IMG/VR virus record: IMGVR_UViG_3300000517_000001
Strand: one strand, 5' to 3'
Source of the DNA: a virus
Taxonomy: Duplodnaviria; Heunggongvirae; Uroviricota; Caudoviricetes
DNA length: 38,245 nucleotides
In this document: one piece after another, positions 1 to 38,245 of the stretch
Position numbering within the stretch: position 1 is the first letter of the stretch
Layout: each line of letters opens with the position of its first letter
Notes under the pieces: model-generated
The model's database searches: none
The model's input: the letters and a program-made list of their open reading frames with translations, nothing else
What the model was told of the DNA's origin: nothing
Made by a program: the position numbers and the translations under genes

Positions 1-741
1 TTGCATCCAAGGGCACATCCAAACTTTAAGCCCAATCTTACGAACATTGTAAGAAAACATATAGTCTTCAGATAGGTAGCGACGAGTTTCTGGATCAATA
101 ATAGTATCAAAGAATGCAGTGATTTCTCGTGTACCGTCAAAGTGTTCAGTACGAGCATGATCTGGCTTATAGCTTAATTCGGGGAATGCTTTAGCATACT
201 TATCAAACACCGAACGCTTGATCATCATAAACCCAGTACCGCCTTCACGGATTTCTACAGGTTCATCAAGCTTAAACGACTTAATGTTTTTTGCAGGATT
301 AAAGACAAAGTCGCCAACAAAATGTTCGAGCTGAAAAGGATTATCTTCACCATAGCCTTGATTAGCTGCAGCCTTTACCTTTTCCCAAGCAATCGTCTTC
401 TTAGGATAAGGACCAGTAATAACGTCATAATCATTTTCCTCATCACAGAGATGAAGAAGCGCAAGGACATCTTTGTAGTTAAAACCAATATCAGAATCGA
501 TAAACATCAAGTGTGTAAAACCCGAACGAAGGAATTCATCAACACAATAGTTACGAGCGCGAGTAATTAGACTCTCATTAAAAAGATAATAGAATCGTAC
601 TTCAATACCATGCTGAGCACAGACCATCGCAAGATCATTTGTTGCTTTGGTATACATGCCGGCACATTGTCCGCCGTACATTGGTGTAGCAATAAAGAGC
701 TTCTTTTTTCGTAGCTCTTCTACATTTAATTCAATTTTCAT
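1..741 (-). CDS. GT-A fold glycosyltransferase-like protein (3' end beyond window; missing from ORF track)
   Basis: Manual translation from ATG at 741 (TAATG overlap with the upstream stop) is open to the window edge: MKIELNVEELRKKKLFIATPMYGGQCAG...SLITRARN...THLMFIDSDIGF...GTGFMMIKRSVF...YLSEDYMF. It has a DxD motif (FIDSD) and the GT2-like SEDY motif. Confidence 0.75.
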   Translation of the reverse strand, partial: MKIELNVEELRKKKLFIATPMYGGQCAGMYTKATNDLAMVCAQHGIEVRFYYLFNESLITRARNYCVDEFLRSGFTHLMFIDSDIGFNYKDVLALLHLCDEENDYDVITGPYPKKTIAWEKVKAAANQGYGEDNPFQLEHFVGDFVFNPAKNIKSFKLDEPVEIREGGTGFMMIKRSVFDKYAKAFPELSYKPDHARTEHFDGTREITAFFDTIIDPETRRYLSEDYMFSYNVRKIGLKVWMCPWMQ

Positions 742-1028
742 TATACATTATTCTCCATATCATGTACATAAAGCTGCAGTATAGCATAATGCAATACTTT
801 CATCAAATCTTTACGTGCTTCTGCTGGACCACCCTTTTTACCATATCTATTTGAATACTTATCGACATTACCCATACAAAAACCAGTCCCATGGCCCCGG
901 TCAATAATCACTTCGGTTGATTGAATTTTACCTGTTGCGTAATGTTGATCGTAAGTTTTATCAATATAGTCTCGAAGTTCATCAATGTAAATATCTTCAT
1001 TGAATTTATAATCAATATAGTCTTTCAT
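741..1028 (-). CDS. DUF3310 / T7 gp1.7-like (SaV-like) putative nucleotide kinase
   Basis: QHYATGKIQSTEVI...FCMGNVDKYSNRYGKK...KDLMKVLHYA fits the HY..GN..KY..R...K..DL.K...Y pattern. The start is probably ATG 1028 (MKDYI), which has a GGAGAG SD, rather than 1106. Confidence 0.65.
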   Translation of the reverse strand: MKDYIDYKFNEDIYIDELRDYIDKTYDQHYATGKIQSTEVIIDRGHGTGFCMGNVDKYSNRYGKKGGPAEARKDLMKVLHYAILQLYVHDMENNV

Positions 1029-1044
1029 TATCTCTCCACTTGTT

Positions 1045-2235
1045 TCAAGAAAAAAATCCTTCCAATGTATTACTACGTTCATTATATTCAGCAGTTTGAT
1101 TACCATTATACTGCATTATAAAGTCAGTGTCAACCATTACTAACTCATTATTCAAATATTTTTTCACCTCTGTGGCCATATCAGTGGCTGTTTGGACTGG
1201 AACGTTTTGACAAATATGATTCACTGTTGTAGTGTTTGCTTTTACAAGCTCAAAATCATCAGGCATACCCATAATTGTAAGAGCCTCTCGGAAATCAATA
1301 TAACGATCTTCTGTAGGATGTGTAAGCATAAAGGGATACCTTCCCACAAATGCACCAATCTTGTCCTTTGGAACAATGGTGTGTCTTCTTGTTATTTCAT
1401 TTCCTGCTTTAAGTTTTTCATATCGACGTTCACAGCGTTCAACTTCTTCATTATAACCTTTTTCTTTCATCCATTCAGCTACTTCAAGGTAATTACGATG
1501 CTGTTCAATATAAGCCAACGCATCAGAATTACGAGCTGAACGAGGTGGTACCATCTCTGAGAATTCCCTATGAGAAATGCCCTCGTGAATATTTTCGAGA
1601 ATGTACCTATAGTAGGGATCGTCACGAGATGGTACATTTTTATTTATCAACTTTCTCATTGAATTTGAGGAAATATTTGAAATTAATTCCTCAATCGGTA
1701 TATAAGGTGTTTTGTAATAAGAAAGAAGTGGTGTCTTACTATCTTTCCAAAAGAAGTAAAATGCTCTTTCACGAATTTGTGGATTGCCATGTAATTCACT
1801 TTTGGTTCTATACACAGACATCGTATAACCATGTTCAGAACCAATACGCTTCATTTCATTTAGGATTGGTTCTCCCATTTTACCGGCAAGTCCTGGAGCA
1901 TTCTCACCCCATAACACACGTGGCTTCAATGATTTAAGAACATAAGCTGTAGTCTTGATAAGCCAGTCATTAGTAATGTTGTCAGAACCAGCATCTTTTG
2001 ATAGACGAGAAAGACCTGCACATGGGCATGTCGAGCAAATAACATCAACATAACCCAAATCCGGAACACCTTTACCTAATTGATAATACGGAACGTCTCC
2101 ATAATATTCTACAAGATGTTGATCATTGTCTTGAAAATCTGAATAGGACAGCAAATACTCAGGCTTACTACCAAAAGCTTTTTGCTGTCCTAAAACAAGA
2201 CCACCGATTAAGGGAACGATGGCTGCATGATTCAT
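1045..2235 (-). CDS. C5-cytosine DNA methyltransferase-fold protein with atypical motif I
   Basis: Motif IV (STCPCAGLS), VI (ENAPGL), VIII (QIRERAFY), IX (RYIDFREALTIMGMPDDF) and X (ICQNVPV) are present. Motif I reads IVPLIGG instead of FxGxGG. Confidence 0.8.
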   Translation of the reverse strand: MNHAAIVPLIGGLVLGQQKAFGSKPEYLLSYSDFQDNDQHLVEYYGDVPYYQLGKGVPDLGYVDVICSTCPCAGLSRLSKDAGSDNITNDWLIKTTAYVLKSLKPRVLWGENAPGLAGKMGEPILNEMKRIGSEHGYTMSVYRTKSELHGNPQIRERAFYFFWKDSKTPLLSYYKTPYIPIEELISNISSNSMRKLINKNVPSRDDPYYRYILENIHEGISHREFSEMVPPRSARNSDALAYIEQHRNYLEVAEWMKEKGYNEEVERCERRYEKLKAGNEITRRHTIVPKDKIGAFVGRYPFMLTHPTEDRYIDFREALTIMGMPDDFELVKANTTTVNHICQNVPVQTATDMATEVKKYLNNELVMVDTDFIMQYNGNQTAEYNERSNTLEGFFS

Positions 2236-3242
2236 GTCATAAACCTTAGTGCTGTTTTCATTGCCGAGTTAATAGCCATGTCCATATCCAAATAAGCATA
2301 AAGACCACATCTTCCAATGAAAGTAGTATTCTCAGTAGGAATAGAACGATACTTAGCATAAAGATCACGATTTACACCATCTTTATCTTTCACTGGATAA
2401 TAACGTTCCATATCATTATCGCGGTAATCGCATGGCTCTTCGTATGTAAGAACAGTCATTTTTTCGTTAATGCCATGTCCTGGAATATTTTTCCATTCAG
2501 TAACTCTTGTATAAGGACCGGTATGAGTGAAGTTAACAGTAGTAGTTGGTAGTACTTTAGCCATTGGCAGCGTCACATTATGGAATCGAATAGAACGGTA
2601 TGGCAGTTCACCATACTTTTTACCATGATACACATCAATTGGCATTGAGTTGAATACGTGGTTATAATGGGATTCCATATCCTTTTTGAATTGAACCTCG
2701 AGCATCACTTTAATATTCGGATGATCGAGCATATTCTCTACAAGGTGCGTATATCCACCAAATGGCATTGCTTGAAAGTTATCATTCGGAAAATAATACT
2801 CGTTGTCATCATCGCGAATAGGAACTCGATTTACAATATCAGGATTGAGTTCGTCAAGACTCATACCCCACATTTTTTTAGTGTATGGCCTAAAGAAAAT
2901 ATCGAGAACATTCTCTTCACCAACGATCTCTTTAGTTTCGCGATTTACAGGCAAAGTGACATAACGGCCATCTTTAAGCTGAGCCTTTACTTTATGCTTA
3001 TAAGGAAGCCACGCAGTAAAACGAGAAAGAAAGTCAACTACCTCCTGGTTATTTGTATGAAAAAGATGAGGGCCATACTGGTGAATTCGAATACCGTTTT
3101 CATCTAGATAGTCATATGCATTACCAGCAACATGATCACGACGATCAATCACATGCACATTTCTTCCATTGTCAGCGAGCATACGAGCAATTGTGGCGCC
3201 AGAAAATCCAGCGCCTATTACGAGAATATCATTTTCTGGCAT
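2232..3242 (-). CDS. glf: UDP-galactopyranose mutase
   Basis: FAD motif VIGAGFSG, plus AGNAYD, HQYGPHLFHT, YTKKMWG, RVPIR, YYFPNDNFQAMP, TRVTEWK, RYYP and GRCGLYAYLDMD. Confidence 0.93.
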   Translation of the reverse strand: MPENDILVIGAGFSGATIARMLADNGRNVHVIDRRDHVAGNAYDYLDENGIRIHQYGPHLFHTNNQEVVDFLSRFTAWLPYKHKVKAQLKDGRYVTLPVNRETKEIVGEENVLDIFFRPYTKKMWGMSLDELNPDIVNRVPIRDDDNEYYFPNDNFQAMPFGGYTHLVENMLDHPNIKVMLEVQFKKDMESHYNHVFNSMPIDVYHGKKYGELPYRSIRFHNVTLPMAKVLPTTTVNFTHTGPYTRVTEWKNIPGHGINEKMTVLTYEEPCDYRDNDMERYYPVKDKDGVNRDLYAKYRSIPTENTTFIGRCGLYAYLDMDMAINSAMKTALRFMT

Positions 3243-4335
3243 TGAGAATAGCCTCCAATTCTTTTTGTGTCACATTCTTATCAAGAGGATGATTATCATA
3301 CAAGCAATCATGCTGATCTTTTGCTGTTTGAATGAGTTGTTCAAGTGTCATTTCTTCTACTTGTGCGGCAGTAAGACCAACATATGCATCACCATATACC
3401 TTACCTTCAGCGTCATCACAAATAAGAATAGAACCAACATCTGCAACCTGAAGTGGACGAGCTCTCCACCAACCAGAACCAGCGTGGTGGTAGCCAGGCA
3501 TCAAGCAACCCCATTGCTTTTCATAAACACGACACATGTCATATTCTTTAAGACGCTCGCTTTTGTAGTCATCATTTTTGCCAGCATTCTTTTGGCCGAA
3601 GTAATCAATCTCCCATTTCCAATCATCATTCTGATCTTTCAACCAACGACGAGTACGGCGATGGAGAAGTGATGCAAAGTTCCACTTACGCTGTTTTTCT
3701 TCAGGAGATACAGTCTCAGTGAAAAGCTTTACAGTACCATCTTCAAAGTTGTTATCAGGTCTACGATTCAAATGATATGGGTTTGGATTAAAGGTAAAGA
3801 GTTTATCCTTTTGCCAGCCAAGATCCATAAGATCGAGATCACCACCAGCAAATGCAGAAACAAGAAGACGATTGTTTCGATTTTCTACAATAGTACATCC
3901 ATCAATATAGTCTTGTGCATGTGCTTTAATAGTCTCTTCGCTTTCAGATCCGCCGTAATGGTCAAAAAGATACTTACGAAAAGGCTTGTTGTCTTCAATA
4001 ATAGACTCTTTGTACTTAACAATACTATCAATCATGCCTTTGAATTGCCAGTCGTCAAATGCAAGAATACAGTCAGGACGCTGAGCAATAGTCCAAAGAC
4101 CAGACCAAATACGAGCTGCAAATGATTGAAGGTTATGAATGTATACAATGACTTCATCATAACCAGAAAGGTCTTCGCCAATTGTTACAGGACGTTGATC
4201 TACTTCCCAGCCCATATCTTCAAGACATCGAATAAGACCATAATGACTCGGAACAACCTGAAGTTGCTGACGAAGATAAAAGTCGCGTTGTGTTTGTGCT
4301 TGGTTAATACCAGTAATTAGAATTCGTTTACTCAT
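3229..4335 (-). CDS. T4 beta-glucosyltransferase-like GT-B DNA glycosyltransferase
   Basis: N-terminal VVPSHYGL...EDMGWEVDQ...GYDEVIV and C-terminal RARPLQVADVGSILICD...QHDCL parallel the T4 Bgt sequence as I recall it (VPSSE...EMGLNVDI...DYDRLIV; LRVWETMASDAVMLID...QHDIL). The start is probably ATG 4335 (MSKRIL), with a GGAG SD and an ATGA overlap with galE. Confidence 0.62.
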   Translation of the reverse strand: MSKRILITGINQAQTQRDFYLRQQLQVVPSHYGLIRCLEDMGWEVDQRPVTIGEDLSGYDEVIVYIHNLQSFAARIWSGLWTIAQRPDCILAFDDWQFKGMIDSIVKYKESIIEDNKPFRKYLFDHYGGSESEETIKAHAQDYIDGCTIVENRNNRLLVSAFAGGDLDLMDLGWQKDKLFTFNPNPYHLNRRPDNNFEDGTVKLFTETVSPEEKQRKWNFASLLHRRTRRWLKDQNDDWKWEIDYFGQKNAGKNDDYKSERLKEYDMCRVYEKQWGCLMPGYHHAGSGWWRARPLQVADVGSILICDDAEGKVYGDAYVGLTAAQVEEMTLEQLIQTAKDQHDCLYDNHPLDKNVTQKELEAILNARK

Positions 4336-5198
4336 TTTTTCTCCATAGAATATGCGCTGCGACACATATCGCCTAACGTATGATTAATACTAACATATTT
4401 GCTTAAATTGTCAACTACTAACTTTGCAGGATCGCCTGACCTTCTTTCACCAAAGTTCACATCAAAGTCAATTCCAGTTACTCGCTTCATTGTATTTACA
4501 ACCTCAAGGTTAGAATATCCTGCACCTGATCCAATGCACTCGTATGGTGTGTTGGACGGAGTATTTATACAACTTAAAAGTGACTCAGCAAGATCAACCA
4601 CATGGACATAATCACGAATGCAGGTTCCATCAGGAGTATCGTAGTCATCACCGAAGATTGTTATAGAGTCTCTTTGACCAGCAGCAGTGAGAGCAGCAAT
4701 ATGCATTAAATGTGAAGGATCACAAATTTGTCTAAACTCTCCGTTGTTCCCTGCTACGTTAAAGAAACGAAAGATTGTATAGTCATTTGCAATTTGCTTT
4801 ACTGCTTCTTCGGCAATAATTTTCGACTTGGCATACGGAGAGATTGGATCAAATGCACCACCAGTAGAAGCAAAAACGAAGTGACCATATTTTACATTTT
4901 GCAGGAGATTGATTGTTCCTTGTACGTTCGTCTCATAATAGCTATTTGGTTTCTCAACAGATTCAGCAACAGAGATAAGAGCTGCACAATGGATTACCAC
5001 ATCATAATACTGATCTATCCAAAAGATTTCATCTTTTTTACGGATATCAATATTATAGAATTTTGTGATATATTTGTAGATGCTGTTTTTAGAGTGTTCA
5101 ATATCTAGGCCATGAACATTATGACCAGCTTCATATGCAGCCTTTACAATATGAGAGCCAATATAACCACATGCACCTGTTATGAGGATTTTAGCCAT
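4332..5198 (-). CDS. galE: UDP-glucose 4-epimerase-like extended SDR
   Basis: ITGACGYIGSH NAD motif, HCAALISVAESVEKPNSYYETNVQGT, catalytic YAKSK, FRFFNVAG, IFGDDYDTPDGTCIRDYVHVVDLA and RRSGDP. Confidence 0.88.
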   Translation of the reverse strand: MAKILITGACGYIGSHIVKAAYEAGHNVHGLDIEHSKNSIYKYITKFYNIDIRKKDEIFWIDQYYDVVIHCAALISVAESVEKPNSYYETNVQGTINLLQNVKYGHFVFASTGGAFDPISPYAKSKIIAEEAVKQIANDYTIFRFFNVAGNNGEFRQICDPSHLMHIAALTAAGQRDSITIFGDDYDTPDGTCIRDYVHVVDLAESLLSCINTPSNTPYECIGSGAGYSNLEVVNTMKRVTGIDFDVNFGERRSGDPAKLVVDNLSKYVSINHTLGDMCRSAYSMEKK

Positions 5199-5542
5199 TC
5201 TTTACATTCCTTTAATTTGTTCATTTCAAATTCCTTATCATTCAGCTGTCTATTCAGCGGAGATGGGTGTGGCATCATAAAATGCTCGATCCCAGCTGTA
5301 TTTAGTGTTTTTGAAACGAAGCCACCGAGAGCTATTACTTTGTCATAACCCTCGGTGAAAGAATTTAAAATGTTGTAGTCTATCATATCAGACTTGTATG
5401 GACCTGGTGTATGAATAATATTTGTGAATGAAAAGTGTTGAGCATTAAAATAATCTACCCATCGATTTAGACGTTTGATTGTTCCACTTACTCGCTTGGG
5501 ATTACCCTGAGATGGGTTGATCCCCACAATCAATAAATTCAT
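5180..5542 (-). CDS. Miniature uracil-DNA glycosylase superfamily protein (MUG/SMUG-like motifs)
   Basis: Motif A-like IVGINPS, central FTN, VIALG and motif B PHPSPLN. The start is probably ATG 5542, which has a GGAG SD. Confidence 0.7.
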   Translation of the reverse strand: MNLLIVGINPSQGNPKRVSGTIKRLNRWVDYFNAQHFSFTNIIHTPGPYKSDMIDYNILNSFTEGYDKVIALGGFVSKTLNTAGIEHFMMPHPSPLNRQLNDKEFEMNKLKECKEWLKSS

Positions 5543-5984
5543 ATTCAACTCCAGCTTCAAGAAACATGGTTTTAGACAATTTAAATGACTCAGCCCACTG
5601 TTCAGGATAGTTTTTCTTTGGCATGACTACTCGCCTGATACCAACTTGAATTACACCCTTTGCACATTCAGAGCAACAAGGAAGACCCCAAATATAAAGG
5701 GTAGAGCCATCGAGAGAAACACCGTTATATGTAGCATTATATATTGCATTCATTTCGGCGTGAACAATTAATTTATATTTTTTCTCTTTATATTCGTACC
5801 TTACTTGCCGATCAATAATACCACGCGGAAATCCATTATAGCCTTGGGAAAGAACTTGACCTTTATTTCCAATTGCCACTGCACCAATCTTCGAAGAAGG
5901 ATCTTTAGACCAGCTCGATACTTCTCGAGCCAGTCCAAGATAACGAATATCCCATTTATTTGACAAGATGAAAGTGCCTTTCAT
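5502..5984 (-). CDS. cd: dCMP deaminase
   Basis: SKDPSSKIGAV, GYNGFPRG, zinc motifs HAEMNAI and PCCSECAK. The start is uncertain (ATG 5984 or TTG 5966). Confidence 0.9.
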   Translation of the reverse strand: MKGTFILSNKWDIRYLGLAREVSSWSKDPSSKIGAVAIGNKGQVLSQGYNGFPRGIIDRQVRYEYKEKKYKLIVHAEMNAIYNATYNGVSLDGSTLYIWGLPCCSECAKGVIQVGIRRVVMPKKNYPEQWAESFKLSKTMFLEAGVEYEFIDCGDQPISG

Positions 5985-6621
5985 ACACGTGGAGTGATCC
6001 TGCACTCCAGTAAATATCACCCTTTTGATATCCAGTCTCATCTGCTACCATACCGAGAACATAATCCTGCCATGCTCGATCGTTTTTGTAACCAAAAATT
6101 GCATCATTGCTGCGCATTTGAACGATAGCATTGACTTGCCCATCACGCTGGAGATACTGTACAGTGTTAGTACACATAAAGTCAGATCGACCATTCTTAT
6201 TATAATCAACCTGCATTTCAGGACGAGTATAGATCATGATAGCACGACGAGTATCTGGATCATTTTTGAGTGCTTCGACGCACTTTGAATATTGATTACC
6301 ATTTTCAGGTGAAAAAATACACCAACCGTAGTTAGAGTTAATAAAGCCATCTTTATCAGCAACGGTCATCCAAATCTGTGGTGGATTAGTTTCTTGTTTC
6401 ACACCACCTGGCATATCATATACATTCAAAGAGCAAGACTCATACCATGCGATTTCACGTTCTACATAGTCCCAGTTTACTTTACCAAAGATTGCTGGTT
6501 CATCTGCAATGAAGGTACCACCCATAATTTCAAGTGTATTCACACCGGTTTTGTCTGTAACATATTCATTGTTACAAAGCTTGCGAATAAACTCTTTACG
6601 AATATCGCTTACTCTCATCAT
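5956..6621 (-). CDS. gp42: dCMP hydroxymethylase (thymidylate synthase fold, T4 gp42-like)
   Basis: EREIAWY, INSNYGW, DTRRAIMIY, catalytic DFMCTN, MRSNDAIFGYKND and GSLHVYERHF. The residue 8 after the RSxD aspartate is Asp (the cytosine-selective type), not the Asn of ThyA. Confidence 0.88.
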   Translation of the reverse strand: MMRVSDIRKEFIRKLCNNEYVTDKTGVNTLEIMGGTFIADEPAIFGKVNWDYVEREIAWYESCSLNVYDMPGGVKQETNPPQIWMTVADKDGFINSNYGWCIFSPENGNQYSKCVEALKNDPDTRRAIMIYTRPEMQVDYNKNGRSDFMCTNTVQYLQRDGQVNAIVQMRSNDAIFGYKNDRAWQDYVLGMVADETGYQKGDIYWSAGSLHVYERHFHLVK

Positions 6622-6905
6622 TCTTGGCCATCCATTCTGCCTTCGGCAAACTCACAAAAGAATGCTGCATAGTTGATGAGATCACGAGCAGAGTCTTCAA
6701 GAGACTCAAAGTCATTTTCACCGGGTTCAGCAAGCAAAGAGCGCATACGAGTCATCTTTTGATGCATCATAACCCAAATGTCTTGTAGACCATTCGGGTA
6801 ATACTCTGCTTGTGGGATACGATTATATGCAGCACCTTTACGACGCATCAAATCTGCACAGTCGTAAAGTACTTCAATTGCATAGCGATCTTCTTGTTCA
6901 GACAT
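6618..6905 (-). CDS. DUF1599 / nucleotide modification associated domain 1 (MazG-like all-alpha fold)
   Basis: RRKGAAYN...HQKMTRMRSL...ESLEDSARDLINYA matches the K..(D)Y..K..R..E...D...D..NY pattern. ATGA overlap with gp42. Confidence 0.65.
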   Translation of the reverse strand: MSEQEDRYAIEVLYDCADLMRRKGAAYNRIPQAEYYPNGLQDIWVMMHQKMTRMRSLLAEPGENDFESLEDSARDLINYAAFFCEFAEGRMDGQE

Positions 6906-6907
6906 AA

Positions 6908-7360
6908 TTATCCTTTCGTTATTTGGTTAGTGAGACTAATGATTTCATTGGATATTATTTTATCAACATCACAAATTGGAGTGAGATGTCTTAGTTCATA
7001 GCTTCTCACTTGTTTATTTTTAAAATTTAAAATGCGATATCGATTATCAATACACATAAAGAGTTGACATACTTTCTCTTTGCGAAAATAATCATATTTT
7101 TTATGAGGCACAGCAATGAAGAAAATATAATCAACATTATCAAGCTTAAGCCATTGACTTTCTTCCATCCAAAGGCTTTGTGTTTTAGCTATGAATGTAG
7201 TGGTTTTTACCTCATATTTATGAGGACCGATCATACCATCTTTTTCTGAGTCATACTTATATGTACTTCTCACTGCATATGGAAATTTCTCGGCTACTAC
7301 ACATTCACCAAGCTCGCCGATCCGTTCTTTAATATCATCATATGTAAGATTAGAAATCAT
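6908..7360 (-). CDS. PD-(D/E)xK restriction-endonuclease-fold protein
   Basis: GELGE helix, KDG and YEVKT arrangement of candidate catalytic residues. Confidence 0.55.
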   Translation of the reverse strand: MISNLTYDDIKERIGELGECVVAEKFPYAVRSTYKYDSEKDGMIGPHKYEVKTTTFIAKTQSLWMEESQWLKLDNVDYIFFIAVPHKKYDYFRKEKVCQLFMCIDNRYRILNFKNKQVRSYELRHLTPICDVDKIISNEIISLTNQITKG

Positions 7361-7392
7361 ACGTTGCTCCTATAGATGTAATTTTAATTGTG

Positions 7393-7968
7393 TTAAGAGA
7401 CATAATTCCACTCTATATTGTTTTCATTTTTGCAATAATTGCGAATAGTTTGTGTTGTTACATTTAAAGCTTTTGCGGCTTCTTTTGGACTATTATATAC
7501 TATATCTCTGAATTGTACACAATTAGCTTTGCGGCCACGCTTTGGTGTATGAGGAACAAGTTCAATTTTGCATATACTGTATGCATCTTCCATAACATAA
7601 TTATCTGCACGCTGGAGCGGAATAAGCTTTTTGTTTTCTTCATTAGTTACATAATGAATTTTACAAGCGTCAAGTAATAATTCTAAAATAGTGTCAAAGG
7701 ATCGATTTTCAATTACAGCCTCAACAATTTTTTCTGCCATACGCTGTCGAGGATTATAGTGTTCTGGTGTCATATTACTTATACGACCGTTATGCTTTTT
7801 AATGGCGGCCTTTGATGCATAACCAGTCCATATGGTCTTTAAATCAAAAATAAGATTGCGCAAAGAGTTAATTGTGATAAGCTTATGACTTTCGTCATGA
7901 AGATGTTCTTTTTGATTTATTACCCAGCGTACCACACCTTCATAATCTTTGCGATTAATAGAAGCCAT
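7393..7968 (-). CDS. Putative His-Me finger (HNH-like) nuclease with C-terminal NUMOD1-like HTH
   Basis: TPEHYNPR...VTNEENKKL, and C-terminal YNSPKEAAKALNVTTQTIRNYC. Confidence 0.45.
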   Translation of the reverse strand: MASINRKDYEGVVRWVINQKEHLHDESHKLITINSLRNLIFDLKTIWTGYASKAAIKKHNGRISNMTPEHYNPRQRMAEKIVEAVIENRSFDTILELLLDACKIHYVTNEENKKLIPLQRADNYVMEDAYSICKIELVPHTPKRGRKANCVQFRDIVYNSPKEAAKALNVTTQTIRNYCKNENNIEWNYVS

Positions 7969-7979
7969 TGTATTTTTCC

Positions 7980-8225
7980 TTAGCGACGATTGTAAACATA
8001 AACGTCAGCAGTAGTAGCATATTTCAAAGGAAGCGACTGATTGTACCGGCGATTACCCATACGGTGGCCACGACCTTGCAACTTAACGTAGTTTGTTTCG
8101 CCGTATTTTTCATTGCACATTTTAACATATGTACGAAGTACGCGAACTGCAGTAGCGCCTTCACCAATAGGATGGCCGTCTTTCATGTCAACAGTGAAGT
8201 AATAAGCGTCAGTGCGTTGTGTCAT
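7980..8225 (-). CDS. Small early hypothetical protein
   Basis: 81-aa ORF with a GGAG SD directly downstream of a consensus sigma70 promoter. Confidence 0.75.
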   Translation of the reverse strand: MTQRTDAYYFTVDMKDGHPIGEGATAVRVLRTYVKMCNEKYGETNYVKLQGRGHRMGNRRYNQSLPLKYATTADVYVYNRR

Positions 8226-8251
8226 GATGTAGTCTCCGTTGTTACATTCTT

Positions 8252-8280
8252 ATTATAGACAAAGGGGAAGACAATGTCAA
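8252..8280 (-). promoter_or_regulatory. Sigma70-type early promoter
   Basis: TTGACA (8280-8275), 17-nt spacer, TATAAT (8257-8252). The -35 box sits inside an AAAGGGG...CCCCTTT hairpin (8261-8287) just after the upstream stop codon. Confidence 0.85.
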
Positions 8281-8285
8281 CCCCT

Positions 8286-8696
8286 TTATTCAACTAATGC
8301 CAACATTTCATTAATTGCTTCCTGAATAGGAAAAAGATTTTTATCTGAATAGCTAAGACCAAAGTGAAAGCAAAAATAGTCTGCACCGTACTGAAGATCA
8401 GTTTCGTCAAACTCTTCGGCTTCAATAATCCACTTCAAAGCTTCTTTATCGCTCGTAGCACCAAGAGAACGGGTTTCACAAATTCGGGCTTGCAAATTAA
8501 GAAGAGCTTCGGCTTGAGCTTTACGCTCACGATCCATTGTCTCATTAAGTTCTTCGATGAGATTGTCCCAAACCTTTTGTTTACTATCATCGGAAATCTC
8601 ATTCCAAAACTCCATCCAGCCTTGGCTAGGACGGCAACCACGAGCATCTTTATGAAGATCAGAAACGATGTTTTCGTCGAAGGTGTACTGAGTCAT
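8286..8696 (-). CDS. Early hypothetical protein (SDLHKDAxGxRP type)
   Basis: 136-aa ORF with a GGAGA SD, downstream of a sigma70 promoter. Confidence 0.75.
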   Translation of the reverse strand: MTQYTFDENIVSDLHKDARGCRPSQGWMEFWNEISDDSKQKVWDNLIEELNETMDRERKAQAEALLNLQARICETRSLGATSDKEALKWIIEAEEFDETDLQYGADYFCFHFGLSYSDKNLFPIQEAINEMLALVE

Positions 8697-8703
8697 GATA
8701 TAG

Positions 8704-8745
8704 TCTCCATTGCTTATATTATTAATCTAACACAAGCAATGGAGA
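8704..8745. repeat. Perfect 12-bp inverted repeat enclosing the -10 box and covering the SD
   Basis: TCTCCATTGCTT (8704-8715) and AAGCAATGGAGA (8734-8745) with an 18-nt loop. Confidence 0.9.
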
Positions 8746-8752
8746 ATGTCAA
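8724..8752 (-). promoter_or_regulatory. Sigma70-type early promoter
   Basis: TTGACA (8752-8747), 17-nt spacer, TAGATT (8729-8724) preceded by TGT (extended -10). Confidence 0.75.
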
Positions 8753-8767
8753 CTACTTTTTTTGTTT

Positions 8768-9187
8768 TTATTCTAAAATTTTTGGTAGATCACCATGATT
8801 ATCATCATGACGAGGTGGCTGCCATCCAGAAGGCTTAATCATATCAGGCATACCCCAAGGGTTTGGACGGCCAGGTTTAACACCAACATCTTTACTCATA
8901 TTAGCCCGAAGAATTTCATCCCATGCTTTATGAGCATCAACACCCATCACATCAAGTGTACCAATAGCAAAGACACAAATATCGATAAGACCGTCTACTA
9001 CTTCTTCAGAGTTTTGTTGCACGTTTGCTGCTGAGATAATCTCACCAAGTTCTTCATACATCATAGTAATACGGAAGCTCAAATACTTACGCATCAACTC
9101 TTTATTGTCTTTGTTCTTTTCGAACCATTCATGTACACCAAACTTTTGGTGCATTTCATTAATATCTTGAGCCCAGTCATTACTCAT
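8768..9187 (-). CDS. MazG-like nucleoside triphosphate pyrophosphohydrolase (PRA-PH/DR2231 type)
   Basis: EELGE...EEVVDGLID acidic motif, WDEILRANMSK and IKPSGWQPP. Confidence 0.8.
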   Translation of the reverse strand: MSNDWAQDINEMHQKFGVHEWFEKNKDNKELMRKYLSFRITMMYEELGEIISAANVQQNSEEVVDGLIDICVFAIGTLDVMGVDAHKAWDEILRANMSKDVGVKPGRPNPWGMPDMIKPSGWQPPRHDDNHGDLPKILE

Positions 9188-9603
9188 TTTTCATTTTCCC
9201 TTTCATGAACTAATTTACGAAGACCACTGCTTGAAAAGCGATGATCACGTTTGTTGAAGTAAAGTTGAATGCCACGTTTACGACATACATCTTTGCCAGT
9301 AAAATCTTTGTCTTTATACTCTACACCGAGTATCCTTACATTTATATCATACATTTGAAGAATGTCAACTAAATCTTCTTCAGTTACATAACAAATAATC
9401 TCATCAACATACTTTACTGCGGCGAGCTGTGTATACCTCTCGACCAATGTTTGAACTGGTGCGTTCTTTTCAGGACGATCAATTGAAGGATCAACCTGAA
9501 GACCAGCAATAAGATAGTCACATTGTTGCTTTGATTCTCTAAGCATACTTATATGGCCTGCGTGAAGTAGATCAAATGTGCTACACGTAAATCCTACTTT
9601 CAT
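9184..9603 (-). CDS. Cytidylyltransferase (glycerol-3-phosphate cytidylyltransferase, TagD-like)
   Basis: STFDLLHAGH (HxGH), LIAGLQVDP, ERYTQL, VDEI and FSSSGLR. Confidence 0.85.
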   Translation of the reverse strand: MKVGFTCSTFDLLHAGHISMLRESKQQCDYLIAGLQVDPSIDRPEKNAPVQTLVERYTQLAAVKYVDEIICYVTEEDLVDILQMYDINVRILGVEYKDKDFTGKDVCRKRGIQLYFNKRDHRFSSSGLRKLVHERENEK

Positions 9604-11318
9604 TATACCTCCATCATACTAAAGTTTTTCACTTTCTTAAATTTAATAACATTCTCGAACTTGTCATAAAGCTGGTCACCTTTATGACTAATAATAAAAA
9701 TGTTACTATCTGCTGTGAGCTCGTTAATGATCTTCAAAAACTCTTCAGTGCCAGCATTATCTAGAGACGAGTCCATAATCTCGTCCATAATTAAAAGGTT
9801 AGTACTTACCGAGTTTCTGAGTTTCGAGACTGCGCGCCAGGTAAAAAGTAGCGCGAGATCGATGCGAAGCTTCTCACCTTCGGAGAACGAAGCATAAGAA
9901 AAAGCATCACGAAAGCGGCTCTTAATTGTTTCATTAAATCCCTCATCAAGTTGAAAGTCTACAAAGAAATCCATAGACGCTAAATATTTATTGATCAGTT
10001 TGTTCATCACCGGAACATATTGCTTAATGATACGAGTTTTAATGCCACCATCTTTGAGCATAGATCCAAGAACACTTAGAATTTCCTTATCATTTAAAAG
10101 CTGTTCTTGTTTTGTTTGATATGCTACAAGATCTTTTTCGAGCTGTTGGATCTTTGATGTATCTACTGCTTCGACTTCCTTCTCAGCCTCCATCAATTCC
10201 TTTTTAATACCGCCCAAAGTATTCTTTGTGAGTTTGATATTAGCTCTACATTCAGATGCATGAAGATGTAGCTTCGATATATCATCTTCAATTTCACTAA
10301 TCTCAATAAGTCTTGTTTCTTTTTCTAGAGCTTTAGATGCGAGTTTCTCTCTTGCATTTTTGATTTTGTTAATCTCACTTTTGTGTTGATCAACTGTATC
10401 TTGCTTAAATTCAACTTCGATTCCTTGCTTACATGTTGGACAGTCGTCATGTTGTTCGAAGAATTTGATTTCTTTTGAGAGTCGATTGAATTTTGTTTTG
10501 AGCTCATTGTCGATTTCCTGTATCTCTGAAAGCTTTTTCTTAACATCACCTTTGTCTTGAATCGATTTTACAAACTCATCCATGTGAGATTCGATTTCAT
10601 CGATTTTTGACTGCTCTGACTCAATATATTCAAGATGTTCTTTTACTTTTTCTTTAATCCTTTTGACTTCATCCTCTTTCATAGTACGAATAGAGTCGTT
10701 ATGATCTTTTGCAGACTGAATTCGATCTTTTAAAAGGTCTACATGATATTTGAGTTCTTGTATTTCGGACTTATTATCAGATACCTTTTCTTTAAGAAGA
10801 ACATTCATTGTCGTAAAAATTTGAATATCGAGAAGATCTTCGATAATTTCACGGCGTTGGCCAGCAGGAAGTTGCATAAATGGCACAAATGTAGAAGACC
10901 CAAGGACTACGATTTGTCCAAAGGATTTCATATTCATCTTTAAGATATTGTCTTCAAGATACGCTTGATAGTCCCTTGCTGCAGCATCTTGATTTAAAAG
11001 TTCACCATCTCTCCAAATCTCAAAAAGATTTGGCTTCATACCACGAACGATTTCGTAGTTTTTACCACCAGAGCTAAAGGCTACTTTTACCTTTAGATGT
11101 TTTTGATTAATAGAGTTCATCAACTGTGGTTTATTGATCTTACGAAATGGTTTACCGTACAAGGCAAAACAAATGGCATCAAGCATTGTAGATTTGCCTG
11201 CACCATTTTCACCAACTACAAGTGTTGATTTACTCTTATCGAGATCGATTCGAGTCCATTGATTACCTGTAGAAAGAATGTTTTTATATTCAACGTATTT
11301 GAAGTGTAATGCACTCAT
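9603..11318 (-). CDS. gp46: Recombination endonuclease ATPase subunit (Rad50/SbcC-like)
   Basis: Walker A GENGAGKST, zinc hook CPTC, signature FSEGEK, Walker B LIMDE and ISH. Confidence 0.95.
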   Translation of the reverse strand: MSALHFKYVEYKNILSTGNQWTRIDLDKSKSTLVVGENGAGKSTMLDAICFALYGKPFRKINKPQLMNSINQKHLKVKVAFSSGGKNYEIVRGMKPNLFEIWRDGELLNQDAAARDYQAYLEDNILKMNMKSFGQIVVLGSSTFVPFMQLPAGQRREIIEDLLDIQIFTTMNVLLKEKVSDNKSEIQELKYHVDLLKDRIQSAKDHNDSIRTMKEDEVKRIKEKVKEHLEYIESEQSKIDEIESHMDEFVKSIQDKGDVKKKLSEIQEIDNELKTKFNRLSKEIKFFEQHDDCPTCKQGIEVEFKQDTVDQHKSEINKIKNAREKLASKALEKETRLIEISEIEDDISKLHLHASECRANIKLTKNTLGGIKKELMEAEKEVEAVDTSKIQQLEKDLVAYQTKQEQLLNDKEILSVLGSMLKDGGIKTRIIKQYVPVMNKLINKYLASMDFFVDFQLDEGFNETIKSRFRDAFSYASFSEGEKLRIDLALLFTWRAVSKLRNSVSTNLLIMDEIMDSSLDNAGTEEFLKIINELTADSNIFIISHKGDQLYDKFENVIKFKKVKNFSMMEV

Positions 11319-12382
11319 ATACTCATAGCCTCACTATAGAGATCAGAAATAGCTTTCTTTAATTTGCTCTTATCAACACCAGTTTCAAGGTTGTCAATGT
11401 ATTGATTTAGAATCGTATGTGTATCCTGTGCTTCATCAATGAGTTCATCCTCATCAACAACATCAAGGTTCATATGATCTTCAACTACCTTGACATCAGC
11501 AGGAGCAGCAGACTGAATACGGTCAAGGAAAAGATCAAAGATGTATGGGTTATTCTTTGCTTTGATTATAACCTTTACATGTGTATTTGTCAACTGTTCT
11601 GTTTCGAGTTCGGCAATATCTTCTACAGTCGCATCAGTATCATCATAGAATACTTTATGAAACATTTTATATGGGTTTGGAATAAACTCAAGCTCTCGTG
11701 TTTCAGTATCAAGAATATGAAAGCCACGTTTACCATCATAGTCAGACCAATTCATTTCATATGGTGCACCAAGGTACTTAATATTATCGTACTCAGATGG
11801 ATGATGAAAGTGACCAGAATATACTGCATCAAACTTGGTAAATTCTTTTTTATCAAAGCCATGATCACAAAGCTGGCCACGCATCATCTCAAAACCCTGA
11901 ATTTCAAAGTGGCCCATACAAATTTGTGCATCAGTATTTGAAATAGCTTCTACACATACCTCATAATTATCCTTAGCAATCCAAGGAACCATCAAAATCT
12001 TTGTAGAACCGAGTTGCAATTCAACAGGATCATTCTCATAAATGTACAAATTATCATATGTTGAATTACCATAGATTTGTGTTACACCATTTAGACTGTT
12101 GGTATTTTTGTAGTAAGTATCGTGATTACCAAGAACTAAATGCATTTCAATACCGTTGTCAAACAAAGGCTGGATCATATAATCAGTCATAGCCTTTGCT
12201 GTAACAAAGTTAATGAACTTACGGCGATCAATCAAATCGCCGAGGTGTAAAACAGTCTTAATATCATTTTCAATCAAGTATGGGAAAAATACTTCATCAT
12301 AAAATTTTCGAAAATACTCCGTAAAGGCTGCATTGTCGTTTCTTGCACCCCAGTGAGTATCATTAATAATTGCAACTTTCAT
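11315..12382 (-). CDS. gp47: Recombination endonuclease nuclease subunit (Mre11/SbcD-like)
   Basis: Metallophosphoesterase motifs DTHWG, GDLIDRRK, GNHD and SGHFH. Confidence 0.95.
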   Translation of the reverse strand: MKVAIINDTHWGARNDNAAFTEYFRKFYDEVFFPYLIENDIKTVLHLGDLIDRRKFINFVTAKAMTDYMIQPLFDNGIEMHLVLGNHDTYYKNTNSLNGVTQIYGNSTYDNLYIYENDPVELQLGSTKILMVPWIAKDNYEVCVEAISNTDAQICMGHFEIQGFEMMRGQLCDHGFDKKEFTKFDAVYSGHFHHPSEYDNIKYLGAPYEMNWSDYDGKRGFHILDTETRELEFIPNPYKMFHKVFYDDTDATVEDIAELETEQLTNTHVKVIIKAKNNPYIFDLFLDRIQSAAPADVKVVEDHMNLDVVDEDELIDEAQDTHTILNQYIDNLETGVDKSKLKKAISDLYSEAMSI

Positions 12383-12537
12383 TTACGTTCATTCTCGTAT
12401 TGTCTTACTGCTTCTTGACATGCTTTACGAATATCATCAAGCGTTTTCACAAAGTGTTGTCTTTGCTCGTAGTGAACACTTTTGTTTGTTGCTTTATCAA
12501 TTAAGTCTTCGATAATGACTGGTAGTGGTTGTCTCAT
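12379..12537 (-). CDS. 52-aa hypothetical protein (below ORF-track cutoff)
   Basis: MRQPLPVIIEDLIDKATNKSVHYEQRQHFVKTLDDIRKACQEAVRQYENERK fills the gp55-gp47 gap exactly, with ATGA overlaps at both ends. Confidence 0.8.
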   Translation of the reverse strand: MRQPLPVIIEDLIDKATNKSVHYEQRQHFVKTLDDIRKACQEAVRQYENERK

Positions 12538-13097
12538 TTTTCATCATCCTCATAAAAGTTCTCAAGACCCTCTTTTTTCTTTTCTTTCTCTTTTTTCTTC
12601 TTATTCATAGAAGCTTCATAGTTTTCTACAAAGTCATTCATATAGTCGTTATTCAAATCAATGAATGCAGCATCACCATTATCACTTGTCTCTGATCCTG
12701 TCACTGCTGTGCCTGTAAGTACACTATTTTCAACAACCTTATGTTTAACATAAAGTTGCTTCTTTTCTTTTTGAATACGACGAATGAATGCAAAATAGAT
12801 TACTTGAGTAAAGTAAGCAAATGGATTCTTAGATTTTTCTGGATCAAAATTATGTACACACATCACAGCATTTTCAATGCCGTCTGAGATCATATCATCT
12901 CGATATGTGTAGTTAATAAAGTTTGGTTTATAAGAAAGTCGATTAGCAATATGATAGATACATTCTCCAATATAATTGGGAATACGTGGTAGTTCTTCAC
13001 CACTCTCCTCTGCTTCTCGACATGCATTTTTGTATTCAACCATCGCCTCGTAGAACTCGGCGTTATTGACATAATTCTTTTTTGCTCTTTTGGCCAT
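12534..13097 (-). CDS. gp55: Late-transcription sigma factor
   Basis: NYVNNAEFY, RIPNYIGEC, FINYTYRDDMISDGIEN and NPFAYFTQVIYFAFIRRIQKEKKQ. The start is probably ATG 13097 (AGGAG SD). Confidence 0.95.
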   Translation of the reverse strand: MAKRAKKNYVNNAEFYEAMVEYKNACREAEESGEELPRIPNYIGECIYHIANRLSYKPNFINYTYRDDMISDGIENAVMCVHNFDPEKSKNPFAYFTQVIYFAFIRRIQKEKKQLYVKHKVVENSVLTGTAVTGSETSDNGDAAFIDLNNDYMNDFVENYEASMNKKKKEKEKKKEGLENFYEDDEK

Positions 13098-13116
13098 AAT
13101 CACTCCTACCTATACG

Positions 13117-13156
13117 TATTGAGTATAGTATATCATAAGTTATTGTTATTGTACAA
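13117..13156 (-). promoter_or_regulatory. Probable sigma70-type promoter for gp55
   Basis: Minus strand TTGTAC, 18-nt spacer, then TG-A-TATACT (extended -10), with an A-tract upstream. The -35 box lies within the palindrome TATTGTACAATA. Boundaries are approximate. Confidence 0.55.
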
Positions 13157-13168
13157 TACTTTTTTTAG

Positions 13169-13196
13169 TTGACATTTCTGGCCAACTGTGTATAAT
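13169..13196 (+). promoter_or_regulatory. Perfect-consensus sigma70 promoter oriented antisense to the surrounding genes
   Basis: TTGACA (13169-13174), 16-nt spacer, TATAAT (13191-13196) on the plus strand. Confidence 0.65.
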
Positions 13197-13219
13197 GCTA
13201 TTAAGCTATTGAAAATAAT

Positions 13220-13573
13220 CTAATGTTTGATACTACTCTTTGATTCTAGTAGTGTTTGAAACAATTCTTCAAGCTCATTTGCTTGATCATCGATATCAGA
13301 CTCTGTAGCATATTTATGTACAAATTCAGTGTAGTATTCTTCGGCTGTATCAGAAGCAGGTTTGCAGAACATTACATCTTCAAGATTGAGAATGACATCG
13401 TTGTCCTTCGACAGAAGTAACCAAGACTTAGCATAAAATCCAAGTGATGGATCCATATGAATGCTTACCGGCGTAGTAACTTTTAACGCACGATAACCAA
13501 GATTATCTTTAATAAATTCAGCTGGACCTACAAGATCTTCGCCTGTTCTTAACTTGATGTGCTTCAGTTCCAT
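13220..13573 (-). CDS. Conserved hypothetical protein between uvsW and gp55 (Sm-like fold suspected)
   Basis: N-terminal HIKLRTGEDLVG. Its position matches the small ORF found between uvsW and gp55 in marine T4-like phages. Confidence 0.7.
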   Translation of the reverse strand: MELKHIKLRTGEDLVGPAEFIKDNLGYRALKVTTPVSIHMDPSLGFYAKSWLLLSKDNDVILNLEDVMFCKPASDTAEEYYTEFVHKYATESDIDDQANELEELFQTLLESKSSIKH

Positions 13574-13576
13574 GTA

Positions 13577-15034
13577 TTATCCTTTCAATTGGACATTATA
13601 GATCTTGAATTCAAACTGCTCATTACTATATATCTTAACCCTCTCCATGAAATGTCGAACTGCGAAGTTCTTATGACTCTTCCATTGTAGATCATCAACA
13701 ATATCATAAAGTACTGCTTTGTCTTTACCGTTACCTTTTCTTAATACTCGTCCAATTGATTGTAAGTTACGAATTTTGGATTTACTAGGAGAAGCAAAAA
13801 TGATATTATCAAGACGTTTAATGTTAACTCCAGTAGAAAAAGTCCCGTAACTAGCAAGAATAATGTTATCACTGGTAGACTCAGCAATATGACGAACGTT
13901 TTCGCGATCATCTCCTTTAACACCACCGTGTATAAAGTGGACGGTCTTTCCGTCTTTTTGAAGCATTGGTTCAAGTATTTTACCATGCTTTTCGACAAAC
14001 TGAAAAAGAATGAGAGTATTACCTGGCAGAGACCAAGCCAAGTTCCGAATAAACTTATTTCTTGCTTCATTCTTTACAATCCAATCAATCTCTTCTTGGT
14101 AGCTCTTACTCTTATTTATCTTCCTCATCTCGTCAGGATATTGGAGTGATATAGCCTTAATCTTAAAGTCAGCAAGAGTGTTATCATCAATAAGTTTTTT
14201 TGTTTGAGTTACCTGATATACTGGACCAAAAAGACCGGTAAGAACAAGCTCATGTGTCTGTGATTCATCGAGCGTGCCAGTAAAACCATACCGATACTTT
14301 GCTTCAGGCATCTTTTCAAGAATCTTTGTGATAGACTTTGCCTTTGCAAGGTGCGCTTCGTCTACAATTACAGCATCAAACTTTTCAAAGTAACTTTTTG
14401 GCATTTTAAATAGAGATTGCCATGTAGAAATAGTATAGTCTGCATCAACGTTTTTATCTACACCACCTTGAATCTTGTGTATATCAAGCTTACGAGCTTT
14501 ATTATATTCTAAAAAGTCTGACGCCATTTGAGATACGAGCGAAGTCGTTGGTACGATAATGAGGACTCGTCGCTGGTGTTCCACATGGTATCTGGATAAG
14601 AGGTAGATGATAAACGACTTACCTGATGCGGTAGGACTGAGTAGTAATCCTCGTTGCTTTCGAAGGGCTTCGACAACTGCTCTGTTTTGATAGTCTCTTG
14701 GTTCAAACGCTGAGTCAAATTCACGGGCGAGAGCATAGCCATATTCGTCATCATATGTTTCTTCATTTTTTAATTCTCCATCTAATTCAAGTTCATAATC
14801 CCTTTGTTTACAAAATTTAGCAATATAACCAACAAGACCCGAATAAATTAATCCAGTCATAGTATTGAGAAGTCGTATCTTACCATCCCATACGCGATTG
14901 CGATAGGCAGGCATAAACTTATAACCAGGTACATAAAACTCAAAGTATCCTGACATCTCCATTTTAATGCCAGGATCAGCATGAACCCTTACATATACCT
15001 CATCAACCTTCTCAATATATACCTTATCGCTCAT
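13577..15034 (-). CDS. uvsW: SF2 RNA-DNA/DNA helicase
   Basis: PRDYQ Q-motif, SPTASGKS, DEAH, GFTGTL, STGVNIKRL and QSIGRVLR. Confidence 0.95.
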   Translation of the reverse strand: MSDKVYIEKVDEVYVRVHADPGIKMEMSGYFEFYVPGYKFMPAYRNRVWDGKIRLLNTMTGLIYSGLVGYIAKFCKQRDYELELDGELKNEETYDDEYGYALAREFDSAFEPRDYQNRAVVEALRKQRGLLLSPTASGKSFIIYLLSRYHVEHQRRVLIIVPTTSLVSQMASDFLEYNKARKLDIHKIQGGVDKNVDADYTISTWQSLFKMPKSYFEKFDAVIVDEAHLAKAKSITKILEKMPEAKYRYGFTGTLDESQTHELVLTGLFGPVYQVTQTKKLIDDNTLADFKIKAISLQYPDEMRKINKSKSYQEEIDWIVKNEARNKFIRNLAWSLPGNTLILFQFVEKHGKILEPMLQKDGKTVHFIHGGVKGDDRENVRHIAESTSDNIILASYGTFSTGVNIKRLDNIIFASPSKSKIRNLQSIGRVLRKGNGKDKAVLYDIVDDLQWKSHKNFAVRHFMERVKIYSNEQFEFKIYNVQLKG

Positions 15035-15468
15035 AATGCTCCAGTTCTAAACCTTTCCCAATCTACAATATTTTTAAGATAAAAGTTTCGATTATTGATT
15101 TGTCTAATAATTGATTCGAGATATTCTACGATTGCCTCTTGCATTCCAATCTTAAGACTCATATTAATGATGTCTTCATCTGCTTCGAGATAAGTCGGAA
15201 TATCTTGTCGTAGAATTTTAAGTGGTTGTGGTTTCCAACCATATTCTTTGAGCTCTTCAATATCGAGCTCGCCTTTGTAATATTCTGTTTTAAGTTTATA
15301 AAGCTTCTTATAGTCTGCTTTATACTTCTTAAGCTTCAAGCCTTCTTTAACATACCATTGAAAGTATTTATTATGAAGCTTCGGGATGCGAGTCGACTCA
15401 CCTGAAATGTTAGTCTCATCAATTTCACCATCTTTTGCCCACTCGGCGTAAATATCTTCTAGAATCAT
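15031..15468 (-). CDS. uvsY: Recombination mediator
   Basis: IPKLHNKY, KTEYYKGE, LKILRQDIPTYLEADED and INNRNFYLKNIVDWERF. Confidence 0.9.
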   Translation of the reverse strand: MILEDIYAEWAKDGEIDETNISGESTRIPKLHNKYFQWYVKEGLKLKKYKADYKKLYKLKTEYYKGELDIEELKEYGWKPQPLKILRQDIPTYLEADEDIINMSLKIGMQEAIVEYLESIIRQINNRNFYLKNIVDWERFRTGAL

Positions 15469-15497
15469 GATCTACCTCCATATATCACAGTCAAACA

Positions 15498-15526
15498 ATT
15501 ATATAACAAAATAGATCAAATGTCAA
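15498..15526 (-). promoter_or_regulatory. Sigma70-type promoter for uvsY-uvsW
   Basis: TTGACA (15526-15521), 17-nt spacer, TATAAT (15503-15498). Confidence 0.85.
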
Positions 15527-16029
15527 CTTGAAGGTAGCACCTCAATATCATATGATCCAATTTGGAATGTAACATTTGCTGGCACATAATCAATATCAGC
15601 TGCTGTTGTATCTAAATCAACGTTGCTGAGATTAATCGGAAAAATGTCTTTAAGCTTATAAAGAATATTTGGATTACGTCCACTATTCATAACAAGTAAT
15701 GATGCGTCAGAATAAAGACCATCCTGAGAATCGTCAAGATTAGCAAACTGTTCAAAGCTTTCAGGAAATGCTAGGCCTGTCATCCAGTTATAGATTTCCA
15801 TATAGTTATCCATATTCTCATTAATACGAAACTCTACAGTAAATTGATCATATAATAGCTTATCACCAGTGAAATATAGATTCTTAAATGGTGTACTCTG
15901 TTCTACAGGATTAATCGTAACACCAGGTAAGGATACACGCTGAGTAAAGAATGTGACAAACGGAAGTCTCTTAATCACAAATCGAAACTCTACCGGTGAA
16001 AGATAATTTTGTTTGATGTTTTGTACCAT
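15523..16029 (-). CDS. gp3: Tail tube terminator / tail completion protein
   Basis: NYLSPVEFRF, FFTQRVSLPG, FRINENMDNYMEIYNWM, SDASL and FPINLS. Position after gp23. Confidence 0.88.
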   Translation of the reverse strand: MVQNIKQNYLSPVEFRFVIKRLPFVTFFTQRVSLPGVTINPVEQSTPFKNLYFTGDKLLYDQFTVEFRINENMDNYMEIYNWMTGLAFPESFEQFANLDDSQDGLYSDASLLVMNSGRNPNILYKLKDIFPINLSNVDLDTTAADIDYVPANVTFQIGSYDIEVLPSS

Positions 16030-16057
16030 TAATAGATCCTTAATGCTTTATATGAAC

Positions 16058-16065
16058 TATTTATA
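16058..16065 (-). promoter_or_regulatory. T4-type late promoter (gp3)
   Basis: TATAAATA on the minus strand upstream of gp3. Confidence 0.8.
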
Positions 16066-16071
16066 ATACAT

Positions 16072-16099
16072 AAAAAGAAGAAGGGCCCGAAGGCCCTTC
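16072..16099 (-). terminator. Rho-independent terminator after gp23
   Basis: GAAGGGCC-TTCG-GGCCCTTC followed by TTCTTTTT, with the cUUCGg tetraloop typical of T4-like phages. Confidence 0.92.
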
Positions 16100-16126
16100 C
16101 AGTAAGCTCGATTGACTCGAGTCTTA

Positions 16127-17410
16127 TTATAGGATGTTCGAAACAAGAGTGCGGCGGTAGTAAACGTTCGCACCTGCTTCAAGAGTACCGTCAGATGCAG
16201 TTGCACCTTTGGAGAATGGGTTCGCAACCATACCGTAACGGGTTTTGAAGCCGATTTTTGGCTGGAAGGTATTCTCACCAACTGCACGAACCATCTGTAG
16301 TGGAACGTATGGGCAGTAGAAGAGACCTGCGTCGAATGCGCTGGAACCTTTGTAACCAACAACCATATAGTTACCACCCGCATATGGGTCGATGTATACA
16401 CGGAAGCGACCGTTAAGAACACCAGCAAATGTGTTACCTGTGTCATCAACGTTAAGGTTGTTGCTGTTAAGAGCTGGGGTGTAATCAAGAACACCTGCCA
16501 TCTGAAGAGCAGAAGCTACATCGGAAGAACAGATAATGATGTTACCCTTACCACGTCTGGTTTCTTTTGCGATCTGGTTTGCTTCACGCTCGATCTGGAA
16601 CATAAGACCTTTGAACTTCTCAACGCTCCAACGACCGTTTGCATCGACGTCTAGGTCGAAAGTACCTGCAGATGCAACACCAGTCTGAGAACCTGCTTTA
16701 GCAGTGTTGTAAACTGTGCGAACAACCTCACGGTTGATTTCTGCAAGAACCTCAGAAGTAAGGATGTTTGCAAGCTCAGTTTCTGCGTCAAGACCGTGGA
16801 TAGCCTTAAGGTCCTGTGCAAGCTCTGTTGTGTATTCTGCTTTTAGCGCACGGCTCTTTGCAGTAACAGATACTTTGTCGATTTCAAACGCCATTTCGTT
16901 GAAATCAGTACCACCACCGTCGCCGAGTGCTTCAGCAGCAGTTGTTGCCATACCAGTACCATTGTTTGCAGTGTTTGCTGTACCTGTGTTACCCGCATGA
17001 GTACCAGTACCAGAGAAGTCTGTATCTGCTTCGTTGTAGAACGCTTCAGTCCATGTTGCAGTATTCGCTGGGTCAACCGCATACTTAGAGCGCATTGCAA
17101 AGATAAGACCTGTTGGTCCTGTCATTGGCTGAACACCAGCAATGTCATAAGCAATAAGGTTTGGCATAGAACGACGAACAAGGCTAATAAGAACCGGATC
17201 GTAGTTGTCAACCTGACCCGCAGTTACAGAGTTTGTTGGCTCTTCGTTAAGAAGGCTGGACATGCTCCATGCACCACCTTCACGAAGTGCAGTCTCAGTA
17301 TTCTCAAGAAGCTGAGCAGTAACGCTACGGCGGTGAGAGTCTTCGATCTTACCAAGGTCAGCATGCTCTAGGACAGGCTGCCACTTTTCGTTTAAAGATT
17401 CAATAGACAT
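16127..17410 (-). CDS. gp23: Major capsid protein
   Basis: LISLVRRSMPNLIAYDIAGVQPMTGPTGLIFAMRSKY, KSRALKAEYTTELAQDLKAIHGLDAETELANIL and FQPKIGFKTRYG. Confidence 0.98.
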   Translation of the reverse strand: MSIESLNEKWQPVLEHADLGKIEDSHRRSVTAQLLENTETALREGGAWSMSSLLNEEPTNSVTAGQVDNYDPVLISLVRRSMPNLIAYDIAGVQPMTGPTGLIFAMRSKYAVDPANTATWTEAFYNEADTDFSGTGTHAGNTGTANTANNGTGMATTAAEALGDGGGTDFNEMAFEIDKVSVTAKSRALKAEYTTELAQDLKAIHGLDAETELANILTSEVLAEINREVVRTVYNTAKAGSQTGVASAGTFDLDVDANGRWSVEKFKGLMFQIEREANQIAKETRRGKGNIIICSSDVASALQMAGVLDYTPALNSNNLNVDDTGNTFAGVLNGRFRVYIDPYAGGNYMVVGYKGSSAFDAGLFYCPYVPLQMVRAVGENTFQPKIGFKTRYGMVANPFSKGATASDGTLEAGANVYYRRTLVSNIL

Positions 17411-17444
17411 TTGTTATTATCTCCTTTTAAGGTTTGTCTAAGAT

Positions 17445-17452
17445 TATTTATA
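17445..17452 (-). promoter_or_regulatory. T4-type late promoter (gp23)
   Basis: TATAAATA upstream of gp23. Confidence 0.8.
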
Positions 17453-17458
17453 ATTTCA

Positions 17459-18442
17459 TTACTTTCTAAGAGTTTTCGAAATCGCAGCTGCATACTTTGC
17501 AACATTTGGATCGACATACTGAGTCTCAGAAGTTTCTTCTTCGATTGGATCGATTTCATCAACTTCTTCAGTAAGTGTCTTACCACCAAAGTAGTTTTCC
17601 TTGATGATTTCAACTTTGGACTTATAACCTTCAATGTCGTCAAATTCAACACCTTCAGCAAGCTTAGCAAGCTTTTCACGCTGAGTATCGGTTAGACCTT
17701 CGCTGATATCTTCAAAAACATCCTGCTTGTGAGCTTCGGCAAGAGCCTTACGAAGTTCAATTGCTTCATTGATCGCTTCGTTAAGTTCTTCGTCTTTGCT
17801 TTCAAGCTGTTCAGCCATTTCAGCATATGCATCGATTTTGTCCTCAGGAACTTCGATGTTATGCTCAACAAATAGGTCATGAAGACCTGCAATGAACGAC
17901 TCTGCCATCTCGGTACGAATACCATTTTCGATAGCAAGTTCATTCTCTTCCATCCACTTTTCAACAACATAATCTAAATAGGAATCTACGTTTTCAATAA
18001 GCTCGTTAACAGCCTCAGTTGCCTGCTCTTCAAGCTTTTGTTCAAACTCTTCTTCTAATCTTTCAACTTCTTCTAGAAGCTTTGCATTAACAGCTGCTTC
18101 AAAAACAACAGTTGCACGTTCTTTAAAATCTTCAGAAAGATCTTGACCACCGAACATTTCTTCGATAGACTCTTTCATACCTGTTTTGTCAGCTTTACGA
18201 GCAGGTGCTTTTTTGCCTGTAGGACCTTCAGCTGCAGACTTTTCAGATGCAGAAGGACCACCCATTGGTGTCTTTACATCGTCTTCGATTTCATCAGCAT
18301 TAGGATCAACAGACTTGCTCATGTCAGCCTTACGATTCTTTTTCATTGGGCTTCCGCCAGCTGGTGTAACAGGGTCGTTAGCCATGGAATTTTCACCAGT
18401 TGCCTTTACTTCGTCTAACTGTTCAAATTCTTGATCAGACAT
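17459..18442 (-). CDS. gp22: Prohead core scaffold protein
   Basis: LSEDFKERATVVFEAAV, DSYLDYVVEKWMEEN, LTDTQREKL and IIKENYF; acidic coiled coil. Confidence 0.92.
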   Translation of the reverse strand: MSDQEFEQLDEVKATGENSMANDPVTPAGGSPMKKNRKADMSKSVDPNADEIEDDVKTPMGGPSASEKSAAEGPTGKKAPARKADKTGMKESIEEMFGGQDLSEDFKERATVVFEAAVNAKLLEEVERLEEEFEQKLEEQATEAVNELIENVDSYLDYVVEKWMEENELAIENGIRTEMAESFIAGLHDLFVEHNIEVPEDKIDAYAEMAEQLESKDEELNEAINEAIELRKALAEAHKQDVFEDISEGLTDTQREKLAKLAEGVEFDDIEGYKSKVEIIKENYFGGKTLTEEVDEIDPIEEETSETQYVDPNVAKYAAAISKTLRK

Positions 18443-18474
18443 TAGATATCTCCTTTTAGAATAATAATCTGTTT

Positions 18475-18482
18475 TATTTATA
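18475..18482 (-). promoter_or_regulatory. T4-type late promoter (gp22)
   Basis: TATAAATA upstream of gp22. Confidence 0.8.
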
Positions 18483-18493
18483 ATTTCACAACT

Positions 18494-19156
18494 TTATGTA
18501 AGAGACTTAAGAAACTTGTTAAAGAGTGCATATGCTTGCTCTTCAATTTCTTGTTTGCTCATACCTTTGACTTCTTGTTCGATTTCATCAAACGTGTTCT
18601 GTGCTTTCCAAGTTTGTTCAGCAACGTCATAGACCCAATCAACACCTTCCATGATACCTTGAACAAATGCATCTGGTGCAGACGGATCAGCAACAATATC
18701 GCCAGCAGTTGCTAGCATAAAGTCACCTTGAACTTCCATAATACCACTTTTATTCTTTCTTAAAGAACCCATACCACGTGAAGAGATACCAAGCTGAGCG
18801 CCTTCATCAATGAGATTCTTAACAATCTTACCCATTGGTGTATCCATCACTTTTGCTTTACCAACGATATTTGATCCTTCTTGACGAAGATTAGTAAACA
18901 TGTGAGACACACGATCGAGATTGATTGTAGGTCCATCAGGATGACCAAGCTCACCGTAAGCACGCTTCTTATCTACGTAGTTTTGATTATAACGATTCAT
19001 TTCATTAACAAGAACATTTGAAGGATAAACACGCCCATTGCGGTTTTTAATATCACCTTGCATAATGATACCTTCAATGAAATAGTTCTTTTGGCCATCT
19101 TCTTTGGCCTCTGTAATATAATGAACTTCTTCGTTGATTTCTTTAATCAGTTTCAT
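18494..19156 (-). CDS. gp21: Prohead protease
   Basis: IEGIIMQ, KNRNGRVYP, GELGHP, INLDRVSH, GISSRGMGSL and DIVADPSAPDAFV. Confidence 0.95.
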   Translation of the reverse strand: MKLIKEINEEVHYITEAKEDGQKNYFIEGIIMQGDIKNRNGRVYPSNVLVNEMNRYNQNYVDKKRAYGELGHPDGPTINLDRVSHMFTNLRQEGSNIVGKAKVMDTPMGKIVKNLIDEGAQLGISSRGMGSLRKNKSGIMEVQGDFMLATAGDIVADPSAPDAFVQGIMEGVDWVYDVAEQTWKAQNTFDEIEQEVKGMSKQEIEEQAYALFNKFLKSLT

Positions 19157-19167
19157 TTGATTATTCC

Positions 19168-19416
19168 TTATGTGTTATATGAAACCGGCGTACAAGATAC
19201 TGAAGAATTTGCTGTAATAGTGTCTGTAGGATTCTTTTCTACATACTCTACAGAACCACCTGGCATAATAAATGTCCCAAGCGTTGTAGGAGTATCATCA
19301 GCAATTGTAATCAGTGTATTAGCTGCGGCATAAATACGCACAAGCTTTGAATCGCTTACGGTATTAGCTGTTGTAACATTTGCTGAAGAGCCCTTTACTT
19401 TAATAATGCTTGGCAT
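19168..19416 (-). CDS. Small beta-rich hypothetical virion protein between gp68 and gp21
   Basis: 82-aa ORF with an SD, and a TAATG overlap with the upstream gene. Confidence 0.7.
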   Translation of the reverse strand: MPSIIKVKGSSANVTTANTVSDSKLVRIYAAANTLITIADDTPTTLGTFIMPGGSVEYVEKNPTDTITANSSVSCTPVSYNT

Positions 19417-19946
19417 TACATTGCCTCCTTAGCAAACTTAAGAACCTTATCAAAGCCAGACTTGTTTTTCATCATCTCTTCTTCCATACGCTTTTTGTTA
19501 GAAGAATTAAGCTCGTTGAAAAGTTCATTAACAGCTTCTGCTTCTTCTTTTGAAAGCTTAACAGTAGAACCATCTTTGAGCTTCATTGAACCCATTTTAA
19601 ATGCTTCATCAAGCTCGACTTCTTCATCTACAGAAGCTTGAGTAGAAAACATCTCTTTAAAAGACTTTTTCTTTTTCTTGCCTTCTTTTTCATCATTACG
19701 TGATGCCCAAACAGCTTTACGCTGAGCAGCAGAGGCATAGCCTTCATAAACTTCAGCATCTTTACCATCTTCGTAAGAAGCTTTTTTAGACTTATCTTTT
19801 TTAGTACCACCCTTGAACTGGTTTTCTTCAGCACCGTCCTCAATAGGATGATCGTACTTAGCAACAACGTGCTTAGCCTTAAAACGCTTTTCGTCACCAC
19901 CCTTCGGTTCGGCAACTTCGTTGATGATGTCTTTAAAGGTCTTCAT
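19416..19946 (-). CDS. gp68: Prohead core protein (gp68-like)
   Basis: Position in the head module. C-terminal LKDGSTVKLSKEEA...LNSSNKKRM...FDKVLKFA. Confidence 0.65.
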   Translation of the reverse strand: MKTFKDIINEVAEPKGGDEKRFKAKHVVAKYDHPIEDGAEENQFKGGTKKDKSKKASYEDGKDAEVYEGYASAAQRKAVWASRNDEKEGKKKKKSFKEMFSTQASVDEEVELDEAFKMGSMKLKDGSTVKLSKEEAEAVNELFNELNSSNKKRMEEEMMKNKSGFDKVLKFAKEAM

Positions 19947-20181
19947 CTGTAGGTTCCTCTATATCTACTTGGTCTAAATCTTCGTAATCATCATCCGGCT
20001 CTACGTCAGCTTCATCGCCTTCGGAACCATACATACTCTGAGCAATTTCTTCTCTTCTTGCATCAATAGCATCAGCCATTTTTTGCTGAATTACATTATT
20101 AAATGCATCTTCTACATCATTTGGTTTTCTATCAAATGCACTTTGAATAATATCTGCAACATTCATATTAGGTAGTGGCAT
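19933..20181 (-). CDS. gp67: Prohead core protein (gp67-like)
   Basis: Small acidic ORF immediately after the portal gene. Confidence 0.6.
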   Translation of the reverse strand: MPLPNMNVADIIQSAFDRKPNDVEDAFNNVIQQKMADAIDARREEIAQSMYGSEGDEADVEPDDDYEDLDQVDIEEPTDEDL

Positions 20182-20183
20182 AA

Positions 20184-21716
20184 TTAAATTCCTCCAATAT
20201 CATTATTATTTATATCTTCATCTTCTTCTTCAGGTTTTTCTTCATCGATCTGTTTTTGCATCTCTTCAATGTCTTCATCAGATTGTTGAAGAATATTTTT
20301 ACGAATCCATTCACGTGAGAAATAAACACCGACATAATCCTCTACATCACGTAATGTTTGTAATCTTTCACGTAGGATTTCAGATTGCTTAAGTTCTTCG
20401 TAATGGTTATCCTGTTGGAAGTCATAACGAATTTTGTTTTTAATCTCTTTAAATTCTTCGAGAGTCATAACGTTTTTCATTACAAGCTGACGCTCGAGAA
20501 TTTCATCAAATAAAATAGAGAATCTTACACGAAGTCTTTGAATGAACTTTGCAAACTTCACTTCATCTCTTGAAATTTCAGATGCTCTACCAAGAGAAAA
20601 GCCTTGCTCTGGTTCAAGTCTTGAAATAGGAACATTCAGTGCTTTATAAAGGTTCTTTTGGAAATAAAGAACATCATCCATTTCACCAAGATTTTGACCA
20701 CCTGGTAATGTAGTAATTTCTGTTCCACGACCACCTTCACGACGAGGTAGCCAAAAATCTTCCATCATTGTCATATGACGACGGTCATCTCGAATTTCAC
20801 CGGATGATGCATCATATACAAGACGATTCTTATGCTTTACCATCATATCACGAAGATATTGTTCTGCCTTCATTTTCGGAAGGTTACCGACATCAATATA
20901 AAATACACGGCGCTCAGGTGCACGCGCAAGACGATAGATAACTGCTGCATCTTCAAGCATGCGAAGTTGGTTATGTGGTTTAATTGCTTTATGAAGATGC
21001 GAAAGAACGAGAGTGTTTGTCTCGTTTAGAATACCGGATGTGACTTCAACAATAGAGTCTTTTGCAATACGAATACCTTTAACGGAGGCAAAATCTGCTG
21101 TCGCTTTAGTGTTCTTATTGTTAAGGAAACCTTTATCGTTAAAAATCCAATATTCGTTCTTTACCTTTTTGAATGTGGCATCAAGTTCATTATTACGAGA
21201 CTTTTGAATCTCTTTAATCTTACGAAGCTTACGAGGATCTACATAACGTAGTTCTTTAATACCTTCTTTGATATTATCTTCATCAATAATAGCATGAAAT
21301 CTTAATCTACCGTCTACATAAAAACGGTTAAAAATATCATAACCACGATTTGAAAAGTCAAGTAATTCTAATGCTACTTGAAACTCTTCAGAAACTCTTT
21401 TCTTAATGGCATCAGAAAGATCTGTTTCATCAAGATTAATATCAACAACTTTATGATCATCTGAAACAATAATTGATTCATTAATAATATCCTCAATAGC
21501 TTTTGCTACTTCTGGATGCTGCTCCATTTGACGATATTTGTTGATTAGTTCGGCTTCATTTTTAGCAGCACCTTCCATATCAATATAGGAAGTACCAAAG
21601 AAACCACCAGTTCCGGCAGCTGTAACTGATACAGCACCGTCATCGTCGTCTCTTTCGACAAACGATTTTAATTCTTCCTCTTCTTGGCGCTTGATTTGGA
21701 AACCAAAAATCTTCAT
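20184..21716 (-). CDS. gp20: Portal protein
   Basis: YRLARAPERRVFYIDVGNLPKMKAEQY and MEDFWLPRREGGRGTEITTLPGGQNLGE. Confidence 0.98.
   Translation of the reverse strand: MKIFGFQIKRQEEEELKSFVERDDDDGAVSVTAAGTGGFFGTSYIDMEGAAKNEAELINKYRQMEQHPEVAKAIEDIINESIIVSDDHKVVDINLDETDLSDAIKKRVSEEFQVALELLDFSNRGYDIFNRFYVDGRLRFHAIIDEDNIKEGIKELRYVDPRKLRKIKEIQKSRNNELDATFKKVKNEYWIFNDKGFLNNKNTKATADFASVKGIRIAKDSIVEVTSGILNETNTLVLSHLHKAIKPHNQLRMLEDAAVIYRLARAPERRVFYIDVGNLPKMKAEQYLRDMMVKHKNRLVYDASSGEIRDDRRHMTMMEDFWLPRREGGRGTEITTLPGGQNLGEMDDVLYFQKNLYKALNVPISRLEPEQGFSLGRASEISRDEVKFAKFIQRLRVRFSILFDEILERQLVMKNVMTLEEFKEIKNKIRYDFQQDNHYEELKQSEILRERLQTLRDVEDYVGVYFSREWIRKNILQQSDEDIEEMQKQIDEEKPEEEDEDINNNDIGGI
20207..20214 (-). 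promoter_or_regulatory. T4-type late promoter inside the 3' end of gp20
   Basis: TATAAATA about 26 nt upstream of the gp67-like start. Confidence 0.6.
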
Positions 21717-21739
21717 TAAATAATCCTTTACATTAGATT

Positions 21740-21759
21740 GGCGGGAGTCTCCCCCCGCC
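21740..21759 (-). other. GC-rich hairpin between gp19 and gp20
   Basis: Minus strand GGCGGG-GGGAGACT-CCCGCC. There is no U-tract, so it is more likely a pause or stability element than a classic terminator. Confidence 0.5.
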
Positions 21760-21768
21760 TTCTAATAC

Positions 21769-21777
21769 TATTTATTA
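21769..21777 (-). promoter_or_regulatory. Late promoter variant (gp20)
   Basis: TAATAAATA beginning on the gp19 stop codon. Confidence 0.55.
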
Positions 21778-22326
21778 CTGACCACCAGCGTTACCAGTAA
21801 TACCACCACTTACATTCCACCAGTCATACTGGAATGTGACAGTAAATTCTTCAAGTGTGTCGTTAGCATCCCAATCCATGCCAATCTCTGATACGTTAGT
21901 CGGGAAAAGACCATTGAAGTTATATGTACGAAGAATTGAACCGTCCTTACCATACTGCTGCACAGTTGCCTGTGATTTATAAGCAGAAGGAGCAGAAGTA
22001 CCAAATGCATTCGTGTTTTGCTGATGAAGGTTAATGGAGTTCATCCATTCTTCCATCGCATTACGAATAAGGAAGTCTTCGTCATTTAGAATAGTTACTG
22101 TCCATTCATCAAATGTACGGTCACCTGCCATTTTAATCTTACGACCAAAGTATCCAACCTCGATAAGACCAAGGTTAGAAGTAGGAAGTGCAGCTGCCTT
22201 ACATAAGAAAGGAACTTTAAGATCACCAGTATTGTTTGCTGGATTAGTGATCTGTACTTGGAAGAGCGTCGGACGCGCTCCTCCACCTGTTAATTGTGAT
22301 CTGATTTCGTTGATATTGAAAGCCAT
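21775..22326 (-). CDS. gp19: Tail tube protein
   Basis: GGARPTLFQV, FLCKAAALP, GRKIKMAGDRTFDEWTVT and EEFTVTFQYDWW. Confidence 0.95.
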   Translation of the reverse strand: MAFNINEIRSQLTGGGARPTLFQVQITNPANNTGDLKVPFLCKAAALPTSNLGLIEVGYFGRKIKMAGDRTFDEWTVTILNDEDFLIRNAMEEWMNSINLHQQNTNAFGTSAPSAYKSQATVQQYGKDGSILRTYNFNGLFPTNVSEIGMDWDANDTLEEFTVTFQYDWWNVSGGITGNAGGQ

Positions 22327-22348
22327 TGCTATATCTCCTTATTTTTTC

Positions 22349-22357
22349 TATTTATTA
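22349..22357 (-). promoter_or_regulatory. Late promoter variant (gp19)
   Basis: TAATAAATA beginning on the gp18 stop codon. Confidence 0.55.
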
Positions 22358-23956
22358 GAAGCGGCCAACAATTTCTTCAAACTCAACACCTGTGCGAACT
22401 GCAACAAAGTTAAGTTGAATAAAGTTGATTGCTCTTGCAGGTTTGATATAGATGTCTCCAACAAATTCGTTACGATCAATAATTTCTGGTGTGTTGTTTG
22501 TTTCATCACATACAACACGGAAATCATAGATACCTCGTCTACCTTCAACATCTCTTAGGAATGGCTCAACAAGATTTACAAATTGTGCTCTTGTGAACTC
22601 GTCGTTGAATTCGAATAGTGTAGACTTAGCAGCGATTGCAATTGCCTTTTCAAGAACAATGAAGAGACGACGTACGTTGATTCTATCGAATGCAGAAGGA
22701 CGCGCAAGAAGTGTCTTATCACCGAATAGAAGTGTACCTTGACCAGGCTGAGTAATAACCGGGTTGATACCTTTCTTATAAAGCTGATCACGCTCTGTCT
22801 TATTTGGATTAAATGCAAGCTTGATAACATTCTTCATGATACCACGGTTGTAGCCAGCTGGTGAGAACCAAGGATCACGAGTATCATCTGTGCGAACACA
22901 AAGACCTGCAGTATCACCATTAAGCGGCGTGTACACATAACGGTCATTGTACTTATCATAGCGATACTTATAACCAGAATCCATTACACCATAAGAAGAT
23001 GATGTGATATTATCTCTGAAATCAATCATTGTTGTAACTTCAGAACCAGAATTGTTAACAACATCTGTAGAAGCTGGTGATACGAATGCAATACAATCTT
23101 TACGGAACTCACAAATGTTTTGAATTACATAATTTGCAAGTTCAGCATCATTACCTGTTCCACGAGCTTTACCCATAAGAATAAGAGATACATCTACGTC
23201 TTCAGCATTTTTATAAAGATCATATCCAGCACGAACTGTAGCTTGTGCGATAGTACCTTCGTCAGAACCATCAGTACCATCAATTAGATCTGAAAGAAAT
23301 TCAGAAGCTTCTGATGTAAAGTATGTTTGAATAGCTGTGGCAAAAGCTGCAGTTGCCGCAATGTAACGAGATGTCTGCTCAAGAACATCTGGAAGATAAT
23401 TGTTAGTGCCATCTTCAGTTTTATCACCAGATGTAAGAGATACGTTTTCATAGATTTCAACAATACTATTTGCAGAACCCGTAAACGTACCATCTGTATC
23501 AATAACCGCAACATGAACGTGAGTGTTAGATTCAGGTGCTTCATCAAAGTTTGCTTCGTATGAAGAATTAGCAAACGTTGCTTCATTTGTCATGTAAACG
23601 CGAAGAGCATTACCTGCTTCACCTGGATAAAGTGCAGTCAAATCATCAAGATTTGCCGCAATAGATGTATTAGCATCAGAAACAGCTGTGTTACCATCAG
23701 AAACTCTTGTTACATATAGTGCATTACCATACGCAAGGAAGTCAGCTGCTGTAAAGAATGTTTCTGTGTTGTATCCTGTTTTTGGCTCACCAAAGCGACG
23801 AACAAGCTCTACCTCAGAAGAGATAAGGATCTTTTCATCTGTTGGTCCCCAAGCAAAGACACCTGCAATCGCACCTTCAGTTGTAGAAACTGCTGGAACG
23901 ACTGTAGTTAAGTCAATCTCAGAGATATTTACGCCAGGACTAACTTGAAATCCCAT
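22355..23956 (-). CDS. gp18: Tail sheath protein
   Basis: QVSPGVNISEIDLT, PWFSPAGYNRG, FDRINVRRLFIVLEKAI and YIKPARAINFIQLNFVAVRTGV. Confidence 0.97.
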   Translation of the reverse strand: MGFQVSPGVNISEIDLTTVVPAVSTTEGAIAGVFAWGPTDEKILISSEVELVRRFGEPKTGYNTETFFTAADFLAYGNALYVTRVSDGNTAVSDANTSIAANLDDLTALYPGEAGNALRVYMTNEATFANSSYEANFDEAPESNTHVHVAVIDTDGTFTGSANSIVEIYENVSLTSGDKTEDGTNNYLPDVLEQTSRYIAATAAFATAIQTYFTSEASEFLSDLIDGTDGSDEGTIAQATVRAGYDLYKNAEDVDVSLILMGKARGTGNDAELANYVIQNICEFRKDCIAFVSPASTDVVNNSGSEVTTMIDFRDNITSSSYGVMDSGYKYRYDKYNDRYVYTPLNGDTAGLCVRTDDTRDPWFSPAGYNRGIMKNVIKLAFNPNKTERDQLYKKGINPVITQPGQGTLLFGDKTLLARPSAFDRINVRRLFIVLEKAIAIAAKSTLFEFNDEFTRAQFVNLVEPFLRDVEGRRGIYDFRVVCDETNNTPEIIDRNEFVGDIYIKPARAINFIQLNFVAVRTGVEFEEIVGRF

Positions 23957-24012
23957 TTCGATTCTCCTTTTGTGAATTATGAATAGTGTAAAACTTCATT
24001 TATTTCTTAGAT

Positions 24013-24020
24013 TATTTATA
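24013..24020 (-). promoter_or_regulatory. T4-type late promoter (gp18)
   Basis: TATAAATA upstream of gp18. Confidence 0.8.
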
Positions 24021-24030
24021 AAAACAAGGA

Positions 24031-25653
24031 TTACCAATTCATCCAGTTATCTTGTGGGATTGGTTGGATGATCATTTCTTCTTCATCATTTCCGTCATCA
24101 TAGAATCCAAATGGAGTAAGATCGTTAATCATATCTTCTTCACTTCTTTCACGAAGTGCGGCAAGTGTATTAATATCAGTAAGGTCTTTAAAGAACGGTT
24201 GGTCAGCTAGCCAACCGTATAGTACTAGACCCATCACCAAATCGTCATGACAACCTGATTCAGCTTCGTATGAATTACCTTTACGCGAGAAAGTAGAAAG
24301 TTCTTGAATCGTATTGAAGTCATTAATGATAAGCTGATTTTGTTCAACAAGCATTTTAAGCATGTTGCAGCCAATTGCCTTAACACTCTTTGTTGTTCGA
24401 ATACCTTTATCAACATTTTTGCCAAAGCCGCCAGAAATGCGCTTGCCAGATCTACCAGCAGATTCAGTAAAAAGAATTCCTTCAACTTCAAAATCATTGT
24501 GAAGTACATCAGATACTTGTTCACCAATATCATTAATTTCTACAAGGATCAATGCTTCGTTATAGCTCTTTGTTGTTCTCCAAATGACTTCTGCATATTC
24601 CATCGGGCCGATCATATTGTCGCGGAATGTGCATACTTGTTTATACGGCATTTTTGTAGAATCAATAATATGAAATGCCGAATAATCAAGTCCTTTGCCG
24701 CGTGAAACATCAGCTACACAAATATATGTTCTACCTTTTTGTGGTTCTTCATACATAGTAAGACCACTGCGTTCTTGTAATGGAGTTTTAAATGTAAGCT
24801 CTTTGAGTTTTGAACCAACGATGAGTGTACCAGAACTACCAAGGAACTGACATTCAAATTCCTGTGCAAACTTCTCAGCGTCGTGATCCATGCCTTGAAG
24901 AGTTTCCTCGCGCCACTTTTCATCTCGACCAGGAACTCGCCACCATGGAACTTCGATGTAAATATAACCATTACGTTTTTCTTTAGCACCTTCACATGTT
25001 TTATAAAAGTGATTCAATCCATTTGGCGTTGAGGTAAATAGAATCTTTGTTGTATTACCAGAAGAAATAGTTGGGAACACAGAAGCAAAGAATTCGTCCC
25101 AGTTTTCGACAAATGCAGTCTCATCAATATATAGGAATGCAATAGATTTACCACGAATAGCAGAAGAAGATGTGGCTGCAGCAATAATCTTACAACCATT
25201 TTCAAATGCAACAGATCCTTTATTCCATTCAATTACACCTTGCTGCATCCACTTTGGTAAAGCTTCATAAGCGATTTGAATACGATCAAGAATCTCACGA
25301 GCTGCATCACCTTTGTTTGCGAGAAGAGCAACTGTCTTATGATCATTAAAAATTACATAATGTAGAATCACTGCAACAGCAGTAGTCGTCTTACCAGCCT
25401 GTCTTGATGTATTTACCGTAACTCTTCGATTGTGTGTAATTGCTTCACAAATTTCTTTTTGGTAATCATACATTCGGATTGGAATCAAGCCATGATCCAC
25501 ATGCACGATTTGAATATACTTTTCGGCAAAGTAAATCGGATCGCGAGCACACTTAAGCCACTCCTGAATCATATCAGGAGTAAATTCTATTTGTGAATTT
25601 TTACCTTTGAGATTGCTATTACCGTTATAGCCGCGCTCGAGTCTATTCGTCAT
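24031..25653 (-). CDS. gp17: Terminase large subunit
   Basis: SRQAGKTT Walker A, YIDETAF, STPNGLNHF, DVSRGKGLDYS and HDDLVM. Confidence 0.97.
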   Translation of the reverse strand: MTNRLERGYNGNSNLKGKNSQIEFTPDMIQEWLKCARDPIYFAEKYIQIVHVDHGLIPIRMYDYQKEICEAITHNRRVTVNTSRQAGKTTTAVAVILHYVIFNDHKTVALLANKGDAAREILDRIQIAYEALPKWMQQGVIEWNKGSVAFENGCKIIAAATSSSAIRGKSIAFLYIDETAFVENWDEFFASVFPTISSGNTTKILFTSTPNGLNHFYKTCEGAKEKRNGYIYIEVPWWRVPGRDEKWREETLQGMDHDAEKFAQEFECQFLGSSGTLIVGSKLKELTFKTPLQERSGLTMYEEPQKGRTYICVADVSRGKGLDYSAFHIIDSTKMPYKQVCTFRDNMIGPMEYAEVIWRTTKSYNEALILVEINDIGEQVSDVLHNDFEVEGILFTESAGRSGKRISGGFGKNVDKGIRTTKSVKAIGCNMLKMLVEQNQLIINDFNTIQELSTFSRKGNSYEAESGCHDDLVMGLVLYGWLADQPFFKDLTDINTLAALRERSEEDMINDLTPFGFYDDGNDEEEMIIQPIPQDNWMNW

Positions 25654-26032
25654 CTCGCATATCCTTTAACATCTTTTGTAATTCAGCAGTAGAACCTACA
25701 AATAAATTGTTGTTTGTGACTGCTTGCTCTTTTGGCTCGTCTTTCTTTTGTTTCTTATCAGAAAGATCTACAAGGTCTTTGTTTGCATCCATTAACGTTT
25801 TCATAATCGTAGAAACAACTTCATACGCCCGCGGGTGCTCACTTGCTTGTGCAACTCGAAGCATATCCTCAAGTGCTTCAGTACCTTTTTCAATTACGTT
25901 GTAAAAATTTTCTCGAGCATACTTGAAATCATTATCGGCATCGCTCGGCACTTCTGGCTTCTCGACTACTTCGCCTTCATATACTTCATCGAGAGGAACC
26001 ATATCTAATGATTCATCTATTTTTTTATTCAT
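25643..26032 (-). CDS. gp16: Terminase small subunit
   Basis: DFKYARENF, SEHPRAYEV and NNLFVGSTAELQKML. Confidence 0.93.
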   Translation of the reverse strand: MNKKIDESLDMVPLDEVYEGEVVEKPEVPSDADNDFKYARENFYNVIEKGTEALEDMLRVAQASEHPRAYEVVSTIMKTLMDANKDLVDLSDKKQKKDEPKEQAVTNNNLFVGSTAELQKMLKDMRDDE

Positions 26033-26829
26033 GTATTATCTATGATCGTCACAATATAGTCCCAATCATCCTCTCCATTAATATCAGCATAAGGTACAGT
26101 TTGTGTTATGTCAGTTGTTGGTTCACCATTAGCGGTTAAACCTGGCTGGACAGTAACAGTTTCAAAAGCATCATTCGCAGTAAGTGATCCATAGGAATTC
26201 ACCGTTGAGAATTTAATCACTTTTTTATCAGTAGTTGGACCAAAGTACCAACCCTTCATTGTAAAGCTGAGTGTCCAAATCAGAGCTCTACGCTCTTCAA
26301 AAGATCCTTCGTAAGTATCTTCGGTTGTAATAGAATTCAACACAATCGGAACATCCATGTAGTGTTCAAGATCATCAAGCAACTTAACAGATGGTGTAAA
26401 CTCTGGTTTAAAGAACGGAAGAATTTGTTCTATAATCTTTGTCCCATCTTCCATATATTTGGTCATAATAGCGAGTTCAAATTCAATATTATATGGTGTA
26501 GGATTTAATGCCGTCTTATATGATCCATTATCTGTAGGAATAGAAACAGAATTACGGAAGGAACTTGTAAGCTTGCGTTCACCATCGTAGTTCATCCCCA
26601 CAATTTCAAAAGAAATACGAGGAAGAAGCATTGCTGGCGCTTGCAAATTAGGATCCTGCTCGAGCTTTGCAAGAAACTTTTGCATAGGGCCATATGCAAT
26701 CGGTACCTTAATAGTTTGCTGAATTGTACCACTATTGTCACGGCGATAGATTACAAGATCATTAAAAAGTGACCCAAACATGGCTACGTAGCGTCTTGTT
26801 GTCTCGTTATAAAACCTGTTACCAAACAT
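26029..26829 (-). CDS. gp15: Tail sheath stabilizer / terminator
   Basis: FGSLFNDL, IKVPIAYGP, LPRISFE, QILPFFKP and RRALIWTLSF. Confidence 0.93.
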   Translation of the reverse strand: MFGNRFYNETTRRYVAMFGSLFNDLVIYRRDNSGTIQQTIKVPIAYGPMQKFLAKLEQDPNLQAPAMLLPRISFEIVGMNYDGERKLTSSFRNSVSIPTDNGSYKTALNPTPYNIEFELAIMTKYMEDGTKIIEQILPFFKPEFTPSVKLLDDLEHYMDVPIVLNSITTEDTYEGSFEERRALIWTLSFTMKGWYFGPTTDKKVIKFSTVNSYGSLTANDAFETVTVQPGLTANGEPTTDITQTVPYADINGEDDWDYIVTIIDNT

Positions 26830-27488
26830 TACCAGTTATCCTCCCCAAATGGGTTGGTTTCGCTAAAGTCCAATACAGCCTCAGCTTCTTGTTGAATTGT
26901 AAAGTTATCAGCCCATGCATCAACAGAATCAATATTAGCAAATGCTGTATTAGATGTGATATTATAATCCTGCCAACGAGTATCAATTTCCTCAATACCG
27001 GTTTGGAATCTTTCACCTGAAAACTCAAACAACTCTACTCTGAGATCATACGTTTGAAGGCTACCCATTTGATAAAAGATTGCTTCGTGTTCAACATGCA
27101 TTACTTCGAACATCTTATTGTTAAGTGGGAAGTAAATCACATCCCCTTCATTTGGTCTTACTTCTTCAGTATAACGATTTACCTCAGCATTAAATGTTCT
27201 AATAGCAACTGTAAGAGTCATACTATCACGAATTTGTAAACCAAACTTAGATAAGAAATCACCTTCACCCTCAAAGCTATCGATGTTACGAATATACATT
27301 TCGACAAGATATGCATCATTGAATGTTGAAAGGTCATCTTCGTTAAGAAGGTCATCCTTTGCTTCAAGTTTACGAGGCATATAATATACTTCGATACCAT
27401 GGATCTTAATAGACTCAATGATCAGATCCTCAATTAAGGTCTGTTCCATTGAGTTGCTATAGTTTTCGAAGTAAAAGTTTTTTGCCAT
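26829..27488 (-). CDS. gp14: Neck protein
   Basis: EQTLIEDLIIESIKIHG, EGDFLSKFG, RPNEGDVIYFP and NPFGE. The start could be 27488 or 27503. Confidence 0.92.
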   Translation of the reverse strand: MAKNFYFENYSNSMEQTLIEDLIIESIKIHGIEVYYMPRKLEAKDDLLNEDDLSTFNDAYLVEMYIRNIDSFEGEGDFLSKFGLQIRDSMTLTVAIRTFNAEVNRYTEEVRPNEGDVIYFPLNNKMFEVMHVEHEAIFYQMGSLQTYDLRVELFEFSGERFQTGIEEIDTRWQDYNITSNTAFANIDSVDAWADNFTIQQEAEAVLDFSETNPFGEDNW

Positions 27489-27495
27489 ATTTAAA

Positions 27496-28236
27496 TCATC
27501 CAATCATGTCAGTGACTGGGAGGGAGTAACTAACAATCATATCTTCTTCAAGTTTATCAATCTCTTGCTGAGCATCTTGAAGGATTTGCATACCATTAAA
27601 TGTTACACCACCAGGAAGCTGCATACCCTCAAACTTTGTAAGGTTAGTGCCCCACTGATACTTAATTTTAGCTGCTGCATAGTTTTGTAACCAACGATCC
27701 TTCCACATATCTTGATAAGTATTTGGGTCAAGAACCTGATACGCTTCCGCTACAATAAAGTTACCTACTTCAACCTTTTCCCAATCCATATCAATATGAA
27801 GTTTATTCACATGTCGGTTATATCTTATAGGTTGCTTACCAACAAGAATCTCCTCAAGGAACTGAATATGCTGCATTGCAAGATAATAGTTACTGAGATT
27901 GTAGTTGCTCAAATCATAGATTTCGTTAAGAGCAAACTGATAACGAATATTGAAAAGATTATTGGTAGAAAGAGAATCACCGATATCAAAGATATTGATT
28001 ACACCAATAATGTTTTCAGGCACAGTGATGTACTGATTATCAATGTCTGTTTGATCAAGTTCTTTTTTAAAGAACGTTTTTTCTACACCATCAAAATGAT
28101 AGTCATTCCAGTATGCAATTGCTTCGTCGATACGATCTTCAACTTGATCATCGTCGACGTTAATTTCAATAACTGGTTTACCAAGCTTACGAAGGCACCA
28201 TTGCTTAAACTGTTCTCTATTTGTTGGTTGTGCCAT
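27496..28236 (-). CDS. gp13: Neck protein
   Basis: LRKLGKPVIEINVDDDQVEDRI, KYQWGTNLTKF and LPGGVTFNG. Confidence 0.94.
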   Translation of the reverse strand: MAQPTNREQFKQWCLRKLGKPVIEINVDDDQVEDRIDEAIAYWNDYHFDGVEKTFFKKELDQTDIDNQYITVPENIIGVINIFDIGDSLSTNNLFNIRYQFALNEIYDLSNYNLSNYYLAMQHIQFLEEILVGKQPIRYNRHVNKLHIDMDWEKVEVGNFIVAEAYQVLDPNTYQDMWKDRWLQNYAAAKIKYQWGTNLTKFEGMQLPGGVTFNGMQILQDAQQEIDKLEEDMIVSYSLPVTDMIG

Positions 28237-28263
28237 TTATGCTACTCCATGGATTGTTATTTT

Positions 28264-28271
28264 TATTTATA
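28264..28271 (-). promoter_or_regulatory. T4-type late promoter (gp13)
   Basis: TATAAATA upstream of gp13. Confidence 0.8.
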
Positions 28272-28890
28272 ACAAATCAAATTCTTGATCAAACGTAACA
28301 GTGTAATCTCCTTGCATTACCTTTGCAACCGCATTTGATTCTGCATCAAAACATTTTTGTACATGGTTAAGGACAAGAGTTCCGATATCTTCTAATTCTA
28401 GATTTGTAGTTGGTCGAAATGTTAGTACATTTTCTCCATTTACAATTTTTGCGCACTTCCAAATAGAATTTTCAGTTCTTACACCCTTTTGAATTGCTAC
28501 AAGAACATTAGATATTCTATTTTGACTTTCAATAGAAGTATCAATAAACCATTGATCGCTATTTGAATCAACCCAAACCAATCCACCAGATTCTTTGTTA
28601 TAGCGATCCGATGCAATACTTTGCAAAAGAAGAGGCTCTGCTTCTTCTGCTGGTTTATCATTAATCACCCATGTTCTATACCAAGCACCATTTGATTCGG
28701 TGTACGTTTCTGTTAGTGTTTGAGTAACAGTATTATATGATGGCTGTGGTGTATCATTGCATGGATATACACCATATTCTCTTAATGTCTCCTCCGGTAT
28801 TTCCTTTGGAAAACTTACGTTTGGATTTTCGCGGCGTAATAATCCCAGTGTGTATTTTACTGCGGTGCCGTTTGTGACTTTAACAAACAT
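28267..28890 (-). CDS. DUF4376-like tail fibre assembly-associated protein
   Basis: N-terminal LRRENPNVSFP; C-terminal RYNKESGG...DTSIESQNRI...WK...HVQKCFDAE. Confidence 0.6.
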   Translation of the reverse strand: MFVKVTNGTAVKYTLGLLRRENPNVSFPKEIPEETLREYGVYPCNDTPQPSYNTVTQTLTETYTESNGAWYRTWVINDKPAEEAEPLLLQSIASDRYNKESGGLVWVDSNSDQWFIDTSIESQNRISNVLVAIQKGVRTENSIWKCAKIVNGENVLTFRPTTNLELEDIGTLVLNHVQKCFDAESNAVAKVMQGDYTVTFDQEFDLL

Positions 28891-28900
28891 ATTTTTCTCC

Positions 28901-29482
28901 TTATGCTCTTATATGATATATTGAAACTTGACTTGATCCAAGCAAGTTGACTGTTCCTGTGTTGCCTTGTTGTCCATCTGGATCTCTTCTAAAAGCAAGA
29001 CCTATTTCATCTCCGGCTGTTAGATTATATATTGTCGATAAATGAACGGACGATTCATTATGGTCGCTAGCAGATCGTATGTAACCAGAACTTCCTATTT
29101 CAGATTGGGTTGTACCATTTATGGTAAAAGCCACTTGAACGCTAGATCTTTGAACGTTTGAATCTTGCCTAATTGACGTAAAGATTAAATAGTAACCATT
29201 TTCTGGTACTGTTATACCACTGGCAGCTGAAGTGTACCCACCAATGTTAACAGATAAAGACGCAGTAACAGGAAATATATTTTTAGATGTAAAGGTGGTT
29301 GAATCATTGATTGTACTATCAGCAAACAGTGCCGCTCGTGCATGTGCATTGGCTGCCGATAAAACAAGGTCAGTTAAATTAGACCCATCACCAACAAGAG
29401 CGCCGGATACGTTTCCTGCCGCTGTTAATGTGTTAACATTAATATCATCATTGACTAGATTTAAAAGTGTTTTTTCTGCCAT
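28901..29482 (-). CDS. C1q/BclA-like beta-sandwich protein, paralog 3
   Basis: GITVPENGYYLI, FTINGT, GYIRSAS, YNLTAGDEIGLA and VSIYHI. Confidence 0.6.
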   Translation of the reverse strand: MAEKTLLNLVNDDINVNTLTAAGNVSGALVGDGSNLTDLVLSAANAHARAALFADSTINDSTTFTSKNIFPVTASLSVNIGGYTSAASGITVPENGYYLIFTSIRQDSNVQRSSVQVAFTINGTTQSEIGSSGYIRSASDHNESSVHLSTIYNLTAGDEIGLAFRRDPDGQQGNTGTVNLLGSSQVSIYHIRA

Positions 29483-30045
29483 TATCCTATCCTAAAAATT
29501 GAAACAGAACTGTTGTCGCCTTGCAAAGAAACTGTACCGCCTGCTCCTAATACACCAGTCGCAAGTCCTATTTCATCACCTGCTGTTAAATTATATATCG
29601 TATCCAAATGAAGCGAAGATCCTGAATGGTTGCTGAGGTTACGAATATAACCAGTTGCTCCTGTTTCTGCTTGTTGAGTTCCGTTAATTGTAAATTTAAT
29701 AGCTGGAGCTGGTCTTTGATCGTTTGAAAATATTTTAAAATTTACCATACACAGATATATACCATTTTCTGGTACGACTATTCCCCCGGCAGACGAAGTA
29801 AATCCGCCGTCATTATAAATCAAATCAAGTGTTGTTTTAAATGGAGAAATATTTGTAAATGGTGTTAAATTAATATTTGGCAAATTGTTTAAATCTGTTT
29901 TACAAACAAAAATCCCAAAAGATCCTCCAGGAAGATTTGTTACACCTGATCCATCGCCTGAAAATGAAGATGCAGTAATAGTTGTATTAACTTCTGCATT
30001 ATTTACAGACACATCGTCATTTAATAATTCAACGTCAGTTGCCAT
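29482..30045 (-). CDS. C1q/BclA-like beta-sandwich protein, paralog 2
   Basis: GIVVPENGIYLC, FTINGT, GYIRNLS, YNLTAGDEIGLA and VSIFRI. Confidence 0.6.
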   Translation of the reverse strand: MATDVELLNDDVSVNNAEVNTTITASSFSGDGSGVTNLPGGSFGIFVCKTDLNNLPNINLTPFTNISPFKTTLDLIYNDGGFTSSAGGIVVPENGIYLCMVNFKIFSNDQRPAPAIKFTINGTQQAETGATGYIRNLSNHSGSSLHLDTIYNLTAGDEIGLATGVLGAGGTVSLQGDNSSVSIFRIG

Positions 30046-30629
30046 TATGATATCCTATAAATGAATAAGTGACTAGTATCAGATGCTGTAGATACGAGAT
30101 TAACTGTACCAGAACTTGCGTATGAAGCAAATGCTAAGCCAATTTCATCTCCTGCTACTAGATCTAACACTCCAGTTAAAACCGACGAAGAGTCTTCATG
30201 ACCACTACCGTTACGTATATAGCTTGGCACACCTTGTAATTCTGATGCTTGGCTTGTACCATTTACTGTAAAAGTAATAGCCACAGCAGCACGCTGTACA
30301 GCAGTATTAAATCTTGTATTTGCTCCAATTATGTAAACACCATTACTTGGAACAACAATGCCAGACGTGGAGCATGTAAACCCGCCTACGTTGACCTCTA
30401 AACCTCCTGTAGTAGAAGGAAATATATTTTTTTGTACGAAAGCAGTAGAATTGTTAACAGTACTATCTGCTGAGAGATAAGCTAAAGCCGCAAATGTATT
30501 AGGAGGATTAACTGTTACATTTGTCAGCTGAGATCCATCACCTGTAAATGTGCTAGCCGTAACAGCACCTGTTGATGTTATTGAATTAACAAGTATATTT
30601 TCGTTAGATAAATTTACATCAGTTGACAT
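30045..30629 (-). CDS. C1q/BclA-like beta-sandwich protein, paralog 1
   Basis: GIVVPSNGVYII, FTVNGT, SYIRNGS, LDLVAGDEIGLA and LFIYRI. Confidence 0.6.
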   Translation of the reverse strand: MSTDVNLSNENILVNSITSTGAVTASTFTGDGSQLTNVTVNPPNTFAALAYLSADSTVNNSTAFVQKNIFPSTTGGLEVNVGGFTCSTSGIVVPSNGVYIIGANTRFNTAVQRAAVAITFTVNGTSQASELQGVPSYIRNGSGHEDSSSVLTGVLDLVAGDEIGLAFASYASSGTVNLVSTASDTSHLFIYRIS

Positions 30630-31204
30630 TAAGCACCTATTACATTTTGGCCTTGATAAAATCTCATACTGGATAACAATGATCCTGCCCAGTTTCCAGT
30701 AGAACCATTTCCTGCAATATTACCGTTAGATGTGCCCCATCCGCCGTCATCGCCCCCTGAATATTGATTGTTTTCCCAAGCTGCATTAGCTGCTGTATCT
30801 TGAGCTATAATTTCGCCGTTAAACCACAACGTAGCCCTACCATCAATCCTAAATTCCCATACTATTGTACCTGATTGTCCGGCTAAACTTGTGGCATTAA
30901 AAATAGCTTCAGCTTTCCCAGCATCAAACACACCGTTATCTGTTGCACCATCTCCTGCTCTTATAATAAAATTAGTATTGTCTGGTAGTATGCCGAGATA
31001 AGAACCTTGGCCACCACCACCAATTTCAAACAATACTCCTGCACTTAATGGATTTGGGAATGTTATTTCACCAGCGAAAACTGCATCCGTTTCGCCCGAC
31101 GTCAAATTAAATGTGTTAAAGGCAGCAGTTGTACTGGTGAGTGATAATCCTTCTTCAGGATTAAAAGCTTCACCACTAGCACTAGCTAACATCCAGTTTC
31201 TCAT
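30629..31204 (-). CDS. Beta-rich, possibly ConA/LamG-lectin-like virion protein
   Basis: GVLFEIGG, ATLWFNG and MRFY pattern; located in the fibre cluster. Confidence 0.4.
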   Translation of the reverse strand: MRNWMLASASGEAFNPEEGLSLTSTTAAFNTFNLTSGETDAVFAGEITFPNPLSAGVLFEIGGGGQGSYLGILPDNTNFIIRAGDGATDNGVFDAGKAEAIFNATSLAGQSGTIVWEFRIDGRATLWFNGEIIAQDTAANAAWENNQYSGGDDGGWGTSNGNIAGNGSTGNWAGSLLSSMRFYQGQNVIGA

Positions 31205-34191
31205 TATGCAAGTTCTCCAAGTGCGGCACCGTATAAATTAGCTCCTACTTTCCATACATGAATCACATTGATATTTGTAGTACTTAATTCAGGCGCAGTT
31301 CCTCTGGTCCAAGCTATAGTCGGCCACGTAATAGTCGCAGCAGCAGAGTTATCAATGTGAAGTGTTAGAAATTCGCCACTTGATAAACCATCAGTTGGAG
31401 TAGAGTTGCCAGGAAGTGTCCATGTAACAATAGTTCCATTTGTTGCTGCTAGTGATGGAGTAGATCCACTAAGTGTTCCTACTGTTTCAACATATTTGCC
31501 TGTACTTGTAAGTCCACCTACTGTAATTTCGTTTGTTGTAGCTGCACCTCGAGTGGTTACGCTATTCAACGTATCAGTTTCTGTTGTACTAACAGTCTCT
31601 ACGGCAGCACCTAAATCAATAATAAAATCAATTACATCACCTGTTACAGGAGCAGGGATAAATGTAATGGTTGAACCACTGATAGTAAATGCATCCCCAG
31701 GAGATTGTGTAACACCATTCAATGAAACTAATAGAGCATTAATCGATGATGGCGTATAAGCACTATTTAATACTTCAAGATTATAAGTGTCTTGCCCATT
31801 AACCACTGTAATAGGATCCAGTTTTGTGGGAAGGAAAGACCCTCCGCCACCTCCACCACCACTTGGTGTTTGAGCTTCCCAGTTTCCGGTTGTATTGTTA
31901 TAAGTTAAAACTTGCCCATCGCTAGGTGCTGCAGCATTTACATCACTTAGGCTTGTTAAGGTTTCACCTGTAATATCAGTGAGATATGTCGCTGATAAAG
32001 ATGTGTTTATTGAAACATCGGCAGTGCCATCGAAGTTTTGGTTTAAACTGCCTGTAACATCACCAGTGAGTGTAATATTTCTTGCAGTCGCTAAAGATGT
32101 GGCTGTGCTAGCATTACCAGTAACGTTTCCGGTTACATTACCTGTGAGATCACCACTCAATGTTCCTGCAGCAATATCACCAAGTACAAATGAAGGATCA
32201 GATGCATTGATGTTACCACCAATAGGGTCAGGTGCATATTCTTTAAATGCCTTGAAGGTTTCATCGGCAGTATCGAAAAAGAATCCTACGTGACTATAAC
32301 CACCGCCTGAAGCACCAGTATTACGGTTCCCCATAAATCCAATATCAACATTGGAAGGTGTTGCTGTTGCTTCCCAAGTATCGTTGAGTGTATGTCCAGT
32401 TGTTGCATTGAAGTTTGCTTTAATATTATTACTTAGTGGCTGATCATCACCGGTAATATCGACTCCAGTTGCTTCTGTTGTAGAAAAGTTATCGATAGAC
32501 CATTCAAATGTGTCAACACCACCAGTGCCAGTTCCAACACCGTCGATTCTCACATAATATGTAGTGCCTGCATCGTTACCTTCATAATAATCATTAAATA
32601 TTAAATCGTTGAGGCCAGTACCTGTAAAAGTAATATCTTCTGGTGCAATCGCATTACCACCATTGAGATAAATGATGTTATCATCAACTCGAATTGTACT
32701 CACTTGAATTGTGGATTGAGTACCGAGAATTGTAAGGTCCCCACCAATTCTCACATTACCATCAAAAGATGCATTGCCAGATGTTCTAAAGGTTTCGGCG
32801 TGGTGCTGCTGTATATCAATATAAATGCAACCATTTAGTGCATCGGATATTAAGCAAATGCCAACATCGGTCGCATAATAAGGATATGTGGGTGATGCAG
32901 TTTGAAGAGATCCAGCAGTAGGAGAAACGTGAACTCGTGCACCTTGAGTTAATCCGCTTGTGTCTACATCAAATACAATGCCGTTTACTGTGATATAACC
33001 AAAAGTTGCATTTTCGATGCTGTGTGTAGCAAGACCAACAGCACTGGCTTTTATTTCGTCGGTTGCGTCAGCAAGTGCTGCTGTTGGAATTCCGTTGATT
33101 TCACCAGAAAGATAAACCGGAGCACCATTAGGTATTGTGGAACCAGTATTATTATAAACTCTTACATATTGTTCTTGACCTATTTGTAATGTAACATCAG
33201 CTTCGTCGTTATAATAAGAAAGAGCTTTTGCTGTTTGATCGTAAAATAATGCACCTTCTTGGTATGTGGGATTTGCGGCATTATTTGGAAATTGTACTTT
33301 ACCTGCGGTTGTAAGAGAAATACCGGTAATATTACCTGCACCAATATCATTTACAGTTACATTCCCTCTTCCAGTTACAGAGGCAAGTGTATCAGATTCT
33401 GCTGTCAAGTAACTTTGAAGATCACTAATTTGAGATTCAGTAATGCTTAGTGCAGCTTGGTGTTGTGTAACAGCGCTTTCAGGAACATTAGCATCTGGAA
33501 TATTTGCCCATGTAACACTTGCAGTTAAATCATTGGTTTCACTTGTTAGATAACTTTGTAAATCACTAATTTGGGATTCGGTAATACTTAGTGCAGCTTG
33601 ATGCTGGGTTACATCATTTTGTGTTACAGAATAATTAATGTTTGTTAGATTAGCGCCATTACCGGAAAATGATGAAGCCGTCACGCCACCAGTTTCATCT
33701 ATAGTAACTGCTGTTCCTAATACACCACCTTCATAATTAGATATTGTTACTACAGAAGAATTAGCATCACCTGAAACGTTAATTTGTGCTAATGATTCGT
33801 TATTGCTTGTAAGATCTAAGTTTTCTACAAAAAGATTTGTGCCATCAAAAGTTAAATTGTCACTACCAGCAAATGATCCGTTATCATTATATTGTACTTG
33901 ATTATTACTTCCCCCAGGTACCCCACTTCCACCACTAATTGTAGTAAAAGATAAGTTGCCAGATCCGTCAGTAACAATTGCTTGACCGCTTGTACCATCA
34001 GTTGTAGGATATGTAAGACCAGAACCTGTAAAAGTACTAGTAACATTGAGATTTGCCAAAGTAAGATCGTTGCCAGTATCCGCATCTGAGGAAACTCGCC
34101 AATAACCTTTGGTTGCATCATAGATATACGTTATTTGATTTGCAACAAATAAGTCATTATCTGATGGATTTGCGGGAAAATTAATTGCCAT
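31204..34191 (-). CDS. Long tail-fibre-like structural protein
   Basis: 995 aa, T/S/G/N-rich, N-terminal MAINFPANPS adaptor-type motif, and internal repeats (VTQHQAALSITESQISDLQSYL, GNVTGN, AAPSDGQVLTYN). Confidence 0.8.
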   Translation of the reverse strand: MAINFPANPSDNDLFVANQITYIYDATKGYWRVSSDADTGNDLTLANLNVTSTFTGSGLTYPTTDGTSGQAIVTDGSGNLSFTTISGGSGVPGGSNNQVQYNDNGSFAGSDNLTFDGTNLFVENLDLTSNNESLAQINVSGDANSSVVTISNYEGGVLGTAVTIDETGGVTASSFSGNGANLTNINYSVTQNDVTQHQAALSITESQISDLQSYLTSETNDLTASVTWANIPDANVPESAVTQHQAALSITESQISDLQSYLTAESDTLASVTGRGNVTVNDIGAGNITGISLTTAGKVQFPNNAANPTYQEGALFYDQTAKALSYYNDEADVTLQIGQEQYVRVYNNTGSTIPNGAPVYLSGEINGIPTAALADATDEIKASAVGLATHSIENATFGYITVNGIVFDVDTSGLTQGARVHVSPTAGSLQTASPTYPYYATDVGICLISDALNGCIYIDIQQHHAETFRTSGNASFDGNVRIGGDLTILGTQSTIQVSTIRVDDNIIYLNGGNAIAPEDITFTGTGLNDLIFNDYYEGNDAGTTYYVRIDGVGTGTGGVDTFEWSIDNFSTTEATGVDITGDDQPLSNNIKANFNATTGHTLNDTWEATATPSNVDIGFMGNRNTGASGGGYSHVGFFFDTADETFKAFKEYAPDPIGGNINASDPSFVLGDIAAGTLSGDLTGNVTGNVTGNASTATSLATARNITLTGDVTGSLNQNFDGTADVSINTSLSATYLTDITGETLTSLSDVNAAAPSDGQVLTYNNTTGNWEAQTPSGGGGGGGSFLPTKLDPITVVNGQDTYNLEVLNSAYTPSSINALLVSLNGVTQSPGDAFTISGSTITFIPAPVTGDVIDFIIDLGAAVETVSTTETDTLNSVTTRGAATTNEITVGGLTSTGKYVETVGTLSGSTPSLAATNGTIVTWTLPGNSTPTDGLSSGEFLTLHIDNSAAATITWPTIAWTRGTAPELSTTNINVIHVWKVGANLYGAALGELA

Positions 34192-34214
34192 TTTTATCTC
34201 CTAATAATATTTAC

Positions 34215-34223
34215 TATTTATTA
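34215..34223 (-). promoter_or_regulatory. Late promoter variant (long fibre gene)
   Basis: TAATAAATA beginning on the upstream stop codon. Confidence 0.55.
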
Positions 34224-34658
34224 GACAGGCTCATCTGGAGTTGTTGGTCTTGTAGGCCAAGAAACATTCCAAGGATCTATGTTGTTGGTGTTATTATAAA
34301 TGTTTCTTAAAGCTTGTCTGTATGAAACTATATTAGGATCTACTGGAGTGCTTTGTTCATATGCCTTAAGAACTTTAAAATCGGTTTCTGCTAAAAGCTT
34401 TAAACAAGTCTCTCGGACAATTCTCCATTGTGCATCTTCTTCGGTACCATTAGGAGGTCTTACAGACCAATTATTTCCATCCCAATCAAGTTTATTAGGA
34501 TAAGTAACTGATGGAGGATTTGATACTTCAATCCATCCAGCATCTGCAATTTCTTCTGCAGTGAATGTAGTTTTATCTGTTCTTGTTTTTCCATTTGATA
34601 AAACAATTCTATTTGGTAACTGTCTTGGCCATTCGCCATTATGAGAATAAAGTGACAT
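34221..34658 (-). CDS. Phage tail fibre assembly chaperone
   Basis: C-terminal WRIVRETCLKLLAETDF...YRQALRNI...WPTRP, the Phage_tail_APC-like pattern. Confidence 0.75.
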   Translation of the reverse strand: MSLYSHNGEWPRQLPNRIVLSNGKTRTDKTTFTAEEIADAGWIEVSNPPSVTYPNKLDWDGNNWSVRPPNGTEEDAQWRIVRETCLKLLAETDFKVLKAYEQSTPVDPNIVSYRQALRNIYNNTNNIDPWNVSWPTRPTTPDEPV

Positions 34659-34667
34659 GATATTTCC

Positions 34668-35405
34668 TTAAGCTATTACATCTAAATATATATTTAATGT
34701 TCCAATATCGGTTCCTTCACGTCCCTCATAAAACGTTAAGGTTGGATTGTTAGATAACGTAACTTGAGGTGATCTTAACCAAAATGTGTATCCTGGATTA
34801 TTTGCCGGACTTGAGGTTTCAGTATACACAAAAAAAGATCCAGCAAACGCTCCTAAGTTTCCTGTTGAACCTGAAGGTGTATTACCATTTGCTCTATTCC
34901 AACTTGCTGCACTATTGCCAGTACCAAGATTACTCCATGATACAGAACTATATAAGGCCGTATCAACTGTACTAGTTTGAAATCCTTCTTCTCCAGACTC
35001 AAATGTATACAATGTACCGTCTAAGTCAATATTATCTATTTGAATATCACCTCTAAAGCTTCCTCCATTTTCATATTGAAAAACTAATTGACATGTTGCC
35101 CCGGCATATAAAGATATATCAACAGATCTTTGGGACCAAGAAATGTTTTGGCCAGAAATAGAAAATAAAGAAGGAGAAAGTCCTAAATTATAACTAGGTG
35201 CTTGAGATTTTGGAAATTGGTTTGTGGCTGTTAAATCCCAAATACCTTTACCGTGAATATATTCAAATTCTTGGATAATATCAGGAAAAATTACCGGTAC
35301 TTCATCTTCATCTTCTGGGTCATCATCCTCTTTTATTGCATCCCATCTATCTTTAAAAAGTTTCTTACCTTTACGAAATCCACCAAATCTACTTCTACAA
35401 CTCAT
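34668..35405 (-). CDS. Virion-associated protein with MAM-like domain
   Basis: GDIQIDNIDL, TPSGSTG, FFVYTETS, WLRSP and GTLNIY motifs; N-terminal GIWDL motif shared with the neighbouring gene. Confidence 0.55.
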   Translation of the reverse strand: MSCRSRFGGFRKGKKLFKDRWDAIKEDDDPEDEDEVPVIFPDIIQEFEYIHGKGIWDLTATNQFPKSQAPSYNLGLSPSLFSISGQNISWSQRSVDISLYAGATCQLVFQYENGGSFRGDIQIDNIDLDGTLYTFESGEEGFQTSTVDTALYSSVSWSNLGTGNSAASWNRANGNTPSGSTGNLGAFAGSFFVYTETSSPANNPGYTFWLRSPQVTLSNNPTLTFYEGREGTDIGTLNIYLDVIA

Positions 35406-37033
35406 TATACATCTCCAGTGTTAGTGGAAGGGAAAGACCTACCGGTTCCCCAAATTATTCTAACTGCGCCATTTGCGCCGTCACCACCAGGACTTACTTC
35501 AACACCATCACCAGCACCACCGGCACCATATAATCCACCGTTAAACGTACCATTAGCACCGCCCGAGCCACCATCACCGGAAGAATCTTGACCACCAGCA
35601 GCACCACTAGCACCTTCTCCTAATATACCGACACCGCCGCCGCCTCTTGAAGTATTTGAAATACCTCCTCCTCCGCCGCCACCCGCACCGCCTTGGCCGG
35701 ATGTAGCTGACGTGGGATTAGCAGCTGAGCCGCCATCACCACCGTTTCCGGAATAACCCCCAGCGCCGCCTCCACCACCGCCACTTTCTTCACCATTACG
35801 ATCAAATCCTGCACCACCGGAGCCACCGGAGCCACCGGAGCCAATTACCACTGCTCCACCATTACCGCCACCATTTCTATTTTGACCACCTGCGCCACCA
35901 CCTGCCTCTACTAAAGCAGTTAAACCGCGTTCTAACCGAGAATTACCTCCAGCTGTACCATTCCCTCCGCTGGGGCCACCATTTCCTCCAGCTCCGACTA
36001 CTGCTGTTAATGTTTCTCCGGGAGTCACAGAAATATTATTGACATAAGCGAGAGCACCCCCGCCTCCACCGCCACCAGTTTCGTCGACTTCTTCAGAGCC
36101 ACCGCCACCACCGCCAGCTCCAACAGCTACTACAGAGATTGAGGTAACCCCGGTCGGTACAACCCATGCATTTGCACCTGTTGTTGTAAATTGAACTTGA
36201 CCTGGAGCAGCTTCTTGTACAGCACTACCTAATGATTCAGCAACGGCAGAAAGATCCCAAATACCAGAATTTCTTTTATTACCTTCTAAACTCCCACCGC
36301 TATATGCAACAGCAACAATGGCATCCCCTTGAGTGTTAGATGCCCCTGACCTGTTAAATGTGATCGTAGTAATACCGACAGCATCGGTGCTGTACATAGC
36401 ATCACCAGACCCGGATCCGTTTACAACACCGGTTGTTTCTGTTAATGTTCCATTGGATATACTAAAACTATGGCCTTGGTCATTTGAAAAATATGCACTT
36501 GATATAATCATATCACCAGAGTTAACTGTGACGTCCGTGCTTATAGATGGTTGGCCTGATGTTTCGTTTTCTGAACTATCAGATAATGATGCACCAGCAC
36601 CGCCGACGAGTCTATAAAAAATAAAAGATTGCCTGGCTAGACCAATTGCATATTCCATATTTATATTAACACTAGCATTTCCTGCAACTACTGAGCCTTC
36701 AATCCTACTAATTGATACATGTGCTGCCCCAGCAGCGTTTGTGGTTGATCGGTCAAACGTAGCAGGTGTTCCTTCGGCTGTTAATGTTACAATAGAATTG
36801 TTGTTTTGACCCCCACCAGTTTCACCTTGAGTTGTAATGATTAAAGCATCGTTTGCGGTTATAGTAGAACAATCAACCGTTGCGGAGTAAATAGTGCTGG
36901 CCCCATTTACCGATACAGATATAAGTTCCACATTCGTCGGACCTGCAGCGCCTGGAACGCTATAACGTTCTTCAGAATTGAAATCTAAAGTTACACCAAT
37001 CATACCGCCATTTCTGAAATAAGGTACTAACAT
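35405..37033 (-). CDS. Glycine-rich tail-fibre-associated protein
   Basis: RNGGMIG and SGIWDL motifs; C-terminal FTTTGANAWVVPTGVTSISVVAVGAGGGG...GANGAVRIIW glycine-rich domain. Confidence 0.75.
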   Translation of the reverse strand: MLVPYFRNGGMIGVTLDFNSEERYSVPGAAGPTNVELISVSVNGASTIYSATVDCSTITANDALIITTQGETGGGQNNNSIVTLTAEGTPATFDRSTTNAAGAAHVSISRIEGSVVAGNASVNINMEYAIGLARQSFIFYRLVGGAGASLSDSSENETSGQPSISTDVTVNSGDMIISSAYFSNDQGHSFSISNGTLTETTGVVNGSGSGDAMYSTDAVGITTITFNRSGASNTQGDAIVAVAYSGGSLEGNKRNSGIWDLSAVAESLGSAVQEAAPGQVQFTTTGANAWVVPTGVTSISVVAVGAGGGGGGSEEVDETGGGGGGGALAYVNNISVTPGETLTAVVGAGGNGGPSGGNGTAGGNSRLERGLTALVEAGGGAGGQNRNGGGNGGAVVIGSGGSGGSGGAGFDRNGEESGGGGGGAGGYSGNGGDGGSAANPTSATSGQGGAGGGGGGGISNTSRGGGGVGILGEGASGAAGGQDSSGDGGSGGANGTFNGGLYGAGGAGDGVEVSPGGDGANGAVRIIWGTGRSFPSTNTGDV

Positions 37034-37398
37034 TATGCGTCGTCAATTATCTCATATGAACAAATTGCTTGAAGATCTCCAGCTGCACTAGCAGTAACAC
37101 GAAGACTATCACCTTCTTCAAGATAAAGGCCCACATCTTTTGAAATTACAACAAGTGAAGCATCAGCAGGAACAGTAATTGTACTTGCAATCCGATAAGC
37201 TGTAGAACTTCGAAATAAATCTACAGTAACATCCGCATCATTGACACCATCAATGTTAGACACTACCAATGAATTTACTTTATACACTTGCCCTGATGCT
37301 GCAGAATTTGTGGTAATTGCTGCAGCAGTTGTTCCAACATCTAATACATCAGTCTTTCCGGTAATTGTTGTTACACTTACGACGTTTGGTGCTACCAT
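37033..37398 (-). CDS. Small virion structural protein
   Basis: Beta-rich 121-aa ORF with an SD; LVVSNIDG, TVPADASL and LYLEEGDSL motifs. Confidence 0.65.
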   Translation of the reverse strand: MVAPNVVSVTTITGKTDVLDVGTTAAAITTNSAASGQVYKVNSLVVSNIDGVNDADVTVDLFRSSTAYRIASTITVPADASLVVISKDVGLYLEEGDSLRVTASAAGDLQAICSYEIIDDA

Positions 37399-37410
37399 TT
37401 TATAATCTCC

Positions 37411-38244
37411 TTATCCAAATACTATTGCCATTGCAATGGCTTTACCTGTTGTGATTCCACCGCCAGTTCCTGTAGAGTCAGTGTCATTTACCCAATTAGC
37501 TCCGTTATATTTTAAAACTTGACCACTTGTTGGGGATGTTATAGAAACATCACTAACATTATTTAATGCTACAGTAGTTAAATAATTTTGTAAATCACTG
37601 ATCTGTGATTCAGTAATACTTAAAGCAGCTTGATGCTGTGTAACACTTGTTTCAGTAATGTTGGCATCGGGTACATTTGCCCAAGTAACGCTTGCGGTTA
37701 AATCATTTGTTTCTGTTTGTATATATCTTGCATCACCTTCGGTTTGGGTCAAATACTCGGCTGGAATAGAAGTAAGAAAAGGACTCAAATCAGGCGGTGT
37801 GTAAGTAAATGTATTATTAGCAGAGGTAAATACTAACGAGCCATCACCCGCTGGAGCAGGTTCCGGAGCAATAGAAATATCTGCAGAGGAAATATAAGAA
37901 CCTAAATCGGTAATTTGCGACTCTGTAATACTTAAATTAGCTTGATATTGAGTAACATCTGCTTCTGTTACGGTATATCCCGTAATATATCCTGGATCAT
38001 TTGTGAATGATGATAAACTTGTTGGAGCTCCGGTTAGGCTACTATAGTTTCCGTCAAATAACAACCCAGTTCCGTCAGTTAAATCACTAACATCAGATGG
38101 TATATTAGGAGTATTTAAAAGATCACCATAAGATCCAGACGTCGCTACCGTTGCAAGATTTGCGCTTTCGGCAAAACCGCTTAAATCAGGTGGTGTATAT
38201 GTAAAAACACCTGTACTATTATTATAAGTTATGCTCCCATCACC
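37411..38244 (-). CDS. Tail-fibre-like protein, 5' end beyond window
   Basis: The frame stays open upstream of the track's TTG start at 38064 up to the window edge (GDGSITYNNSTGVFTYTPPDLSGFAESANLATVATSGSYGDLLNTP...). It shares repeats with the 995-aa fibre. Confidence 0.75.
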   Translation of the reverse strand, partial: GDGSITYNNSTGVFTYTPPDLSGFAESANLATVATSGSYGDLLNTPNIPSDVSDLTDGTGLLFDGNYSSLTGAPTSLSSFTNDPGYITGYTVTEADVTQYQANLSITESQITDLGSYISSADISIAPEPAPAGDGSLVFTSANNTFTYTPPDLSPFLTSIPAEYLTQTEGDARYIQTETNDLTASVTWANVPDANITETSVTQHQAALSITESQISDLQNYLTTVALNNVSDVSITSPTSGQVLKYNGANWVNDTDSTGTGGGITTGKAIAMAIVFG

Positions 38245-38245
38245 A

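Follow-up and report, generated by a model that had tools for sequence, protein, structure and literature searches.

The window analysed here, by which we mean the whole stretch of viral DNA of 38,245 nucleotides, encodes a 396-residue protein (P0001) that we read, with a probability of about one half, as a catalytically competent member of the C5-methyltransferase fold with a rebuilt cofactor pocket, acting as an accessory partner of a 5-hydroxymethylcytosine (hmC) glycosylation module. With the same probability of about one half, it would be a clamp-tethered enzyme working on replicating phage DNA and performing a non-classical reaction, probably on hmC. Hypermodification of phage DNA has been a source of new enzyme chemistry and of epigenome-sequencing tools in the past. 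Among DNA methyltransferase folds this one has been studied best, and the family to which P0001 belongs, referred to here as DCM-like, forms a very large branch of it that is confined to phages. Within this branch the methyl-donor pocket is systematically rewritten, with the base-attacking machinery kept, and the family is wired to the hmC-sugar pathway and seems to be wired to the replication clamp as well. The gene and the parts of its product discussed below are as follows.

1045..2235, minus strand: DCM-fold protein P0001, 396 aa (open reading frame and translation; partial match to PF00145, E 7e-23; AF2 model)
2200..2220, minus strand: variant motif I, IVPLIGG, residues 6-12 (V7 at HhaI F18, L9 at HhaI G20)
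2140..2154, minus strand: end of beta-2, LLSYS, residues 28-32 (DSSP strand 28-30, helix 32-45)
2008..2028, minus strand: motif IV, CPCAGLS, residues 70-76 (catalytic Cys72 kept; Ala73 at HhaI Q82)
1195..1215, minus strand: motif X variant, ICQNVPV, residues 341-347 (Gln343 at HhaI N304 and CmoX R350)
1048..1071, minus strand: C-terminal tail, NTLEGFFS, candidate T4-type gp45-binding epitope (from its likeness to the tail of the window's gp55)

The match of P0001 to Pfam PF00145 scores 82 bits (threshold 22) and covers only profile positions 59-324, and that to the NCBIfam dcm model TIGR00675 reaches 52 bits, below the cut-off of 100.65, and starts at model position 58. In profile searches of PDB sequences the alignment likewise begins at about residue 58-64, so that motifs I-III cannot be aligned by sequence; phmmer, hmmsearch and hhalign (E. 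coli Dcm) gave no alignment of the N-terminal 60 residues with canonical enzymes. The N-terminal register was fixed by the start of the structural alignment together with secondary structure. The AF2 model (pLDDT 87.9) superposes in VIA-align on M.HaeIII (1dct; Z 25.4, rmsd 2.9, 274 residues aligned) and on M.HhaI (Z 25.0), with model residues 1-364 lying on HhaI 12-325 and model residue 1 equivalent to HhaI 12 and HaeIII 1. Foldseek also places the model in this fold, and the predicted structure is thus that of a two-domain C5-methyltransferase, as the first-pass annotation of this DNA had proposed.

P0001 resembles M.HhaI, M.HaeIII and E. coli Dcm (PF00145) in its two-domain fold, its motif IV Cys, motif VI Glu, motif VIII QxRxR and motif IX, and in having a target-recognition insert between motifs VIII and IX. 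Conservation was read from 86 diverse family representatives (27-55% identity), in all of which Cys72, Glu111, Gln153, Arg155 and Arg157 are invariant; the two Arg residues, Cys72 and Glu111 also remain so across hundreds of clusters at 50% identity. The earlier claim of an intact catalytic Pro-Cys, EN and QxRxR is borne out by these columns, the translation placing GENAP at residues 110-114 and PQIRER at 152-157. Residues 316-328 read REALTIMGMPDDF.

The cofactor half differs from these canonical enzymes at four cofactor or transfer-channel positions (F18 to V with G20 to L; loss of the beta-2 acid; Q82 to A; N304 to Q). The canonical motif I is FxGxGG, and P0001 has Val for the Phe and Leu for the first Gly, with the GG kept; the family pattern is [IV]-P-L-[IV]-G-G. 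IVPLIGG had already been picked out, correctly, as standing in place of FxGxGG, and was then called degenerate. That label does not hold, with L9, G11 and G12 present in 86/86 representatives and P8 in 85/86, and the altered motif is better described, on this conservation, as a strictly conserved signature than as decay. A ribose-binding acid is, to our knowledge, close to universal among Rossmann-fold methyltransferases. It is the Glu at the end of beta-2 in canonical enzymes (HhaI E40, CmoX E47; CmoX contacts in PMC12783734), and the family columns at residues 28-32 hold I/L/V, L/I, S/T, Y/F/W and S/D/P, with no conserved Asp or Glu among the 86. In motif IV the PC-Ala of P0001 aligns with the PCQ of HhaI and HaeIII, and the residue after Cys72, canonically Gln (HhaI Q82), is Ala in 70/86 and Ser in 13/86. 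In motif X, where the canonical enzymes have Asn-Ala/Ser, the family has Gln-Asn (Q343 in 86/86, N344 in 85/86), and HMMER pairs cQNVPv with HaeIII GNAVPV, in agreement with the reported CQNV for GNAV. The beta-2 and motif IV changes go beyond those listed by the earlier annotation. Q82 and N304 have been described as conserved throughout the C5-methyltransferases and as lining the channel of the transferred group (PMC10666283), and in CmoX the residue equivalent to N304 touches the carboxymethyl group being transferred (PMC12783734). An adenosine-type cofactor may nevertheless be used by the family, given the retained GG of motif I and, in 56/86 members, an Asp where adenine is bound after beta-3 (Gly in P0001 itself).

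The surrounding genes place P0001 in a T4-type hmC pathway, comprising a gp42 homologue, a MazG-like dCTPase candidate, a dCMP deaminase, a putative glycosyltransferase, Glf and an epimerase.

2232..3242, minus strand: UDP-galactopyranose mutase Glf (PF03275, E 1.8e-52), its stop overlapping the start of the DCM-like gene
3229..4365, minus strand: 378-aa protein in the DNA-glycosyltransferase slot (phrog_14998, without Pfam match; the glycosyltransferase role is proposed from position only)
4332..5198, minus strand: NAD-dependent sugar-nucleotide epimerase, GalE-like (PF01370, E 7.5e-37)
5180-5560: ORF of the UDG superfamily
5502..6041, minus strand: dCMP deaminase (PF00383, E 4.3e-18; phrog_174, E 1.2e-42)
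5956..6621, minus strand: gp42-type dCMP hydroxymethylase (T4 enzyme, PDB 1b49, E 3.6e-76)
8768..9187, minus strand: MazG-like nucleotide pyrophosphohydrolase, dCTPase candidate (phrog_671, E 5.9e-23)
12534..13103, minus strand: gp55 late sigma factor (phrog_234, E 1.6e-63)

The match to the T4 hydroxymethylase upholds the original assignment of an hmC locus, and translational coupling to glf, also proposed before, is visible at the junction as a 4-nt ATGA overlap (2232-2235). The slot of the 378-aa protein is taken by known DNA glycosyltransferases in related loci. The gp42-type ORF retains the Cys, the RSND Asp and the KND Asp, and a 5-hydroxycytosine synthase, for which D169N is the signature (PMC13326640), was rejected because the window's enzyme has RSND with Asp. 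A TET-based route to hmC appears less likely: Tet_JBP (PF12851) had no match across the 40-kb record, itself 22% complete, and the gp42 homologue accounts for hmC. Genes for gp46/47 lie in the same region as the UDG-superfamily ORF.

The phage family of the DCM-like protein comprises 368 clusters below E 1e-30. A nucleotide search of the phage collection gave no matches, and tblastn against the 50,697-record collection found members only in phage XG4, the S-TIM5 group and, partially, Bacillus phage G. Genomic context was taken from IMG/VR loci. A thymidylate-synthase (TS) homologue lies within the fetched flank of 76 of the 151 non-redundant family loci; at the position of ThyA N177, 74 of these 76 carry the cytosine-specific Asp and none the Asn of ThyA, and whole-record searches turned up such a homologue in two large records with none in the flank. 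Homologues unlinked to hmC genes, which the first-pass annotation had named as evidence against its reading, were thus not the pattern found, an Asp-type TS being present in 74/151 loci. The order TS, deaminase, variable glycosyltransferase cassette, DCM-like gene is conserved in 80 loci, and a glycosyltransferase stands directly upstream of the DCM-like gene in distant members too. The family tracks cytosine-specific TS homologues and DNA glycosyltransferases across several phage lineages, including XG4 and S-TIM5, and has so far been seen solely in viruses with cytosine-specific TS homologues. Our literature searches found no description of it, which is not proof that none exists.

Within this setting the DCM-like gene is an accessory and non-universal component: of 25 spanning loci, 19 contain it, and the other six, which are otherwise equivalent, lack it; the enzyme is therefore dispensable for hmC glycosylation as such. 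Type-2 DCM-like proteins are paired with the GT_L078 type of glycosyltransferase in 15/16 loci, and the same pair occurs in phage XG4. This pairing could stem from physical linkage in a swapped cassette and not from function; the glycosyltransferase labels change 25 times on the DCM-like tree and 34 times on the tree of flanking genes, a difference too slight to tell functional coupling and linkage apart. Among long family members one informative fusion partner was found, a zf-CXXC domain in one protein (P0224). The CXXC zinc finger of other proteins binds unmodified CpG, and the fusion hints that the substrate may be unmodified C, at least in that member.

These observations bear on an alternative that we consider unlikely but worth serious weight, in which P0001 acts on residual C in phage or host DNA as a conventional, SAM-dependent and sequence-specific 5mC methylase whose SAM-binding half has diverged. 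It is consistent with the Pfam score above threshold, the full fold at Z 25 with every catalytic motif present, the GG of motif I, the Asp after beta-3 in most members and the CXXC fusion, and motif I does vary in some active enzymes, Dnmt3 having FxGxxxG. It sits poorly, however, with four canonical SAM or transfer-channel positions whose replacements are invariant, with the missing ribose-binding acid and with the score under the curated dcm cut-off, and the Q82A substitution has been reported to reduce methylation markedly (PMC10666283). Moreover, a gp42 homologue and a dCTPase candidate should leave scant C to be methylated, and an unrelated methylase would not be expected to co-occur with cytosine-specific TS homologues across several lineages, as this family does. 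Should P0001 prove to be merely a methylase, it would show the extent of possible drift of the SAM site in this fold.

A further feature that sets the family apart from M.HhaI, M.HaeIII and Dcm is its clamp-type tail. The gp55 protein of T4 binds the clamp, and the C-terminal tail of the window's own gp55, EGLENFYEDDEK, served as the internal reference for the epitope. Ligands of the T4-type clamp gp45 (gp43, gp55 and gp33) end in a short C-terminal epitope that follows a variable linker and is alike in the different ligands of any one phage (PMC2988020). P0001 has such a short hydrophobic and acidic extreme C-terminus resembling a ligand of the same phage (TLEGFF against GLENFY in gp55), and we regard it as a candidate sliding-clamp binding epitope. 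The window itself has no gp45 gene. The tail pattern is found in 72/91 T4-like loci against 12/60 others, and the same tail recurs in other loci and on several cassette glycosyltransferases; it is missing from the window's putative glycosyltransferase and from AGT-like glycosyltransferases, and the DCM-like gene is also kept in cassettes whose glycosyltransferase bears its own tail.

In the mechanism that we favour, this tail would tether P0001 to the gp45 sliding clamp, and the tethered enzyme would therefore work on newly replicated phage DNA. It would flip a cytosine-type base and add Cys72 to C6 as a methylase does, probably without performing ordinary SAM methyl transfer. Its most likely substrate would be 5-hmC, as no other form of cytosine is abundant in such DNA; Ala73 would free space beside C5, and the invariant Gln343/Asn344 would give polar contacts to the 5-CH2OH group. 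Overall, the C5 side chain would be exchanged or removed via a 5-methylene intermediate, in a natural counterpart of the SAM-free in vitro reactions of M.HhaI and M.SssI. Precedent exists for both SAM-free hydroxymethylation and thiol coupling at hmC in vitro (PMC7176277). In these 'atypical' reactions, studied by the Klimasauskas laboratory (PMC7176277, PMC10666283), Cys-C6 covalent catalysis adds formaldehyde to C or couples thiols at 5-hmC, and the engineered variants alter exactly Q82 and N304, positions also changed in P0001; unlike the role proposed here, they are laboratory side reactions of SAM enzymes, and the literature searched describes no natural enzyme dedicated to such chemistry. 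Only tentatively, and at odds clearly below even, do we suggest that P0001 is the first natural DNA enzyme to use the C5-methyltransferase covalent mechanism without SAM, riding the clamp and turning the hmC (or the occasional unmodified C) of nascent phage DNA into another, as yet undescribed C5-substituted cytosine via a 5-methylene. If true, this would be a new enzymatic route to modified cytosines, a cytosine counterpart of kinase-based thymidine hypermodification and a natural sequence-specific reagent with which to derivatise 5-hmC.

The same clamp-riding arrangement would suit a DNA-level cytosine hydroxymethylase or 'proofreader', which would convert misincorporated C in nascent phage DNA to 5-hmC with methylene-tetrahydrofolate or formaldehyde for the glycosyltransferase to finish, a reading we hold to be improbable. 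C present only as rare errors fits a clamp-riding scanner, the product would feed the adjacent glycosyltransferase, polar Gln343/Asn344 lie beside C5, the CXXC fusion suggests an unmodified CpG target and M.HhaI hydroxymethylates GCGC sites in vitro (PMC7176277). Yet the old cofactor site has become bulkier (Gly to Leu, acid to aromatic) with little suggestion of room for folate, no folate-binding feature was identified in P0001, and sugar-independent repair would give no reason to expect DCM-like subtypes to pair with particular types of glycosyltransferase, as they do. Very improbable, in our view, is that P0001 serves to attack the cytosine-containing DNA of the host or of competitors, where the C6 adduct would lead to deamination or persistent adducts, with sugar-hmC DNA immune and the UDG-like protein and nucleases finishing the work. 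C5-methyltransferases reportedly deaminate C when SAM is absent, as Shen, Rideout and Jones are said to have found in 1992, and the UDG-superfamily ORF, gp46/47, the CXXC fusion and the accessory distribution are compatible with such a role; the known methylase-mediated deamination is, however, very slow, the gp45-type tail shared with DNA glycosyltransferases points to replicating phage DNA, and the pairing with glycosyltransferases is tight. We give hardly any credence to a non-catalytic base-flipping or hmC-binding accessory, such as a clamp-tethered adaptor for tail-less glycosyltransferases (the window's putative one and the AGT-like ones) or a restriction shield, for although the cofactor pocket is altered and the DCM-like protein is always tailed in T4-like loci, the invariant Cys72, Glu111, Arg155 and Arg157 argue for retained covalent catalysis and the gene persists where the cassette glycosyltransferase carries its own tail.

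Among characterised systems, the phage DCM-fold protein CmoX (PDB 8YF3) resembles P0001 with Z 22.5. CmoX is a DNA cytosine C5-carboxymethyltransferase that makes a hypermodification handle, with its non-methyl specificity set at the HhaI-N304 position (PMC12783734). It keeps the adenosine contacts F25, F48, E47 and D69, which are replaced in P0001, and where P0001 has Gln343 and TCPC it carries Arg (at the N304 position) and SPPC. Its type is defined by that Arg, the SPPC motif and a CmoA gene in the genome (PMC12783734). A CmoX-type Cx-SAM enzyme was rejected, as the Arg and SPPC are missing from P0001; the ORF scan showed no Cx-SAM synthase. The MT-TET-GT pathway, which runs from 5mC through 5hmC to glycosyl-hmC (PMC8256090, bioRxiv 10.1101/2023.12.21.572611), is similar in that a C5-methyltransferase-family gene adjoins DNA glycosyltransferases in a cytosine hypermodification cluster, but that pathway uses a canonical methylase and forms hmC with a TET dioxygenase after replication, whereas here hmC would come from gp42 before replication. 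The operon around P0001 corresponds to the T4 hmC system (gp42, gp56, cd and the alpha- and beta-glucosyltransferases) with another sugar. We know of no DCM-fold component in T-even phages; the T4 alpha-glucosyltransferase is said to interact with gp45, as Sommer et al. reportedly observed in 2004. Cultured carriers of the DCM-like family are Pseudoalteromonas phage vB_Psh_XG4 and cyanophage S-TIM5 with its relatives, and the question is therefore directly testable.

The DCM-like protein P0001 contains every motif that the first-pass annotation had picked out, and its start codon overlaps the stop codon of glf as ATGA, in keeping with the translational coupling proposed there. The open reading frame and the motifs, taken from the translation, are as follows.

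1045..2235, minus strand: P0001 ORF, 396 aa
residues 6-12: motif I variant IVPLIGG
residues 70-76: CPCAGLS
residues 110-114: GENAP
residues 152-157: PQIRER
residues 316-328: REALTIMGMPDDF
residues 341-347: ICQNVPV

Pfam PF00145 matches P0001 with an E of 7e-23 beginning only at profile position 59, NCBIfam dcm (TIGR00675) begins at position 58 with 52 bits against a cut-off of 100.65, and matches to PDB sequences (phmmer, and hmmsearch with the family profile) begin at about residue 58-64, and from this common starting point the catalytic half is recognisably that of a C5-methyltransferase. The half holding motifs I-III gave no sequence alignment to canonical enzymes in any of these searches. 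The fold claimed in the annotation is borne out by an AlphaFold2 model (23-sequence alignment, mean pLDDT 87.9), for which the Foldseek matches are C5-methyltransferases only and VIA-align gives Z scores of 25.4 to M.HaeIII and 25.0 to M.HhaI, equating residues 1-364 with HhaI 12-325 and HaeIII 1-324. The starts of these alignments place V7 at HhaI F18 (HaeIII F7), L9 at HhaI G20 (HaeIII G9) and G11-G12 at HhaI G22-G23. A strand (28-30) and a helix (32-45) follow in the model, with LLSYS at their junction, where canonical enzymes have a ribose-binding Glu (HhaI E40) and the phage DNA cytosine carboxymethyltransferase CmoX has E47. HMMER matches cQNVPv to HaeIII GNAVPV, which puts Gln343 at the canonical motif X Asn (HhaI N304); in CmoX this position is an Arg touching the transferred carboxymethyl group (PMC12783734). 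The residue after the catalytic Cys is Ala73, whereas canonical enzymes have Gln (Q82).

Motif I had been described as degenerate, but is instead a conserved variant. A near-length homologue search with P0001 returned 2182 proteins, and 1.84 billion cluster representatives, searched exhaustively with a profile, gave 1687 matches at E <1e-3 and 368 at <1e-30. Among the best 150 matches, a motif scan found [IV]-P-L-[IV]-G-G, PC(A/S)GLS, ENAP, QxRxR and x-Q-N-V-P in nearly all full-length proteins. Across 86 family representatives (27-55% identity to P0001), L9, G11, G12, C72, E111, Q153, R155, R157 and Q343 are invariant, P8 and N344 are each present in 85, position 31 is aromatic in 79 and position 73 is Ala or Ser in 83; the Asp expected after beta-3 (HhaI D60) occurs in 56 and is Gly in P0001. 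The invariant columns indicate strong selection on the machinery for cytosine flipping and C6 attack, and likewise on a cofactor or transfer-channel environment unlike the canonical one. An ordinary SAM methylase that has drifted would share the fold and catalytic motifs, but a variant conserved in this way is not decay, and we consider this explanation unlikely.

The window is part of a T4-like myovirus genome (source record 40 kb, 22% complete) and encodes gp46/47, UvsW, UvsY, gp55, the major head protein, scaffold, portal, sheath and terminase. The genes listed next lie upstream of the P0001 gene, all on the minus strand.

8768-9187, minus strand: MazG-like pyrophosphohydrolase, dCTPase candidate
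5956-6621, minus strand: close homologue of T4 dCMP hydroxymethylase (PDB 1b49, E 3.6e-76)
upstream of the P0001 gene, minus strand: dCMP deaminase
5180-5560, minus strand: UDG-superfamily ORF, 126 aa (PF03167, E 4.6e-6, 27 bits against a cut-off of 24.3)
within 2232-5198, minus strand: GalE-like epimerase
within 2232-5198, minus strand: 378-aa protein in the glycosyltransferase (GT) slot (phrog_14998, no Pfam match)
within 2232-5198, minus strand: Glf

The hydroxymethylase has Asp at both diagnostic positions (RSND, KND) and is therefore cytosine-specific; the same residues exclude a D169N 5-hydroxycytosine synthase (PMC13326640). The earlier designation of an hmC locus was correct. Since the phage also has a candidate dCTPase, its DNA should contain little unmodified C. 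The epimerase, 378-aa protein and Glf together suggest galactofuranosyl decoration of hmC, and Rhizobium phage RL38J1 uses Glf for glycosylated 5-hydroxycytosine (PMC13326640). Of 225 related loci, 28 also have the UDG-superfamily ORF, which here lies inside the hmC operon between the deaminase and epimerase genes. Next to the MazG-like gene is that of a cytidylyl/adenylyltransferase-like protein of 139 aa (RfaE domain II-like, E 1.8e-19; 9184-9603, minus strand), homologues of which are also present within some GT cassettes. Read from its first ATG, a DUF3310 ORF (741-1106, minus strand; T7 gp1.7-type nucleotide kinase families are among its matches) shares 62 nt with the 3' end of the P0001 gene; its profile matches start only near residue 30, so that the true start is probably later.

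Eighty IMG/VR loci with close homologues of P0001 (52-62% identity) share the order o95, thymidylate-synthase homologue (TS), dCMP deaminase, (UDG-like), variable cassette, DCM-like, (DUF3310), phrog_1574. Loci differ in the cassette, where DNA glycosyltransferases of several kinds and sugar-nucleotide genes replace one another. It may contain the 378-aa protein (Glf and the epimerase being present or absent), homologues of T4 alpha-glucosyltransferase (PF11440, E 1.6e-74), GT4-like proteins, or a nucleotidyltransferase-kinase fusion with another GT. Most loci of distant members (30-36% identity), in several gene-order backgrounds, have a GT with or without epimerase directly upstream. Homologues unlinked to hmC genes, which the first-pass annotation had set out as the contrary case, are not what was found: a TS homologue lies in the fetched flank of 76 of 151 non-redundant family loci, 74 of these being of the Asp/Asp type and none having the ThyA Asn. 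Four records whose flank gave no gp42-type TS match were searched whole, and Asp-type homologues were present in those of 139 kb and 389 kb and absent from the other two, which are 22% and 26% complete. Cyanophage S-TIM61 (S-TIM5 group) has a family member with IIPLVGG and ICQNVP; about 2.4 kb away, its annotated ThyA (L001:4769-5605, ...RSNDMATGVPLD...) has Asp at the ThyA-N177 position and, despite the annotation, is probably specific for dCMP and no thymidylate synthase. In the cultured Pseudoalteromonas phage vB_Psh_XG4 the order is TS, nucleotidyltransferase/kinase, GT, ORF, DCM-like, the gp42-like TS and the other named genes lying within ~6.5 kb of an unannotated record (PP712099.1); this phage would be the most practical experimental system.

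The DCM-like gene is accessory to the locus. Among 25 loci gathered via the hydroxymethylase and spanning TS to phrog_1574, it is present in 19 and missing from six; in cassettes lacking it there are other genes, giving a homologue of myo-inositol-phosphate synthase and weak matches to 5-hmdU DNA kinase and T4 beta-GT. The T4-like loci L247 (3025-5824), L282, L235 and L299 are of this kind (synthase homologue PF01658, E 2.5e-24; kinase-like match PF18723, E 6.8e-5), and hint at a different elaboration of hmC. One four-gene cassette apparently occurs both with and without the DCM-like gene, judging from ORF lengths only. Where present in the T4-like lineage, the DCM-like subtype travels with GT type: type 1 (49-62% identity to P0001) accompanies every GT type except one, while type 2, which is 31-34% identical to P0001 and resembles the XG4 protein at its N-terminus, is paired with the GT_L078 type in 15 of its 16 loci; the flanking genes there still share 55-66% identity. 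The type 2 GT-DCM pair is also found in XG4 and other backgrounds. By parsimony over 82 loci, GT labels change 25 times on the DCM-like tree versus 34 on the phrog_1574 tree, which is the expected direction and does not separate function from linkage.

P0001 carries a clamp-type C-terminal tail, NTLEGFFS. The gp55 homologue of the window (12534-13103, minus strand) ends in EGLENFYEDDEK, and those of other loci in GVEKFIEDEDE, GSLDKYFGEVTD or SLDNFKG, with DCM-like proteins there ending in SLEAFL, GLEAFF or TLEIFF. When the DCM-like proteins are divided by lineage, the motif [LIVM][ED]x[FY] lies near the end in 72 of the 91 whose gene is followed by phrog_1574 and in 12 of the other 60. No such tail is present on the DCM-like proteins of XG4, S-TIM61 and the 'KKKYKVKSII' group, whereas type 2 proteins inside T4-like phages have it (NLEEFF). 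Its sharing by two divergent subtypes only in T4-like phages gives a predicted gp45 tether good support at the sequence level, and this would imply action on replicating phage DNA. Several cassette glycosyltransferases share the tail (DLEDFFT, ATLEGFF, IGLESFF, ASLEAFFI, SLESFFE), though it was not found on the 378-aa and AGT-like proteins. Alternative DNA glycosyltransferases with this gp55-type ending (L-E/D-x-F/Y) occur in L013, L018, L044, L052, L075 and L078, and DNA-modifying enzymes of this lineage may in general be tethered to the clamp.

The reading that we favour, at a probability of about 0.5, is that P0001 carries out no ordinary SAM methyl transfer and acts on the cytosine species present in nascent phage DNA, mainly 5-hmC. 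At the former adenosine and methionine contacts, larger hydrophobic side chains (Leu for Gly, an aromatic for the acid) would fill an unused site, Ala73 would open space beside C5, and Gln343/Asn344 could provide polar contacts for the 5-CH2OH group. The proposed chemistry has precedent in the hydroxymethylation of GCGC sites by M.HhaI and the SAM-free coupling of thiols to 5-hmCG by engineered M.SssI (PMC7176277). Its net outcome might be an exchange of the C5 side chain, its removal or some other change. No description of the family was found in a literature search, and the chemistry would be new if this reading holds. In one metagenomic member, P0224 (598 aa, PLVGG and QNVP), the enzyme is joined to a CXXC zinc finger (PF02008, E 6.6e-7), a reminder that some or all of the family may act on unmodified C, as a proofreader converting C to hmC in DNA would; such a role for P0001 is quite improbable. 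An attack on C-containing host DNA would also suit the zinc finger, and is very improbable for a protein with a predicted phage clamp tether. A non-catalytic accessory, with its catalytic residues invariant, is scarcely credible. The extensions of other long members (P0161, P0181, P0182) gave no Pfam matches, and in L089 and L090 (~10000-12400) ORF clustering places two family DCM-like genes apparently in tandem.

Follow-up and report, generated by a model that had tools for sequence, protein, structure and literature searches.

A remote homolog of T4 β-glucosyltransferase predicted to transfer galactofuranose to 5-hydroxymethylcytosine in phage DNA

The sugar coat on the DNA of phage T4 is a defense against host nucleases. 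T4 β-glucosyltransferase (BGT) belongs to PF09198 in Pfam and to GT63 in CAZy, and its PDB structures include 1J39, 1NZD, 1QKJ, and 1C3J. UDP-galactopyranose mutase (Glf), the source of UDP-galactofuranose (UDP-Galf), usually serves cell-envelope glycans, and the bacterial galactofuranosyltransferases GlfT1/GlfT2 and WbbI have the GT-A fold. To our knowledge, galactofuranose has never been shown on DNA containing 5-hydroxymethylcytosine (5hmC, hmC). BGT-like GT-B enzymes of families GT53, GT66, and GT94 have been described in phage MT/5mYOX clusters (Pyle et al. 2023, 10.1101/2023.12.21.572611), as have the glycosyltransferases of TET clusters (Burke et al. 2021, PMC8256090); neither main text mentions a mutase or a furanose. 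Building a phage DNA glycan often takes two or three transferases (PMC13326640; 10.1101/2023.12.21.572611). Glycosyl-5-hydroxycytosine DNA occurs in Rhizobium phage RL38J1 and other Pootjesviridae (Lee et al. 2026, PMC13326640), and the 5-hydroxycytosine rule drawn from RB69, DLP3, and RL38J1 is a thymidylate synthase homolog with D169N (PMC13326640). How hmC is protected in Aeromonas phages 25, 31, and 44RR was left open by Petrov et al. 2010 (PMC2993671).

Here we analyze a 38,245-nucleotide stretch of DNA (the window; IMG/VR record IMGVR_UViG_3300000517_000001) from an uncultured T4-like phage, the record holding it amounting to 22% of the phage genome. In our judgment, one of its genes probably encodes an inverting GT-B transferase of BGT stock, which would place β-galactofuranose (β-Galf) from UDP-Galf onto the 5hmC of the phage's own DNA. 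This gene and its neighbors are as follows.

1..741, minus strand: phrog_1574 protein, cut by the window end (phrog_1574, E 1.4e-60)
741..1106, minus strand: DUF3310 protein (PF11753, E 9.9e-10; PHROG matches to 'nucleotide kinase' families)
1045..2235, minus strand: C5-cytosine DNA methyltransferase-like (C5-MTase-like) protein, 396 aa (PF00145, E 7.1e-23)
2232..3242, minus strand: Glf, 336 aa (PF03275, E 1.8e-52; TIGR00031, 285.6 bits, just under the cut-off)
3229..4335, minus strand: GT-B transferase, PHROG 14998, predicted DNA 5hmC galactofuranosyltransferase (AF2, Foldseek, VIA-align, hhalign)
4332..5198, minus strand: GalE-like UDP-glucose 4-epimerase, 288 aa (PF01370, E 7.5e-37; TIGR01179 galE, E 1.8e-64, below the cut-off)
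5180..5560, minus strand: small protein of the UDG superfamily, 126 aa, with GINPS and HPSPLN motifs (PF03167, E 4.6e-6)
5502..6041, minus strand: dCMP deaminase (PF00383, E 4.3e-18; phrog_174)
5956..6621, minus strand: dCMP hydroxymethylase, homolog of T4 gp42 (phmmer to T4 gp42 structures, E 3.6e-76)
8768..9187, minus strand: MazG-like nucleotide pyrophosphohydrolase (phrog_671, E 5.9e-23)

The transferase reading frame (3229-4335, minus strand) translates without stops into 368 residues with a pI of 5.4, an acidity that speaks against the DNA-acting enzyme proposed here. Its start is likely the ATG at 4335, because homologs align from residues 1-4, a GGAG precedes it by 6 nt, and the codon overlaps the upstream stop as ATGA; the longer GTG start at 4365, listed by the ORF program, probably goes unused. 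This is a real, conserved protein: one search returned 690 homologs at E ≤ 1e-3, and a second returned 489 cluster representatives. It matches PHROG 14998, annotated as of unknown function, nearly end to end (E 1.6e-38; residues 4-364 on positions 2-357 of 358). Searches against Pfam, NCBIfam, PADLOC, and PDB sequences gave nothing useful, with no Pfam match even at E ≤ 1, and thymidylate synthase matches of the family profile to PDB sequences (E 0.2-0.4) were dismissed as chance level. Atlas clusters of the family are 93-100% viral, and the family is almost entirely restricted to viruses, where it has many more members than BGT (690 versus 42 matches in the same database).

An earlier sequence-only reading had proposed that the protein is a distant BGT homolog keeping a BGT-like layout at both ends around a divergent middle. 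All of the strings it quoted are present, at the N-terminal end (VVPS 27-30, MGWEVD 41-46, YDEVIV 59-64, AFDDW 92-96), at the C-terminal end (RPLQ 293-296, SILICD 302-307, QHD 341-343), and in the middle (WNFASLLHRRT 218-228, YFGQK 245-249, GCLMPGYHHAGSGWW 276-290), and the likeness to T4 BGT proved real but weak. Pairwise BLASTP against T4 BGT is limited to the N-terminal VPS..MG.xVD stretch (E 0.041). Aligning the profile of 67 family members to that of 32 BGT-family members with hhalign yields 308 columns from end to end (92% probability, E 6.6e-7), with anchors (VPS, MGxxVD, YDxxIV, F-x-D, R, QHD) that are exactly those picked out by that reading. PF09198 finds T4 b-gt at 1e-99 and has no match in four searched phage genomes that carry a homolog; conversely, the transferase-family HMM does not detect T4 b-gt.

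The AF2 model of the transferase (pLDDT 93.9, pTM 0.92) has a GT-B fold. T4 BGT ranks first in the PDB by Foldseek (E 8e-8, TM 0.60-0.63), by VIA-align on the Foldseek list (Z 17.9, rmsd 3.9, 308 residues aligned), and in an unbiased structure scan of 48,161 chains (Z 16.9), followed by T4 AGT (Z 16.0-16.2). The structural check put forward with the original proposal therefore returns the two T4 enzymes as the top solved matches, not LPS or capsule transferases, with a narrow lead for BGT over other GT-B enzymes of 1-3 Z units. Based on the profile-profile and structural evidence, and with Pfam and HMM matches absent, the analysis supports shared ancestry at profile level, making the transferase a remote homolog of T4 BGT.

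GT-B enzymes with lipid or small-molecule acceptors reach Z 14-16 against the same model, which would fit a non-DNA acceptor such as a small molecule, a virion protein, or an envelope glycan of the host, the kind of role played by bacterial Glf-linked transferases. The normal envelope-glycan role of Glf, probably shared by some Streptococcus and Lactobacillus phage Glf proteins, points the same way. We nevertheless consider such an acceptor very improbable, given that the best structure matches are two DNA glucosyltransferases, that the transferase belongs to an operon for nucleotide metabolism in a lytic T4-like phage and is linked to gp42 across related loci, and that family members are fused to domains of DNA base-flipping enzymes.

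Residue equivalences to BGT were taken from hhalign alone. D95 (FDDWQ; 97% conserved) aligns to D100, which is invariant in the BGT family and is the established catalytic base of BGT (see the D100A structures, 1NZD). Further BGT counterparts are kept, with R293 on R269, G247 on G214, G281 on G257, and Q341 on Q327; R293 is near-invariant and R291 is 100% conserved in the transferase family. The BGT phosphate loop YGGSFRxGxR (G188, R191, R195), on the other hand, has no conserved counterpart, the family having ASLxxxxxW, and E272 aligns to Q296, which varies across the wider family. Of the UDP-binding set of BGT (G188, R191, R195, R269, E272), R269 alone is matched by a conserved residue (R293). 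BGT E22 and the N70-G74 loop are likewise not retained, and a GSGWWRxR motif takes the place of the lost elements. The suggestion of a re-tooled donor site thus holds for the phosphate loop and E272 but not throughout: YFGQK, which had been counted among the divergent stretches, aligns to BGT FFGN with its invariant G214, and G281 and R293 are kept.

Gene neighborhoods were counted over 41 related IMG/VR loci; a search for related loci with the window transferase alone recovered 6 viral loci and a single metagenome locus, and fusion proteins used as queries gave mostly intein matches or none. The gp42 homolog, which lies upstream of the transferase in the window, is present in 40/41 loci. It retains equivalents of Cys148, Asp179, and Asp171 (E. 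coli ThyA D169), and the Asp at the D169 position (MRSND), as in T4 gp42, led us to reject a pathway through 5-hydroxycytosine. The MazG-like gene (29/41) is a candidate for the dCTPase role of gp56, and the DUF3310 protein may be a hm-dCMP kinase component, since its domain occurs in phage nucleotide kinases. The phrog_1574 gene is a conserved downstream partner (38/41), and the small UDG-like gene an optional yet conserved neighbor (21/41). BapA, the glucosyl-hmC hydrolase that partners Brig3, was rejected as a model for the pair of transferase and UDG-like protein, as it has an ASCH rather than a GT-B fold.

The C5-MTase-like gene is a constant partner of the transferase (38/41 loci). Its product aligns to M.HhaI with PC, EN, and QxRxR motifs, the catalytic motifs being kept, and this near-constant partner has no part in the pathway proposed below, a point against that pathway. 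In at least 12 representative proteins, a C5-cytosine MTase domain is fused to a member of the transferase family, and some of these fusions also carry a UDG domain, located between the MTase and the transferase. Taken together, the nearby gp42 homolog, the C5-MTase/UDG fusions, and the almost wholly viral family point to DNA as the acceptor.

The same fusions, together with the frequency of the MTase-like gene, could also point to another modified base as acceptor, either one made with the C5-MTase and UDG partners (for example, 5mC oxidized by a TET encoded elsewhere in the genome) or 5hmU, rather than 5hmC derived from gp42. In cyanophage C48C1, the transferase homolog follows a TET/JBP dioxygenase, and neither gp42 nor a Pfam C5-MTase was found in that phage; furthermore, 5hmU is the supposed product of many phage 5mYOX enzymes (10.1101/2023.12.21.572611). 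We consider a different base quite unlikely. Aeromonas phage 25 and Erwinia phage FBB1 pair the transferase with gp42 (62% and 58% identity, respectively) and lack PF09198 BGT, and no C5-MTase was found in either; gp42 is also nearly universal in the related loci. No TET gene was found in the window's record, which covers 22% of the genome, and control genomes were likewise without signal.

The case for UDP-Galf as the donor of a 5hmC transferase begins with the arrangement of the genes. The reading frames of GalE, transferase, and Glf overlap in series: the stop codon of the upstream GalE-like gene overlaps the transferase ATG, and the start of the downstream Glf gene overlaps the 3' end of the transferase by 14 nt. 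The top PDB matches of the GalE-like protein are all UDP-glucose 4-epimerases. Glf is rare overall (85 of 50,697 phage records), yet it occurs in 23 of the 42 phage records that contain the family and adjoins the transferase wherever coordinates were compared. Among the related loci, 24 have Glf, and in 22 of these it lies immediately 3' of the transferase. GalE is found only alongside Glf (9/9 loci). The link recurs in cyanophage C48C1, in Aeromonas phage 25 and its relatives, and in Erwinia phage FBB1, and it is retained across sequence identities of 28-36%. A literature search pairing Aeromonas phage with Glf found nothing.

Glf is absent from 17/41 close relatives (about 40%) and from Gordonia, Providencia, and Morganella members, and the family as such is not tied to Galf, because so many members manage without Glf. 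In the transferase tree, the Glf-linked state is deep, with losses in a single derived clade and in Providencia. Five of the 10 residues that separate Glf-linked from Glf-less proteins fall within the 26 positions aligned to the UDP-sugar loops of BGT (p 2.4e-4), with the split representing no more than two or three independent events. At position 294, Glf-linked proteins, the three distant ones included, have Pro, and the others have Val, Tyr, or His.

The Glf-less members are also what speaks for a BGT-like 5hmC transferase that uses a pyranose sugar, either glucose or galactose supplied via GalE, with Glf feeding an unseen transferase or a second sugar of the chain. Since the record covers no more than 22% of the genome, another transferase could consume UDP-Galf, and the frequent need for two or three transferases in phage DNA glycans (PMC13326640; 10.1101/2023.12.21.572611) fits such an arrangement. 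We regard a pyranose donor as unlikely, because translational coupling ties the transferase to GalE as well as to Glf, no second transferase was found in the window's gene cluster, the Glf link persists among distant homologs, and donor-loop residues shift where Glf has been lost. The gene context thus points to UDP-Galf; we infer a furanose donor from this context, and the recurrence of Glf, the tree, and the donor-loop changes strengthen it.

In the proposed pathway, the gp42 homolog would make 5-hydroxymethyl-dCMP, and 5hmC would be built into the phage DNA. The GalE-like epimerase would convert host UDP-glucose to UDP-galactopyranose, which Glf would turn into UDP-Galf. The transferase would bind duplex DNA and flip out 5hmC, whereupon Asp95, the counterpart of BGT Asp100, may deprotonate the hydroxymethyl group for attack on C1 of UDP-α-D-Galf, giving what we predict to be β-galactofuranosyl-5hmC. 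The invariant Arg291 and the near-invariant Arg293 would hold the diphosphate, replacing the Arg191/Arg195 loop of BGT. The likely benefit would be shielding of the phage DNA from host nucleases and from defenses specific for hmC or glucosyl-hmC.

More broadly, the MTase-UDG-transferase fusions offer a way into a partnership in cytosine hypermodification. With slightly less than an even chance, in our estimate, the family forms a large new virus-only branch of BGT-like enzymes that ancestrally put β-Galf on 5hmC and that belong to a three-part module with the C5-MTase-like and UDG-like proteins, fused elsewhere; such a module would hint at a further step in cytosine hypermodification. If the prediction of galactofuranosyl transfer to 5hmC is true, hmC bearing a furanose hexose would constitute a new DNA modification, and it would explain how hmC DNA is protected in gp42 phages without a recognizable glucosyltransferase, including Aeromonas phage 25, which carries the transferase-Glf pair. 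Furanosyl-hmC should respond differently to defenses specific for glucosyl-hmC, among them type IV restriction enzymes and glycosylases of the Brig type. As suggested in the sequence-only reading, a transferase that is specific for hmC but differs in its donor pocket could also become an orthogonal 5hmC-labeling enzyme.

Compared with T4 BGT, the window transferase shares the GT-B fold, a similar length (368 versus 351 aa), an end-to-end alignment, the catalytic Asp, and a gene position near 42 in a T4-like phage, and the homolog of Providencia phage PSTRCR_121 is located within a block from gp43 to a thymidylate synthase homolog that resembles the T4 43-42-b-gt region. The two enzymes differ in sequence (about 12% identity, with Pfam and HMM matches absent both ways) and in the predicted donor, UDP-Galf made by phage genes rather than UDP-glucose from the host. 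The transferases of MT/5mYOX and TET clusters are likewise GT-B enzymes with weak BGT-like structure that place sugar on DNA 5hmC and are associated with C5-MTases, and some rely on a partner sugar-nucleotide epimerase. However, those systems make 5hmC on DNA by means of MTase and TET, whereas the window phage would use gp42 at the nucleotide level. The window transferase is set apart from the Pyle and Burke families by description only and may coincide with one of them.

In the RL38J1 system, a phage Glf has similarly been proposed to supply UDP-Galf for galactose on a C5-oxygenated cytosine (PMC13326640). There, however, the base is 5-hydroxycytosine made by a D169N enzyme, whereas the window enzyme keeps the Asp and is 54% identical to T4 gp42. 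The RL38J1-type transferases are an unrelated family, since the transferase-family HMM finds no member in Pootjesvirus P10VF. GlfT1/GlfT2 and WbbI use the same UDP-Galf donor from Glf that is predicted here, with inversion to β-Galf, but their acceptors are lipid-carrier glycans, whereas the window protein is GT-B by its model, with all strong matches GT-B, and its predicted acceptor is a DNA base. Sugar transfer to 5hmC by phage GT-B enzymes is known, and what is most likely new is the predicted galactofuranose variant, which would represent a galactofuranosyltransferase with a GT-B fold.

The window comes from a 40-kb IMG/VR fragment, ~22% of a genome, of a T4-like phage with homologs of gp46/47, gp55, helicase, gp23, gp22, and gp20. 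The transferase belongs to a series of genes on one strand, most of which overlap, in the following order:

Thymidylate-synthase-like gene
dCMP deaminase gene
5180-5560, minus strand, small UDG-superfamily protein
GalE-like epimerase gene
3229-4335, minus strand, the transferase
UDP-galactopyranose mutase (Glf) gene
1045-2235, minus strand, C5-cytosine methyltransferase-like protein
DUF3310 gene
1-741, minus strand, phrog_1574 protein, truncated by the window end

Of these, the thymidylate-synthase-like gene is closely homologous to that of the T4 dCMP hydroxymethylase, gp42 (E 3.6e-76). It retains the equivalents of Cys148 and Asp179, as well as an Asp at the discriminating position, which is Asn in 5-hydroxycytosine synthases (PMC13326640). 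Because of these features and a MazG-like pyrophosphohydrolase gene a short distance further upstream, 5hmC is very probably incorporated into the DNA of this phage in the T4 manner, as judged from sequence. Adjoining the MazG-like gene is a 139-aa cytidylyl/adenylyltransferase-family protein (9184-9603, minus strand) resembling RfaE domain II and glycerol-3-phosphate cytidylyltransferase, which could activate another sugar or polyol.

The transferase gene translates into 368 uninterrupted codons, and its product contains all the peptide strings quoted in the sequence-only reading, whose observation is thereby confirmed. An ORF lister gives an alternative, longer frame from a GTG at 4365; homolog alignments begin at residue 1-4 of the ATG-start version, a GGAG precedes the ATG at 4335, which forms an ATGA overlap with the upstream gene's stop, and the transferase stop falls 14 nt within the downstream gene. 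Homologs number 690 at E<=1e-3 in a database clustered at 90%; one clustered at 50% yields 489 representatives. Searches of Pfam, NCBIfam, PADLOC, and the PDB with the sequence gave no match, and the sole family assignment is the functionally uncharacterized PHROG 14998.

An AlphaFold2 model based on 67 diverse homologs is confident, with a pLDDT of 93.9 and a pTM of 0.92. Foldseek ranked T4 beta-glucosyltransferase (BGT) first in the PDB (E 8e-8, TM 0.60-0.63), and VIA-align over Foldseek's list gave BGT a Z of 17.9 over 305-308 residues (rmsd 3.7-3.9), followed by glycogen synthase (Z 16.6) and T4 alpha-glucosyltransferase (Z 16.2). BGT was again first (Z 16.9) when 48,161 representative chains were scanned independently of Foldseek, and the top match outside the GT family in a viral model library was a 351-aa protein, the same length as T4 BGT. 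Since the score gap between BGT and other GT-B enzymes is small, the fold alone proves only GT-B; we therefore aligned the BGT family (32 sequences, all PF09198) and compared profiles. The two profiles matched with 92% probability (E 6.6e-7) in an alignment of 308 columns that runs the length of both proteins and recovers the BGT-like anchors cited in the sequence-only reading. Asp100 is the catalytic base of BGT, and this invariant residue is aligned to D95 of the transferase, which is 97% conserved; further pairs (transferase/BGT) are R293/R269, G247/G214, G281/G257, and Q341/Q327. The GGSFRxGxR loop, E22, the N70-G74 loop, and E272 have no conserved counterpart in the alignment of the two families, and the GT family has its own motif, GSGWWRxR, in which R291 is invariant. 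HMM-to-sequence searches between the families gave no match in either direction, and because of this failure together with the profile and structure matches, the transferase is best described, from profiles and model, as a remote BGT relative outside PF09198.

Four independent lines point to C5-modified cytosine in DNA as the acceptor. Among related IMG/VR loci, 80 were fetched and counts refer to the 41 with at least 3 kb on each side of the GT gene; a gp42 homolog is present in 40 of the 41. Cultured phages with the GT gene encode a pyrimidine C5-hydroxymethylating enzyme: gp42 identity is 62% for Aeromonas phage 25 and 58% for Erwinia phage FBB1, in whose genomes a PF09198 HMM search found no BGT, and in cyanophage C48C1 a TET/JBP dioxygenase immediately precedes the GT homolog. 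Aeromonas phage 25 has been described as carrying genes 42 and 56 without a known glucosyltransferase (Petrov et al. 2010, PMC2993671). At least 12 proteins among the best 150 of the 489 representatives join an N-terminal C5-cytosine methyltransferase domain to the GT family, with a Pfam UDG domain between the two parts in two of them; their domains do not follow the order of the genes in the window, which makes read-through artefacts unlikely. The Atlas clusters of the GT family are 93-100% viral.

In cyanophage C48C1 (locus L001, local coordinates here and for the loci below), the order at 5580-9027 is dioxygenase, GT homolog, Glf, and an isocitrate-lyase-family gene lies at 172-1413. Because neither a gp42 homolog nor a Pfam C5-methyltransferase was found in this genome, this homolog may act on 5hmU instead of 5hmC.

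The donor is suggested by linkage. The transferase lies between the GalE-like and Glf genes, its reading frame overlapping both of theirs, and their enzymes lead from UDP-glucose to UDP-galactofuranose. Glf occurs in 24 of the 41 related loci, beginning within 45 nt of the transferase end in 22 of these, and all nine loci with GalE also have Glf. In a phage database where only 85 of 50,697 records have Glf, it accompanies the GT family in 23 of 42 records (cyanophage C48C1, 19 Aeromonas, two Stenotrophomonas phage IME13, and Erwinia phage FBB1), and it adjoins the transferase wherever coordinates were compared. In a maximum-likelihood tree rooted on the Gordonia member, the Glf-linked proteins (C48C1, Aeromonas/Erwinia, and the window's transferase) form a deep grade, and the Glf-less ones fall into a single derived clade of 23, with Providencia in addition. 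This topology implies an old link with two or more losses. Ten alignment positions discriminate Glf-linked from Glf-less proteins, and five of them (221, 283, 292, 294, and 295) fall within the 26 sites aligned to BGT UDP-sugar loops (hypergeometric p 2.4e-4), a tie to Glf that is only suggestive because the loop windows were picked after inspection of the alignment and independent Glf losses are few. At position 294, adjacent to R293, Glf-linked proteins have Pro, the three distant members among them, and the other proteins have Val, Tyr, or His. In Providencia phage PSTRCR_121, where Glf was not found, the block that holds the GT homolog (L012, 2184-11788) starts with a presumed gp43, a gene of DNA-polymerase size that follows regA, and ends with a divergent thymidylate-synthase homolog; it resembles the T4 gene 43-42-b-gt region.

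The C5-methyltransferase-like partner retains its catalytic motifs and comes after GT and Glf in 38 of the 41 loci; the UDG-like protein occurs in 21. 5hmC is not open to C5-methylation, and neither partner has a part in the pathway proposed here. The UDG-like protein, at 126 aa far below the usual UDG length, has the motifs GINPS (MUG/TDG-like) and HPSPLN (UNG-like), and 38 of the 41 loci have the phrog_1574 protein downstream of the module. The methyltransferase fusions listed are P0158, P0160, P0167, P0169, P0177, P0180, P0181, P0193, P0200, P0205, P0208, P0226, and P0258; in P0167 and P0169, an intein containing a LAGLIDADG homing endonuclease splits the methyltransferase domain. Another homolog, P0138 (867 aa), is a tandem duplication with two N-domain plus C-domain sets in one polypeptide. 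In Gordonia phage Phendrix (L010, 5923-12499), a GT-family member is clustered with two more annotated glycosyltransferases, a MazG-like gene, and a C5-methyltransferase, which suggests multi-sugar cytosine modification in Gordonia phages. A 348-aa protein without a Pfam match, immediately after the GT homolog of Aeromonas phage 25 (L002, 7118-8164), could be an additional modification enzyme.

The analysis shows the fold, remote homology to BGT, conservation of the Asp and Arg residues, and the linkages between genes, and it supports in silico the earlier interpretation of a distant BGT homolog, probably with a re-tooled donor site. In the pathway that we propose, with acceptor, donor, anomer, and base flipping as we infer them, gp42, a kinase, and a dCTPase would provide hm-dCTP, replication would yield 5hmC DNA, and GalE and Glf would supply UDP-galactofuranose (UDP-Galf). 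The transferase would then flip 5hmC and, with D95 as base, invert UDP-alpha-Galf to beta-Galf-5hmC. The proposed galactofuranosyl-5hmC is directly testable in cultured phages.

Pyle et al. 2023 (10.1101/2023.12.21.572611) and PMC13326640 make no mention of a furanose on hmC or of a mutase beside a BGT-like enzyme, and a family HMM search found no GT-family member in one Pootjesvirus. GT-B BGT-like enzymes have been reported to glycosylate 5hmC in MTase/TET clusters, some requiring a partner epimerase (Pyle et al. 2023). In Rhizobium phage RL38J1, a phage Glf is proposed to supply the galactose (PMC13326640), which is carried there on 5-hydroxycytosine, unlike the 5hmC predicted for the window's phage.
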